This document shows positions 1 to 64,000 of a stretch of 64,000 nucleotides of DNA, piece after piece. The DNA is taken from positions 512,001-576,000 of the forward strand of contig OZ244937.1 of assembly GCA_965222075.1 (NCBI GenBank), read 5' to 3'. Within the stretch, counting starts at the first letter, position 1. The number at the start of each line of letters is the position of its first letter. Source of the DNA: Candidatus Latescibacterota bacterium. Its GTDB lineage: Bacteria > Latescibacterota > UBA2968 > GCA-2709665. The position numbers were made by a program, and so were the translations under genes. The notes beneath the pieces are model-generated. The model saw nothing but the letters and a program-made list of their open reading frames with translations. It was not told the DNA's origin and did not search any database.

Positions 1-833
1 ACGATGGACCAGAAGAGCCGGCTGTTGCTGGCGGCCCCCAGGTAGGCGGCGAGCAGGTCGGCCGTGGTTGCCCAGGTATCGGCTTCGGGCGGGGCGGAGA
101 GGGCCAGGGCGAGGTGTTCCCGGGATACATTGTCCCGTTTTACCGTGCGGGTGGAGGTGTGGAAGGTGGGGGCGGGCTGTGTGCGGCCCGCCTCCTGAGG
201 CTCCCAGCCCCCGCAGTGGGTTTCCACCGCGCGGATGATTTCGTCCCGGTCGAATTTTCCCGTGATGATGAAGGTCAGGTTGTTGGGGGCGTAGCGGCGC
301 TGGAAATAGTCGGCCATCCGGTCCCGGGTGATGCCGCCCACGGTCTCTTCGGTTCCCAGGATGCTCCGACCGAGGGGGTGGCCGGCAAAGGTGTCCTGGA
401 TGAGTTCGTCGACGATGAGGGCGTCGGGGCGGTCCCTGTACATAGCGATCTCTTCGAGGATGACCTTTTTTTCCATATCGAACTCACCGGGGGGGAGGGT
501 GGATCGCATCATGTCGCTCAGGATCTCGATCGAGTCGCCCGCCCGCTCGCTCTGCACCCAGTGGAAGTAGGCGGTGCCTTCCCACCAGGTATAGGCGTTC
601 CACATGGCGCCCAGGTCGTCCACGTCTAAGGTGAGCTGGCGCCAGTCTCTTTTTGTTGTGCCTTTAAAGCACATGTGCTCTAAAAAGTGGGAGACGCCGG
701 CCAACCCGGCGGGTTCGTCCCGGGAGCCGGTATTGGCAAAAAAGCCGAGTGCCGCAGAGTTGATTCGAGGGATGGTCTCGAAGACGAGGGTAAGGCCGTT
801 GTCCAGGGTGTGTTTGGAGAAGGGTGAAGACAT
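1..833 (-). CDS. M16 family (insulinase/pitrilysin) zinc peptidase, catalytic subunit; runs off the window edge
   Basis: Manual translation from ATG 833: MSSPFSKHTLDNGLTLVFETIPRINSAALGFFANTGSRDEPAGLAGVSHFLEHMCFKG, containing the HxxEH motif. Confidence 0.9.
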   Translation of the reverse strand, partial: MSSPFSKHTLDNGLTLVFETIPRINSAALGFFANTGSRDEPAGLAGVSHFLEHMCFKGTTKRDWRQLTLDVDDLGAMWNAYTWWEGTAYFHWVQSERAGDSIEILSDMMRSTLPPGEFDMEKKVILEEIAMYRDRPDALIVDELIQDTFAGHPLGRSILGTEETVGGITRDRMADYFQRRYAPNNLTFIITGKFDRDEIIRAVETHCGGWEPQEAGRTQPAPTFHTSTRTVKRDNVSREHLALALSAPPEADTWATTADLLAAYLGAASNSRLFWSI

Positions 834-902
834 GGAGTGCTCCCGGGGTGAATGTTGTTCTCATCAGTTTTGTGGGAATTGTGAATTGTCCATCCCCCTA
901 TC

Positions 903-2141
903 TTAAGGTTCAAGGGAGCGGGGGCCCAGCGTGACCAGGGTGGCAGGAGCCGGCGGAAAGGCCTTCAGGTAGGCCGGGATCTGATCGAGGGTGACGCTGT
1001 CGATGCCCCGGGCGATGTCGTCAACGGAGCGCACCCTGCCTTCCAGGAAGAGGTCTTCGATGAGGCTGCCCGCCCGCCCGTCGGGGAGGTCGCCGGTGGT
1101 GAAGAGGCGGCCTTTGAGGACGGTTTTGGACCGGTCGAGTTCGTCCTGGGTAACGTCTTCGGCGAGGCGCTCGATTTCCCGGCGGCAGACGGCGAGGGTT
1201 TCATCGGCGCGATCGGCAGTGGTGCCGGCGTAGAGGACAATCAGGCCGCCGCCCCGGCGGGCACGGTAGAAGGCGGCCACGCTGTAGGCCAGCCCCCGCT
1301 TTTCTCGGACTTCGGTGAAGAGCCGGCTGGAGCCGCTGCCGGAAAGGACGGCTACGGCGAGCTGCCCGGCGTAGTAGAAGTCGTGCCCCCGGGGGACGGC
1401 CTGGAAAAGTATGCCGATGTGTTCCTGTTCGGACGGCTTGTCGTGGTGGACCGTGCGGGCGGCTACGGAGAGGGTGTACGGTGCGCCGGGCGTTTCGCCT
1501 TCGACGGACCATTCGCCAAAGGTTTCCTCGATGGCCTGAAAGATGTCGGAAGCTTCCAGGCCTCCGGCAACCGAGATCAGGAGGTCTTTGGGGTTGCAGA
1601 AGGTGGTCCAGTAGTTGCGCACGCCCGAGGCGGTGATGGTCGCAACCGTTTCCGGTTCGCCTAAGGGGATGCGGCCCATCGGGTCTCCCAGGCCGGCCTG
1701 GGAGGTGAGGTAGAGAACCTGCTGAACCGGGTTGTCCTCCAGCCGCTTCAGCTCTTCCAGGGCGAGGGTTTTGGCGATCTGCACCTGATCGTCGGGGAAG
1801 GAGGCGCTGCGGAAGATCTCCGCATAGAGGGCCAGGGTATCCCGGAAGTGCCGGGGCAAAAGCTGCGCGCGGAATTCGGTGTATTCCACAGCGGTGGACG
1901 ACCCTCGCCGGATGCCGAGGGTGTCGAAGGCGTCGAAGATATCGCGCGCATCCCGGGAGGGGGTGCCTTTAAACAGGGTATCTTCGGCGATGCGCGCCAT
2001 GCCCAGGCGGTCGGAAGGGTCATCTTTTGCGCCGAAGGTGAACCGGAAGACGACCACCGCCGATTGGGCGCCGGCCATCGGCTCGGCAACGGCCTGGATG
2101 CCGTTTTTGAGGGTGTGGCATTCCGGGGCGGGTGAACTCAT
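903..2141 (-). CDS. M16 family peptidase, non-catalytic partner subunit
   Basis: 412 aa; M16 fold motifs (LKNG..., SRLFTEVREKRGLAYSV), with HxxEH replaced by RIAED; tandem with the catalytic paralog. Confidence 0.85.
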   Translation of the reverse strand: MSSPAPECHTLKNGIQAVAEPMAGAQSAVVVFRFTFGAKDDPSDRLGMARIAEDTLFKGTPSRDARDIFDAFDTLGIRRGSSTAVEYTEFRAQLLPRHFRDTLALYAEIFRSASFPDDQVQIAKTLALEELKRLEDNPVQQVLYLTSQAGLGDPMGRIPLGEPETVATITASGVRNYWTTFCNPKDLLISVAGGLEASDIFQAIEETFGEWSVEGETPGAPYTLSVAARTVHHDKPSEQEHIGILFQAVPRGHDFYYAGQLAVAVLSGSGSSRLFTEVREKRGLAYSVAAFYRARRGGGLIVLYAGTTADRADETLAVCRREIERLAEDVTQDELDRSKTVLKGRLFTTGDLPDGRAGSLIEDLFLEGRVRSVDDIARGIDSVTLDQIPAYLKAFPPAPATLVTLGPRSLEP

Positions 2142-2361
2142 GGCGTCCCTTTCGTAGAGGTCGGATGAAACGGCGATGGGAAAAGGCAGACTACAAAATA
2201 ACGCGAAGAAGAGGCCCTGTCAACACCGTCCTGCCAGGCCACAGAGAGGTTGGCCACCGGAGCGTATGAAGTGGGGAGAACGCTTTTGGCCTTGACCGGG
2301 AGGGGGGCTGTGTGTATTATGCTGGGGAACGAGGGATTGAGGATTGGGGAAAGAGGGTTCT

Positions 2362-3335
2362 ATGAAAATAGCCGTAGAAGCGCTGCGGGAGGTTTGCCTG
2401 GGGATTCTGACCGGGCGGGAGGTGGGGGAAGAGGACGCCCGCATTGTGACCGATATCCTGCTGGAGGCGGAGCTGCGGGGGAAGCCGACCCACGGGTTGA
2501 TCCGGCTGCCCGGGATTGTCGAATGGAGCGCGTTGGGGCGGCGGCCGATGCGGCTGGCAAGGGAGGGGGGGGCGCACGCGCTGATTGACGGGCAGGAGAA
2601 CCTGGGCTACCTCGTGGCGCACCGCTGCGCCCGTATGGCGACGGGAAAGGCGAATGAAACGGGGATCGGGGTGGTGGGGGCGTTCAATACCGGGCACTGC
2701 GGGATGCTGGGGTATTATGCGTCAATGATGGCCGATGCGGGCGTGGTGGGGCTGGTGATGTGCGATACGAGTCCCCGGGTGGTGCCCTGGGGAGGCACCG
2801 AGCCGGTGCTGGGCACCAATCCGATCTCGGCGGGGTTTCCGGCGGGGGGGGGCAGGTGGTGGTGGACCTTTCCGTAGCGGCGATTACGAACGGGCAGATC
2901 CTGATGGCCATGGCCGATGGGAAACCGATTCCGGAGGGGTGCGCGCTGGGGCCGGACGGCCGTCCGGCAACGGACCCGGAGACGGCCAGAAAGGGGGCGG
3001 TGCTCCCCTTTGGCGGGCATAAGGGGTATGCTTTGGCGGTGATGATCCAGATTTTTTCGGGTGTTTTGGTTCGCGGGGCGCCGGTGCCCGAGCCGGGGGT
3101 GAATTACGGGATTTTTATGCTGGCGATTTCGCCGTCGGTCTTTCTGAAACGGGAGTTGTTCGAGGCCGGGGTGGGTGAACTGATCGATCGCATCAAGTCG
3201 GCCCGGCGGGCCGAAGGGGTCGGCGAGATCCTGCTGCCGGGTGAGCGGGCGTTCCAGGAGCGGGCGTTCCGGCTGCGGGAGGGGATCGACATGGATGAGG
3301 CACTCTGGCGGAAACTGGAGAGGCTGTTATCGTGA
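2362..3335 (+). CDS. Ldh_2 (malate/L-lactate/sulfolactate dehydrogenase-type) oxidoreductase, split by a frameshift in a G9 run at 2844-2852
   Basis: N half (THGLIRL, GHCGMLGYY, LGTNPI) and C half (VDLS, GGHKGYAL, LLPGE) lie in different frames joined at the homopolymer. Confidence 0.8.
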
Positions 3336-4015
3336 AAAAACTGGTTCTATTTGACATTGACGGGACGATTCTGAGTACCGGCGGCGCGGGTACCCGTTCG
3401 GTGCTGTGGGCGATGAAGACGGTGTTCGGGCGGGAGGTGGGCGTCGAGGATGGCTACTCGATGGGCGGGAAGACCGATGCGCAGATCGTGATAGAACTGC
3501 TGGAAGGCGCAGGGATCGGCCGGGAGGAGACCATCAGGAAGCTGGAACGGATCTGGACGCTTTATACCGCAGAGCTGGAACGGGAGATAAAGACATACGA
3601 TCCGACGGTGCATCCCGGGGTGCCCGAACTGCTGGAGCGGCTGCAGCCCGATGTGCTTCTGGGGCTGCTGACGGGCAATGTGGAGCGGGCGGCGTGGACG
3701 AAAGTGGGGCGGGTGGGGCTGGATCGATACTTCCGGATGGGGGCGTTTGGAGATAAGGCGCCCGAACGAAGGCTGCTGCCGGAGGTTGCGGTGCGAGAAG
3801 CGGAGGCCCTGGTGGGCCGGCGGTTTGAAGGGAAGGATATTGTGATTATCGGGGATACGCCCAATGATATTCTCTGCGGCAGGCACCTGCTTGTAAAGGC
3901 GGTGGCCGTGGCTACAGGGTCGTACTCTGCAGAAGAACTGGCCGAATATGAACCGGATTATCTCTTTGAAAACCTCTGCGATACAAAACGTGCGGCGGAG
4001 GCGGTTTTAAGTTGA
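3332..4015 (+). CDS. HAD-superfamily hydrolase/phosphatase
   Basis: LFDIDGT motif I, TGN motif II, IGDTPND motif IV. Confidence 0.9.
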   Translation: MKKLVLFDIDGTILSTGGAGTRSVLWAMKTVFGREVGVEDGYSMGGKTDAQIVIELLEGAGIGREETIRKLERIWTLYTAELEREIKTYDPTVHPGVPELLERLQPDVLLGLLTGNVERAAWTKVGRVGLDRYFRMGAFGDKAPERRLLPEVAVREAEALVGRRFEGKDIVIIGDTPNDILCGRHLLVKAVAVATGSYSAEELAEYEPDYLFENLCDTKRAAEAVLS

Positions 4016-4035
4016 TTTTCGGCCTTTCTTTTCTC

Positions 4036-4064
4036 TTGACAGGCGTACCCGGTTTGGGTACCTT
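4036..4064 (+). promoter_or_regulatory. sigma70-type promoter for the riboswitch-dapA leader
   Basis: TTGACA-17 bp-TACCTT immediately upstream of the aptamer. Confidence 0.6.
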
Positions 4065-4076
4065 TCGGACCACAGC

Positions 4077-4256
4077 AAGGGGAGAGGCGCAGCTCACCAC
4101 CAGTAGCCGGCGGGAGGGGGTGGATTCGTACCTGCCGTGTGAAAGGGGAGGCCTGCCGAAGTCCAATGCCCGCTCCACCACGGGCAGGGGCTGGTTCAGT
4201 GGATAAGATCTGCTGGACTGTCACAGGACAACAGACCCTGTGGAGCGCTCTCTTGA
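4077..4256 (+). ncRNA. Lysine riboswitch (L-box)
   Basis: Conserved blocks AGAGGCGC...AGTA...GAAAGGG...GCCGAA...CTGG...ACTGTC...GGAGCGCT with P1 pairing GAGAG/CTCTC, directly upstream of dapA. Confidence 0.88.
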
Positions 4257-4273
4257 CCACGCTGCGGCTGCCC

Positions 4274-4317
4274 GCAGCCGGTGATGCCTCTGCCCCTGGA
4301 TGCCGGCTGCTTTTTTA
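4274..4317 (+). terminator. Intrinsic terminator (riboswitch expression platform)
   Basis: GCAGCCGG...CCGGCTGC stem followed by TTTTTT, before dapA. Confidence 0.8.
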
Positions 4318-4382
4318 TTGCTTCACGCTGTCACAGGTTTTCGCACCAGGTGGGGCGCATCTTTTATTTCAGGAGGTCTGTT

Positions 4383-5417
4383 ATGTTCAGTGGATGCTAT
4401 ACCGCTTTGATTACGCCGTTTACCTCCGATAAAGGTGTGGATGAGGCGGGGCTGGAGAAGCTGATTGAATTTCAGGTCTCCGAAGGGGTAAGCGGTGTGC
4501 TTGCCGTAGGGACAACGGGGGAAAGCCCGACGCTGAACCGGGAGGAGCACAGCCGGGTGACCGAACGGGTGTGCGCGCTGGTGAAGGGGCACGGCCGGGC
4601 GATTGCGGGGACGGGGAGCAATTCGACGGAGGAGACGATGCGGGCAACCGAACACGCCGCGCATGCCGGCGCCGATACGGCCCTGCTGGTGGATCCCTAT
4701 TACAACGGTCCGAGTTCCTTAGAGATCCGGCGGGAGTACGTGGGGCCGGTGGCCGGGGCGTTCCCCGAGCTGGAGATGATCTGTTACGTGATTCCGGGAC
4801 GCACGGGCACCAGGCTGCTGCCGGAAGACCTGGCCATCCTCCACCGGGATTATCAGAATGTCAATACGGTGAAGGAGGCCACCGGCGATCTGGAAAACAT
4901 GGCCAGGACGCGGGAATGTTGCGGAGAGGATTTTAACATCCTTTCCGGAGATGACGACAAGACCTACGCCATGATGACGGACTCCGGGATCGTGGCCTCG
5001 GGGGTGATTTCGGTGATGTCCAACGTGGCCCCGGGGGCGATCCAGCGGTTTACCCGGGCCATCAATGAGGGAAACATGGAGGAGGCGGACGGCCTGGCCG
5101 AGGCGATGAAGCCGCTGTTCGGGATGGTCGGGGTGGCTTCGGAGGAGGAGACGCCCTTTGGAAAGACGGAGGTGAAGGCGCGTAATCCCCTGCCGGTCAA
5201 GACGATGATGAGCATCCTCGGGATGCCTGCCGGACCCTGCCGGCAGCCGCTGGGAAGGATGAACCAGAGCGGCCTGGAGAAGGTGCTGGACAACGCCCGC
5301 ACGGTGCAGCATAAGAATCCCGAGATCTTTGCTCCGATCGAGGCGTTCTTCAAAGTCGATATTGCGAAGCGCTTAGAGGGCTGGTCGGTTCCGGAGGGGC
5401 TGGCCTACACAGACTAA
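4383..5417 (+). CDS. dapA: 4-hydroxy-tetrahydrodipicolinate synthase
   Basis: TALITPF, GTTGES, PYYN, Y-IPGRTG, VKEATG, LSGDD, NPLPVK motifs. Confidence 0.92.
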
Positions 5418-5434
5418 AGGATGATATTCAAAAG

Positions 5435-7246
5435 ATGATTAAGGAGGGCTGGGTGGCTGATGCAAGAAGGAGCAATCGGAAGCTGCTGGATTGGGTTGAG
5501 GAGGTAGCCAGGCTCTGTAAGCCCCAGAGCGTGCACTGGTGTGAGGGTTCGCAGGAGGAGTACGACCGGCTTGCACGATTGATGTGTGAGACCGGCACGT
5601 TCGTCCGGCTGAACCCCGCGTTGCGTCCCAACAGTTTTCTCTGCCGTTCGGATGCGGGGGATGTGGCCCGGGTGGAAGACCGCACCTTTATTTGCACCAC
5701 AAAGCGGGAAGACGCCGGACCGACGAACAACTGGAGCGATCCCGCTGAGATGAAGACCATCCTGCTGGGCCTGTTTGAGGGGGCGATGCGGGGGCGGACG
5801 ATGTATGTGATTCCGTATTCGATGGGGCCTGTGGGCGCATCCAGCTCCAAGATTGGGGTGGAGATTACGGATTCTCCTTACGTGGTGTGCAGCATGCGGA
5901 TTATGACCCGCATCGGAAACCGGGTGCTGGAGGCGCTGGGCGACGGTGCGTTTCTGCCCTGTTTACACTCGGTGGGCGCGCCCCTGGCGCCGGGACAGAA
6001 GGATGTGTCCTGGCCCTGCGATGCGGAGCGCAAGTATATTGTTCATTTTCCCGAGGACCCTTCCATCTGGTCCTACGGCTCGGGCTACGGCGGGAATGCC
6101 CTGCTGGGCAAGAAGTGCTTTGCGTTGCGCATTGCTTCGAAGATGGCGCGCGACGAAGGGTGGATGGCCGAGCACATGCTGATTCTGGGCCTCACTTCGC
6201 CCGAAGGTCGGAAGACTTATATCGGCGGAGCGTTCCCCTCGGCCTGCGGCAAGACGAACCTGGCCATGATCCAGCCCACGGTTCCGGGCTGGAAGGCGCA
6301 ATGCGTGGGCGACGATATCGCCTGGATGCGGCAGGGGGCGGACGGACGGCTCTGTGCGATCAATCCGGAGTCCGGGTTTTTCGGGGTGGCGCCCGGGACC
6401 AGTGAGGATTCAAACGCGAATGCGATGGCCGCGCTGACCAGGAACTCTATTTTTACCAATACGGCATTGACGTCCGAAGGGGATGTATGGTGGGAGGATA
6501 TGACCGGGAAACCGCCGCCCGGGCTGGAGGACTGGCTGGGCCGGCCCTGGGAGCCGGGCCCGGATGGGACGGCCTCCAATCCGAATGCCCGGTACACCGC
6601 CCCGGCGGCGCAGTGCCCGGTTATTGATCCGGACTGGGAGCGTCCCGACGGGGTGCCGATGGCGGCCTTTATTTTTGGCGGCCGGCGTTCCAGCATGGTG
6701 CCGCTGGTCTACGAGGCGTTCAACTGGACGCACGGCGTTTTTATGGGGTCGACCATGGGGTCGGAGACCACAGCCGCGGCTGCGGGCGCGGTGGGGAAAC
6801 TTCGCCGGGACCCGTTTGCCATGCTGCCCTTCTGCGGATATCACATGGGCGACTATTTCCAGCACTGGCTGGATATGGGAGAAAAGCTGAGGGAGAACGC
6901 GCCCAGGATTTTTTGCGTGAACTGGTTCCGAAAGGACGCGGACGGCGGCTGGCTCTGGCCCGGGTTCAGGGAGAACAGCCGGGTGCTGAGGTGGATTTGC
7001 GAGCGGATCGAGGGGGTGGCCGACGCGGTGGAGACGCCGATCGGCCTGGTGCCCACGCGGGAATCGCTGGATATGGATGGGCTGGATCTGCCGGAGGCCC
7101 ACATCGAGGAGCTGCTTTCGGTGCAGGCCGAGGACTGGCTGCTTGAGGTGCCCCGGATTCGCGAGTTCTACGCCCGGTTCGGAGACCGCCTGCCGGGCGC
7201 GCTGGCGGCAGAACTGGATGCGCTTGAGAAGCGGCTGAATCGGTGA
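5435..7246 (+). CDS. pckG: Phosphoenolpyruvate carboxykinase (GTP)
   Basis: [50 protein letters not shown] motifs. Confidence 0.95.
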
Positions 7247-7259
7247 ATTGGAGGACGCG

Positions 7260-8066
7260 ATGGTCAGGGTTGTGATCTGTGGTATTGCCGGCCGGATGTG
7301 CGGGCGGATTGCCCACCTGGTGATGGAGGCGGACGATCTGGAGCTTACAGGAGGCGTGGAGGCGCCCGGAAATCCGGCGGTGGGGCGGGATGTGGGCGAT
7401 GTGCTCGGCGGGGGCCGTCTGGGGGTTCACGTGGTGGACGACCTGGAGGCGGTGGTGGAACGCGCCGATGTGGTGGTGGCGTTTACGGTGCCCCCGGATG
7501 GGACGGTGGAGGCCGCAAAGGTCGCCGGAGAGGCCGGGAAGGCGATGGTGGTGGGCACCACCGGAATGTCGGCCGAGCAGCTTGAGACCTTCAAACGCGC
7601 CGTTTCGGAGGTGCCATGCGTGTTTGCGCCCAGCTTCAGCGTGGGGGTGACCGTGCTGGTGAAGCTGGTGGAAGAGGCGGCAAAGATGATGGGCGATGAC
7701 TACGATGTGGAGATCGTGGAGGCGCACCACCATTTTAAAAAGGATGCGCCCAGTGGAACAGCGCTGGCGCTGGGCCGGGCGGCGGCGGCCGGCCTGGGGC
7801 GGGACTTAAACAGGGTGGGTCTGTACGGCCGGTATGGGGATGTGGGCGCACGGACCGTGCAGGAGATCGGCATCCATGCGGTTCGCGCAGGAGATCTGGC
7901 CGGGGAGCATACCGTCATGTTCGGAGGGACCGGAGAGGTGATCCAGTTTGTGCACCGGGCGCAAAGCCGGGACTCCTATGCAACGGGCGCCCTTCGGGCG
8001 GTGCGGTTTGTCGCCGGGGCCTCTGCGGGGCTTTACAGTATGCGGGATGTGCTGGGGATTGCGTAG
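7260..8066 (+). CDS. dapB: 4-hydroxy-tetrahydrodipicolinate reductase
   Basis: GIAGRM, GTTG, EAHHHFKKDAPSGTA, GEHTVMF motifs. Confidence 0.95.
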   Translation: MVRVVICGIAGRMCGRIAHLVMEADDLELTGGVEAPGNPAVGRDVGDVLGGGRLGVHVVDDLEAVVERADVVVAFTVPPDGTVEAAKVAGEAGKAMVVGTTGMSAEQLETFKRAVSEVPCVFAPSFSVGVTVLVKLVEEAAKMMGDDYDVEIVEAHHHFKKDAPSGTALALGRAAAAGLGRDLNRVGLYGRYGDVGARTVQEIGIHAVRAGDLAGEHTVMFGGTGEVIQFVHRAQSRDSYATGALRAVRFVAGASAGLYSMRDVLGIA

Positions 8067-8148
8067 GGGCCAGGAGCGGTCTGTGCGGACATGAGATGGC
8101 TCTATTCGAGGCGTGTTTTCGATCTGCGTTGTGAAGGGAGACATTCAG

Positions 8149-10107
8149 ATGGCTACGGAAGTTCGCAATGTGGCGCAGGCGATTGAGGGGGGGCATACCC
8201 TGGCGGTTGCAGACCAGGTGCTGATCGATCCGGAGCCGGGAACGCTGGTTTCGCGGGTAGAGGATCTGCTGGCTGCGGTTGGGGAGAACCAGGTCCCGGC
8301 GGATCAGGTCTGCCGGACGCTGATCCGGCTGGGGATGAATTTTGTCGGGCGGGATGCGGAGATTGTGGGGTACGGCGCAGATGAGGCCGAGGCGGCGCTG
8401 GACCGGGTGCTGCTGGCGATCGACGACCTGGAGGGGTCGGCCGCGTCCGCTATGGGAGAGGTGGTGGGCGCGTTCATAGCCGATATGAATTCGGTGAATT
8501 TGGGCGACAGCCTGTCCGGGCTGCTGGCCGAGAGGATCGAGCCGGATCTGGACGGCAGCAATCCGGGGCGGTCCTTCCTGGTGCTGTTGAAACAGCAGAT
8601 GCGCAGCGGCGTGTACTGGCAGATGATCGGGGAGCGGTACTGCAAGTTCGGCAACGATTTCGCCCGTGGGCTGGAGTACCTCCGGCATTACGGGTTCTGC
8701 CAGGTATCGACCAATCCGGTGCTGGCGGCCAAGGCGTTTGACGAGGACGATTCGCTGACCGGGGAACTCAAGGCCGAGATCGACAAACACGACGACTGGA
8801 AGCAGCACCCGGAGGCGCACGCAGACGAGATCGCGATGGCTGCCACGCTGATCGCCCTGTGGCCCAATCTGTCGATTTTCCGCCCCTTAGCGCTGCATAC
8901 CGGCCTGAAGGACTACATGGTGAGCTTTCAGCTCAATCCGAATATCGCCGACGATGCCGATGCGAGCATTGAGGATGCAAGCAGCGCCCACCGCCTGGCG
9001 GCCGACTTTTTGGAGGCGTACGACCGCCTGCTGGGGCTGGGCGACCGGTCGGGCAAGGTTGATCCCAATATCGTGTTTAAGGTGGCGGCCAGCCACAAGG
9101 CGGCGCGGCGGATTACCGAGGTGCTGAACGGCAGGGGGATCGGCTCGAACAATACGGTGGTTTATACGGTAGCCCAGGAGGTGCAGCTGATCCTGGATGC
9201 GTTTGAAGGAAAGGCCGAGGCGGTCCGGAGCGGTCGGCCGGTGGTGCGGACCTATGAGACGAATATGGGCGGGCGGTTTGTGAGCCACCTGCGGGAGGTA
9301 GAGGCCCAGAAGATTTTCACGGCCGCCGCTGCCAGGGCGGGCGATGAGGCGGCCGCGGAGATCTTAGACGCGCTGGCCAGCGCGCTGGGGGTGGACGAAG
9401 CTGAGAAGGTGGGCCTGGCATCCGTGGCCGAGAAGGCGGCGGCGATCTGCGCGTACACGTTCCTCAAGTCGCTGGACCATCCGGAGGTGCTGAAGGCGGC
9501 CGAGGCGGCCGGGCAGTCTGCGGAGGCCGTACAGGTGCTGGAGGAGGACCTGAAGAAGGCGGGCACGCTGGTGGCCCGGCGGGTCTACTGGGTGTTCTAC
9601 AGCCCGGAGAACCGGCCCAGGTGGATGAGCTACCTGCAGAAGGCCTACGGGTTGACCGGGGATCAGGCGCGGGAGGTCTTGACGTCGATGGATGTACTTC
9701 CGGCGTCGAAGCGGATTCCGGAGGATACCTACCACACGCTGGGCGCGTCGAATATGTGCAATACGGAGTTTCCGAACCACGCGCGTGCGGTCCAGATGAA
9801 ATCGGAGGAGGAGGGGTTCAACCTGGCGGATCACAGGGATGCGGTGCTGGACAGCTACGAGCCGGGGGTGGCGCAGCGGCTGCGGGAGCTGCCCGATTTC
9901 TGTCGGGGCTACGATCTGACGCCGGCGTTGAAGTCGTTCCTGGCCGACGATGTGGGCATTGATGTGGGGAGCTGGCCGACGCAGGGGATGGAACCCGAAG
10001 ACTGGCCGGGGTTCGGGTCGGTGCGGAAGACGAGTGCGGAGTTCCAGGCAGCCTACGATACGTTTGCGGCCAGGTGCGTGGAGATCGCCAGGGAGGTCGC
10101 GGGGTAG
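8149..10107 (+). CDS. Transaldolase-family protein, long form (~650 aa)
   Basis: VSTNP, SFQLNP, IVFKV (Schiff-base Lys position), NNTVVYTVAQ resemble transaldolase motifs. Confidence 0.7.
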   Translation: MATEVRNVAQAIEGGHTLAVADQVLIDPEPGTLVSRVEDLLAAVGENQVPADQVCRTLIRLGMNFVGRDAEIVGYGADEAEAALDRVLLAIDDLEGSAASAMGEVVGAFIADMNSVNLGDSLSGLLAERIEPDLDGSNPGRSFLVLLKQQMRSGVYWQMIGERYCKFGNDFARGLEYLRHYGFCQVSTNPVLAAKAFDEDDSLTGELKAEIDKHDDWKQHPEAHADEIAMAATLIALWPNLSIFRPLALHTGLKDYMVSFQLNPNIADDADASIEDASSAHRLAADFLEAYDRLLGLGDRSGKVDPNIVFKVAASHKAARRITEVLNGRGIGSNNTVVYTVAQEVQLILDAFEGKAEAVRSGRPVVRTYETNMGGRFVSHLREVEAQKIFTAAAARAGDEAAAEILDALASALGVDEAEKVGLASVAEKAAAICAYTFLKSLDHPEVLKAAEAAGQSAEAVQVLEEDLKKAGTLVARRVYWVFYSPENRPRWMSYLQKAYGLTGDQAREVLTSMDVLPASKRIPEDTYHTLGASNMCNTEFPNHARAVQMKSEEEGFNLADHRDAVLDSYEPGVAQRLRELPDFCRGYDLTPALKSFLADDVGIDVGSWPTQGMEPEDWPGFGSVRKTSAEFQAAYDTFAARCVEIAREVAG

Positions 10108-10123
10108 TACAGGGAGCGGAAGA

Positions 10124-10158
10124 GAAAGGCGCATCTGAAAGGGTGCGCCTTTTTTATT
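10124..10158. terminator. Probable bidirectional intrinsic terminator
   Basis: AAAGGCGCATC-TGAAA-GGGTGCGCCTTT followed by a T run, between convergent genes. Confidence 0.75.
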
Positions 10159-11605
10159 TGCTGCCTGAGGAAAGAACCGGCACAGGGGGGCGGCGGTCCG
10201 CCCAGGGGCGGGCGGCTTCGAGCTGGGCGGCGAGGCGGAAGAGGGTGGCTTCATCGCCGAAGCCTGCGACGAAGTGGACGCCTACGGGAAGGCCGGCATC
10301 GTTCCAGAAGAGGGGGACGGACATGGCGGGCTGTCCGGTGATGTTGCAGGTGGGGGTGAAGGGGACGAAGGCGATGGCGCGGTCGAGCGGCTGAAGGGGG
10401 TTGTCCGGCGGGGCGTCGAAGGCGCCTATGGGCAGGGGCGGTTCGGCCAGGGTGGGGGTGAGCCAGAGGTCGTGGTCGAGAAAGAAGCGGGCGATCTGCC
10501 GGGACAGGTTCTGGAGGTTCTGCACGGCGAGCAGGTAGTCCGCTGCGCTGTGGCGGCGGCCCATTTCGTAAAGCGCCCAGGTGAAGGGTTCCAGCTGGTC
10601 CAGGGTGGGGGGTTGCCCGGCTGTGCGCGTGGCGCCGTCGATTTTCCAGACGACTCCGGACGACCAGAGGGTGAGGAAGCTCGGGATCAGCGCGTCGGCA
10701 TCCGCCGGGGAGGAGGCTTCGGCCACATGGTGGCCCAGGTCGGCGCACAGGGCGGCGGCGTCCTGTACGGCGCCGATGCAGTCGGGGTGCAGCGGTACGC
10801 CGTTGGATGTGGCTGTGGTGAAGGCGATGCGGAGCCGGCCGGGGTGGGCGTTGACCTCGTGGAGGAAGGGACGTTCGGGCGGGGGGGCCCAGTAGGGGTC
10901 GCCCGGGTCGGGGCCGGAGATGACATCTAAGAGGGCCGCGCTGTCCCGCACCGAACGGGTGAGCGTGTGGCTGGTGGTCAGACCACTCATCGCGTCGCCC
11001 AGGTGGGGGCCTGAGGGGGTGCGCGCCCGGGTGGGTTTGAGGCCGAAGAGGCCGCAGCAGGAGGCGGGGATGCGGATGGAGCCTCCGCCGTCGTTGGCGT
11101 GCGCGACAGGGACCAGGCCAGCGGCTACGGCAGCGGCCGAGCCCCCGCTGGAGCCGCCCGGGGTGAGGTCCGTGTTCCAGGGGTTGCGGGTAGGACCGAA
11201 GAGGCGGGGCTCGGTGGTGGGGAGGAGGCCGAATTCCGGGGTATTGGTTTTGCCCAGGACGATAAGGCCGGCGCGTTTGAACCGGGCGACGAGTTCGCTG
11301 TCCTCCCCGGGCACGGCATGGCGCAGAAAGGCCGAGCCGCTTGTCATCGGCACGCCGGCGTAAGCGGCGCCCAGGTCTTTGAGCAGGAAGGGCACCCCGG
11401 CGAACGGGCCGTCGGGGCGTCCACCGGCGGCCTCGGTACGCGCCTGGTCGTACATCGGCGTGACCACGGCGTTGAGGGCGGGATTGAGGCGTTCGATGTG
11501 CTCGATTGCCGCGTCCACAAGCTCGACGGCTTTGACCTTTTTCTGCCGTACGAGTTCGGCCTGGGCCGTGGCGTCGAGGCAGGTGAAATCGTCCGGGGTC
11601 GCCAT
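10154..11605 (-). CDS. Amidase signature family protein
   Basis: [31 protein letters not shown]. Confidence 0.93.
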
Positions 11606-11609
11606 GGGG

Positions 11610-13298
11610 CTACACCTGACGTTCCTGCTGCGGGATGACCGGAAGCAGGATGTGCGACGGATACTCGCGGGAGTGATACACCGTCTGATGCGCGGTGCGC
11701 ATCTGGGCGTCTGTGCCGAACGCGTGTCCCGTGTTGAGGTTGCGGTCGAAGCGGGGGAAGTTGGAGGAGGAGACTTCCAGGCGGATGCGATGGCCCTTTC
11801 GGAAAACGTTGCCGGTGACGCCCAGGTCGATTTCGTATTCGTAGACGCTGTCCGGTTCGAGCAAGGTCGGGTCGGTGAGGCTTTCGCGGTAGCGGGCGCG
11901 GATCATGCCGTCGCAGAGGTTCATGGCGTAGCCGGTGGGAGAGATGTCCACGAGCTTGGCGGTCCAGTCGGTGTCGGGGCCGTCGGTGGCGGCGTAGAGG
12001 ACGGCTTTGATCGGTCCGGTGACTTCCAGGTCCGCGTCTAAGGGAGCGCTGGTGTAGCAGAGGACGTCGCCGCGCATTTCGACGGGACGCTGGTCGTAGG
12101 GGCCCCAGGGGACGATGTGGGGCGAACAGCAGTTGTTGCCGCCCATGGTCTGGACGGGGTACTCGGGGTCGTAGACGAAGTGGTCCGGGGGTTCGTCCGA
12201 GGCCGGCTCGGGCGACAGGGCGCCGTCGCCGAGGAGGCTGTTCGCGCTGCTGCGGGAGTGGAGGTGCCACTTCTGCCAGGCCGTGCGGGCAAGGGGCCAT
12301 TCGTGCTCGTCGCGCCACTGGTTGACGCCCATGATGAAGAGCTTGATGGGGGGTTCGTCGGTGACGCCGTTGTCGATGCCTTTGAGCCAGTGGTCGAACC
12401 AGCGGAGCTCCAGGGCTTCCAGGTCGAACATGGAATCGGCGCCGAAATCGATGTCGCCGGTGCGGGGAGAGCCGCTGAGGCGATGCGGCCAGGGGCCGAC
12501 GATGAGTTTGCTCTGCTGGGCTTCAGGCGTGCGTCCATGCTGGCGCAGGCCGTTAAAGTTGATGAAGGCGTGCTGGGCGTAGAGGTCGTACCAGCCGCCC
12601 ATGTTGAGGGCGGGCGCGGCGATTTCACCCCAGCGTTCCTCGTCGTTTATGGCGGCCCAGTATTCGTCGTAGGCGGCGTGTTGAACCCAGTCTTTCCAGA
12701 AGGGGAGGCTGCGGCCGGCCAGTTCGTCCATTTCGATGAGGGGCAAGGCCCGGAAGGCCTCGGTCCAGTTGTGGTATTCGATGCTTTGGGCGGTGCGGCC
12801 GTTGGTGCGCATGCCCCAGGTCATCAGGACGTTGAGCTGGAAGGCGCCGCCGGGGTAGACAAGGCCGCTGAAGTAGTCGCAGCAGATGACGCGGGGAGCG
12901 ATGCAGGTGAGGAATTCGCTACGGTGCGGCGCGCTCTGCCACTGGACCAGGCCGACGTAGGAGCCGCCGGACATGCCGATTTTGCCGCTGCTCCATTCCT
13001 GCCGGCCGATCCATTCCTGGGTGTCGTAGCCGTCTTCCCCTTCGCGGAAGGGATAGTAGTCGCCGTCCGAGTCCCAGCGCCCCCGGCAGTCCTGGATGAC
13101 GCAGGCATAGCCCTGGTTCGCCAGCCGCCGTCCCTTTTCGATCATGCCCTCGCTGTTGTTGTCGTACGGGGTGCGCATCAACACCGTTGGAAATTTCCCG
13201 TTTCCTCTGGGGAGGTAGAGGTCCGCAGACAGGTTGATCCTGTCGCGCATGGGGACCTTTACGTTCAGGCGCATTTCCACATCGTAAGCAGGCTGCAT
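11610..13298 (-). CDS. CocE/NonD family hydrolase
   Basis: [21 protein letters not shown] nucleophile, [19 protein letters not shown]. Confidence 0.92.
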
Positions 13299-13434
13299 GG
13301 GAACTCCTTTCCAGCTGTTGTGAGGATAGGACTTGACATCGGCTTGTGGGAATTGCAAATTGGCCCTTCCCCTGGTCCCTCACCCAACCGGAGAGGGGAG
13401 AGCGGGGGGTCAGGTTAAATAAGGAGACAAGATC

Positions 13435-14187
13435 ATGGCAGAGAAACAGGCTCCGGTGGGTTATGATGACACGCCGATGCTGCCCGGTTCGAAGTGGCGG
13501 GTGCACGACGCGGAGCGGCCCCAGCCGCAGGTTGTTACTCCCGGTACATTCGGTTCGCAGGATATGCCGGGCCGGCCGCCGTCGGACGCAATTGTGCTCT
13601 TCGATGGCAGCGACGTGTCCGGGTGGGTCGGGCGCGACGGCGGACAGGTCCGGTGGAAGGTCGAGAACGGCTATATGGAAGTCACACGAACCGGCAATAT
13701 CCAGACCCGAGCGCATTTTGGAGACTGCCAGCTTCATATCGAGTGGGCCGCGCCTGCAAAGGTGAAGGGAGACAGCCAGGGGCGGGGCAACAGCGGGGTA
13801 TTTCTCATAGGCAAGTACGAGATCCAGGTGCTGGACGGGTATGAGAATCCGACGTATGCGGATGGCATCACCGCGGCGATTTACGGAACGTACCCGCCGC
13901 TGGTCAACGCCTGCCGCAGGCCCGGCGAGTGGCAGACCTACGATATTGTTTTCGTGGCCCCGCGCTTTGAGGAAGACCGGCTCGCCAGCCCCGCCTTGAT
14001 CACGGTTATCCACAACGGGGTGCTGGTCCATCACTGCCGGGAAGCCCTGGGGCCTACAGGGCACAAGCGCCTGCCGTCGTACGATGAGCCGCACGGCCCC
14101 AAAGGACCGCTTATGCTCCAGGATCACGGGGATGCTGTTCGCTATCGCAATATCTGGATCCGCCCGATCAGAGACTACGATGGATGA
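13435..14187 (+). CDS. DUF1080 / 3-keto-disaccharide hydrolase family protein
   Basis: VLFDG, FGDCQLHIEW, GNSGV, YEIQVLD, LQDHG, RNIWIR. Confidence 0.9.
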   Translation: MAEKQAPVGYDDTPMLPGSKWRVHDAERPQPQVVTPGTFGSQDMPGRPPSDAIVLFDGSDVSGWVGRDGGQVRWKVENGYMEVTRTGNIQTRAHFGDCQLHIEWAAPAKVKGDSQGRGNSGVFLIGKYEIQVLDGYENPTYADGITAAIYGTYPPLVNACRRPGEWQTYDIVFVAPRFEEDRLASPALITVIHNGVLVHHCREALGPTGHKRLPSYDEPHGPKGPLMLQDHGDAVRYRNIWIRPIRDYDG

Positions 14188-14243
14188 GCAAGCCCTTTCA
14201 AGCGGCCGTGCGCATCGGCCCCGTCGGCCTGAACGGTCCAGAT

Positions 14244-14702
14244 TCAGCTCCCGGCGAGTTTCTTTTTGTAGGCGGCAAGGCGCTCCCGAATGCCCTCGTC
14301 TGTGAGGGCGAGGATCTGGGCGGCGAGGACGGCGGCGTTGCGCGCATTGTCGATGCCGACGCAGGCGACGGGCACACCGGGGGGCATCTGGACGATGGCG
14401 TAGAGGGCGTCTAAGCCGTTGAGGGCGCCGGAGGCGATGGGGACGCCGAGGATGGGGAGGGTGGTGTGGGCGGCAAGCACGCCGGGGAGGGCGGCAGCCA
14501 GACCCGCGCCGGCGATGATGGTTTTGAGGCCGCGGTCGGCGGCCGTGCGGGCGTATTCGGCCGTGCGGTGGGGATTCCGGTGGGCCGAGGAGACGGTCAT
14601 TTCGTAGGGGATGCCGAGTTCGTCTAAGATAGCAGCGGCCTTCTGCATGGTAGGCTCGTCCGATTTGCTGCCCATCACGATTCCAACGATGGGGTTGGCC
14701 AC
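14244..14702 (-). CDS. purE: N5-carboxyaminoimidazole ribonucleotide mutase
   Basis: [34 protein letters not shown]; GTG start with GGAG RBS. Confidence 0.95.
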
Positions 14703-14756
14703 GGTGTTCCTCCATATCAAAAAATGGACGATTTGGACGGTTTCGGAATTCTCGCA

Positions 14757-16859
14757 TTAGCTCTTACGCATAAACATGTCGCACGCTTTCCGAATCGCGG
14801 CGGCCGGACCAATGAAGTAGACCTGATCCTCCTCCTCGATGATCGTGTCGCCCCGCGGTACCACGAACTGGTTGTCTCGGATTATCGCTGCGATCACACA
14901 CTCCTTTGGTACTTCGAGGTCACGGATGGGGCGTCCACTTACGTGGGACTGCTCGGGTACCATTACATCCAGAACACTGGCGGCTCCGATACCAAACTCG
15001 AAAAGCTGTGCCAGACCGGGCCTGTCGAGGAGACTCTCGACCATGGCCGCCGTGGCCCAGGGTGCGCTGATTGCCACTACGCCGTTTTGCTCGAGCAGCT
15101 GCGTATACTCGGGGTCCTGGACGACGGCGATCACCTGGTCCAGCCCCAGTTGTCTCGCCTGGAGGGCGGCGATCACGTTCCGGCCATCATCCTCGGATGC
15201 GGCAATCACGACATCGATGTTCTCGATGCCTACCTGCTCGAGCAGCTCCTTCTTCGTTCCGTCTCCCTGGAAGATGGGCGTATTGAAGCGTCGCTCAAGC
15301 TCATCGCACAGCGCCTCGTCTTCCTCGATGAAGGTGATCTGATGCTCGGCCGAACGGAACATCACCCGGACCTCATCTTTTGCCAACAGCCGGTTTGCGA
15401 TGTTCTGTCCCTGTCTCTTCCCGCTTATGATCAACACGCGCATATGCGTCCTCCTCAATCTCGCGATCAGTAGCCTGGTTCTCTCTGCGAGCGCCGCCGG
15501 GATTTCCATAACTTCAGCGCGGTTCTCGGCTTTCGTCAGGTATATGGCGATCCCAACCAGTGTGAGTATCCCCCCAAGAACAAAGCTCCTCGCTTCCAGG
15601 GCAGGCACGAATGCCCACGTTGTTATGACTCCCAGGATGGGCACCAGGGGATAGAACCACGTCCGGAACGGACGTCTCAGATTGGGCATCCTCTGGTGCA
15701 GTGGGATCACGGCGTAGTTGATGATCCCCAGTCCCATCAGGTAGCCGAAATCACTCACCGATGCCACGAATTTCACAATCCCGGATGAGCTGAAGATGAT
15801 CACGATCGCCGCACAGGCAACAAGGGCGATGTCCGGCGTCTGATACCTGGGGTGCAATCGGGCGAAGAATTGAGGGAAATGTCGATCCCGACCCAGCGCG
15901 AACAGGATTCGAGCGCTGGCGCCCAGGGTCACGCTTAATGCGGAAAGGCTTGCCATGATGGTCGCGGTGATCGCGGCCCAGCGTCCCCAGCCGCCGAAAA
16001 GTCGGTCCGCAAAGAAGATGAATGGCACATCGCTTTGGGCCAGGTCTTTGTAGTTGATGACGCTCATCATCACCCCGACGACCAGGATGTAGATCGCCGT
16101 GCTGACCCCAAGGGTGATCAGTATCGATCGCGGAATGTTCTTGTGCGGCTCGATGATCTCTTCAGAGGCATTCGAGATGAGCTCGAATCCGACGTAGGAG
16201 ATGTAGATCAGCGCCATGGCCGGAACGAAGGGCCCCCATCCCATAGGCGCGAGGGGCTCCAGGTTCATCGGCTCGATATCGGTCATACCCAGCACCGGAA
16301 CGGCGATGAGCACCGCCAGTTCCACCAGGTTCATGACGGTAATGACGATGAGCGCTTCCCTCATGCCCAGGTAGTTGACGGCGGTGAACACCACCGTGGT
16401 GATGAGGGTAATAAGGGCGATGTTCGCGTCGGCCAGGAAGTACGTGCGGATCGTCAGGGCGAAGATGAGCGCGTACATCGCACAGGCGAGCGTGTTGCCG
16501 ATCCAGAAGAACCAGCCGGCAAAAAAAGCCACGGGCCGGCTCATCGTTCTGCTGGTAAAGGAATAGCCGCCGCCGGCCAGCGGAATAGCCGCGCCGAGTT
16601 CGCTGTAGTTCAGGGCGGTGAATACGGTCATGATGCCCATCACCAGATAGACGAGGATACCGAGCGGACCGACCATATGGGCCAGCTCGCCTGGCAGGGC
16701 AAAAACCCCCGGTCCCATTGTGGCGCCGATGCCGATCATCACCGCCATGAACAGGCCGATATTTCGCCTGAAGCTCACTTGCTCTGGCAAGATTGCATGC
16801 TCGCGGATTGTGGGAACTGGGTGGTGGCCATCCCGCCGATGCCTACAAAGTAGAGGCAA
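14757..16859 (-). CDS. APC-family amino acid permease fused to TrkA-N/TrkA-C (RCK) domains; start codon uncertain
   Basis: About 12 hydrophobic segments, GATMGPGVF, YSELG, GFE motifs; C-terminal GDGT...PRGDTII RCK-like region. Confidence 0.85.
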   Translation of the reverse strand: MPLLCRHRRDGHHPVPTIREHAILPEQVSFRRNIGLFMAVMIGIGATMGPGVFALPGELAHMVGPLGILVYLVMGIMTVFTALNYSELGAAIPLAGGGYSFTSRTMSRPVAFFAGWFFWIGNTLACAMYALIFALTIRTYFLADANIALITLITTVVFTAVNYLGMREALIVITVMNLVELAVLIAVPVLGMTDIEPMNLEPLAPMGWGPFVPAMALIYISYVGFELISNASEEIIEPHKNIPRSILITLGVSTAIYILVVGVMMSVINYKDLAQSDVPFIFFADRLFGGWGRWAAITATIMASLSALSVTLGASARILFALGRDRHFPQFFARLHPRYQTPDIALVACAAIVIIFSSSGIVKFVASVSDFGYLMGLGIINYAVIPLHQRMPNLRRPFRTWFYPLVPILGVITTWAFVPALEARSFVLGGILTLVGIAIYLTKAENRAEVMEIPAALAERTRLLIARLRRTHMRVLIISGKRQGQNIANRLLAKDEVRVMFRSAEHQITFIEEDEALCDELERRFNTPIFQGDGTKKELLEQVGIENIDVVIAASEDDGRNVIAALQARQLGLDQVIAVVQDPEYTQLLEQNGVVAISAPWATAAMVESLLDRPGLAQLFEFGIGAASVLDVMVPEQSHVSGRPIRDLEVPKECVIAAIIRDNQFVVPRGDTIIEEEDQVYFIGPAAAIRKACDMFMRKS

Positions 16860-16961
16860 GCCTGGTTTGCTCGAAATCGCTGTGAGGGCATTTTCCCCGT
16901 GCTGAAAGGTCGCTTCCCAGGTCGAGCGAGATTGGGTGCGGCGGCCAACTTTGGAGAAGAT

Positions 16962-18056
16962 TCATTGCTGCAGGCGGCGGATGCGCGCAGGCAGGTCGTC
17001 GTGCCGGGTCTCAACAGAGATGATCCTCAAGCTGCGGTCCTCCACCGGCAGGTCCACCCTGGTCCCGCCTTTTCGATGCGATTCCCGTAGTGCGATGGCG
17101 ACTTCCAGGGCGGCCAGGCCGTCTTCGCCCGCACACCGGGGCTTTCGGCCGGTCTCAATGGCGGCGGTGATATCCTCCAGGATGGTCAGGCCCGTGCCCT
17201 GCATTCTGGCGGGCAGGGGGAAGGGGTATCTGGCAGGCAGGCCACGACGGCCGCCGGGTTCTAAGCGAAACCACTCGAAGTCCAGGGCATTGGACAGGGA
17301 GCGGATGCGGCCCTTTTCGCCGATGACGTCGAATTCCCAGGAAGCGATGCCGCAGCCCATGGCCCGCAGGTAGCCGATGACGCCGTTGTCGAACGACAGG
17401 TAGCCGTTTCCGGCCAGGTCGTCTTCGCCGCTGGCGGCCTCGTCCGATTCCATCTCGCCGAAGACCCATTCGACCTCGCCCCCGGCCAGGTAGCGCAGGG
17501 TGTCGATGGCGTGGCTGCCGTTGTGGGAGAGGCTGCAGGGGGCGTAGGCCGTGACCTGGAGCAGATCGCCGAGTTCACCTGCTTCGATCAGCCGCCTCGC
17601 CCCGTCGAAGAAGGGGTTCCAGCGCCGTGCGCAGTTGACGGCCAGGACCACCCCTTGCTCACGGCAGACGCGGACCATGGCGTCGGCCTCTTTCAGGCTG
17701 AAGGCGATCGGCTTTTCCGCCCAGATCGCTTTGACACCGGCGCGGGCGGCGTCCTGTACGAGCTGCGCGCGCAGCCTGGCGGTGGTGCAGACGCTGACGA
17801 TGTCTAAGCGCTCCTTTTCCAGCATTTCCCGGTAGTCACCATAGAGGTGGTCCCCGTCCAGGTTCCAGCGGTCGCCGAAGATGGCGCGCTGTTCATCGTG
17901 GATGTCGGCGCCGGATACAAGTTCGATATTCGGGGCGGCGTGATAACTGGGCGCGTGGCAGTAGGGCAGGAAGACAGACCCTCCCTGCGCGATCTCGTCG
18001 TCGAAGGTGCTGCCCATACGGCCCAGGCCGATAACGCCGGCGCGGTAATGGGGCAT
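16962..18056 (-). CDS. Gfo/Idh/MocA family oxidoreductase
   Basis: GVIGLGRMG, AEKP, NGSHAID. Confidence 0.9.
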   Translation of the reverse strand: MPHYRAGVIGLGRMGSTFDDEIAQGGSVFLPYCHAPSYHAAPNIELVSGADIHDEQRAIFGDRWNLDGDHLYGDYREMLEKERLDIVSVCTTARLRAQLVQDAARAGVKAIWAEKPIAFSLKEADAMVRVCREQGVVLAVNCARRWNPFFDGARRLIEAGELGDLLQVTAYAPCSLSHNGSHAIDTLRYLAGGEVEWVFGEMESDEAASGEDDLAGNGYLSFDNGVIGYLRAMGCGIASWEFDVIGEKGRIRSLSNALDFEWFRLEPGGRRGLPARYPFPLPARMQGTGLTILEDITAAIETGRKPRCAGEDGLAALEVAIALRESHRKGGTRVDLPVEDRSLRIISVETRHDDLPARIRRLQQ

Positions 18057-18107
18057 GGTGTTTCTCCTTACGATGGAAGGGCGAGTGGGCACACGCATGC
18101 GTCGTCC

Positions 18108-19424
18108 CTACGCCCCTGCGTTCAGGCCTGCCTGCCGCGTCTGCGGCGCAGGCAGGCGCGCAAGTGCCCGGTGGCCGATGTCCTTCCGGCAGTACATGTC
18201 TTTGAATTCGATCTTTTCCACGGCCTGATAGGCCCGCTGGATGGATGCCGGGATGTTGTTACCAAGGGCGGTGACGCCGAGTATCCGGCCGCCGTTGGTG
18301 ACGAAGCGGCCGTCGCTTCCGGCCGTGCCTGCGTGGAAGAGGACCACGTCGTCGGGGGCTTCGGCCCGGTTGATGCCGGAGATGGGATAGCCCTTTTTGT
18401 AGTCGCCGGGATAGCCCCCCGAAGCGATGACAACGCAGGTGGCGGCGCGGTTGTCGATTTCGACGGAGACGTCCTTGAGATTGCCTTCACAGACGCCTGT
18501 GAGGAGGTCAACGAGGTCGGTTTTGAGCAGGGGGAGGACAACCTGGGCCTCGGGGTCTCCCAGGCGGCAGTTGAATTCGATGACTTTGGGGCCGTCGGGA
18601 GTCAGGATGATCCCGCCGTAGAGGATGCCTCTGTAGGGACGCCCCTCGGCGGCGAGGGCCTGCACCGTGGGCTGCATGATGCGGTCGTAGATTTCCTGCT
18701 GGAGCTCGGGGGTGACCACAGGGGCGGGCGCATAGGCGCCCATGCCGCCGGTGTTGGGGCCGGTGTCTCCCTCTCCGATGGTCTTGTGGTCCTGGGAGGG
18801 GACGAGGTAGACGATGTGCTCCCCGTCGGTGAAGCCAAAGATGGAAGCTTCCTCGCCTTCGAGCCATTCCATCAGGACCACCTTGTCTCCGGCCGCGCCG
18901 AAGACCCGATCGACCATGACCTTTTCGATGGCCCGGAACGCTGCGTCGGCTGTGGGACAGGGGATGGCGCCTTTGCCCATGGCCAGGCCGCTGGCTTTGA
19001 AGTAGAGGGGGCGGTCCCACTCCCGGACGCAGGCGCGGGCGGCTTCCGGGTCGGTAAATGATCGGTAGTCGCCGGTGGGGATGCCGTATTTGTGCATCAG
19101 TTCGAGGGCAAACTCTTTGTCGGCCTCGATCTGCGCGGCGGCCTGCGTGGGGCCGAAGATGGTGAGGCCGCTTTCCTGAAACCGGTCTACGATGCCGTCG
19201 GCCAGGGGGTTCTCCGGGCCGATGAGGGTGAGGTCGATGCCTTCCAGTTGGGCAAAAGCGAGGAGGCCGTCGATGTCTTCGGAGGCGATGTCCACACATT
19301 GGGCCTGCTGCGCCATCGCGGCATTTCCAGGAGCGGCGTAGAGCCTGGTTACTCTGGGGCTCTGGGCGATCTTCCAGACGAAGGTATGTTCGCGGCCTCC
19401 GGCGCCGACGATGAGGATCTTCAT
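18108..19424 (-). CDS. purD: Phosphoribosylamine-glycine ligase
   Basis: GAGGREH, GPENPL, QDHK, GPNTGGMGAY, EFNCRLGDPE, TNGGRIL. Confidence 0.97.
   Translation of the reverse strand: MKILIVGAGGREHTFVWKIAQSPRVTRLYAAPGNAAMAQQAQCVDIASEDIDGLLAFAQLEGIDLTLIGPENPLADGIVDRFQESGLTIFGPTQAAAQIEADKEFALELMHKYGIPTGDYRSFTDPEAARACVREWDRPLYFKASGLAMGKGAIPCPTADAAFRAIEKVMVDRVFGAAGDKVVLMEWLEGEEASIFGFTDGEHIVYLVPSQDHKTIGEGDTGPNTGGMGAYAPAPVVTPELQQEIYDRIMQPTVQALAAEGRPYRGILYGGIILTPDGPKVIEFNCRLGDPEAQVVLPLLKTDLVDLLTGVCEGNLKDVSVEIDNRAATCVVIASGGYPGDYKKGYPISGINRAEAPDDVVLFHAGTAGSDGRFVTNGGRILGVTALGNNIPASIQRAYQAVEKIEFKDMYCRKDIGHRALARLPAPQTRQAGLNAGA
18127..18156. repeat. 30-bp CCTGCCTG...CAGGCAGG palindromic element in frame in the purD 3' end
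   Basis: cctgcctgccgcgtctgcggcgcaggcagg; adds PAPQTRQAGL near the C-terminus. Confidence 0.75.
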
Positions 19425-19482
19425 GCGATGGGCCTCCGGTTGTTCGAGGTTGGAGCGGCGACCGCGCCTCTACAGGTGTCCC

Positions 19483-20220
19483 TTATTTCTCTATTTCGTC
19501 TTCGGAGACCTGGGCGATGAGGGTGCCCACGTCTTCGCCTTGCAGGATGCGGCGCATGGAGCCCTGCCGGTCGAAGTCGAAGACGTGCATGGGGAGGTTG
19601 TTGTCGCGGGCGAGGAGGACGGCGGACTGGTCCAGCGCGCCCAGGTTGTCCCGGATGACGGTGGTGTAGTTGATCTTGAGATAGAGACGGGCATCGGGGT
19701 TGAGGTTCGGGTCGTCGGTGTAGATCCCGTTGGTTTTGTGTTTGGCATAGAAGATGGCGTCGGCGCGCATCTCCAGCGCCCGCTGGACGCCGGGGTAGTC
19801 CGTGGTGACGTAGGGGTTGCCGATGCCGCCCGCGAAGATGGTGAGGTAGCCTTTCTCCAGGTGGTGGATGGCCCTCAGCCGGATGTAAGGCTCGGCCACG
19901 GTATTGATCGGAATGGCGGTCATAACGCGCACTTCGACGTTGCCTCTGGCGGTAAGCACGCCACGCAGCATCAGGCTGTTGATGATGGTGCCCAGCATGC
20001 CGATGTTGTGGGCTTCGGCCTCTTCGATGCCCCACTGGGTGCCCAGGCTGCCTTTGAAGATGTTGCCGCCGCCGATGACCACACCCACCTGGACGCCGAG
20101 TGCGTGGATGCCGAGGATTTCGTCGGCGATGTAGTTGAGGGCGTTGGGATCGAAGCCGAATTCCTGTTTTCCGGAAACAGCGCCGCCGCTGAGTTTGAGT
20201 ATGACGCATTTGTATCTCAT
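19483..20220 (-). CDS. pyrH: Uridylate kinase family protein
   Basis: LKLSG, GGGNI, GIGNPYVTTD, GIYTDDP; not in the usual tsf-pyrH-frr context, so possibly a paralog. Confidence 0.75.
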   Translation of the reverse strand: MRYKCVILKLSGGAVSGKQEFGFDPNALNYIADEILGIHALGVQVGVVIGGGNIFKGSLGTQWGIEEAEAHNIGMLGTIINSLMLRGVLTARGNVEVRVMTAIPINTVAEPYIRLRAIHHLEKGYLTIFAGGIGNPYVTTDYPGVQRALEMRADAIFYAKHKTNGIYTDDPNLNPDARLYLKINYTTVIRDNLGALDQSAVLLARDNNLPMHVFDFDRQGSMRRILQGEDVGTLIAQVSEDEIEK

Positions 20221-20461
20221 TGCGCAGGACGTCTCCCACGGTTTGGTTGGTAAGTTTCACTCACAGGCTTAAATATAGACACACAACGGCCGGTGTCAAC
20301 GAAATTCAGGGGCGAGAGGCCTGGGACGTGAAGCTTGTTGACCCACCGGTCCCGGGTCCCGGGTCTCTGCCTTTTGAATTGGGTTGACTTTTTACGGGTT
20401 TTTTCCAATTATGGGGATATCGGTGCGGACAGATACGGTTGATGCGCGAAAGGAGGGCCCT

Positions 20462-21268
20462 ATGGCTCCAACAAAGGTTCTGGTGACGGGCGTTTACGGT
20501 CTGATTGCCGGGGCGATTTACAATCGGTTCAAAGAACAGCCCGAGAAGTACGATGTGTGCGCTCTGGCCCGGAGGCGGCAGCCGTCGGACCGGGCGCCGG
20601 ACGGGCGGGCGCTTGAGGTTCCGGATGAACGGTTTTTCTTAGCCGATTTGTCAGACAAAGAGGCGGTGCGGCGGGCGGTTGAGGGGATGGAGGTGGTGGT
20701 GCAGATGGCGGCCGACCCCAGGCCGGAGGCGGGCTGGGAGCAGATCCTGACAAGCAATGTTATTGGCGCATACCACGTGTTTGAGGCAAGCCGGCTGGCC
20801 GGGGTGAGGCGCGTGGTCTACGCCAGTTCGGTGATGGCGTCCTGGGGCTACCAGTTCGATGAGCCTTACAGGGCGATCAAGGAATGCCGGTTTGAGGACG
20901 TGCCGGACGAGATTCCGATGGTGCGGCACACCGATCCCCCCCGGCCCACGGAGCCCTATTCGGCGAGCAAGGTGTGGGGTGAGGCCTTAGCGAGGACGTA
21001 CTCGGACGTGCACGGGCTGTCCTGCATCTGTCTGAGGATCGGGTGGGTGAATGCGGAAGACCGGCCCTGGAAGCCGGACCTGGCGGCGGTCTGGTGCAGC
21101 CAGCGGGATATCGTGCAGCTTGTGGAGCGGTGCGTGGATGCGCCGGAGGAGATCCGGTTCGATGTTTTCTACGGGGTTTCCGACAACCGGTACCGCTGGG
21201 TGGATACCGACCGTGCCCGTGGGGCCGTGGGGTTTGCGCCTCAGGACCGGGCGGAGGACTCCATGTAA
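20462..21268 (+). CDS. NAD-dependent epimerase/dehydratase (uronate dehydrogenase-like)
   Basis: VLVTG, YASS, YSASK catalytic motif, LRIG. Confidence 0.88.
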   Translation: MAPTKVLVTGVYGLIAGAIYNRFKEQPEKYDVCALARRRQPSDRAPDGRALEVPDERFFLADLSDKEAVRRAVEGMEVVVQMAADPRPEAGWEQILTSNVIGAYHVFEASRLAGVRRVVYASSVMASWGYQFDEPYRAIKECRFEDVPDEIPMVRHTDPPRPTEPYSASKVWGEALARTYSDVHGLSCICLRIGWVNAEDRPWKPDLAAVWCSQRDIVQLVERCVDAPEEIRFDVFYGVSDNRYRWVDTDRARGAVGFAPQDRAEDSM

Positions 21269-21345
21269 AAGGGGTGAGTGGCAGGCACGCTTATCTCGTA
21301 CCTCACGATGCTCTCTGGAGAAGAAACAAGAGGAAAGGAGAAAGG

Positions 21346-22545
21346 ATGTCAACCCTACGTCTTGCCGTAGTCGGCGTGGGCGCCTACGCGTCTTCGCGGG
21401 CGCGGGGGTACCTGACGACCATTGTGAAGCTGACCGATCTGTACACGCTGTGCGCGATTTGCGATCATAGTGAGGCGTCGCTGCAGGCCGCGGGCGATCT
21501 CTTGGGAGTGAAGGCGCGATATACCGATTTTGAGGTGATGCTTTGGGAGGAGAAGCCGGACGTGGTTTTTGTCCTGGTGCCCACCGACGGGCAGACCGTT
21601 CTGGCGCTTACGGCAGTGAGCCACGGGTGTCATATTATTACCGAAATCCCGTATGCGCTCACGCTCTCCCTGGGGGATGCGATCACAGAGGCGTGCCGGG
21701 AGAAGGGCGTGGTGTGGGAGGTGGCCGAGAATGTGTGGCAGTGGCCTCAGGAAGGGTTGAAGCAGAAGATCGTCCGGGAAGGGCTGCTGGGGAAGATCAC
21801 CCATGCGCGGCTGTGGTACGCGGCCGGGAGTTATCACGGGATCAACGGCATCCGGATGATATTGGGCAGGGAAGCGCGGCGCGCAATGGGGTATGCCCAG
21901 GCCGTTGATGTGCCGCCCTACGAGAATTACGGCGACCAGCCCGAGACGACCCGGTGGTGGGAGAGCGGCACGATTGAGTTTGAAGGGGATGTGACGTGTC
22001 TCTACGAGATGCCGCCAAGCCCGGGCGCGCGGAGCAGCCACTGGGAGGTCGAGGGTATGGAGGGGTATCTCTCGGACAGCGAGCTGGTGCTTTACCAGGA
22101 TGGGAAAAGGGCGTCGTATCCGTTCCGGGACATTTACGAGGAGATCGACGGCGAGCGGGTGCTTGCGGCGGTGCAGGTGGATACGGACCCGCCCGTGGTA
22201 TGGGAGAATCCGTTCAAGCAGCAGAAGGTTTCCGAAAAGGACGATGTGGCGAAGGCAGCCATTTTGAACAGTTTGCACCGGGCGGTCACAGCGGGCGTCG
22301 AGCCCGAGTACGGCGCAGCAAACGCGCGGCGAGATATGGAGCTGTGGATTGCGATGCGTGAGAGTGGAGAGCGCGGCAGCGTGTGGCTGGATCTGCCGCT
22401 TGGTGAGACGACGGCGTTGGAACGCCGCATTCGCGCCGAATACGTGCATCGGTACGGGGGCGACCCGGTAGCGGACCGGGCAGCGTTGCTGGACGCGCCG
22501 TTCAACCGGTTGAGTGTGATGTGGACGATCGCCGGGTGGTTGTAA
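21346..22545 (+). CDS. Gfo/Idh/MocA family oxidoreductase
   Basis: LAVVGVG Rossmann start, ITEIP (EKP-like), VAEN. Confidence 0.8.
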   Translation: MSTLRLAVVGVGAYASSRARGYLTTIVKLTDLYTLCAICDHSEASLQAAGDLLGVKARYTDFEVMLWEEKPDVVFVLVPTDGQTVLALTAVSHGCHIITEIPYALTLSLGDAITEACREKGVVWEVAENVWQWPQEGLKQKIVREGLLGKITHARLWYAAGSYHGINGIRMILGREARRAMGYAQAVDVPPYENYGDQPETTRWWESGTIEFEGDVTCLYEMPPSPGARSSHWEVEGMEGYLSDSELVLYQDGKRASYPFRDIYEEIDGERVLAAVQVDTDPPVVWENPFKQQKVSEKDDVAKAAILNSLHRAVTAGVEPEYGAANARRDMELWIAMRESGERGSVWLDLPLGETTALERRIRAEYVHRYGGDPVADRAALLDAPFNRLSVMWTIAGWL

Positions 22546-22577
22546 AGACGATCCGAACAGGAGGAAGAAAACCGGCC

Positions 22578-22667
22578 ATGGAGGGAAATCTGTTTTCCGG
22601 CAAGGTGGCGCTGGTGACGGGGGCCAGCAGCGGGTGCGGAGACGTGAAAAGAAAACCGGGAAAATAG
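22578..22667 (+). pseudogene. SDR oxidoreductase N-terminal remnant
   Basis: MEGNLFSGKVALVTGASSG, then an abrupt stop after 29 aa. Confidence 0.6.
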
Positions 22668-22730
22668 AACACTTGACACAGATGGAAACGTGATATATTT
22701 TTAATCATGTCTAAGCACAGAGAACAGGAA

Positions 22731-22805
22731 GGCGGCGTAGCCAAGTGGTAAGGCAGGGGCCTGCAAAGCCCTCATTCGGCGGTTCGAGTCCGCCCGCCGC
22801 CTCCA
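22731..22805 (+). tRNA. tRNA-Cys(GCA)
   Basis: GGCGGCG/CGCCGCC acceptor stem, anticodon loop CTGCAAA, GGTTCGAGTCC, encoded CCA; TTGACA at 22673 upstream. Confidence 0.96.
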
Positions 22806-22825
22806 TTTTTTTACGGATTTTTAAT

Positions 22826-22912
22826 GCCGGGGTGATGGAATAGGTAGACATCGAGGACTTAAAATCCTCTGGGTTTCGGCCCGTACCGGTTCGAGTCCGG
22901 TCCCCGGCACCA
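22826..22912 (+). tRNA. tRNA-Leu(TAA)
   Basis: GCCGGGG/CCCCGGC acceptor stem, loop CTTAAAA, long variable arm, GGTTCGAGTCC, CCA. Confidence 0.96.
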
Positions 22913-22940
22913 GGCTTTCGGAGAATCTGACGTATATACT

Positions 22941-22975
22941 GCTGCCCCTCCGGCGCTCCGGGTCGGAGGGGCAGC
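22941..22975 (+). terminator. GC-rich hairpin after the tRNA pair
   Basis: GCTGCCCCTCCG...CGGAGGGGCAGC; weak T tail. Confidence 0.5.
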
Positions 22976-22999
22976 GAGATTATCTTTTAAGAAAGGGAG

Positions 23000-24277
23000 A
23001 TGAACAAGATGTCAACCAACGAAAGAGTCGGCGCCAATGTGACCAAGAGCACTTACATAAAAAGCGATGGACTTCATGCGTTTTACGCAGGGGGGCAAAC
23101 CTACGCGGGTGTGACAGGCGAAAGGATCTTTGAAACCGTTACTTCCGAAGTCCTTCACTGGGTCACCCATGAAAATGGGAACACAACCCTTGATGCCTGT
23201 TACGACGGAACGTGGTTGAGGGTTTCCGAAGACAACGGATCACACTGGACTGATTGCGGGGACAGGGTTCGTTTTGACACCGAAAGCACCGAAGAACAGA
23301 TGATGCCGTCCGGTTTCAGTCTGGATGAGAAAAACGATATCCTGTTGCGTTTTTTCCGGGGGCAGAAGGCCGACAGGAATTGCTACGGTTACATCAATCA
23401 GGGAACGTACCGGGGGTTCTACAGCATATCGAGGGACCAGGGCGAGACATGGAGCGACCCGGTGCAGATTGTAGATAGGGGTAAGGGTTATGATGCTGTT
23501 TCCTGGGGTCCGGGTTTTGAATATGGAGCGCGTGGCGGCATCCTTAACGGCGACCATTGTGTCTGGATGGAAGACGGGTCTGTGGTGGCGCCTTTTACAG
23601 AGTATGAAAGATTGGATGGGTCCAAACCCTGGTTCTTCCGGGTCATTTGCGCCAGGGGATATTGGAAGGAGGATATGAGCGGCCTGGACTGGGTGTTTGG
23701 AAGTGTAATTGAGGTTGGCCTGGACAAAGCCACTTCAGGGTGCTGTGAGCCCACGATCACCGTACTGGGTGGCAACAGGTTGTTCCTCACCACACGGTGT
23801 CAGGGCGGTGAGAAGGAGGGTCTTTATTCCACCCGGTATTCCGCTGTTTCGGAGGATGGGGGGATGACCTGGACCGCGCCCGAGCCGATGCTGTATGACG
23901 ATGGGACCACCGTCTGGACCCCGGCCTCCGTTTCAGCATTTTATGAATCGTCAAAAACAGGCAAAACGTATTGGATCGCCAATATTCTGGATGGACCTGT
24001 TTTCGGGCAGACGCCTCGATATCCATTGAAGATAGCTGAATTTGACCCGGGCAACATCTGTATTGTGAAAAACTCGGTTCGGCTGATCCAGGATAGGCCG
24101 GACGATGCGCATGAATTGGTGAGATATACCAACTTCGGAAGTTACGAGGACAGAAGCACAGGCAACCTCATGATCACGCTCCCCGAACAGTACCGGCGCA
24201 TGGGCTGGGATGACATGGAGCAACCGGAAGACTTTGCGGCAGATTGTGTTAAATACACAGTAGAGATTGAGGGGTAG
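23000..24277 (+). CDS. BNR/Asp-box (sialidase-like) beta-propeller protein
   Basis: Asp-boxes SEDNGSHW, SRDQGETW, SEDGGMTW. Confidence 0.8.
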   Translation: MNKMSTNERVGANVTKSTYIKSDGLHAFYAGGQTYAGVTGERIFETVTSEVLHWVTHENGNTTLDACYDGTWLRVSEDNGSHWTDCGDRVRFDTESTEEQMMPSGFSLDEKNDILLRFFRGQKADRNCYGYINQGTYRGFYSISRDQGETWSDPVQIVDRGKGYDAVSWGPGFEYGARGGILNGDHCVWMEDGSVVAPFTEYERLDGSKPWFFRVICARGYWKEDMSGLDWVFGSVIEVGLDKATSGCCEPTITVLGGNRLFLTTRCQGGEKEGLYSTRYSAVSEDGGMTWTAPEPMLYDDGTTVWTPASVSAFYESSKTGKTYWIANILDGPVFGQTPRYPLKIAEFDPGNICIVKNSVRLIQDRPDDAHELVRYTNFGSYEDRSTGNLMITLPEQYRRMGWDDMEQPEDFAADCVKYTVEIEG

Positions 24278-24318
24278 GGTGAATCTCTCTGCCTTTTTCC
24301 CGCGAGGGAGGGACTTGG

Positions 24319-25392
24319 GTGAAGTATGCTGAGCTGGACACGCCGGCATTGCTGCTGGATCAGGATGTGCTTGAGGCAAATATCGCAGCGATGGCCGACT
24401 TTTTTCGTGGTCGGGCGACGAACCTCCGGGCACACGTGAAGACCCACAAGTGTCCGGCGATCGCCTTAGCTCAGATTGATGCGGGCGCGGTTGGTGTGTG
24501 CTGCCAGAAGCTGGGCGAAGCGGAAGTGATGTGCGCGGCCGGTATTGGGGACATTCTCGTTACGAACCAGGTCGTTGGCACGCGCAAGATCGAGCGCCTG
24601 CTCAGGTTGCCCCGGGAGGCTGATGTAAAGGTGGCCGTCGACTCGGCCGAGAACGTCGAGAGCCTCGGATCAGCGGGAGAGCAGGCCGGACGTGAGATCC
24701 CGGTCGTCATCGAGCTTGACCTGGGAATGGGGCGATCGGGGGTAAGGCCGGGACAGCCGGCGGTGGAACTGGCGCGGGTCGTCGAGGGCACTGACGGAGT
24801 GACGCTGGCCGGCTTGATGGGGTTTGAAGGACACTGTGTGGACGTCCCGGACCCGACGCAGCGCCGGATGGAGACGGAGCGCGCCAACGCTTTGCTGGTG
24901 GATACGGCCGATCTGGTGCGCCAGGCAGGGGTCGGTGTGCGGATCGTAAGCGCCGGAGGCACCGGTACCTACAACATGACCGGCTCCCGCTCCGGAATCA
25001 CCGAGGTCGAGGCAGGCTCATATGTTTTTATGGATACCTCCTACCGGGACGTGCTCCAGGACTTTGATGTCGCCCTGACCGTCCTGGGGACCGTAACCAG
25101 CAGACCGGCTGCCAACCGGGTCACGCTTGACTGTGGTTCGAAAACCCTTGCCGGCGACTTCGGTACGCCTGCGATCATGGATCTTCCCGGACGCATGGAT
25201 TGCCAGCTATCCGAGGAGCACGCGTCTTTCACCTATCTGGAGCCGTTGAGCGGGGTCCGGGTCGGAGACAAGCTGCGCGTGATTCCGGCGCACTGTTGCA
25301 GTACGGTCAACCTCCACGACGAGTACAATGTACTGAGCGGTGAGGACGTCGTGGGGGCGTGGCGCATCAGCGCGGCGCGAAAGACCCAATAG
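24319..25392 (+). CDS. DSD1/D-threonine aldolase family PLP enzyme
   Basis: DTPALLLD, RAHVKTHK, GGTGT, GSYVFMD, SEEH, HCCSTVN. Confidence 0.92.
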   Translation: MKYAELDTPALLLDQDVLEANIAAMADFFRGRATNLRAHVKTHKCPAIALAQIDAGAVGVCCQKLGEAEVMCAAGIGDILVTNQVVGTRKIERLLRLPREADVKVAVDSAENVESLGSAGEQAGREIPVVIELDLGMGRSGVRPGQPAVELARVVEGTDGVTLAGLMGFEGHCVDVPDPTQRRMETERANALLVDTADLVRQAGVGVRIVSAGGTGTYNMTGSRSGITEVEAGSYVFMDTSYRDVLQDFDVALTVLGTVTSRPAANRVTLDCGSKTLAGDFGTPAIMDLPGRMDCQLSEEHASFTYLEPLSGVRVGDKLRVIPAHCCSTVNLHDEYNVLSGEDVVGAWRISAARKTQ

Positions 25393-25643
25393 GCCACCGG
25401 GAGGCCTGCCTGCTGCAGGCTTTTATGGGGGATCACAAAGTTGTAGAGGCTGACGATCAACCAGATTCGTCCCCGATGGCGAGAGGCAGACCAGGACAGA
25501 CAGCGACTACGGCGCCGCGGGGGCTGCTTTTCCGCGAACTGCCCCTGTGGTGGTATCAGGCGGTTGTGCCCAGCGGACGTTTTGGGCGTTTTTGGGCGGA
25601 GGTGCTGGGGGGATCTGCGCGGAAAAGCCCCTTCCCCCCGCAC

Positions 25644-25712
25644 CATTTGCGTGGGCACCCCTCGTGGTTGTCCACGCCGTTGCATTTGTAGGGGCAACCC
25701 TCGTGGTTGCCC
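25644..25712 (+). repeat. Tandem GTAG-type REP-like palindromes
   Basis: catttGTAGGGGCAACC-CTCGT-GGTTGCCC plus a degenerate upstream copy catttgcgtgggcacccctcgtggttgtcc. Confidence 0.6.
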
Positions 25713-25837
25713 ACCAGGCGAGGGCTGATGCGGTGGGGGGGCGTCAGCCCGCAGGCGCGCCGGTGGGGGGATCGCAGAGACGAGACGCGTGAGCGGGCGT
25801 GTACGGTTACAGCACAAGTCTGTCAGCGCAGCTATTT

Positions 25838-26113
25838 TCATCTAATGGGTGCCCCGAAGGGCGCATGACAACTTCTTGAGAAATCGTCTCGGACCGCCAA
25901 AGACCACGCGGGTGGTGACCACCTGCGCATAAAACAGGTGGTCAAGTCCACCTGAATGCGGAGTTGCTTTGCTTTGGCGTCTAACCTTGCTGCTGTCCTG
26001 CTTGGGACCACGTAGAACTCGAGAAATGCGACGGAGGAAATGAGAACCAGCAGGCTCAAGATGGTCAGCTTGGGCAGCCATCGGTGCAACGTGGCTTTCA
26101 GGCGTTCATTCAT
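25838..26113 (-). CDS. Small putative membrane protein (possibly a fragment)
   Basis: GGGAG RBS, MNERLK..., one hydrophobic helix (LTILSLLVLISSVAFLEFYVV). Confidence 0.4.
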   Translation of the reverse strand: MNERLKATLHRWLPKLTILSLLVLISSVAFLEFYVVPSRTAARLDAKAKQLRIQVDLTTCFMRRWSPPAWSLAVRDDFSRSCHAPFGAPIR

Positions 26114-26178
26114 GGAGTCGCTCCCTTCTTTCGTGGTCGGGCGGCGAACCTCCGGGCACACGTGAAGACCCACAAGTA

Positions 26179-28455
26179 CTACCCCGTCGCGTCCTGCGCC
26201 TGCAGCAACTCCGCCACTTCCGCATGCCCCATCTTCTCCGCCCAGGCCAATGGAGTCGCCCATGGCTTGTCGTCCGGGAGGCTGGTCGCCGCCCCGCGCT
26301 CCAGCAAAAACGCCACCACCTTCCCGTGCCCGTACCGCGCGTGCAGGCCCAGGGGCGTCGCCTTCATCTCATCGTCTCTGGCATTGATATCTGCCCCGTT
26401 GTTCAGAAGCACGCTGGTGAGCGCGATCATCGCCTCCTCGCTGTTGTTCCACCGGCCGTTCCGCCACCCGCATCCCTGGGTCCGGTGCAGAAGCGTCTCA
26501 TTCTCCTTATCCCTCAGGTTTGGATTCACCCCGTGGTCGAGCACCATCTGCAGAATCTGGAGTTTGCCCTCCCGGTTTTCGTCACCGAACCGGAGCGCCT
26601 CCCACATCACTTCGAACCACTCCCGGTCCTCCATCTCCGGCTTCTTCTCCAAACACATCTGCACAAGGCTCGTATCGCCAAAATACATTCCCCAGCGCAG
26701 CACCTGCTTCAATATGTCTCCGTGCCCCTCTTTCAGCTTCTCGGCTGGCGAAGGGGCCGCGGCCTGGTGGTCCAGGAGTTCGCCGATCACCAGGTAATTC
26801 CGATGCTTCACATAGGTGAAAATCAGCGGTCGTCCGCCGTTGATAAAGATGCGGTTCGCCAACGCCTCATCTCCGCATTCGTACGCCGCGTCCGCCACCG
26901 CTGGACAGGCGTAAACCGGCGGCGTATCCGCCCGCGCGCCCCGGTCCAGCAGCAGGTGGGCAATATCAAAATGTCTCTTGTGAATCGCAAAAAGCAGCGG
27001 TACGCCGGCCTCTCTATATCCATCAGGTTTATCACCCGTCATATTCTCCGCATCCGGATCGGCACCATAATCCAGCAGCAGTCGAACGACCTCCAGATGG
27101 CCCTGGTGCGCAGCAAGCGAAAGAGGAAACACCTTCCCGCCCGGATTGACCGACTTGACCCCATTGTGGAAATTGGCCAGGCCGGCATCCCCCTCCAGCA
27201 TCTCCCGTACTCCATCTTCATCGCCCAGCGCGCTTGCAACCCAGATATCGTAGTCCGCGCCCATCCCCAGGAGCAAACCGGCCATTGCGTGATCGGACTC
27301 CTTCAGAAAGGGTGGAGCCCCACCCATGCCTTTGAAAAGGGCCAGGTGGATCGGCCGTTCTCCGTCCACATTCCGCCGGTCCACCTCCGCGCCGTTCTCC
27401 AAGAGCAAGTTCGCCATCTGCAAACGGCGCCCTATCACAGCGTGGTGCAGAGCGGTGTTTCCCTGTTCGTCAGTCTCGTGAATAGTCGAAGGGTCGTCCT
27501 CTAAAATCTCCCGGACCCTGTCCGTATCTCCCCTGTTCGCCGCCCCGCACAACTCCTCGCCGCGGGAAGTTGTCCCCCGGTTCTTGCTCAGCCATTCCTC
27601 GATAGCCTCCACAACCCTCGAATGCTCCCGGTCCCGCGCAAGCGTCAGCGGGCTGGTCGCCTCCCGGTTTGGATACACCCCCTGGAGGGGGTTCGCACCT
27701 GCCTCCAGGAGAATGCGTACCACCTCTGCGTGCCCTTCGCGAGCCGCATAATGGATCGGCTTCCGCTTGTGATCCGGATGGGCCGCAGAAGCCAGTTCCG
27801 GCTCCAACTCCAGAATCTGCACCACACGCCCCAGGTCTCCGGCCTGCGCCGCATTGCACATTCCCACCGCCGTCACAAATCCATTGACCCGCGATGGCGC
27901 TGCATCGTGAAGCCTCTTCTTCGCCATATCCAGCATCCTTATTTTGAGCCGCTTTCGAGCCGCCCGCAGCCGGTTGTTCACCGTTGTCGTCGGCAGGTTC
28001 AGGAACGCGGCAATCTCTTTGTGTGAGTATCCGCCGATGTAGAACAGCGTGGTCACCACCCGCTCCTCTCCCGGTAGCGCATCCAGCGCCCGGAGCACCC
28101 GGTCCTTCACCTCCCTGTCCTCCATCGCCTCTATCGGGTCCTGCGCTTCCACAGCCACCTCCCCCACCGCATCCATCGGAACCGTCTCAACACCGCGGCC
28201 ACGGGTAAACCGCGTGCACCGCATAAACACGATCCGACGGAACCAGCAGGGGAAGGCTTCGGGATTTCGTAGTTTCGGCAGGTCCAGGTACGCGCCTAAA
28301 AACGCCTCCTGCGCCGCGTCCTCCGCTAAGTGAAAATCTCCCACCAGGGAATAGGCGTAACCTACCGCCATATCCTGGAACCGCCGAACAATCGAATTGT
28401 AAGCGTTCAGGTCCCCGGCTTGCGCCCGGGTAACCAGTCCATTCAATGCATCCAT
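26179..28455 (-). CDS. ECF-type sigma-70 factor fused to ankyrin repeats
   Basis: Sigma region 2 (AEDAAQEAF...W) and region 4 (YSHKEIA...VNNRL) followed by many ankyrin repeats (TALHHAV, TPLGLHARYGH). Confidence 0.9.
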   Translation of the reverse strand: MDALNGLVTRAQAGDLNAYNSIVRRFQDMAVGYAYSLVGDFHLAEDAAQEAFLGAYLDLPKLRNPEAFPCWFRRIVFMRCTRFTRGRGVETVPMDAVGEVAVEAQDPIEAMEDREVKDRVLRALDALPGEERVVTTLFYIGGYSHKEIAAFLNLPTTTVNNRLRAARKRLKIRMLDMAKKRLHDAAPSRVNGFVTAVGMCNAAQAGDLGRVVQILELEPELASAAHPDHKRKPIHYAAREGHAEVVRILLEAGANPLQGVYPNREATSPLTLARDREHSRVVEAIEEWLSKNRGTTSRGEELCGAANRGDTDRVREILEDDPSTIHETDEQGNTALHHAVIGRRLQMANLLLENGAEVDRRNVDGERPIHLALFKGMGGAPPFLKESDHAMAGLLLGMGADYDIWVASALGDEDGVREMLEGDAGLANFHNGVKSVNPGGKVFPLSLAAHQGHLEVVRLLLDYGADPDAENMTGDKPDGYREAGVPLLFAIHKRHFDIAHLLLDRGARADTPPVYACPAVADAAYECGDEALANRIFINGGRPLIFTYVKHRNYLVIGELLDHQAAAPSPAEKLKEGHGDILKQVLRWGMYFGDTSLVQMCLEKKPEMEDREWFEVMWEALRFGDENREGKLQILQMVLDHGVNPNLRDKENETLLHRTQGCGWRNGRWNNSEEAMIALTSVLLNNGADINARDDEMKATPLGLHARYGHGKVVAFLLERGAATSLPDDKPWATPLAWAEKMGHAEVAELLQAQDATG

Positions 28456-28566
28456 CCCACGCTCTCATTCCTGTTCGTCCACAGAAGGCCTTCTATAAAT
28501 AAAGCACCGCCTCAGGGAGAAATTGGTAAAAAATTCACCGTACTACCGAATTTTGAGTCTGTAGAT

Positions 28567-28955
28567 CAGCAATTTCCGGTTAGGATTTTGCTGGAGTCGA
28601 AAAGCTGTTAAAATCTCCGTAAGATATTTCTAAACAAAATGTTAAGCATAAAAACTTGCTTCGATACGACCGATATCTACCTTGGATAACCCTGCCAAAC
28701 GGCGCTCTCGGAACCCATCGCCTTCGGGATGGTGTCCAGATTGCTCGACTCGACTGCTCTTTGATCAAAAAGACTGCGCCGAAAGGCCCAAATCGTCCAA
28801 AAGACCGTTGGAAAGGCCTCGTTTGTATCCGATTTTTCGCTCGGAATCCTCAAGTTAGGGTGGTATGGCAAGAAAGGCTTCTGAGTTAAATATTTGTTTC
28901 TAATTGCCTTATTAAACGTTCCTCTGGCAAGCAATTTTCTAACCGGAAATTACTG
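28567..28955. mobile_element. 389-bp MITE
   Basis: TIRs CAGCAATTTCCGGTTAG / CTAACCGGAAATTACTG (1 mismatch) flanked by the 8-bp direct repeat CTGTAGAT; AT-rich; no convincing ORF. Confidence 0.85.
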
Positions 28956-29065
28956 CTGTAGATAGACTATAAGGTACTTTTGGCGCCATTCCGAAGGACT
29001 GTTTCGGGTATTCGTGGTGGAGGTCGGCTGAACGCCGGATTGAGGACGTGACGCACTCCGGTTAA

Positions 29066-29310
29066 ATGGATACCCCTAATAACGATACTATCGCCCTGCT
29101 CGGCCTCGACGCCGAGGGAAGGCTCGTCGGCGGCTGTTCGACCAGTGGCTGGGGCTATAAGCTGCCGGGCCGCGTGGGCGACTCGCCGATCATCGGCAGT
29201 GGGCTTTTCGTCGATGGGGGCGTGGGCGCGGCCAGCACCAACGAGGGATTCGAATACGCCGTCACCTATCCCGTCTACAGCGGAGTGCTCACGGGCGTCG
29301 GGCTAAGCGC
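29066..29310 (+). pseudogene. Asparaginase-2 (glycosylasparaginase/isoaspartyl peptidase) beta-chain fragment
   Basis: DTIALL...STSG...PGRVGDSPIIGSG motif with no alpha chain. Confidence 0.75.
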
Positions 29311-29316
29311 GGGTGG

Positions 29317-30074
29317 TTACACGCAACCGGGAAATTCTTGTCCTCTCATCAGAGGATAGTCGGGCTTTTCTTCCGGGGAGCCTGTCCAGCGGGACCTGGC
29401 GCTCATGTAATGAGACGCGAGCCCACGCCGTCGGTTGGGTGAGTTGTTGGGGCCGGACCGATGCAGGATCAGGCTGTGGTGAAAAGAGACGCTGCCGGCC
29501 TGCATCGTAATGGGGACTTCCCTGTTGCGGTCGAAAGCGGAGTCGGGTACGCACATGTCCTTTCGATCGCCGACCATCCAGACCTGGCTGTGCTCGAGCG
29601 GTCCACCCTGTGGCTTCCCGGAATGACCCACATACAGCCGTTCTCCAGGGTAACATCGTCAATCGCGGCCCATGAGCTGACCAGAGCCATCGGTTCTATC
29701 AAAAAATACGGGGAATCCTGGTGGTACGTCTTTTCAATGCCTCCGGGAGGTTTCAAGAAAAACTGGTCTCCCATGAGTTTGATATCAGGCCCAAGCAGGC
29801 TCTCAACAACATCCAGGATACCGGGGTTGCGGGCATGGTCCAGGAAGACCTGATCGTATTGGGCGCAGTTGTTTAACTTGCGAACGTTGTCCATCTGCCG
29901 GGTTTGAGCTGCATTGGGTTCGAATTCCAGGTGTTCCTCGGGGAAATCGGTCCGTCCTTCCACAATATCGACAATCCGGCGGCGGATGGTTTCCAATTCA
30001 GGCTGTGATAGAAGGTCCTCCACGATCAGAAAACCATCCAGTTCGTATTGAGCCACCTGCTCTTCACCAGGCAT
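29317..30074 (-). CDS. Phytanoyl-CoA dioxygenase (PhyH) family protein with a -1 frameshift near 29607
   Basis: HQD...W.AIDD...ENGCM.VIPGSH in one frame; SFHHSLILHRSGPNNS..RR in the next. Confidence 0.8.
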
Positions 30075-30145
30075 TGCGTCTCCTCCTTTCCCATCGTAGA
30101 AACATCCGGGTAAACCCACGGTCGTTCGGCGTCTGTGGAGCCGCC

Positions 30146-31270
30146 TCAGTGGGCTTCGTCCAGAAGACGACAGCGCAGGTCGTGGGGAATCGAGGCGGCG
30201 TGGATCTCCGGCCGGCCGGTGCGACAGGAGTTGAAGACCACCCATCGGGCGTCGGGCGAGAGATAGGCATGAGCGTGGGCGCTCTGGCCATATTGGGCCA
30301 TGATCTCCCGGGTCTGCGGTCCGCACGGGCAGATGACGGCGCGGCGGCCGGTTGCGATAGCGCCGACAACGATCTCACCGGCCCGAATCCGGTCCGCACA
30401 GAACAGCTGACCGCATACCGATGCATGCACGTGAGCGAAGCCGTCGTCCTCACAGACCGGTCGCGCCGGTGCGCCAGCGCATACCGTCAGCAGATTCCCG
30501 GGCCGATACGGATCGCTGTTCACCGTTAGCAGCACCTCGTGCGTGTCCGCGATCCACTGTTGATGTCCGGTGCAGCTGGGGGTGTGCGGCGGGCCTACCT
30601 GCAAAGGCGCAATCGCCCCGTTGTGCGCGTCCACGGTGAACAGGGTACAGCCCTGCTCACCTAACCACGTTACCACGGTTCCGTCGGACTTGAACCGGCA
30701 GCCGCGATTCTGCTGCACCAGCACGCGGTGTGCGTCGCCCGGATCGATCTGCGTGTGGGGATTCGAGATGAAGGGGTCCTCGCAGATGATCCGCCGCTCG
30801 CCCGTCTCGAGGTCGACGAACTCGACGCCGAACATCTGCGGCTCGAAGCTCAGCGCGACGCCGTATGCCAGGTAGCGCTCGTCTGCGGATATGGTCATGC
30901 CGGTGTAGGGACGCACACCGCCGTTGACGGGGATCGCGCGGGACTGGCCGGTTGCCATGTCCACGCGCACGAGTTCGCGTTCTACGTCCGTGCCCGGGCG
31001 AGCAAAGTAGAGGCCGCCCCGAGGGCTGATTTCCGGGTAGGAGTGACCGATGCCCAGCACGCGCGTCTGCCAGGTGCCGAACTCGCACGCGATGTACTCA
31101 GCGGTGAAGTGCCACCCGGTCGGTCCCCTGGTCGAGACCTGTCGTTGAAACACGAACCAGCGCGCGTCGGGCGTGCAATAGCTGCGCTCACAGTAGATGT
31201 TGTCCTTCAGTTGTTCGTCGTCGGTCACCTGGTGCACGCTGCCGCCGTTGTCGAGACGCTCAATGTTCAC
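30146..31270 (-). CDS. Oligogalacturonate lyase/TolB-like beta-propeller protein
   Basis: NIYCERSYCTPD, HAHAYLSPDARWVVFNS..TG. Confidence 0.65.
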   Translation of the reverse strand: MNIERLDNGGSVHQVTDDEQLKDNIYCERSYCTPDARWFVFQRQVSTRGPTGWHFTAEYIACEFGTWQTRVLGIGHSYPEISPRGGLYFARPGTDVERELVRVDMATGQSRAIPVNGGVRPYTGMTISADERYLAYGVALSFEPQMFGVEFVDLETGERRIICEDPFISNPHTQIDPGDAHRVLVQQNRGCRFKSDGTVVTWLGEQGCTLFTVDAHNGAIAPLQVGPPHTPSCTGHQQWIADTHEVLLTVNSDPYRPGNLLTVCAGAPARPVCEDDGFAHVHASVCGQLFCADRIRAGEIVVGAIATGRRAVICPCGPQTREIMAQYGQSAHAHAYLSPDARWVVFNSCRTGRPEIHAASIPHDLRCRLLDEAH

Positions 31271-31294
31271 ATTGTCCTCCGTCTGTTCGGCCCC

Positions 31295-31942
31295 CTACGC
31301 CTTGTAATATTCCACCGTGTTGCCCGCCAGGTCCCAGACCCGGTTCACCAGGGCCTGCCGCCGGGTCTTGTCCATCGTTTTGAACGAACGGGCCAGTTCG
31401 ATCTTTTCCGCCATCTGCTTCCGGTTATCCGGTCCTGTAATCAGCACGCTCACCGGCAGCGACCAGACAAAGTGGATCGCTTCGGCCACACTCACCCGGT
31501 TCGGAATCAGAGCCGGTTTCACCTCCTGCTCGTCCTTTTGGTCTGTGCCGAAGAACCTGCCGTTCGACAGGGTTTTCATTGCCAGTACGCCGATGTTGCG
31601 TTCGGTCAGGGTCGGCAGGACCCGTTCGATGAAGCTTTCATAGGAGGGGTCCAGCAGGTTGACGGGCATCTGGCAGGTCTCGAAAATATCCGTTTTTTCC
31701 AGCACGCGCTCGATGACGGCCTGTGCTTCGGTTTCGCTCATCTTCCCACCGATATGCCATCCGCCAATGCCCAACATGGTGACCTTTTCACCCGTGCGTC
31801 CCAGCATCCGCCGGGGCAGCAGCTCTCCCAGGCGGTCGCTCGGGCTGCATCCTGATAAAGCAAAAGGCGCTGCGGGCACCATCAAGCTTGCCGTTACCCC
31901 TGCCAGCGACTTCAAGAATTCACGACGTTCCATCCGTTCCAT
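31295..31942 (-). pseudogene. Tat-exported aldo/keto reductase with a large internal in-frame deletion
   Basis: RREFLK Tat motif, RMLGRTGEKV..LGIGG; jumps directly to the QMPVN/AMK region, so the catalytic D/Y/K segment is absent (215 aa). Confidence 0.65.
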
Positions 31943-31974
31943 GTCCGGTGTTCCTTTTTTGTTTACGATCGGCC

Positions 31975-33846
31975 CTATTTGAACGCCGCATCCACGGCCA
32001 GGGTTTGTTCCCCCCGGGAGACGACCAGACGGCCGTTTTCGCGCCGGAGGGTGAGGTCGTCTGTATCGGTACCGATGCCGAAGGCAACCGCGTACGTGGA
32101 CCTGCCCGGTTGCAGGTCGGTTTCGATTTTGAGGTAGGGGACCTCCAGGCTTTCCGGGTCGGCTTGGCCGGGTTTCAGGTTGGCGTGTTTTGCCAGGACA
32201 AAGGCGGCATCTTCGGGCAGGAGGAGCCGGAGGGCGATCCGGGCGCTGTTGTTTGAGATGGAGGCGGCGCGGGCATCGAGGTCACATCCGCCGGCGAAGT
32301 GGATGCGGGATTCCAGGTGCGTGGGTTCGGTGACTTCGATTTCGTCGAGGATAACGAAGCAGTCGGGACGCAGGTAGAGGTAGTGGCGAACGAAGGTGGT
32401 GAGTTTGTCAAGCCCGTAGGCAGGGGCGATGGATGCGCGGAGGTAGTCGTGTGTGCCGGTGAATTGGGTTTCTTCGACGGTGCCCAGCCGCCGCCTGTCG
32501 CGGGGCTGGCCGATGCCGTCGAAGAGGGGGAGGTTGTGGCCGTGGGTGTCTTTGAAGACGGCTTCACCGGGGTCTCCGTAGCGGCCGATGCCCAGTTCAC
32601 GGATGACGGTTTTGCCGTGGGTGTGAACAATGTAGTTGCCCACGTCGGCGTGGCCGTGGGGTTCAACGGTGGCGCCGATTTTGAGGGCGAGGACCGTGGC
32701 GTTTGGGTCCTGCCAGGAGGAACGCATGATGCACCAGCCGGCGTCGGGGAAATATCTGGAGGGGTGGGGCGGGTCGGGCAGACGGGGATGGACACCGGAG
32801 GCGTCCCAGAAGAGTTCGGGGAGGTTGAGGGAGGGCGCGCGGTCCGTGGTGAGCCGGTCGAAATAGCTGGCGGCGGCGTGGTTGTGTTCGACCGCGAATT
32901 TGCGGTAGGCCATGCCGCCGGGGAATTGGGCGCCGCAGTCGGCAAAGTTGACCACACGGTCGGGCGGGAGGTAGCAGTTGATGGGGAAGTCCACAGTGGT
33001 GTTGAGCCTGGGGTGGGCGAAGAGGTCAACCGAGCCGCCGGTGAGGCGTTTGAGGGCGTCGGAAAAGGGCATGGAGGTGCTGACGCCGTAGTTCCAGTAG
33101 CCGGGGCCTTCTTTCCAGGAGCCGTCGTCTTCGATGGCGTCGAAGAATTTTGTAAGGCGTTGGGCGGATTCCCGGATGATGCCCACCATTTTCTCGCGCG
33201 GGGCAATGTCCGTGCGCAGGTGGATGTACCCGGCGTCCAGCATGGCGATTGCGGTGAGGCCCATGTTGGAGACGCAGACCGAGCACCAGTTGCTTTTGTA
33301 ATTGCTCGCCCAACCGAACCGGTCCATGCCGTCTATACAGAGGCCCAGCCCACGGGCGTAGACCATATATTCCAGTTCCCGGCGCTGGTTTTCCGTGAGG
33401 GCGTCGTAGAGCAGGTCATAGACGGCCGCGAACGTGGCGTTGGTGTGGCTGCTGTCCAGGTCCAGGAGCATGAATTCGTGTACGGGGTGGACCCAGGAGG
33501 GCCAGTTCATGATAGAGCTGAGCCCTTCCCAGGTTTTGTCCAGGTAGGCCGGATTGCCGTCGATGAGATAAGCAAAGGCGTAGTCTCCGACCCGGGAGCG
33601 GGCCTCGCCCGAGAGGCGGCTGTATTCCTCCCAGATGCCGTTACGGTAGCTCTGCTCGCGCGGAGGCGGGACGGGGAAGGGGCTGTGGAGCTGTTCGTCC
33701 AGGTGCCGGCGTTTCTGACGGTAGACCTCTGCGTGCGACCCGTTCAGGCAGATCTCCCGCACGCGGTGGAGGTCCGATCTGGCGAAGAAGACGTAGGGGT
33801 GTCTCAGGTCTTTGGGGATGTGCTGCGCGATGTCGGGGAACGGCAT
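31975..33846 (-). CDS. Heparinase II/III family polysaccharide lyase-like protein
   Basis: SNW, DGSWKEGPGYWNY, NFAD, HGHAD, HN motifs. Confidence 0.85.
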   Translation of the reverse strand: MPFPDIAQHIPKDLRHPYVFFARSDLHRVREICLNGSHAEVYRQKRRHLDEQLHSPFPVPPPREQSYRNGIWEEYSRLSGEARSRVGDYAFAYLIDGNPAYLDKTWEGLSSIMNWPSWVHPVHEFMLLDLDSSHTNATFAAVYDLLYDALTENQRRELEYMVYARGLGLCIDGMDRFGWASNYKSNWCSVCVSNMGLTAIAMLDAGYIHLRTDIAPREKMVGIIRESAQRLTKFFDAIEDDGSWKEGPGYWNYGVSTSMPFSDALKRLTGGSVDLFAHPRLNTTVDFPINCYLPPDRVVNFADCGAQFPGGMAYRKFAVEHNHAAASYFDRLTTDRAPSLNLPELFWDASGVHPRLPDPPHPSRYFPDAGWCIMRSSWQDPNATVLALKIGATVEPHGHADVGNYIVHTHGKTVIRELGIGRYGDPGEAVFKDTHGHNLPLFDGIGQPRDRRRLGTVEETQFTGTHDYLRASIAPAYGLDKLTTFVRHYLYLRPDCFVILDEIEVTEPTHLESRIHFAGGCDLDARAASISNNSARIALRLLLPEDAAFVLAKHANLKPGQADPESLEVPYLKIETDLQPGRSTYAVAFGIGTDTDDLTLRRENGRLVVSRGEQTLAVDAAFK

Positions 33847-33892
33847 AGTGACCTCCGGTTGCGTTTAAAGGTTCATCAGCGCTTTCTCTTTT

Positions 33893-34270
33893 TCAGTGAG
33901 ACGCAGGCGCAAAAAACTCAGCGTCGCTGCCATCTTCGAAGTAGAGCTGTAAATGTTTGGCGTTCAGCCTGAAAAGCCGCAACGATTGGCAGAGTCTGTC
34001 TGCCGTGCTCTGGTGGGAAGAGGCCCTGGCCCAGCGATTCTTTCTACTTGTGTGTTCAAATTCCAGATAGCTGCCGTCCTCAAAGAAGAGGACAGCGTGA
34101 TTAAAATCCGCGTTGACGACATAGCGCGCAGCCTGTGTATGGGCCGTTTTAGCCAGGGTGTCCATTTTTTTCTGCGTTTGGTGACCAGTCCCGCAGGCCC
34201 TGCAGCCGACTTCGAATTTCACTTCGCAGGATCGCTTCGGATTCCGCTTAAATTTCGCAATCGAGGCCAT
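33893..34270 (-). CDS. Hypothetical protein
   Basis: Open frame with plausible composition; start uncertain. Confidence 0.45.
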   Translation of the reverse strand: MASIAKFKRNPKRSCEVKFEVGCRACGTGHQTQKKMDTLAKTAHTQAARYVVNADFNHAVLFFEDGSYLEFEHTSRKNRWARASSHQSTADRLCQSLRLFRLNAKHLQLYFEDGSDAEFFAPASH

Positions 34271-34314
34271 AGATGTCAAGTTCAAAGCGACCGTGTGCGC
34301 ACCGCCGATTTTGT

Positions 34315-34343
34315 TTGACAAGCCGGAAGAATAATTGTATCTT
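34315..34343 (+). promoter_or_regulatory. sigma70-type promoter
   Basis: TTGACA-17 bp-TATCTT. Confidence 0.55.
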
Positions 34344-34575
34344 AAAAACCGTGTAAATAGTTGTTAGTCAATATGATGAGATAGGCCGTCCAACATCATC
34401 GCAGGTGTAGATTGCATACCGTGGCGGGAAAGTGGAGGGAAATTCGGATGGTGCGGGGCGACTTTTATGCGGAGAACAAGGTGGGTGGTGCTCGTCCCGG
34501 CATTTTGCGCCTTCCTCGCAGGACCACATCGGCTTTCGGTGTGCTAAACCGGACCCGGAATCGTAAGAGGGCGAG

Positions 34576-34983
34576 ATGAAAATGGGGAAGAAACGTCTGG
34601 CTGTTGTGGGAGATCGGGTGCTGGTCAAGCAGGAGAACCTTGAGGAGCGGACGGAGGTGGGGCTGTATCTGCCGCAGACGGTCGTTGAAAAGGAGGAGGT
34701 GCAGGGAGGGAGGGTTGTCCTGATCGGCCCTGGAATTCCGCTTCCTCAGCCACAGGATGTGGACGATGAACCCTGGCGGAATGTGCCCAGCGAACCCCGA
34801 TATCTTCCCATGCAGGCAGAGGTGGGGGATTATGCGTTGTTCCTGAAGAAGGCCGCAGTGGAGATCAAGTTTGAAGGGGAAAAGTACCTTATTGTCCCTC
34901 ATAACTCTATCCTCGTCCTGATCGGGGAAGAGCCGGACGTTTTGAAGGATCTTGAAGATCCGGAAGATCCGGAGGGCATTTAG
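34576..34983 (+). CDS. Co-chaperonin GroES-family protein (no adjacent groEL)
   Basis: GDRVLV, GLYLP, G.VV..GPG, VGD, EGEKYLIV. Confidence 0.85.
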   Translation: MKMGKKRLAVVGDRVLVKQENLEERTEVGLYLPQTVVEKEEVQGGRVVLIGPGIPLPQPQDVDDEPWRNVPSEPRYLPMQAEVGDYALFLKKAAVEIKFEGEKYLIVPHNSILVLIGEEPDVLKDLEDPEDPEGI

Positions 34984-35124
34984 TCAGAGGGGCAGGCCCT
35001 TCGGGCGTCTGGCCGGTTCGCCTGGTTTCACCCTTCCCCCTCCAGGATGTGTTGGTTTTTGTTGATGTTAGGCGAGGAAGCGTTTAAAATAATGCAACGA
35101 ACCGAACACCAATAAGGATAAGGT

Positions 35125-35340
35125 ATGTCTGAAGAAACCCAGAATATCACGTTGACCAAGGGTACATTGGTGATGTGTCGGGTGGGGAAAAGGACAAAGG
35201 TCGGTCCCTGTCGCGTTATCTTTGTGGGGGCGGACTATGTGGCGGTTGAAGACCCGGATCGGAACCTCTGGCAGATTGATCTGGATCGGGTGGAACGCGC
35301 GGATGACCAGTTGAGCCACCTGCTTAACTCGCAGGCGTAA
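35125..35340 (+). CDS. Small hypothetical protein
   Basis: AAGG RBS, 71 aa beta-rich ORF. Confidence 0.5.
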   Translation: MSEETQNITLTKGTLVMCRVGKRTKVGPCRVIFVGADYVAVEDPDRNLWQIDLDRVERADDQLSHLLNSQA

Positions 35341-35562
35341 AAAAGGCCGGGTTGGCATTCAAGACCTTTGAGCCGTAGAGGCCAGGGTATTGATCAAGTG
35401 AACTATCCCGTCCTGACGGGTAGGGTCTCCTGGCTTGTTGGCTCAACGCCTGAACTACCTCCTCCGGCGTCGCATCTATACTCACATCCTCCTCCAACGC
35501 TGCCTTCTTCGGCTGATACCGGCTGTCAATCACCTTACCTCTACGTGCCATGACTGGCCTCC

Positions 35563-35829
35563 TTATCTCCTTTTCTTATAGGCCCCCTGCCGATGACGAA
35601 CATCTATTATATGCACATCCTGACCTTGTTTCACATAAAAGATCCTGTAATCACCAGAATAAATACGATACATAGGATCATCAGCCGGTCTGCCTTGTAC
35701 CTTCCTGGAACCTCTCGGATTGGGATTGGCAGGCAACGCCTCAATCTTAGCTAAGACCTGACGCCCTATATTAGCAGGCAACCTTTGAAGACTTTTATCA
35801 GCTCTATCTGAAAGAATAAAGCGAGGCAT
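35563..35829 (-). CDS. RelE/ParE family toxin
   Basis: Basic 88 aa; NPNPRGSRK...YRIYSGDYRIFY...VRHRQGAYK. Confidence 0.85.
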   Translation of the reverse strand: MPRFILSDRADKSLQRLPANIGRQVLAKIEALPANPNPRGSRKVQGRPADDPMYRIYSGDYRIFYVKQGQDVHIIDVRHRQGAYKKRR

Positions 35830-36035
35830 TAACGTGCCCATTTTCTTTTCAAGGCAGCCACAGCTTCATCCGTCTCCTGAGCAGAAAGCATCTTTATCCT
35901 ACCTTCACGAAGATCCCGATAAATCTGGTCCGCCTGGGCCTGATCCCAAGCATCATCATCCATAGCCTCCTGGACAATATCGGCAGGGTCTTCACCCTCT
36001 ATGACGCGATTAATCATCTCTTCCGCCTTTCCCAT
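35829..36035 (-). CDS. Putative antitoxin
   Basis: Acidic 68 aa ORF, translationally coupled (TAATG overlap) to the RelE-like gene. Confidence 0.7.
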   Translation of the reverse strand: MGKAEEMINRVIEGEDPADIVQEAMDDDAWDQAQADQIYRDLREGRIKMLSAQETDEAVAALKRKWAR

Positions 36036-36195
36036 CTTATACCTCCTTTTAAGACAAAATCCCGCTTTATCACTTACCAGTTATCAAAAAAGAGAGAAAA
36101 AATATTACTTTGTCAAGCATAATATTACAAAAACCACTTACATGCTCCAGAAAACGCCTTATATTGCCACTGTCAATTATCAGGCAGAACCCGTA

Positions 36196-36466
36196 TGTTG
36201 GGTAGCCTGCTGAATACAATAGCCGAGATATTGTCAAGTAGTAGTAGATGAGAAGCCCGTGCCGGGACATCCCGTTCAGGTGGATGTGAAATTTTTCACG
36301 TTCTCCGGGAAGATCAGGCGATATCCAGTGACGACCATCGACGAGGCCACCCGTGTTCGAGTCCTGAACATGCGGTCCGCGGCATACCCGGAAAAACGCC
36401 TTTTGAAGGTGCTCAGAGAAAAGCGAACTTGAACCCAAGACGGTCAGGCCAAGTTTTCCCAGGTAC
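36196..36466 (+). mobile_element. IS481-like transposase remnant, internally deleted
   Basis: KPVPGHPVQVDVKF...TIDEATRVRVL joined to a C-terminal GKTPFEVLREK; TGT...ACA ends. Confidence 0.55.
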
Positions 36467-36568
36467 ACCTGAAGCCATCCATTCTTACCTCAAGCTCGGC
36501 TATCGCCTTTTCGTTCAACTCCACCAGTCGGCCCCAATCGACCGGTCCCTGCCGCTTGAGCCGCAGTC

Positions 36569-37250
36569 TTATTTGTTCGGTTCGCTACAAGCCGCATACC
36601 TGCATATCTCGGAAGTGTCTGGATTTGCTACGTTTCGTCCGTCCACCCACCGCCTGGCCGACTTCGACCCCGCACGCGCCTGCCTGCGCGGCGCACCGCG
36701 CTGCAGGCAGGCCGCATACTGCCATTCGGCCGCACTCGGCAAGCGATGAGAGGAGCCCGTCTCCTTCGACAGCCACTCCGCGTATGCCATGGCGTCGCCA
36801 ACACTCACGCAGACCACAGGGTGTTTGTCTGTTTGACCATATCCCGGACGTTTCCACGTTAGTCCAGACTTTTTCCGATAATAAGAGGTCTCAGGCGCCT
36901 GGCAACCATATTTAGGTTTGCGCTCCGCTTCGGTGTTATAGCGAGTCGCCTTGACGAACCTGCCGAACTCCGCTCTGGTCACTTCATACCTGGATATTGC
37001 GAAAGGCCCATGTTCACCCATTCGTAAGGCTCTACTCCCTCGTAGAGAAAACGACCGCTGGGAATCTTCACCATCTCAGGTCCCAGCCCGCCCGATTTCA
37101 GACGATCCCGCGGAACGACTGTTTTTGCCGCTTCAACTTGCCGCATCTCCAGGGCTTCCGTGTAATGCGCGCCCTCCTGTCCTGTCACCTTCAGATAGCT
37201 GTATATACGTTCTACAACGGCGCCGTACCCCGTTTCTTTCTGTCCATTCT
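36569..37250 (-). pseudogene. FGE-sulfatase (SUMF1/CLec-fold) domain gene fragment
   Basis: GPEMVKIPSGRF, FAISRYEVT, HPVVCVS, RLPSAAEWQYAA; frameshifted and truncated before the RGGSW region. Confidence 0.75.
36679..36711. repeat. 33-bp CCTGCCTG...CAGGCAGG element inserted in frame into the EWxYAARAG motif
   Basis: Protein reads EWQYAA[CLQRGAPRRQA]RAGS; paralogs in the window read EWEYVARAG and EWEYALRAG. Confidence 0.85.
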
Positions 37251-37255
37251 CCAAA

Positions 37256-37630
37256 TCACGATCCGCCTCTCGCATTAACAGGGTTGAAGTCGATTTTGAC
37301 GTCGGCCGTGGAACGCAGGATCGCATTGAACAAAAATCTGTTCATTTCATGAGCACCGCAGGACAAGAAAGCGGATTCAATAGTCTCGGGTTTGTTCTTA
37401 CCCAAGAGATAACTTTGTTCGACCACAAGATCAACCTCAACGCCGCGGAGACGCGCATCGATGATTGCCTCGGCGATCTCTCGATTGTCGATCTCCTGGA
37501 CGGCTATCATCAAATTTTGTCGTCTCTTCGCCTGCTTGATGAATGTGACAATTGGCTTGATAAGTGAATCGGGGGCAAACTGTTCCTTCGGCCCCATATA
37601 CAGATCTATATTGTCAACCGATATCGGCAT
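37256..37630 (-). pseudogene. Phospholipase D-like N-terminal fragment
   Basis: LMIAVQEIDNREIAEAIIDARLRGVEVDLVVE; truncated before the HKD motif. Confidence 0.55.
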
Positions 37631-37842
37631 GTCGAATCCTCCCAGTTTGCAACATATAGATTATCATCATGTCTGGATTTCATCCCAAAAGTAGAATGGG
37701 ACGCACTTTCGTTCAGCGGTGACTCCATTCTGTCGCCTAGTGGTCGATTTCGCAAGTTCGTATGAGTTTCTGTGGATTCCTTCTGAGTGATTCCGTGTGA
37801 TTCTGCGACGTTTTTCCTCATGTGGACTTCTGAAACTGACCA

Positions 37843-39102
37843 CTAGTTGCCCTGCGGGTTGGCAGACTGCCCGAACAGGACGAGCGGCGCACCCACAGCG
37901 GTCTGGATACCCCGGTAATAGTCCACTGGTAGTTCAGGCGCAGCACCCAGATTGACCGAAACCGGATTGACCCCACTCTGGGTCACCACTACGGCTTCGC
38001 TCGCGGTGTGACCCGATGAAATCGTAGCCGTAGTGTCCGACAGGGTTCCACCCTGTGCCGACAGATTGACGGTCATGTCGAACGGCGCACCCTCGGCAAG
38101 TTTGACCACTACGGTGGCAGGACCCGGCGCAGTATTGTCTGTGTTGTCTGTGCGTTCCAGCTCTATTGTCAATGTAAAGGGAGATCCAGGGTTATCTTCA
38201 AGCCATAGCGCTTCCAGTCTGTACAGGCCTGCGAACATATCCTCAGGCAGTGCGCTCAAAGCGTTGCCGGTAAGCGATATCTCCGACAGCCTGTCCAGGC
38301 CGGAGAACCCCTCAGACAGCGTACTCAAAGAGTTATTGTCAAGATATAGGGAATGCAAACTGGACAGGCTGGAGAACCCCTCAGGCAGTGCGCTTAAAGC
38401 GTTATTGCTAAGATATAGGGAATGCAAACTGGACAGGCCGGAGAACACCCCCTCGGGCAGTGCGCTCAAAGCGTTGTGGTTAAGAAATAGTCTTTGCAGC
38501 CTGGACAGGTCTGAAAACACCCCCTCGGGCAGCGTGCTCAGACCGTTTCTGGAAAGCGACAGATCTTCCAGACTGGACAGGCCGGAGAACACCCCCTCAG
38601 GCAATGCGCTCAAAGCGTTGTGGTTAAAATCCAGGAGACGCAGACTGGACAGGCCGGAGAAATCGTCTCCCTGCAAGGCAGTGATCCCATGACTACCAAG
38701 ATTCAAGCTCGTGATCGAGGATAGGTGCGCCTCCGTGACTAGGGCGCAGTCGTCCACAACAGGAGGTAGCGCGGCCAAGATGGCACCGCAGACCTGTGGG
38801 GTCCGGTTGCAAATCCCCGTCGTGCTGACGTTCAGCGCTTTGCCAAAGTTTCTGGCAAAGATCAAAAAATCGGCAAACCCAATAGCGCCATCTACATCCA
38901 GGTCGTATTTTGCTTCATACTTCCCATCGCCCTGACTTGCACCGAACTGTTCTACAAATAGCACAAAGTCGGAAAATCCAACCATACCATCGCCATTGAA
39001 GTCGGGAGTAGGGGCTGATTGGACCTCCGTGCTGGGCCAAAGCGCCAAGCTCTCAAAAAGAGCGATTGATAGGATTGCGCAGGTCAAGATCAGCCTACGC
39101 AT
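37843..39102 (-). CDS. Secreted dockerin/EF-hand-like plus leucine-rich repeat protein
   Basis: Signal peptide, PDFNGDGMVGFSDF/YDLDVDGAIGFADF pair, about 8 LRRs of 23-24 aa (LxxNxLSALPEGVFSGLSSL). Confidence 0.9.
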   Translation of the reverse strand: MRRLILTCAILSIALFESLALWPSTEVQSAPTPDFNGDGMVGFSDFVLFVEQFGASQGDGKYEAKYDLDVDGAIGFADFLIFARNFGKALNVSTTGICNRTPQVCGAILAALPPVVDDCALVTEAHLSSITSLNLGSHGITALQGDDFSGLSSLRLLDFNHNALSALPEGVFSGLSSLEDLSLSRNGLSTLPEGVFSDLSRLQRLFLNHNALSALPEGVFSGLSSLHSLYLSNNALSALPEGFSSLSSLHSLYLDNNSLSTLSEGFSGLDRLSEISLTGNALSALPEDMFAGLYRLEALWLEDNPGSPFTLTIELERTDNTDNTAPGPATVVVKLAEGAPFDMTVNLSAQGGTLSDTTATISSGHTASEAVVVTQSGVNPVSVNLGAAPELPVDYYRGIQTAVGAPLVLFGQSANPQGN

Positions 39103-39485
39103 GGTTTCCTCACTTCCGAATTAAGGACAGAACGCTGACCGCCACATCTGCCAGCCGTGATAGAAACGCGTACGTTCACAAAGTCCATCTCGTCTTTCAA
39201 TAATTGCGCCATTCGGATGCTGTTTTGACACGTACCGCCAATAATAGGCGTGTTTTTCTGAAGCTTAGAAAGAAGCTGTGTGCACGTTCGGGTAACTCCA
39301 GAACGGTCAGATTCAGGGCTCCTGGAATATGGCTACCGATATATGACCTTCGCATATTCGTACGCGCGAATCGATGAATACGACAGCCTTTGAATCGACT
39401 CCCCGTTTGGCTTCCGCCAAATGCTGATTCTGTCTTCCACTGATCAGAACGGCACAACCGCACACTCCTGGAGCGAGGCTTAATC

Positions 39486-40148
39486 TTATTTGAGCATGAG
39501 CATCCGTTGCATACGGCGGAATTCCCCGACTTGCATTTCATACAGATAGATACCACTCGATACAGCCTGTCCAAGCGCATCACGTCCATCCCACACCACG
39601 CGATGCGCGCCAGCCACCATCAGTTCTCCCGAGACAAGGCGACGCACTTCCTGCCCCAGCACATTGTAGATGACCAGGTCCACCGGACCGGCCTGCGCAA
39701 GGGTAAACGCAATCGTCGTTGAGGGGTTGAACGGATTGGGGGCATTCTGCTCCAGGCTGTTTTCCAGCTGTGAAGCAGGCTTGCTCGCCTGTGTCGTCCC
39801 ATGCCCATTGGTCGCGATGCGATCCACCACGAGATTGTCGTCGGCAAGCGATAGATCATACAGAGACACAGGCAAGGCACCTGTGATCTCACTCCGTTTT
39901 TGAAATACAACCTGAGTCAGTGTGCCACTGCCCTTCGCGGCAGAGTAATCGCTTTTGAGCGCGGAGACCACCCGGAGCCGCCCATCTGCATCCTTGACAA
40001 GGCCTAATGCCGCATCTGCACCCTGCTGCTTCAGCAGTTCATTTTGTTGGGTGGATATTCCAGCATATTCGAGCACACGGGGATCATAATGTAGCACCAT
40101 CTCATATCCTATTAGCCCTGATGCTGCACTCACACTGGCATTTGCCAC
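39486..40148 (-). CDS. Cohesin-like plus FlgD-Ig/C-terminal sorting-type domain; probably the tail of a disrupted large secreted protein
   Basis: LEQNAPNPFNPSTTIAF..IYNVLGQEVRRL..WDGRD..SSGIY. Confidence 0.75.
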   Translation of the reverse strand: MANASVSAASGLIGYEMVLHYDPRVLEYAGISTQQNELLKQQGADAALGLVKDADGRLRVVSALKSDYSAAKGSGTLTQVVFQKRSEITGALPVSLYDLSLADDNLVVDRIATNGHGTTQASKPASQLENSLEQNAPNPFNPSTTIAFTLAQAGPVDLVIYNVLGQEVRRLVSGELMVAGAHRVVWDGRDALGQAVSSGIYLYEMQVGEFRRMQRMLMLK

Positions 40149-40150
40149 AA

Positions 40151-40831
40151 TTACATGTCCTGACTTTGGTTCAAGTCATAGAGACTATTACCATAAATGA
40201 TGCGGTATCCGGTCATTTCGTTCACCTTGTTCCAATGGACTTTTACACCGTTTGAAGATGTTGGAATTGCGCTAATAATGACTGGAGGAACAATAGGGGT
40301 CCACAAAAATTGGAGTTCCGCCTGTTTAAGCTTAAATGCCCTCTGTGCATTACTTTCATCCGTGTTCTGGATACCAATAGCGAACCATCGGCTTGTGTAA
40401 GAGTCGAGGTCCCCGGCACGGTTTTTGACTGCCTCCTCAAGGGTATTGTTGGATATCGTATGCGAATCCCCCCATTGGCCATTTGTTTCGACTTCTTCAA
40501 ATATAGGTGTATCGCTCCCAATCTTACTCCATACAGTAGAGAGCGCCCCTGAATCACTACAATCTACATCAAAACCTGGATTGGTTCTCCCCTCATAAAA
40601 TCTCGCATTACATGTTGTGGAATCTCCACGGCCATCAATATGAATGGTCAAGTACACATCGGAAATTGTCTCAGCACTGATAGACGGTTGGACCACATTC
40701 AAATAAAATACGAGATGCCCGCGGCCTTGATAATGTGGAGAACTATCTTTTCCAATATCACTCGTAAAGCAGTTGGAAGCTGTTTTAAAAAGGTAGAGGC
40801 GTAAAGAAAAAAGTTGAAATTGCGTATTCAT
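40151..40831 (-). pseudogene. Low-GC fragment of a secreted protein (FN3-like start), cut by the IS5 remnant
   Basis: VKVHWNKV..TGYRIIYG; abuts the IS remnant. Confidence 0.4.
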
Positions 40832-40987
40832 CTATCCAAATTCAGGTTGTCCCAAACCACCTGAAACGAAAGGATAAAGATGAATACGCAGAGGCAATAT
40901 CCAACAAATTTGACCGAAACACAATGGCAACTTCTCCTCACGCTGCTGCCCAAACCCAAATGGCGTTTCGGCTGTCCTGGTCGCCCA

Positions 40988-41017
40988 CCTGTCTGCGTGC
41001 GGACACGCACAGGCAGG
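40988..41017. repeat. 30-bp CCTGTCTG...CAGGCAGG element
   Basis: cctgtctgcgtgcggacacgcacaggcagg, in frame in the transposase. Confidence 0.8.
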
Positions 41018-41055
41018 CCGGTCAATCTACGCCGAGTGTTCAACGGCATTCTGTA

Positions 41056-41136
41056 CCTGTCTGCCTGCTTGCCTGTCTGCGTGCAACGCACAGGCAGGCG
41101 CGCTGCGCGCAGGCAAGCGTCCCTCGGACAGGCAGG
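41056..41136. repeat. Triple-nested palindromic element (27+27+27 bp)
   Basis: cctgtctg[cctgcttg[cctgtctgcgtgcaacgcacaggcagg]cgcgctgcgcgcaggcaag]cgtccctcggacaggcagg. Confidence 0.8.
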
Positions 41137-41320
41137 TGGGTATTTCAACAGATGGAGCCAACAAGGCATCTTCCAAAAGATCCAACAGGCACTCCACAGA
41201 AGGGAGCGACGCAGTCAGGGTCGCAAGCCTACCGCTTCAGCAGGCAGTATAGACTCTCAAAGCATTAAGACAGCAACACAAGGGAAAATAAAAGGTTACG
41301 ATTCTAGCAAGAAAATCAAT

Positions 41321-41341
41321 CCTGTGCCAACGGCAGACAGG
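41321..41341. repeat. 21-bp degenerate palindromic element at the transposase deletion junction
   Basis: cctgtgccaacggcagacagg between KKIN and YIAMI. Confidence 0.65.
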
Positions 41342-41533
41342 TACATTGCGATGATTCACCTTTTGATCAAGAGACTCGCTTCCAAATCTGAATTTTAAAA
41401 CGGCTTCTCAGATTTTACCGCTACCAGGCTAAAGGAGACAAATTTTACCAACATAACCGGAATTGGTACGAATTTTGCCGCAGCAGTTGCAACCGGGGCT
41501 ACCTTTAGAGAATTTCAAGCAAGAGATTGGAAT

Positions 41534-42073
41534 TTGACTGGGTTGCGAATGAGTAGTGGCGAAATGTTGTCAGGATATATAAAAGCCAGAATGCATGGCG
41601 CAAATATGCAGGGCGTTCGGATCAAGCAGATGGAATGGAGGGTGCGCGGCTCTGCATCGGTTGGATTACGTTTGTCTTACAATATTGATTTTTCAGGATT
41701 TATCTGGGGAGTTATGAATAACACGCTGGTGGCTGTACTTGTCTACCAATTATTCCACAGTCACCCATCATGGAATAAATTCAGTAAAGTTATCGATTTT
41801 ATCCTCGGGCAGCAGTTCAGAACTATGGAACCTGGTCATATAGCCTGTTACGGTGGCCTGGTTCACTTTGTTCAGACCGAATTACCAGAGGTGGAAGATG
41901 CGTTATTAGAGGGATTTCAAAGGTATCCGGCGATGAAAATATACGAACGATATATGTTGGCAACAGTCGAACGAAAGATAAGAAATTCAGATCAAGCATT
42001 GGATTTGGAAAATTCTTCTTATGCTGACCTTTTTCCGGGTGCCATCAAGTCAATCGTCAGAAAGTGGAAATAG
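41534..42073 (+). CDS. Low-GC hypothetical protein (possibly a fragment)
   Basis: 179 aa ORF; no recognised motif. Confidence 0.35.
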   Translation: MTGLRMSSGEMLSGYIKARMHGANMQGVRIKQMEWRVRGSASVGLRLSYNIDFSGFIWGVMNNTLVAVLVYQLFHSHPSWNKFSKVIDFILGQQFRTMEPGHIACYGGLVHFVQTELPEVEDALLEGFQRYPAMKIYERYMLATVERKIRNSDQALDLENSSYADLFPGAIKSIVRKWK

Positions 42074-42214
42074 TGAACATGAAAAGCCGAATGGGACTGC
42101 GTTCGGCGACTCTGCCTGTTACGATGGGGGGCCTGGCAGGATGGAAGAGGCAAGGCTTCGTCGCAGGGGAAGGGAGTATGAACGAAAAAATATGTATTTC
42201 TTCGGGAGGAAACC

Positions 42215-43855
42215 GTGCGTAAGCGGATCGCGACTTTTGCCGTTATCGCCATCGCGCTTTTGATTCATCCGCTATCTCATTCTGGGGCAATTGTTTCGTC
42301 ACAATCCGACCTGCCTGCGCCGGATGCCCTGCCTGCGCCGAGTGCTCGGCAGGCAGGTCGGCAGGCAGGTCGGCAGGCAGGCCCGAGTCCCGACTTTAAT
42401 GGGGATGGTGTTGTGAATTTTAACGACTTTGTGCAGTTTGCGGGCGTGTTCGGTTCAAGCCGAGGGGGTGGGACGTATGAAGCGAAGTACGATCTGGATA
42501 GCGATGGCATGATTGGATTTTCAGATTTTGTGATCTTTGCCGGCAACTTCGGCAAAGCGGTGAACCGCCTGCCTCGTCGGCAGACAGGCATAAATGCCTT
42601 TGATTTTCCGCTGCGCGCCATCTCCGCCGCGGGGAATTGGGGAACCAATGCGCAAGTTGTAGCAGAGTGGGAAGCTGCCGGGAGGGTCGGACCTCTCATA
42701 CCTCCGGAGTATATTGAATGGCTGAAGAGCCTGCATGTGAACTGGATCTTACTCTCCGTCGCTCTGCATTACGAAGACAGCATGGACAGCACGGTTGAGC
42801 GTAACTATTCAGCGGATATAGATATCTCTACTTTTTCGGATAAAGCTCTCAGACAGCTTATACGGGAATTCAGAGTTCACGGAATTGACGTGTATCTGAC
42901 CCTCGCATTCGAAGCCCATGAGGCGGAAACAGCCGCACGCCCGGTACAAAGGTGGCAACTTGGAGACCCGGCACCACCTCACACGGGCGGCGTTCCTCCT
43001 GACGATCCCGACATCTTCGGATTGATATTACCACAATTTTGGCCGTGGCGTCCGGATCACCCGGATCACGAACGTTTTGTCGCCGAGTTCTGGGAGACCT
43101 ATACACAACAGGCGGTACATTTCGCCAGAATCGCAGAGGATGAGGGGGTGCGATTGTACTCGTTGGGCACGGAGACTGATCGGCTTTTTCGAACGCGTTC
43201 AGGAGGCTATATGACCAATGATTTCGGTCAGGAACTCAGATCAATGGTGGAGAGAGTGCGTGCCGTGTACAGTGGCGTGTTGACCTATGACACGCACTAT
43301 GACGTATTCACAGCGTCCGACTTCTATGGACCGGGGTCGGGAGCAGGTCATCTATGGAAAGATTTGGATCTCGACATCGTGGGGATCAGTGCATGGTTTC
43401 CACTGACGGACTCGCGTCCGTCAACGGTACTGAGCGTCGAAAGTTTCCAGGCGAGTTATAGGCAGATATTCCAAAACCAGCTTATTCCTCTTGCGGACAG
43501 AAATCCCGACCGGCCCATTGTGTTTACCGAATATGGTGCTATGGATGTGGTTGAAACACCCGAAAGACCAGGTGATACATCAGCGCAAAACCGGCGATTC
43601 GTATTTACCGATTCGAACGGCAACGGGCTGGATGACGGGCGGGAAACTCAGGCCAACATCTATGAGGCCTTAATCAACACCATGGCTCAGTACCCTGGGA
43701 TAGTAAATGGTGTCTTCTATTGGGATAATTGGATAACCAGCGACGAACTGTGGGCGGGATACTGGGCAGGTCGGCGTACTTATGCTATTCGTGACAAGCC
43801 GGCTGAGGAGGTCGTGCGGTCAGCTTATGGGTCCTACATAAAAACGAAAAATTGA
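42215..43855 (+). CDS. Secreted dockerin/EF-hand-like plus GH113-like TIM-barrel glycoside hydrolase
   Basis: Signal peptide, PDFNGDGVVNFNDF pair, SLGTE and FTEYG putative catalytic glutamates, GISAWFPL. Confidence 0.7.
   Translation: MRKRIATFAVIAIALLIHPLSHSGAIVSSQSDLPAPDALPAPSARQAGRQAGRQAGPSPDFNGDGVVNFNDFVQFAGVFGSSRGGGTYEAKYDLDSDGMIGFSDFVIFAGNFGKAVNRLPRRQTGINAFDFPLRAISAAGNWGTNAQVVAEWEAAGRVGPLIPPEYIEWLKSLHVNWILLSVALHYEDSMDSTVERNYSADIDISTFSDKALRQLIREFRVHGIDVYLTLAFEAHEAETAARPVQRWQLGDPAPPHTGGVPPDDPDIFGLILPQFWPWRPDHPDHERFVAEFWETYTQQAVHFARIAEDEGVRLYSLGTETDRLFRTRSGGYMTNDFGQELRSMVERVRAVYSGVLTYDTHYDVFTASDFYGPGSGAGHLWKDLDLDIVGISAWFPLTDSRPSTVLSVESFQASYRQIFQNQLIPLADRNPDRPIVFTEYGAMDVVETPERPGDTSAQNRRFVFTDSNGNGLDDGRETQANIYEALINTMAQYPGIVNGVFYWDNWITSDELWAGYWAGRRTYAIRDKPAEEVVRSAYGSYIKTKN
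42310..42381. repeat. Nested palindromic elements (30 in 30, plus a 12-bp duplication), 72 bp in frame
   Basis: Encodes LPAPDALPAPSARQAGRQAGRQAG between QSD and PSPDFNGDG; the LRR paralog reads QSAPTPDFNGDG. Confidence 0.85.
42568..42588. repeat. 21-bp palindromic element in frame in a domain linker
   Basis: cctgcctcgtcggcagacagg. Confidence 0.7.
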
Positions 43856-43863
43856 AGCCCTGT

Positions 43864-43930
43864 GTGGGCACCAGCCACAGGATAAATTGGTAACGCGCCT
43901 CCAATGCCGGGCCAGTCTGACGCGCCCGGG
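43864..43930 (-). pseudogene. DGR accessory protein Avd-like N-terminal remnant (copy 2)
   Basis: ARQTGPALEARYQFILWLVPT, homologous to the remnant at 48415-48490 and in the same position downstream of a VR-bearing gene. Confidence 0.6.
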
Positions 43931-44107
43931 CTTTTAAGGGGCATTCAAAAGTCTGACTTCTAAGCCTTACAGGAAAGTTCAAAGGGAAAAATACCTCTCA
44001 CAGACCACAGAACCCGTCCAAAAAAATCGAAAAAGCCTCTCAACCCCCCAAAAGCTCCATCCTCATTTCCCCTCCCCTCCCCTCCAAAGAGGTAAAGAGG
44101 TGAAGAT

Positions 44108-44815
44108 TCAAGGGGTAAGCGTCCGGGCAATACGGAAACCGATGACGGCTGAACCGTCCGCCGGAGGAGACCCTGTCGCGGTACGCGGCGCGGAGGTCCT
44201 CGGGTAGTCGAACCACGAGCCGCCGCGCAACACGCGACGCGCACAGTCGCCGCTCTCCCAGGCCGAGCCGTCCGCCGCCGCGCCTCGGTAACTGGCGTGC
44301 CAGCAGTCCTGCACCCACTCCCACACGTTGCCGTGCATGTCATGAAGTCCCCACGCGTTGGCACCGAACGCACCCACCGGCGCCGTCTTCTTACCGCCCC
44401 ACTGACTGCCGCAACCATCGCAATTGGCCCGGCCCTGGCCAATCTCATTCCCCCAGCTATACGCCGTCACCGACCCCGCACGCAACGCATACTCCCACTC
44501 CGCCTCGCTCGGCAAACGGTAACGCAGGTCCGTCTCCACCGACAGCCACTCCGTATACGCCACCGCATCCTCCCACGAAACGTTGATCACCGGACGCCGC
44601 CCACGGCCCCAGCCTGCGTCGTCCATCCGCTCTCTACTCGTCGCCGCCGTGAAGCGATCGTACTCCTCGAACGTCACCTCGTACTTCGACAGCGCGAACG
44701 ACCCAACCGTCACCTCGTGCACCGGCTTCTCGTCGCCAGCACAGTCTTTACCCGACACGCAGCCCATCCGAAAACGGCCCGCAGGAATCACCACCATCTC
44801 AGGCTCAAGCGGCAT
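44108..44815 (-). CDS. FGE-sulfatase/CLec domain carrying a VR-like end; detached C-terminal part of kinase copy 1
   Basis: PEMVVIPAGRFRMG, RPVINVSW, RLPSEAEWEY, GLHDMHGNVWEW, RVLRGGSW...GFRIARTLTP. Confidence 0.85.
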   Translation of the reverse strand: MPLEPEMVVIPAGRFRMGCVSGKDCAGDEKPVHEVTVGSFALSKYEVTFEEYDRFTAATSRERMDDAGWGRGRRPVINVSWEDAVAYTEWLSVETDLRYRLPSEAEWEYALRAGSVTAYSWGNEIGQGRANCDGCGSQWGGKKTAPVGAFGANAWGLHDMHGNVWEWVQDCWHASYRGAAADGSAWESGDCARRVLRGGSWFDYPRTSAPRTATGSPPADGSAVIGFRIARTLTP

Positions 44816-44850
44816 CTGTGGTCACCCTTGCTCTTTCGGCTTCTGTGCAG

Positions 44851-46146
44851 TCACTTGCCTTGCTCTGCTTTCGCTCTTGCTTCTTGCTCTTGACGACGCT
44901 CTTGCTCTTGACGACGCTGCTCAGCCTGTTCTTGACGACGCTGCTTTTCGGGTAGATATTCATATTCATAATAGTATAGCCCCCCAACAAGATAGTATAG
45001 CCCCCCAACAAGGAGAGCAACCATGCATACAACCGCCGCAAGCCACTTCCCTTTGCGCTTTTTGGGAGAACCCGACCAGGCGTCGTCACGCTGATGCACG
45101 GGTGGGGCATCTACTCTCTCTCGTTCCTGTGCAAACGTTGTGACTAATCCCCTGGCAAACAACGGCAACCGGGCGTCGTCACGCTGATGCACGGGTGGGG
45201 CATCTACTATCTCTCGTTCCTGTGCAGACGCTGTGACTGGCGGCGGAATGTTCACGCTGCCTGATGTTTCTCCAGACAGCGCAGGACGCCATGAAGCCAC
45301 ACTTTGCGGGCGGGCAGCCTTATCCATTTGCAGGGCTTTATCTATCGCAGAAAGAAACCCAGCACTCGCTTGACCCGCGCAGCGCTCAGACACTGGAATC
45401 AGCGGGTCCTGGATTACTCTTTCCGTGGCGTCGTCGGGCACTTGACCAGTCAACGCCCGGTAGCACACGGCCCCCAATGCGTAGATGTCTGTCCAGGGCC
45501 CTTGATCACCCCGACTCGAATACTGCTCTATCGGCGCGTAACCCGGCGTGATAATCGACGTAACAGAACGGCTCTTAGCACCGATCGCCTGACGCGCCGC
45601 ACCAAAGTCCAGCAACACAGGTGAATTGTCCTCATCCCGAATGATGATGTTGCCCGGCTTGATGTCACGGTGCAGGAAATCGGCACGATGTACCACCTCA
45701 AGGCCATCCAGGATCGGATACAGAATGGCCTTGAGTTCGGCTTCGCTCAGCGTCCCTTTGCGTGCGAGGAATGCCGATAAGGTTTCGCCCTCGGCATACT
45801 CCATCACGATATACGCCGTGCCATGCGCCTCAAAAAAGCGATACACTTTAATAATGTGGCGATGATCGAAGCGGGCTAAGGTGCGTGCTTCATCTAAGAA
45901 ACGACCCAGTCCCCACTCAAAATCATCTCGAAACTGGCTGGCTTGCGGGGCAACGCTGTTGTCGCCTGTACGGGTGGCGATATCGGCGGGCAGGTATTCC
46001 TTAATGGCCACGGCTTTGTCCAGGTTGTGGTCAAAGCCCAGATACGTCATCCCGAATCCGCCAAAGCCCAGCACCCTCACCAGTTCGTATTCCTGGAGAC
46101 GGTACCCCTGGGGCAGCGCGTTGAGGGGGTGGTGTGCGTCGTTCAT
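44851..46146 (-). CDS. Ser/Thr protein kinase with TM helix (copy 1; out of frame with its FGE domain)
   Basis: GFGGFG, VAIKE, HRDIKPGN, DFG, GYAPIE; TM WLAAVVCMVALLVGGLY; near-identical to 48579-50993. Confidence 0.9.
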   Translation of the reverse strand: MNDAHHPLNALPQGYRLQEYELVRVLGFGGFGMTYLGFDHNLDKAVAIKEYLPADIATRTGDNSVAPQASQFRDDFEWGLGRFLDEARTLARFDHRHIIKVYRFFEAHGTAYIVMEYAEGETLSAFLARKGTLSEAELKAILYPILDGLEVVHRADFLHRDIKPGNIIIRDEDNSPVLLDFGAARQAIGAKSRSVTSIITPGYAPIEQYSSRGDQGPWTDIYALGAVCYRALTGQVPDDATERVIQDPLIPVSERCAGQASAGFLSAIDKALQMDKAARPQSVASWRPALSGETSGSVNIPPPVTASAQEREIVDAPPVHQRDDARLPLFARGLVTTFAQERERVDAPPVHQRDDAWSGSPKKRKGKWLAAVVCMVALLVGGLYYLVGGLYYYEYEYLPEKQRRQEQAEQRRQEQERRQEQEARAKAEQGK

Positions 46147-46201
46147 AGTGTTTCCCTCAAAGGGTTCTTCTCTTGTGTGTTCATCCCCGTGCGGACGAGG
46201 A

Positions 46202-46261
46202 CCTGCCTGCCGGGTCGCCTGCCTGCGCGGAGTTCTGCTCGGCAGGCAGGGCGCAGGCAGG
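46202..46261. repeat. Nested palindromic elements (33 in 27 bp) with an empty-site paralog at ~51047
   Basis: gacgagga[60 bp]cgtccgcgc here versus gacgaggatgtccgcgc in the duplicated segment. Confidence 0.9.
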
Positions 46262-46331
46262 CGTCCGCGCTCCCAGGTTGGCATGGCGCACTCAAACCAT
46301 GCGGGCGAGGACGCCCGCGTTCCCAGGGAGG

Positions 46332-46495
46332 TTAATCTTTCGCTCTTTCTTCCGTATCCTGCCAATCGAACGCGTCGCCGCACAGGGGCACGAACCGGAG
46401 AACCGTTGCGCCAATGCTGATATGGCTATGCGCGGGCAGTTCCGTCGGAATGAGCACGGGCTGGTCGTTGAGGTAGGTCAGGTTGGTGCCGCTCC
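46332..46495 (-). pseudogene. 3' fragment of the FHA-domain gene (duplicate of 51118-51275)
   Basis: GTNLTYLNDQPVLIPTEL...IGATVLRFVPLCGDAFDW. Confidence 0.8.
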
Positions 46496-46497
46496 CT

Positions 46498-47001
46498 TCA
46501 TTCGTTGGGTTGAGCGGAAAGTTTAACTTCGATATTGCAGTGAAGTTTGTCTTGAAGAATGAAAAGAATATGCGTGAGATTATCCATTGTAGGATTTCCT
46601 TTTGACGACAACATACGATGGACACTCTTGCTGGGCTTATCGAGCTCTTTTGCCAATAATTCAAAACCAATCGTTGAATTTACGAGTTCCCGAAGAACAA
46701 GACGGGCAGTTTCAGAATCCCCGCTTAAAAAAGATGAAACGGCTTCATTCATTAGAGATGCAGCAAAATCAGGATCTCTTTCTGCCCTTTCTCTAATTGT
46801 CTGCCTGTAGTCGCGTGTCAGTGCCATGTTTATCTCCTGCGATTTGTATTCTTTCATCATCTCTCCGGCTTTCGCAATATCCCTTTGTTGGCGGTCTTTT
46901 GTGCCGCCTCCCAGCAATACGATAAGGTCGTCACCATCCTGGAGTAAATAGATTCGATATCCTGGACCCCAATCAATTTTGTATTCTCCAAGCCCTGGCA
47001 A
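46498..47001 (-). CDS. Addiction module: 5'-truncated RelE/HigB-like killer in frame with an HTH antidote (antidote ATG 46827)
   Basis: [14 protein letters not shown]...[14 protein letters not shown], then MALTRDY...[18 protein letters not shown]. Confidence 0.8.
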
Positions 47002-48015
47002 TCAGGTCGTGGTGTCTGATTGTGTTGACGACTGCGTCGGGGCGTCTCGATTTTTTTCTTCTAGCGGTTCCCCACTGATTTTGCCTGTCTCGATTCGTCT
47101 TGATTGCTGACCGGGTGACGCTGTCAGCGCTTTCTTCAAGGCAGACCAAAGCCCTGACAGGCCTGTTTCCCGTCTTGATGGCTGAGTCTCTTCGCCCTGT
47201 TTGGATTTCTCCTGGGCGGTATCATCGGGAAGCGTTTCCACCCCACAATCGGCCTCCGGAGTGTAGAGCAACACGGTGGTATTGTCCTGGTGGGGATGTC
47301 CGACCTCTTCCACGGCATGGATGAGTGCCCCGGTGACTTCTTCAAGGGGTGCGTCCTGCATGTCCTGTAGAATACGCGCAATCTCCTCATCCTCAAGCGT
47401 CATTAAACCATCACTCGCCAATAACAGACGATCGCTTTTTCGAACGGCAACCGGTTGCGATGAAATGTCAATCAGGTGGATTTCATCGCCCATGACCGCA
47501 GACCGCAGGGCATGCCGTTTGGAATCGGTCGCGGCTTCTTCTGCGGTCATGCGCCCCGCCGCCACCAGGCTGGCGAGCACCGGCGCCATGGAGTGATCGG
47601 CATTGAGGCGGCGCAACTGCCCGTCACGGAACAACCACAAGGGGGAATCCCCCACACTGATCCAGTCGAGTCCGTGTTGTGAAATGACCGCTGCGACCAC
47701 GGTTGACCCCATGCCCTTCAGTTCAGGATTATCCTCGGTAGCCCGGGCAAGGGCATCATTGGCGGCGGTGAGGCAGGCGCGCAGACGATCCGGGACTGGC
47801 CCGTCCGTGCGGGGATAGGTCTCGACAAAGGTCTTGACAACGGTCCTGCTGGCCGTGTCGCCGCTGACGTGCCCGCCCATCCCATCGGCTAACAACAACA
47901 CCTCACTGCCGTCAATATCGGGATCGCCGCGCTCAATCAGGCCGTAATCGTCCTCCTGATATTCCCGCCCACCGGGAATTTGCCGCGCGGCGAATCGTCC
48001 TTCCAATCGGTTCAT
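47002..48015 (-). CDS. PP2C-family Ser/Thr phosphatase
   Basis: REYQED, LADGMGGH, MGST, VGDS, DHS, LLASDGL, HQDNTT. Confidence 0.93.
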   Translation of the reverse strand: MNRLEGRFAARQIPGGREYQEDDYGLIERGDPDIDGSEVLLLADGMGGHVSGDTASRTVVKTFVETYPRTDGPVPDRLRACLTAANDALARATEDNPELKGMGSTVVAAVISQHGLDWISVGDSPLWLFRDGQLRRLNADHSMAPVLASLVAAGRMTAEEAATDSKRHALRSAVMGDEIHLIDISSQPVAVRKSDRLLLASDGLMTLEDEEIARILQDMQDAPLEEVTGALIHAVEEVGHPHQDNTTVLLYTPEADCGVETLPDDTAQEKSKQGEETQPSRRETGLSGLWSALKKALTASPGQQSRRIETGKISGEPLEEKNRDAPTQSSTQSDTTT

Positions 48016-48079
48016 GGTGTTCCTCCAATACGGCGCAGGGCTGCTGCCGTCTCATTGGCATTGTATGCCATCACAAAGT

Positions 48080-48209
48080 GCAGCGGTGTCCCTTCCCCAC
48101 AGGCGCGAGGCAAAAGGGACACCGCCCTTACCTCATCATGACCGTCCCTGGACGCTCCGTTGCACACCCGGCAACACCGTAGTGCTGCCCGTTCTGGCAG
48201 ACGAGCGTG
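48080..48209 (-). other. DGR RNA 3' spacer-like segment and terminal hairpin downstream of TR
   Basis: Noncoding; includes GAGCGTCCAGGGACGGTCATGATGAG and the hairpin GCGGTGTCCCTT...AAGGGACACCGC; position where the RT gene would normally follow. Confidence 0.5.
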
Positions 48210-48323
48210 CGGGCAACTCGAAAACCCCTATTGTTGTTCCGGTTTTCGATCCTGTTCCTGTTGCGATTGGCCGAGCGGAGGTTCCTCGGTTTGTTGTTCC
48301 ACGAACCGCCACGCAACACGCGC
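48210..48323 (-). repeat. DGR template repeat (TR)
   Basis: 114 bp, ungapped alignment with VR 48595-48708; AAC/AAT-rich (reads RGGSWNNKPRNLRSANRNRNRIENRNNNRGFRVAR); 16 of 18 mismatches at TR adenines. Confidence 0.93.
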
Positions 48324-48414
48324 TCAGGAGGGACGATCAGGCTTCCAAAGCGGATCGAACCACCCGCCTCGAAAGATCGCATGGCGCAACCGCCATGTAT
48401 TGGCATGATCACGC

Positions 48415-48490
48415 TCGACCGTCGGGACCAACCAGACGAGAAAACGAAAGTGCGACTCCAGCGCCGGGCCTTCCCGGATTGAGGCTACCC
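48415..48490 (-). pseudogene. DGR accessory protein Avd-like remnant (N-terminus only)
   Basis: IREGPALESHFRFLVWLVPTVER between the target gene and TR, the canonical avd position; family assignment is from memory. Confidence 0.6.
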
Positions 48491-48527
48491 GCAACGGGCG
48501 GGTGGTTAGCATGCCCTGGCCGGATCG

Positions 48528-48550
48528 CCAGGAGGGCGAAGCCCCCCTGG
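48528..48550. other. DGR target-recognition hairpin/cruciform downstream of VR
   Basis: CCAGGAGGGC-GAA-GCCCCCCTGG, 28 bp past the target stop codon. Confidence 0.75.
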
Positions 48551-48578
48551 ACCCCCCAGGAGGTAAAGAGGTGAAGAT

Positions 48579-57945: not shown

Positions 57946-58986
57946 TCAGGGGACAGGCACGGCGTCTGCCAGGGTGAAGGTGTGAGCCATCAGGTCGACC
58001 TGTCGCAGGTAGGGTTCTTTCTTTTTGTTGGGGGCAAAAACGCCGACATCGACAAAGAAGAACCGGTCCAGGTCGACATCCACAAAGGCGTAGCTCTTAA
58101 AGGGGCCACCCGTCCAGTTGGCCTCGTTTTCCCACATGCCCTGCAGGGAGACGGCCAGCTTTCCGGAAAACTCGGACTGAGAGACGTCCACATCTTCCGC
58201 CACGATCCGGTCCCCGTCGAAGAACCGCCGGGTGATTTCATCCCGCTTCCGGATACACCACTCACCCGTTACCCGGTCGGGGGGGATGCCGTCTTCCCAG
58301 TAGACGAAGAGCCACCGATTGGGATTTTCCTTGGCCAGGACGACAAATCCACTGTCGGGGTAAGCCTCTATGATCCGATAACCGAAGGATACTCGAACGC
58401 TCCAGCCAAAATCACGCGCCAGCCGGGTCGTGAGTTCCTTTCGTTCTCCGTAACGGTAGATGAGCTGCTTTACCCTTTTGTCTCTGGCCTCTTCAACGGC
58501 ACGGTAGAGCCGGTCTGCTTCCATTCTGATGTTTTCCACCAGGGCTTTCAGGTCTTTTCCAGTGGCGGTTAACAGGATCTGTTCTCTGGCCCAGATGTCG
58601 TCTTTCCAGGAGATGGAAGCGGTGCCGGCGCGTACGGCGCTTTGCACGTCCGGACTCAGGAGAGACCGCAGAAACCGGGCGGTGGGGTGGGACGCATCCA
58701 GCGGTGCGGCGACCAGGAGGTTCTTGCGCCTTTTGTGTTCGTATTCGTCAAAGTAGGCCACGTCCCCGCGCCGGATCCAGAAGATTTTCTCCGCCTGGGG
58801 GGTGTAAAGGACCTTTTCGAAGACATCCCGCAAAGGCTGCTCGAGGGTTTTCCAGTCGGAAGAATCGGCCAGGACGACGATTGCCTGGTTGGGGCCTACC
58901 GATTCGGGGAGATGATCCCCGCAGCCGACCTCCAGGAGGGCGCAGGCGACAAGGACCACGGGCCACGGAACACGGAGTTGGGACAT
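57946..58986 (-). CDS. DUF4837-like lipoprotein
   Basis: Lipobox-like EVGC, TPQAE, DIWAREQ, GMWE...GGPF, APNKKKEPYLRQ. Confidence 0.75.
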   Translation of the reverse strand: MSQLRVPWPVVLVACALLEVGCGDHLPESVGPNQAIVVLADSSDWKTLEQPLRDVFEKVLYTPQAEKIFWIRRGDVAYFDEYEHKRRKNLLVAAPLDASHPTARFLRSLLSPDVQSAVRAGTASISWKDDIWAREQILLTATGKDLKALVENIRMEADRLYRAVEEARDKRVKQLIYRYGERKELTTRLARDFGWSVRVSFGYRIIEAYPDSGFVVLAKENPNRWLFVYWEDGIPPDRVTGEWCIRKRDEITRRFFDGDRIVAEDVDVSQSEFSGKLAVSLQGMWENEANWTGGPFKSYAFVDVDLDRFFFVDVGVFAPNKKKEPYLRQVDLMAHTFTLADAVPVP

Positions 58987-58995
58987 GCGATTTCT

Positions 58996-59658
58996 TTACG
59001 CTTCGAGTGTGTTGTGGTAGACCAGCCCGGCTATTGCACCGCCCAGGAGCGGGCCGACCCAGTAGAGCCACAGGTTTTGCAGGCCGCCCCCCAGCAGGGC
59101 GGGGCCGAGGTGCCGGGCGGGGTTCAGGGCCGCTCCGGTGATGGAGCCGCCGATGAGGATGCCCGAGGCGAGGGTCAGGCCGATGAAGAGGCCGCCGACT
59201 TTGGGGGCACGCCCGTCTATGGCCGTCCCGTAGACGACGAATACGAGGAAGAAGGTCAGGATAATTTCCATGACCAGCCCCATGCCGGCTGAGATCCCTG
59301 CTCCAAGGGCGGGGGTTCCCATGCTTACGGCGGCAAGCGCAGCCGCAGGCATGGCGAGTTTGATCAAGGCCGCGGCAACGATCCCGCCCAGACACTGGGC
59401 GACAATATACCCAATGGCATTGGGTACGTCGATTTTTCCGCCCAGAAGCGCGCCGAGGGTCACGGCAGGGTTGATGTGCCCACCACTGATTGCAGCGGTG
59501 GCGCTGACCATCACGGCGAGGGTGAGACCGTGGGCCAACGCGATGCCGACCAGACCGGACTGGCCACCCATCATATGGTTGCTGGCAATCGCACCGACAC
59601 CGACGAAGACGAGCGCGAAGGTGCCGATGAATTCCGCGAGCAATGCTTTCCCGTTCAT
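58996..59658 (-). CDS. MIP/aquaporin family channel
   Basis: AEFIGTF, SGGHINPAVT, LNPAR, YWVGP. Confidence 0.95.
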   Translation of the reverse strand: MNGKALLAEFIGTFALVFVGVGAIASNHMMGGQSGLVGIALAHGLTLAVMVSATAAISGGHINPAVTLGALLGGKIDVPNAIGYIVAQCLGGIVAAALIKLAMPAAALAAVSMGTPALGAGISAGMGLVMEIILTFFLVFVVYGTAIDGRAPKVGGLFIGLTLASGILIGGSITGAALNPARHLGPALLGGGLQNLWLYWVGPLLGGAIAGLVYHNTLEA

Positions 59659-59780
59659 AAAAATACCTTCCCTTTAGCAAGAACGTGAGACGCCAACGGA
59701 CAATTGATGCCAAAATAATCGAATGGGTTGAAAAAATCAAGCGCAAACTGGTTGCTGCGTCCCGACGTCCGGCGCGGTGA

Positions 59781-62700
59781 CTACTGGAGGATCTCGAATC
59801 GGGAGCCGATGTCGGGGTATTTGGTGATTTCGATGTGTACGGGGAAGGCCTGTTTGAGCGCCTCCACATGGGTGATGACCAGGATTTTTTCGAAGTCGTT
59901 GCTGATGGCCTGGATGGCTTCCACGAGGTGGTCCAGGCCCTCCGCATCCTGGGTGCCGAATCCCTCGTCGATGACCAGGGTGCACAGCCGCGTGCCGGCC
60001 CGGCGGGCCAGGAGTTGGGAGAGGGCGATGCGAACCGCGAAGTCGACCCGGAAAGACTCGCCTCCGGAGTAGAGTTCGTAGCTGCGCTCTCCGAGTTCGT
60101 CGCTGATTTTGACCTCCAGCGTTTCCCGCGTGCCGCCCTTTTTGAGGTCCCGCAGGGATTCTAAGGCAATCTGGGTGCGGTTGTCGGTGAGCCGGGAGAG
60201 GATGCGGTTGGCCTCTTCCTCGATTTCGGGGATGGCCTGTTCGATGATGAGCGCCTGGATGCCGTCCTTGCCGAAGGCGGTGAAGAGCTCTGTGTAGATC
60301 CGGGTCTTCTTTTTGGCGGTTTTCAGGCGTTGCTGTTCCTCATCAAGGCGTCCTTCCAGACTTTTACACCGGTCAAGCTGGGTCTGCAGGGTTGCGCGTT
60401 CCTGCAGGAGGCGGTCGCGTTCGGGCCGTTTTTCCCGGATGCGGCCCTGGAGTTGCTCCGTTTCCTTTGCCGTGGCCTCGCCGGTTTTGACGGCTGCCTC
60501 AAGTTCGGTTGTCCGCGCCTTTGCACGGGCGGTCCGGGCCTGGACCTCTTCGCTCCGTTTATCAGCGGCCTCCAGGCGGGCCTGCGCGCCGGCGGCCTCC
60601 CGTTCTGCGGCCTGCAGGCGTTCTTGCTGTTCGGCAGCATCCTGGAGGGTTTCCAGGTTTTGTATGACCTGATGGTGGTGCGTCGAATCGTAGCCGAGGT
60701 CGCGGATTTCCGCCTGCCTGGTTTTAAGCGCTTCCTGGGCCTGCTGAGCGTAGCGCTTCTCACCCAGCCAGGTGCGGGCCAGGTCCCGTTTTTCCCGAAA
60801 GCCCGGCAGGGCGTCCGCTGCCCTTCGCCGGCGTTCCTCGGCGGCATGCAGGTGCGCCGCCCGGGTTTCAAAGGCGCTCAATTCCACCATCTGGTCGCGC
60901 AGTGCCCGATGGGCAGCAGGGTCGTAGCCGAGCCTTTCCAGTTCTTTTCGCGCTTCTGTTAGCGCACGGGCCTCCGGATGGGCCGTCTCCAGGTGTTTGG
61001 CCTGCGCTTCCAGGGCCGCAATCTGCTGCTGCTGCTCGCCCTGCGCGGCGGCGGCGGCTTCGGCACCGCGCAGGGCGGCCTCTGCTTGTGCGGCTTCTTG
61101 AGTGGCGCCTGCTAAGGCCACCAGACGGTTCTTCACTTCCTGGTAGCGCCGTCGGCAGGTTTCTCGTTCGGCCTCCGAGGCCCGGATTTCACCTTCGATT
61201 TGGGCGATTGTGGCTTTCAGGGCCTCTGCCTGTTCGGCCAGTTGTGCGTTGACCTGTGATCGGTGGTGCGGGTCGAGGTCGCTCCCGCAAAGGGGGCAGC
61301 GCGCATCCTGCATCTCGTCCAGGGCGGCTTGCCCTTTTTCGACCTCTTTCAGGTCTTTGGCCAGGCCGGTCAGCCGGTTGTGGGCGGCTTCAATCCGGGC
61401 CTTTAAACCAGTACCCTGTTCACGGATCTGATCTCGCTTTTCTTCCAGTTTTCGGATCTCTTCAAGCTGCCGGCAGGCGGTCTGAACCGCCTCTTGAAGC
61501 CGGGGATGCTCCGATGCGTTTTCTTCAAGCTGGCGCATCCGTTCCTGGTGGGTTTTCAGGGCGACCTGGATTTCTGAGCGTGCCGATTCCACCTGGCGTT
61601 CCAGGTCGCGCACCCTTTGCTCCAGCGTTTCCCGCTTTTCTCGCTGGTGTTCCCAGGCCTTCTCCTTTTCCCTTGCTCTTTGCAGGGCCGCGGTTCCGGC
61701 TTTGATCTCTTGCCGGTCTTTCAGGAGGTCTTCGGCTTCTTTGATTTCCCGCTCCGCTTCGGTGAGCCGGAGTTCCCATTCGCCCAGGCGGCTCTCGACC
61801 CTGTGTCGGGCCTCGGTAATGTCCTTTTCGAGTTCGTTCTGGCCTTTTTCCAGGGTACGGAGGGTGCGCAGTTTCTGTTGGAGCCGGGCCTCTTCGGCCT
61901 GCAGGGCGCGTTGTTGTCCAACCGCGGCGAGGATGTCGTCCCGGTGGTCGAGGACCTCGCAGCAGGCCGCCAGCGCTTCTCGCGCAGCAGAGGCCTGGGT
62001 CTCTGCTGCGGCCCGGTCTGCATTGAGCCGGGAGGTTTCTGTCCGAAGGTCGGCCAGTTCCTGTCGGTGGAGGTCCAGCCGGGCCTGTTCTGCCCGGAGG
62101 GTTTCCAGGCGGACCTCGGCTTCGGCCAGTTCCTCTTCGAGGGCTTCCCATTGCGTAGAGACGGCTTTGATCTCTTTTTGGTATCCCCCCTTTTTGTCGA
62201 TGGCCGCTTCGATTTCGGCCAGCTGCGCCCGGGCCTGTCCGGCTTGGGCTTCGGCATGCTGGGCGTGGGTGCGGGCGAGGGCAGACAGGTCGTCGTAGCG
62301 CGACAGGGCCAGGATTTCGCCCAGGATGGTCTTTCGCTCCCGGGCGCTGCGCCGGGTAAATTCGTCTGCCCGCCCCTGGAGGATAAAGGCCGAGTTGATG
62401 AACGTGTCGTAGGTCATACGGAGCAGGGCGTTGAGCCGCTCCTGGGTCTTGCGGAGCGACCCGCCTTCGGAGAGGGTTTTGAAATTTCCCTCGCTGAAGG
62501 CCTGGAGCTCTAAGCTGGAGGCGCTGCTCCGTCCTGTTTTCCGGTAGCTCCGGGCCACCCTGTAGCGTTCGCCTTCGAGGTTAAATTCGAAGGCGACCTG
62601 CATTTCGGTCGCACCGGTGCGGAGGAGGCCCTCGTCGGGTTTGTGCTCCGTTCCAGCCTTTCGGGCCTCTCCCCAGAGGGCCCAGGTGACCGCGTCTAAG

Positions 62701-62825
62701 AGAGCGGATTTGCCATGACCGTTTGGGCCGGAGATGCAGGCCACGTGGAAGGCGGTAAAATTGAGGGGGGGCACGCCTTCGCCGTAGCTGAGGAAGTTTC
62801 TAAGGGAGAGGGATATCGGTACCAT
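59781..62825 (-). CDS. sbcC: SbcC/Rad50-type SMC ATPase
   Basis: GPNGHGKS, long coiled coil with CPLC zinc hook, YSGGE, VIDEGFG. Confidence 0.92.
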   Translation of the reverse strand: MVPISLSLRNFLSYGEGVPPLNFTAFHVACISGPNGHGKSALLDAVTWALWGEARKAGTEHKPDEGLLRTGATEMQVAFEFNLEGERYRVARSYRKTGRSSASSLELQAFSEGNFKTLSEGGSLRKTQERLNALLRMTYDTFINSAFILQGRADEFTRRSARERKTILGEILALSRYDDLSALARTHAQHAEAQAGQARAQLAEIEAAIDKKGGYQKEIKAVSTQWEALEEELAEAEVRLETLRAEQARLDLHRQELADLRTETSRLNADRAAAETQASAAREALAACCEVLDHRDDILAAVGQQRALQAEEARLQQKLRTLRTLEKGQNELEKDITEARHRVESRLGEWELRLTEAEREIKEAEDLLKDRQEIKAGTAALQRAREKEKAWEHQREKRETLEQRVRDLERQVESARSEIQVALKTHQERMRQLEENASEHPRLQEAVQTACRQLEEIRKLEEKRDQIREQGTGLKARIEAAHNRLTGLAKDLKEVEKGQAALDEMQDARCPLCGSDLDPHHRSQVNAQLAEQAEALKATIAQIEGEIRASEAERETCRRRYQEVKNRLVALAGATQEAAQAEAALRGAEAAAAAQGEQQQQIAALEAQAKHLETAHPEARALTEARKELERLGYDPAAHRALRDQMVELSAFETRAAHLHAAEERRRRAADALPGFREKRDLARTWLGEKRYAQQAQEALKTRQAEIRDLGYDSTHHHQVIQNLETLQDAAEQQERLQAAEREAAGAQARLEAADKRSEEVQARTARAKARTTELEAAVKTGEATAKETEQLQGRIREKRPERDRLLQERATLQTQLDRCKSLEGRLDEEQQRLKTAKKKTRIYTELFTAFGKDGIQALIIEQAIPEIEEEANRILSRLTDNRTQIALESLRDLKKGGTRETLEVKISDELGERSYELYSGGESFRVDFAVRIALSQLLARRAGTRLCTLVIDEGFGTQDAEGLDHLVEAIQAISNDFEKILVITHVEALKQAFPVHIEITKYPDIGSRFEILQ

Positions 62826-64000
62826 CAGCCGCTTCCTTCCAGGAGTTCCCGTTCCAGACGGGCTGCACAGGTCTGCAGGTCATCTTCGAGGTCTTCCAGT
62901 TCGGGGTGGTTCTGCACGTAAGCGTGCAGGGCCTCTTTAAGGCCCATATCTTCGGAGATGTCTGCGCGGCGTATGTGGGCCTGCGCCCTGGGTTTGGGGG
63001 CAATACCGGCCACGAGGAAGGCGGCCTCGAGGGCCTGTTTGACGGCCTTGAGGTCCACGGTGTCGGGCCGGTTGTCCGCGAGTTCGTAGATGACGCGGGC
63101 GACCGCGTCGGTGAGGGTGTGGCGTCCGATCTCCTCCAGGATGGCCGTGGTGGGATCTTCGTCCCCTTTGACTTTGACGGACAGTGTTTTAAACGGGCGC
63201 GCCGGGGTTCGCACAAAGCGGTAACTCACCTCTCGTTTGGACCCGTCTTCGGCGGCCGCTTCCCGGTCACCGATCGTGACCATGCAGACCCCTTTGGTTT
63301 CGGCTTCTTCGCCGAAGTCGATCCGTTCGATGCTGCCGGGATAGACCACGGGGGGATGCCCATGCGGGTTGAGGTCCTGGAATTTGTGGATGTGTCCCAA
63401 GGCGACGTAGTCGAAGGCGGGGTTGGCCAGGGTGCTGGTGAGGAAGACCGGGTCGCGCCCGATGATGGCGGTCTGTTCCGATCCGGAGAGGGTGGCTTCT
63501 GCGGCGGCCACATGCGCGGCCAGGATGGCGGGATAGCGGGGGTCCACCCGGGCGGCCAGGCCCTCGATGATCTGTGCGCCCAGGTCCTGAAGCACCTCTA
63601 CGGTTTCCTCCTGAGAGAGGTTCCGATAGGGGGTTTTGGCCACCAGCCGGCTGCGGTGGAGCCAGGGCAGGCAGGCCACCTGCACGGGGCCCGATTTGGT
63701 TTTTATGGTGAGGAGCTGGTCGTCCGAGGCCACATAGACGCCTTCTGTGCCGAGGGTGCCGAAGATGTCTAAGGAAGAGGCCTTTCCAAAGGCGACGGGG
63801 CTGTCGTGGTTGCCCGTGATGGTGACGATGGGTATTCGGGCGGCGACGAGCATCCGGATGAGGGAGGCGAATTCGCGCTGGTGGGTGGGGGTGGGATCGC
63901 AGGAGCGGTAGGCATCTCCGGCGAAGATGACCAGGTCCACCTCCTCCCTGAGGGCCTCTTCAAAGGCGAACCGGAGGCTTTTGACGAAGTCCTGCAACCG
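62825..64000 (-). CDS. sbcD: SbcD/Mre11 nuclease (5' end outside window)
   Basis: AGD, GNHD, YVALGHIH, YPGS..RIDFGE. Confidence 0.92.
   Translation of the reverse strand, partial: RLQDFVKSLRFAFEEALREEVDLVIFAGDAYRSCDPTPTHQREFASLIRMLVAARIPIVTITGNHDSPVAFGKASSLDIFGTLGTEGVYVASDDQLLTIKTKSGPVQVACLPWLHRSRLVAKTPYRNLSQEETVEVLQDLGAQIIEGLAARVDPRYPAILAAHVAAAEATLSGSEQTAIIGRDPVFLTSTLANPAFDYVALGHIHKFQDLNPHGHPPVVYPGSIERIDFGEEAETKGVCMVTIGDREAAAEDGSKREVSYRFVRTPARPFKTLSVKVKGDEDPTTAILEEIGRHTLTDAVARVIYELADNRPDTVDLKAVKQALEAAFLVAGIAPKPRAQAHIRRADISEDMGLKEALHAYVQNHPELEDLEDDLQTCAARLERELLEGSG

What the first reader, a model, noticed from the sequence alone, without database searches (positions are those of the whole stretch)
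48080..48550. RT-less, Avd-gutted 'mini-DGR' keeping only the cis/RNA elements
Seen: order is target VR - hairpin - ~25 codons of Avd-like sequence - short leader - TR - spacer/hairpin - PP2C gene. No ORF with RT motifs (YxDD in an RT context) is in the 64 kb. Established: DGRs need RT and Avd, which act on the TR RNA and can work in trans. Inference: either a non-autonomous cassette served by an RT/Avd elsewhere (a MITE-like DGR) or a recently frozen DGR. The precise loss of both protein genes with TR, flanks and hairpin intact favours the former.
Basis: partly seen in the sequence, partly recalled or inferred. Interest (0 to 1): 0.8.

Follow-up and report, generated by a model that had tools for sequence, protein, structure and literature searches.

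The report
Dead DGR: one deletion removed Avd+RT
This is a real diversity-generating retroelement whose two protein genes were removed by a single 1.26-kb deletion, leaving its template repeat and a frozen variable region as a young fossil rather than a working mini-element.

Summary
On the minus strand lie a kinase/FGE-sulfatase target with VR1, a GC hairpin, an Avd N-terminus, a "leader", the TR, a conserved hairpin and PP2C. TR and VR1 differ at 17 of 32 TR adenines and at 2 of 85 other positions (P = 6e-10).

The "leader" is the last ~28 codons of the RT gene. Two relatives (G020, G026) carry the intact cassette in the order VR-avd-RT-TR. So one ~1.26-kb deletion, from avd codon 41 to RT codon ~364, removed both genes and left a 62-codon avd'-'RT fusion ORF. 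The "precise loss of two genes" therefore needs no special explanation.

No RT or full Avd was found in the 5.36-Mb single-contig genome (97.6% complete) by Pfam, tblastn or phmmer searches. In contigs from four sequencing runs of four studies, VR1 shows only the single change at 48701 among listed variants, while the flanks of two of those runs differ by ~2.5%. One diverged run bridges the deletion junction.

Three other genomes of the same order carry different deletions in this DGR family; two of them cut the TR and the third fused it to the target gene. Five of seven VR-like genes in this genome are fragments.

Verdict: a young fossil DGR, an ordinary case of a known kind (~0.88). Service by an RT in trans is unlikely (~0.05).

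The parts
48579..50993 (-). DGR target gene, 804 aa: N-terminal Ser/Thr kinase, coiled-coil repeats, C-terminal FGE-sulfatase (C-type-lectin fold) domain carrying VR1. The ORF is intact.
   Evidence: ORF. Pfam Pkinase 7.8e-37 and FGE-sulfatase 3.8e-50.
48589..48712 (-). VR1, the variable repeat at the C-terminus of the target. The last ~22 nt (48590-48611) form the IMH-like tail, with CCCGGAC where the TR has CCCGCAC.
   Evidence: Repeat family D8. Alignment. 17 A-site and 2 non-A mismatches to the TR.
48528..48550 (-). GC-rich hairpin with a 4-nt loop just downstream of VR1 and the stop codon, at the position of the known DGR target-site inverted repeat.
   Evidence: Fold (energy not significant, z -1.03). 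Similar hairpins lie below the VR-like copies at genome 1336k and 297k.
48411..48527 (-). Remnant of the avd gene: residues 4-40 of 132, with the start codon region kept. It ends at ...WLVPTVER, just before the FPRSQKFLLG motif of intact copies.
   Evidence: tblastn with the Avd of G020 and G026. The G020 Avd matches Pfam bAvd at 4.9e-17.
48324..48410 (-). Remnant of the RT gene: the last ~28 codons (residues ~365/366-393) plus the stop codon.
   Evidence: tblastn 96% identity to the G020 RT. DNA alignments. phmmer hit 3.5e-14.
48324..48512 (-). 62-codon in-frame avd'-'RT fusion ORF made by the deletion. The junction lies at 48410/48411. No function is expected.
   Evidence: ORF. No Pfam family. 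Junction bridged by a contig of run X3 with 0 differences.
48204..48327 (-). TR, the template repeat, starting at the RT stop codon. It has 32 adenines in 117 positions and 8 AAC codons. Its 3' tail is IMH*-like.
   Evidence: It is the only sequence in the genome that, taken as template, gives an A-dominated mismatch pattern.
48032..48203 (-). Conserved spacer downstream of the TR, 84-86% identical to G020 and G026. It includes a 12-13 bp hairpin at 48083-48125. It is probably the 3' part of the DGR RNA (inference).
   Evidence: DNA matches. Hairpin z -4.46. 5 of 53 predicted pairs have compensatory changes, in only 3 sequences.
47002..48015 (-). PP2C-family phosphatase gene. It is the syntenic downstream neighbour of the cassette in G020 and G052 as well.
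   Evidence: Pfam PP2C_2 1.8e-11. Homologous ORFs in L031 and L035.
43863..44815 (-). Older, more decayed sister copy. It has an FGE-sulfatase ORF (44108..44815) split from its kinase (44851..46383), a VR-like end with a 1-nt frameshift relative to the TR, and an avd remnant (residues 16-37) at 43863-43928. It has no TR.

Best explanation
The locus is a recently inactivated diversity-generating retroelement with the gene order target(VR)-avd-RT-TR. This order is Architecture B2 of Wu et al. 2018.

One deletion of about 1.26 kb ran from avd codon 41 to RT codon ~364. It fused the first 40 codons of avd in frame to the last ~28 codons of RT. The TR, its downstream spacer and hairpin, and the VR-side recognition elements survive only because they lay outside the two breakpoints.

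With no RT and no Avd in the cell, mutagenic retrohoming has stopped. VR1 is frozen in the state written by the last homing event. The kinase/lectin-fold protein now works as a fixed-specificity sensor kinase beside its PP2C and FHA partners.

Shown by the calls: the anatomy, the single-deletion origin, the absence of RT and Avd from the assembly, and an essentially unchanged VR1 in contigs of four runs. Inferred: that the element no longer diversifies in any cell, and that the target protein is still in use.
For: 1. Intact relatives. G020 (L031) and G026 (L032) have target - Avd (132 aa) - RT (393 and 375 aa, with IGNLTSQ and YVDD) - TR right after the RT stop. G020 also has PP2C downstream.

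2. Adjacent remnants. In G000, tblastn finds Avd residues 4-40 at window 48527-48411 directly abutting RT residues 366-393 at 48410-48327. By my arithmetic from the ORF and tblastn coordinates, about 1,258 bp are missing relative to both relatives. DNA homology to G020 and G026 resumes immediately after the avd remnant, at query positions 191-192, and runs through the TR and spacer.

3. No RT or Avd elsewhere.
- PF00078, PF05635 and PF22296 each give 0 matches in the genome.
- tblastn finds no other RT match below E = 1, and only two further truncated Avd stubs.
- phmmer with 16 RT ORFs finds only the remnant below E = 0.1.
- The genome is one contig, 97.59% complete, with no N.

4. Frozen VR1.
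- Contigs of runs X1 and X5 cover 48570-48741 with 1 difference.
- X3 covers 48560-48975 with 4 differences, and X8 covers 48461-49250 with 7.
- The same X3 and X8 haplotype has 16 differences in ~640 nt of 47587-48296.
- The only listed VR1 variant is 48701. At that site all four runs carry the TR-matching base, as the only or the majority base, so it is a point mutation of the reference strain.
- An X3 contig spans the junction (48327-48470) with 0 differences, so the deletion predates the split of these haplotypes.

5. Decay is general.
- Of 53 genomes of the order, a strong match (E <= 1e-20) to the RT-3'-end/TR/spacer stretch occurs in 5.
- The cassette is intact in 2. It is degraded by different deletions in G000, G052 and G035, and also in G030, which has lost that stretch altogether and was found with the RT query.
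- G052 and G030 lost part or all of the TR.
- Within G000, 5 of 7 VR-like genes are fragments or split.
Against: - The cis elements look fully intact. The TR is open, has 32 adenines, and has IMH* distinct from IMH; both hairpins are present.
- The target ORF is intact.
- Only 2 non-A mismatches separate the TR and VR1. Wu et al. 2018 report non-A differences in 23% of DGRs they regard as functional, so these mismatches alone do not prove decay.
- The genome is a single chromosome-level contig. A plasmid or phage carrying an RT would not be in it.
- Loose ends at exactly 48411 in runs X3 and X5 read on into FPRSQKFLLG / FPRRQKFLLG. Longer avd copies therefore exist in those metagenomes. The X5 one is not this strain's 931k paralogue (5 differences in 30 nt).
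- Logan contigs drop rare variants, so low-level diversification within a sample is not excluded.
Confidence: 0.88

Rival explanations
1. Non-autonomous 'mini-DGR'. The TR-spacer unit is kept by selection and is reverse-transcribed by an RT/Avd pair supplied in trans from a plasmid, a phage or another replicon not in the assembly, so VR1 still diversifies.
For: - DGR components can act in trans. Passages of Wu et al. 2018 cite plasmid-borne avd-TR-brt. Dore et al. 2024 infer trans diversification of incomplete loci in Thiohalocapsa.
- The TR, IMH/IMH*, both hairpins and 84 nt upstream of the TR are intact.
- Longer avd sequences occur in two of the metagenomes laid.
Against: - No RT of any class and no full Avd is in the 5.36-Mb genome.
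- No close RT or exact TR-flank match is in the viral collection. There were 0 exact hits, and 1 weak hit at 41% over 46 residues.
- The JGI metagenome contigs give 0 exact hits.
- VR1 is essentially unchanged in contigs of four runs from four studies, although neighbouring DNA has diverged.
- The TR is single-copy, not dispersed as a MITE would be.
- The intact TR needs no selection. The deletion is young: 1-2 non-A changes have accrued since the last homing. Sister genomes lost the TR as readily as the RT.
- In the published trans cases a complete locus of the same class lies in the same genome. Here none does.
Confidence: 0.05
2. The deletion is polymorphic. Some cells of the same population still carry the intact avd-RT allele at this locus and diversify VR1 in cis, and the assembled genome merely represents the deleted allele.
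For: Loose ends at 48411 in X3 (1 contig, 255 nt) and X5 (2 contigs) continue as an uninterrupted avd reading frame. Dore et al. 2024 found such structural variants with intact RT at two disrupted loci.
Against: - These contigs were laid at 88% likeness in metagenomes. They may come from paralogues such as the 931k locus or from other Latescibacterota.
- The junction-bearing contig is present in the diverged X3 haplotype.
- No A-site variation in VR1 is among the listed variants of any of the 4 runs (56 further variants of the stretch were not shown).
- This would not rescue the cassette as a 'mini-DGR'.
Confidence: 0.05
3. Assembly artefact: the RT and avd are present in the organism but collapsed out of the assembly.
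For: None beyond the general possibility for repeat-bearing loci.
Against: - There are no Ns.
- The junction produces a clean in-frame fusion.
- A contig of a different study (X3, 48327-48470, 0 differences) bridges it.
Confidence: 0.01

Closest known systems
Architecture B2 DGRs (avd-RT-TR core) with C-type-lectin/FGE-sulfatase targets, as classified by Wu et al. 2018 (PMC5758913; passages seen)
   Same: The gene order in the intact relatives G020 and G026. Also the TR/VR pair with A-to-N differences, AAC-rich TR, IMH/IMH* tails, a GC hairpin after the VR, an Avd of the bAvd family, and an RT with IGxxxSQ and YVDD.
   Different: Here avd is cut to 40 codons and RT to ~28 codons, so the element lacks the two proteins that define an active DGR.
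'Degenerate' / incomplete DGR loci of Thiohalocapsa PB-PSB1 (Dore et al. 2024, PMC10907252; section 5 and passages seen)
   Same: Loci that keep targets and repeats while the key machinery is missing or pseudogenised. The targets include kinase and CLec fusions, and the loci sit in genomes with many paralogous targets.
   Different: In that genome every class keeps one complete locus that can serve the others in trans, and most incomplete loci were seen to diversify. Here no complete locus remains and VR1 does not vary in the four runs laid. There, decay is attributed to transposons and MITE-like repeats. Here it is a plain internal deletion.
DGR-diversified Ser/Thr kinase sensors in cyanobacteria
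   Same: A kinase N-terminus fused to a C-terminal lectin-fold VR domain, next to signalling partners (here PP2C and an FHA protein).
   Different: This is a recollection only. The diversifier here is dead.

Membership tests
Active diversity-generating retroelement | TR/VR repeat pair whose differences fall almost only at TR adenines | tested here: met
   17 of 19 mismatches lie at 32 A of 117 positions, P = 6e-10.
Active diversity-generating retroelement | DGR-clade reverse transcriptase encoded in the cassette or the genome | tested here: not met
   Only RT residues ~365-393 remain. PF00078 gives 0 matches genome-wide. phmmer with 16 RT ORFs finds only the remnant below E = 0.1.
Active diversity-generating retroelement | Accessory protein (Avd) for this Avd-type lineage | tested here: not met
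   There are three stubs of 22-47 residues and no full copy. PF05635 and PF22296 give 0 matches.
Active diversity-generating retroelement | IMH at the VR end, a differing IMH* at the TR end, and a GC inverted repeat downstream of the VR | tested here: met
   All VR copies have CCCGGAC where the TR has CCCGCAC. The hairpin is present but its energy is not significant.
Active diversity-generating retroelement | Ongoing diversification of the VR in populations | tested here: not met
   In contigs of 4 runs from 4 studies the only listed VR1 variant is 48701, a non-A site. Contigs cannot exclude rare variants.
Degenerate / fossil DGR locus | Recognisable TR and/or VR with machinery deleted or pseudogenised, derivable from an intact relative by simple lesions | tested here: met
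   A single ~1.26-kb deletion relative to G020 and G026.
Non-autonomous (MITE-like) mobile cassette | Several dispersed copies of the non-coding unit plus an autonomous partner in the same genome | tested here: not met
   The TR is single-copy. No partner RT or Avd was found.

The most novel reading that the evidence does not exclude
The surviving unit (84 nt of RT 3' end + TR + spacer hairpin) is still a competent DGR template. An RT/Avd pair arriving on another replicon or from a co-resident strain can use it, so the locus is switched on only episodically. In addition, the near-identical breakpoint in two independent deletions marks the 5' boundary of the functional DGR RNA. G000 keeps everything 3' of RT codon ~364, and G030 deletes from there to the spacer hairpin. 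This hints that the deletions themselves were RT/cDNA-mediated.
Probability: 0.05. Interest if true: 0.65.

Novelty: new member of a known kind. Interest (0 to 1): 0.2.

Why it matters
It mainly matters as a correction. What looked like a streamlined, trans-served mini-DGR is an ordinary young fossil. The apparent precision of the loss comes from assuming the wrong gene order.

It is also a clean, datable example of how DGRs die. One in-frame deletion was followed by freezing of the variable region, while the target kinase stays intact. This happened in a lineage where the same cassette has decayed independently in at least four genomes. Record titles label the two intact relatives as Latescibacterota MAGs.

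For annotation pipelines that seed on the RT, such loci are invisible, although their targets carry a written-in DGR history.

Tried and rejected
- Rfam scan of 47900-48700: only a chance-level match (ASpks, E 0.46, 19.7 bits against a gathering score of 52).
- The search of earlier findings for this genome returned nothing.
- Exact 29-nt pattern from the RT-3'/TR boundary: 0 hits in viral contigs and 0 in metagenome contigs. There were 2 hits in genome contigs.
- RT-profile search of viral contigs: 1 weak locus, 41% identity over 46 residues.
- The PF05635 search for Avd was a poor choice, because the G020 Avd itself scores only 0.0024 on it. I repeated the search with PF22296 and tblastn.
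- MAFFT misplaced the avd remnant in the three-way DNA alignment. The left side was settled by tblastn coordinates instead. The local DNA alignment of the left side also stopped short of avd.
- The same-genus genome G001 (94% complete, 320 contigs) has no match to the cassette DNA and none to the G020 RT. Its one PF00078 fragment is only 30% identical to the G026 RT over 53 residues.
- I considered each other VR-like site as a second TR. None gives an A-dominated pattern when taken as template.
- One literature search was badly posed and gave nothing relevant.
I therefore make no claim about expression or habitat.
- Parts of the stretch are not covered by the listed contigs in X1, X5 and X8, including the junction in those three runs. 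That is no evidence either way.

Full report
**1. What is there**

All features lie on the minus strand of the window.

- ORF 48579..50993 encodes an 804-aa protein. It has an N-terminal protein kinase domain (Pkinase 7.8e-37) and a C-terminal FGE-sulfatase domain (3.8e-50).
- Its last ~124 nt (48589-48712) are repeated 385 nt downstream at 48204-48327, with 83% identity (family D8).
- The downstream copy is adenine-rich. It has 32 A in 117 positions and 8 AAC codons, and reads ...NNKPRNLRSANRNRNRIENRNNNRG....
- Over those 117 positions the two copies differ at 19 sites, 17 of them at adenines of the downstream copy. The hypergeometric probability is 6e-10. This is the signature of a DGR template repeat (TR) and variable repeat (VR1).
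- The 3' tails also differ in the expected way. All VR-like copies in the genome read CCCGGAC where the TR reads CCCGCAC, the IMH versus IMH* pattern.
- Below VR1 lies a GC-rich hairpin. Its energy is not better than shuffles (z -1.03). Its position is conserved below other VR copies.
- Below the TR lies a strong hairpin at 48083-48125 (z -4.46, 0 of 200 shuffles). It sits inside a spacer that is 84-86% identical to two relatives. In only three sequences, 5 of 53 predicted pairs show compensatory changes.
- The PP2C gene follows at 47002..48015.

**2. What the "Avd-like codons" and the "leader" are**

A DNA search of 40 relatives found two genomes, G020 (same family) and G026 (same order), whose match to the locus begins immediately after the Avd-like stretch (query positions 191-192). 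The match runs through the TR and spacer. Both also have a PF00078 hit just upstream of that match.

- In G020 (L031) the order is kinase/FGE target, Avd (132 aa; Pfam bAvd 4.9e-17), RT (393 aa; RVT_1 1e-14), then the TR starting at the RT stop codon, then PP2C.
- G026 (L032) has the same order up to the TR.
- The two RTs are 78% identical and carry IGNLTSQ and YVDD.
- This avd-RT-TR core is Architecture B2 of Wu et al. 2018 (PMC5758913, passages seen).

tblastn of these proteins against the whole G000 genome gives two adjacent remnants:
- Avd residues 4-40 at window 48527-48411.
- Directly abutting, RT residues 366-393 at 48410-48327, 96% identical.

The 62-codon ORF 48324..48512 is therefore an in-frame avd'-'RT fusion. 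It reads ...GPALESHFRFLVWLVPTVER | DHANTWRLRHAIFRGGWFDPLWKPDRPS. The "short leader" is the 3' end of the RT gene.

By my arithmetic from the ORF and tblastn coordinates, about 1,258 bp are missing relative to both G020 and G026. The number is 1,255 if the junction codon GAT belongs to the RT. One deletion removed both genes. No long microhomology is evident at the junction, but the direct ancestor is not available.

**3. Is there an RT or Avd anywhere else?**

The genome is one contig of 5,360,005 bases, 97.59% complete, with no N.

- PF00078 gives 0 matches. The control rings in 3 of 14 genomes, and 19 of 41 genomes searched in the relatives call (G000 included) have matches.
- PF05635 and PF22296 give 0 matches.
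- tblastn with two RTs finds no other match below E = 1.
- tblastn with two Avds finds three truncated stubs: this one, window 43863-43928, and genome 931401-931541.
- phmmer with 16 RT ORFs from relatives (group II intron-like, DGR and others) against 73,985 stop-to-stop ORFs finds only the remnant below E = 0.1.
- No close RT or exact TR-flank match exists in the viral collection or in the JGI metagenome contigs.
- A plasmid or phage missing from the assembly cannot be excluded.

**4. Is VR1 still changing?**

I laid Logan contigs of four runs from four studies on 47000-49250.

- Runs X1 and X5 cover 48570-48741 with one difference.
- X3 covers 48560-48975 with four differences, and X8 covers 48461-49250 with seven.
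- The X3 and X8 haplotype differs from the reference at 16 of ~640 positions in 47587-48296. These are diverged strains, yet they keep the same 17 A-derived substitutions.
- The only listed variant inside VR1 is 48701. There all four runs carry the base that matches the TR (44.3 of 58.3; 10.7 of 10.7; 125.8 of 129.7; 3.41 of 3.41 depth). One of the two non-A mismatches is therefore a point mutation of the reference strain.
- The table notes that 56 further variants of the stretch are not shown. The per-contig counts above bound what they can be.
- An X3 contig (48327-48470, 0 differences) bridges the deletion junction. The deletion therefore predates the split of these haplotypes, and VR1 has not been rewritten since.
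- Contigs drop rare variants, so low-level diversity within a sample is not excluded.

**5. Why the intact TR needs no selection**

- Since the last homing, only one or two non-A changes separate the TR and VR1. The strains differ by roughly 1-2.5% around the locus. A 124-nt neutral sequence would be expected to have collected about that many changes. This is inference.
- Wu et al. report non-A differences in 23% of curated DGRs, so the mismatches alone prove little either way.
- VR1 shares TR states that are specific to G000. One example is CAGGATCG where G020 and G026 have CACCACCG. VR1 was therefore written by this TR in this lineage.

**6. The wider picture is decay**

Across the order:
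- Of 53 genomes, a strong match (E <= 1e-20) to the RT-3'-end/TR/spacer stretch occurs in 5: G000, G020, G026, G035 and G052.
- G052 keeps Avd to about residue 60, joined to RT residues 81-195, joined to the middle of the TR, then spacer and PP2C. That is two independent deletions, one of which cuts the TR.
- G030, found with the RT query, keeps RT residues 245 to ~364 joined directly to the 3' arm of the spacer hairpin. The RT C-terminus, TR and spacer are gone.
- G035 has no RT. Its FGE-sulfatase gene ends in TR-like sequence followed by the TR-downstream sequence, as expected from VR x TR recombination.

Within G000:
- BLAST finds seven VR-like C-termini.
- Only VR1 and the copy at genome 2159027-2161858 sit in long ORFs.
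- Five are fragments or split genes.
- Only genome 2821126-2821245 shows a second A-dominated pattern against this TR (18 A versus 7-8 non-A mismatches). It lies in a 184-aa fragment.
- The other copies share non-A states that imply a second TR, now lost.

**7. Comparison with what is known**

- Dore et al. 2024 (PMC10907252; section 5 and passages seen) describe "degenerate" DGR loci where key machinery is missing or pseudogenised.
- In their genome one complete locus per class remains in the same genome. They give evidence for diversification in trans, and they report structural variants with intact RT at two disrupted loci.
- The present locus belongs to that kind. It differs in that no complete locus remains and no variation is seen.
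- I searched for print on orphan or truncated DGR templates and saw nothing describing a selected RT-less template cassette. These were word searches of an open-access library, and supplements were not examined.
- The role of a spacer downstream of the TR in priming cDNA synthesis (Handa et al. 2018, PMC6182149) is recalled. Only the search listing and abstract were seen.

**8. Verdict**

This is a real DGR, dead by one deletion. Its template is still pristine because the lesion is young.
- Fossil DGR: confidence 0.88.
- Trans-served mini-DGR: 0.05.
- Polymorphic deletion with an intact allele in the population: 0.05.
- Assembly artefact: 0.01.

Interest is low. The one oddity worth a note is that the G000 and G030 deletions share a breakpoint within 2-3 nt in the RT gene.

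Noticed in passing
window 43900-46500 versus 48550-51300: There is a ~4.85-kb segmental duplication, 80-97% identical in blocks. Copy A has its target split into a kinase ORF (44851..46383) and an FGE-sulfatase ORF (44108..44815). Its VR-like end carries a 1-nt frameshift relative to the TR. An avd stub (Avd residues 16-37) lies at 43863-43928. Copy A has no TR.
   Followed up: partly
G030 locus L039:1435-1872 (-) and window 48410/48411: Two independent deletions share a breakpoint within 2-3 nt in the RT gene. G030 keeps the RT up to ...ATCGCGCATG and joins it to the spacer hairpin. G000 keeps the RT from GA(T)CATGCC onward. The site has short direct and palindromic repeats (GCATGC-AGA-GCATGC in G020). 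It may be a hot spot, the 5' edge of the DGR RNA, or chance; with several decayed loci compared, chance is not remote.
   Followed up: partly
G035 locus L033:2989-4065 (-): A 358-aa FGE-sulfatase gene ends in a partly N-rich, TR-like sequence and continues into the sequence that normally follows the TR (...GFRVARTLVGSNGQH). The genome has no RT. This looks like VR x TR recombination that excised avd and RT.
   Followed up: partly
window 48411 (runs X3, X5): Contigs that match the avd stub diverge exactly at the junction and read on as FPRSQKFLLG (X3) or FPRRQKFLLG (X5), which is a longer avd. The X5 version differs at 5 of 30 nt from this genome's own 931k paralogue, so another avd-bearing strain or species is in that sample.
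   Followed up: partly
genome 297397-297756, 929973-931541, 1336103-1336633, 2159027-2161858, 2821116-2821670 (G000:C1): This is a family of VR-like FGE-sulfatase C-termini with a conserved IMH, stop codon and 3' flank. Three are short fragments (119-184 aa stop-to-stop). One has a broken kinase N-terminus and an Avd stub of 47 residues. One is a 943-aa intact ORF. Four of them share non-A states that point to a second TR, now lost.
   Followed up: partly
window 49262-49603: Five tandem copies of a 57-nt unit lie inside the target gene. They encode the repeated coiled-coil segment EAEKARQAAEEAEKRRQEQ between the kinase and lectin-fold domains.
   Followed up: no
window 48523: All four runs carry contigs with an extra AAAA behind 48523 (22.4 of 29.3; 5.6 of 5.6; 27.3 of 41.3; 3.41 of 3.41 depth). 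The site is between the VR hairpin and the fusion ORF start. It is a strain difference or a small error in the reference.
   Followed up: no
window 46498-47001 (-) and 51078-51866 (-): A 167-aa ORF between the two duplicated copies has no Pfam family at E <= 0.01. The ORF upstream of the target has a weak FHA match (0.0028, below the cut-off). With the kinase and PP2C this would make a phospho-signalling trio.
   Followed up: no
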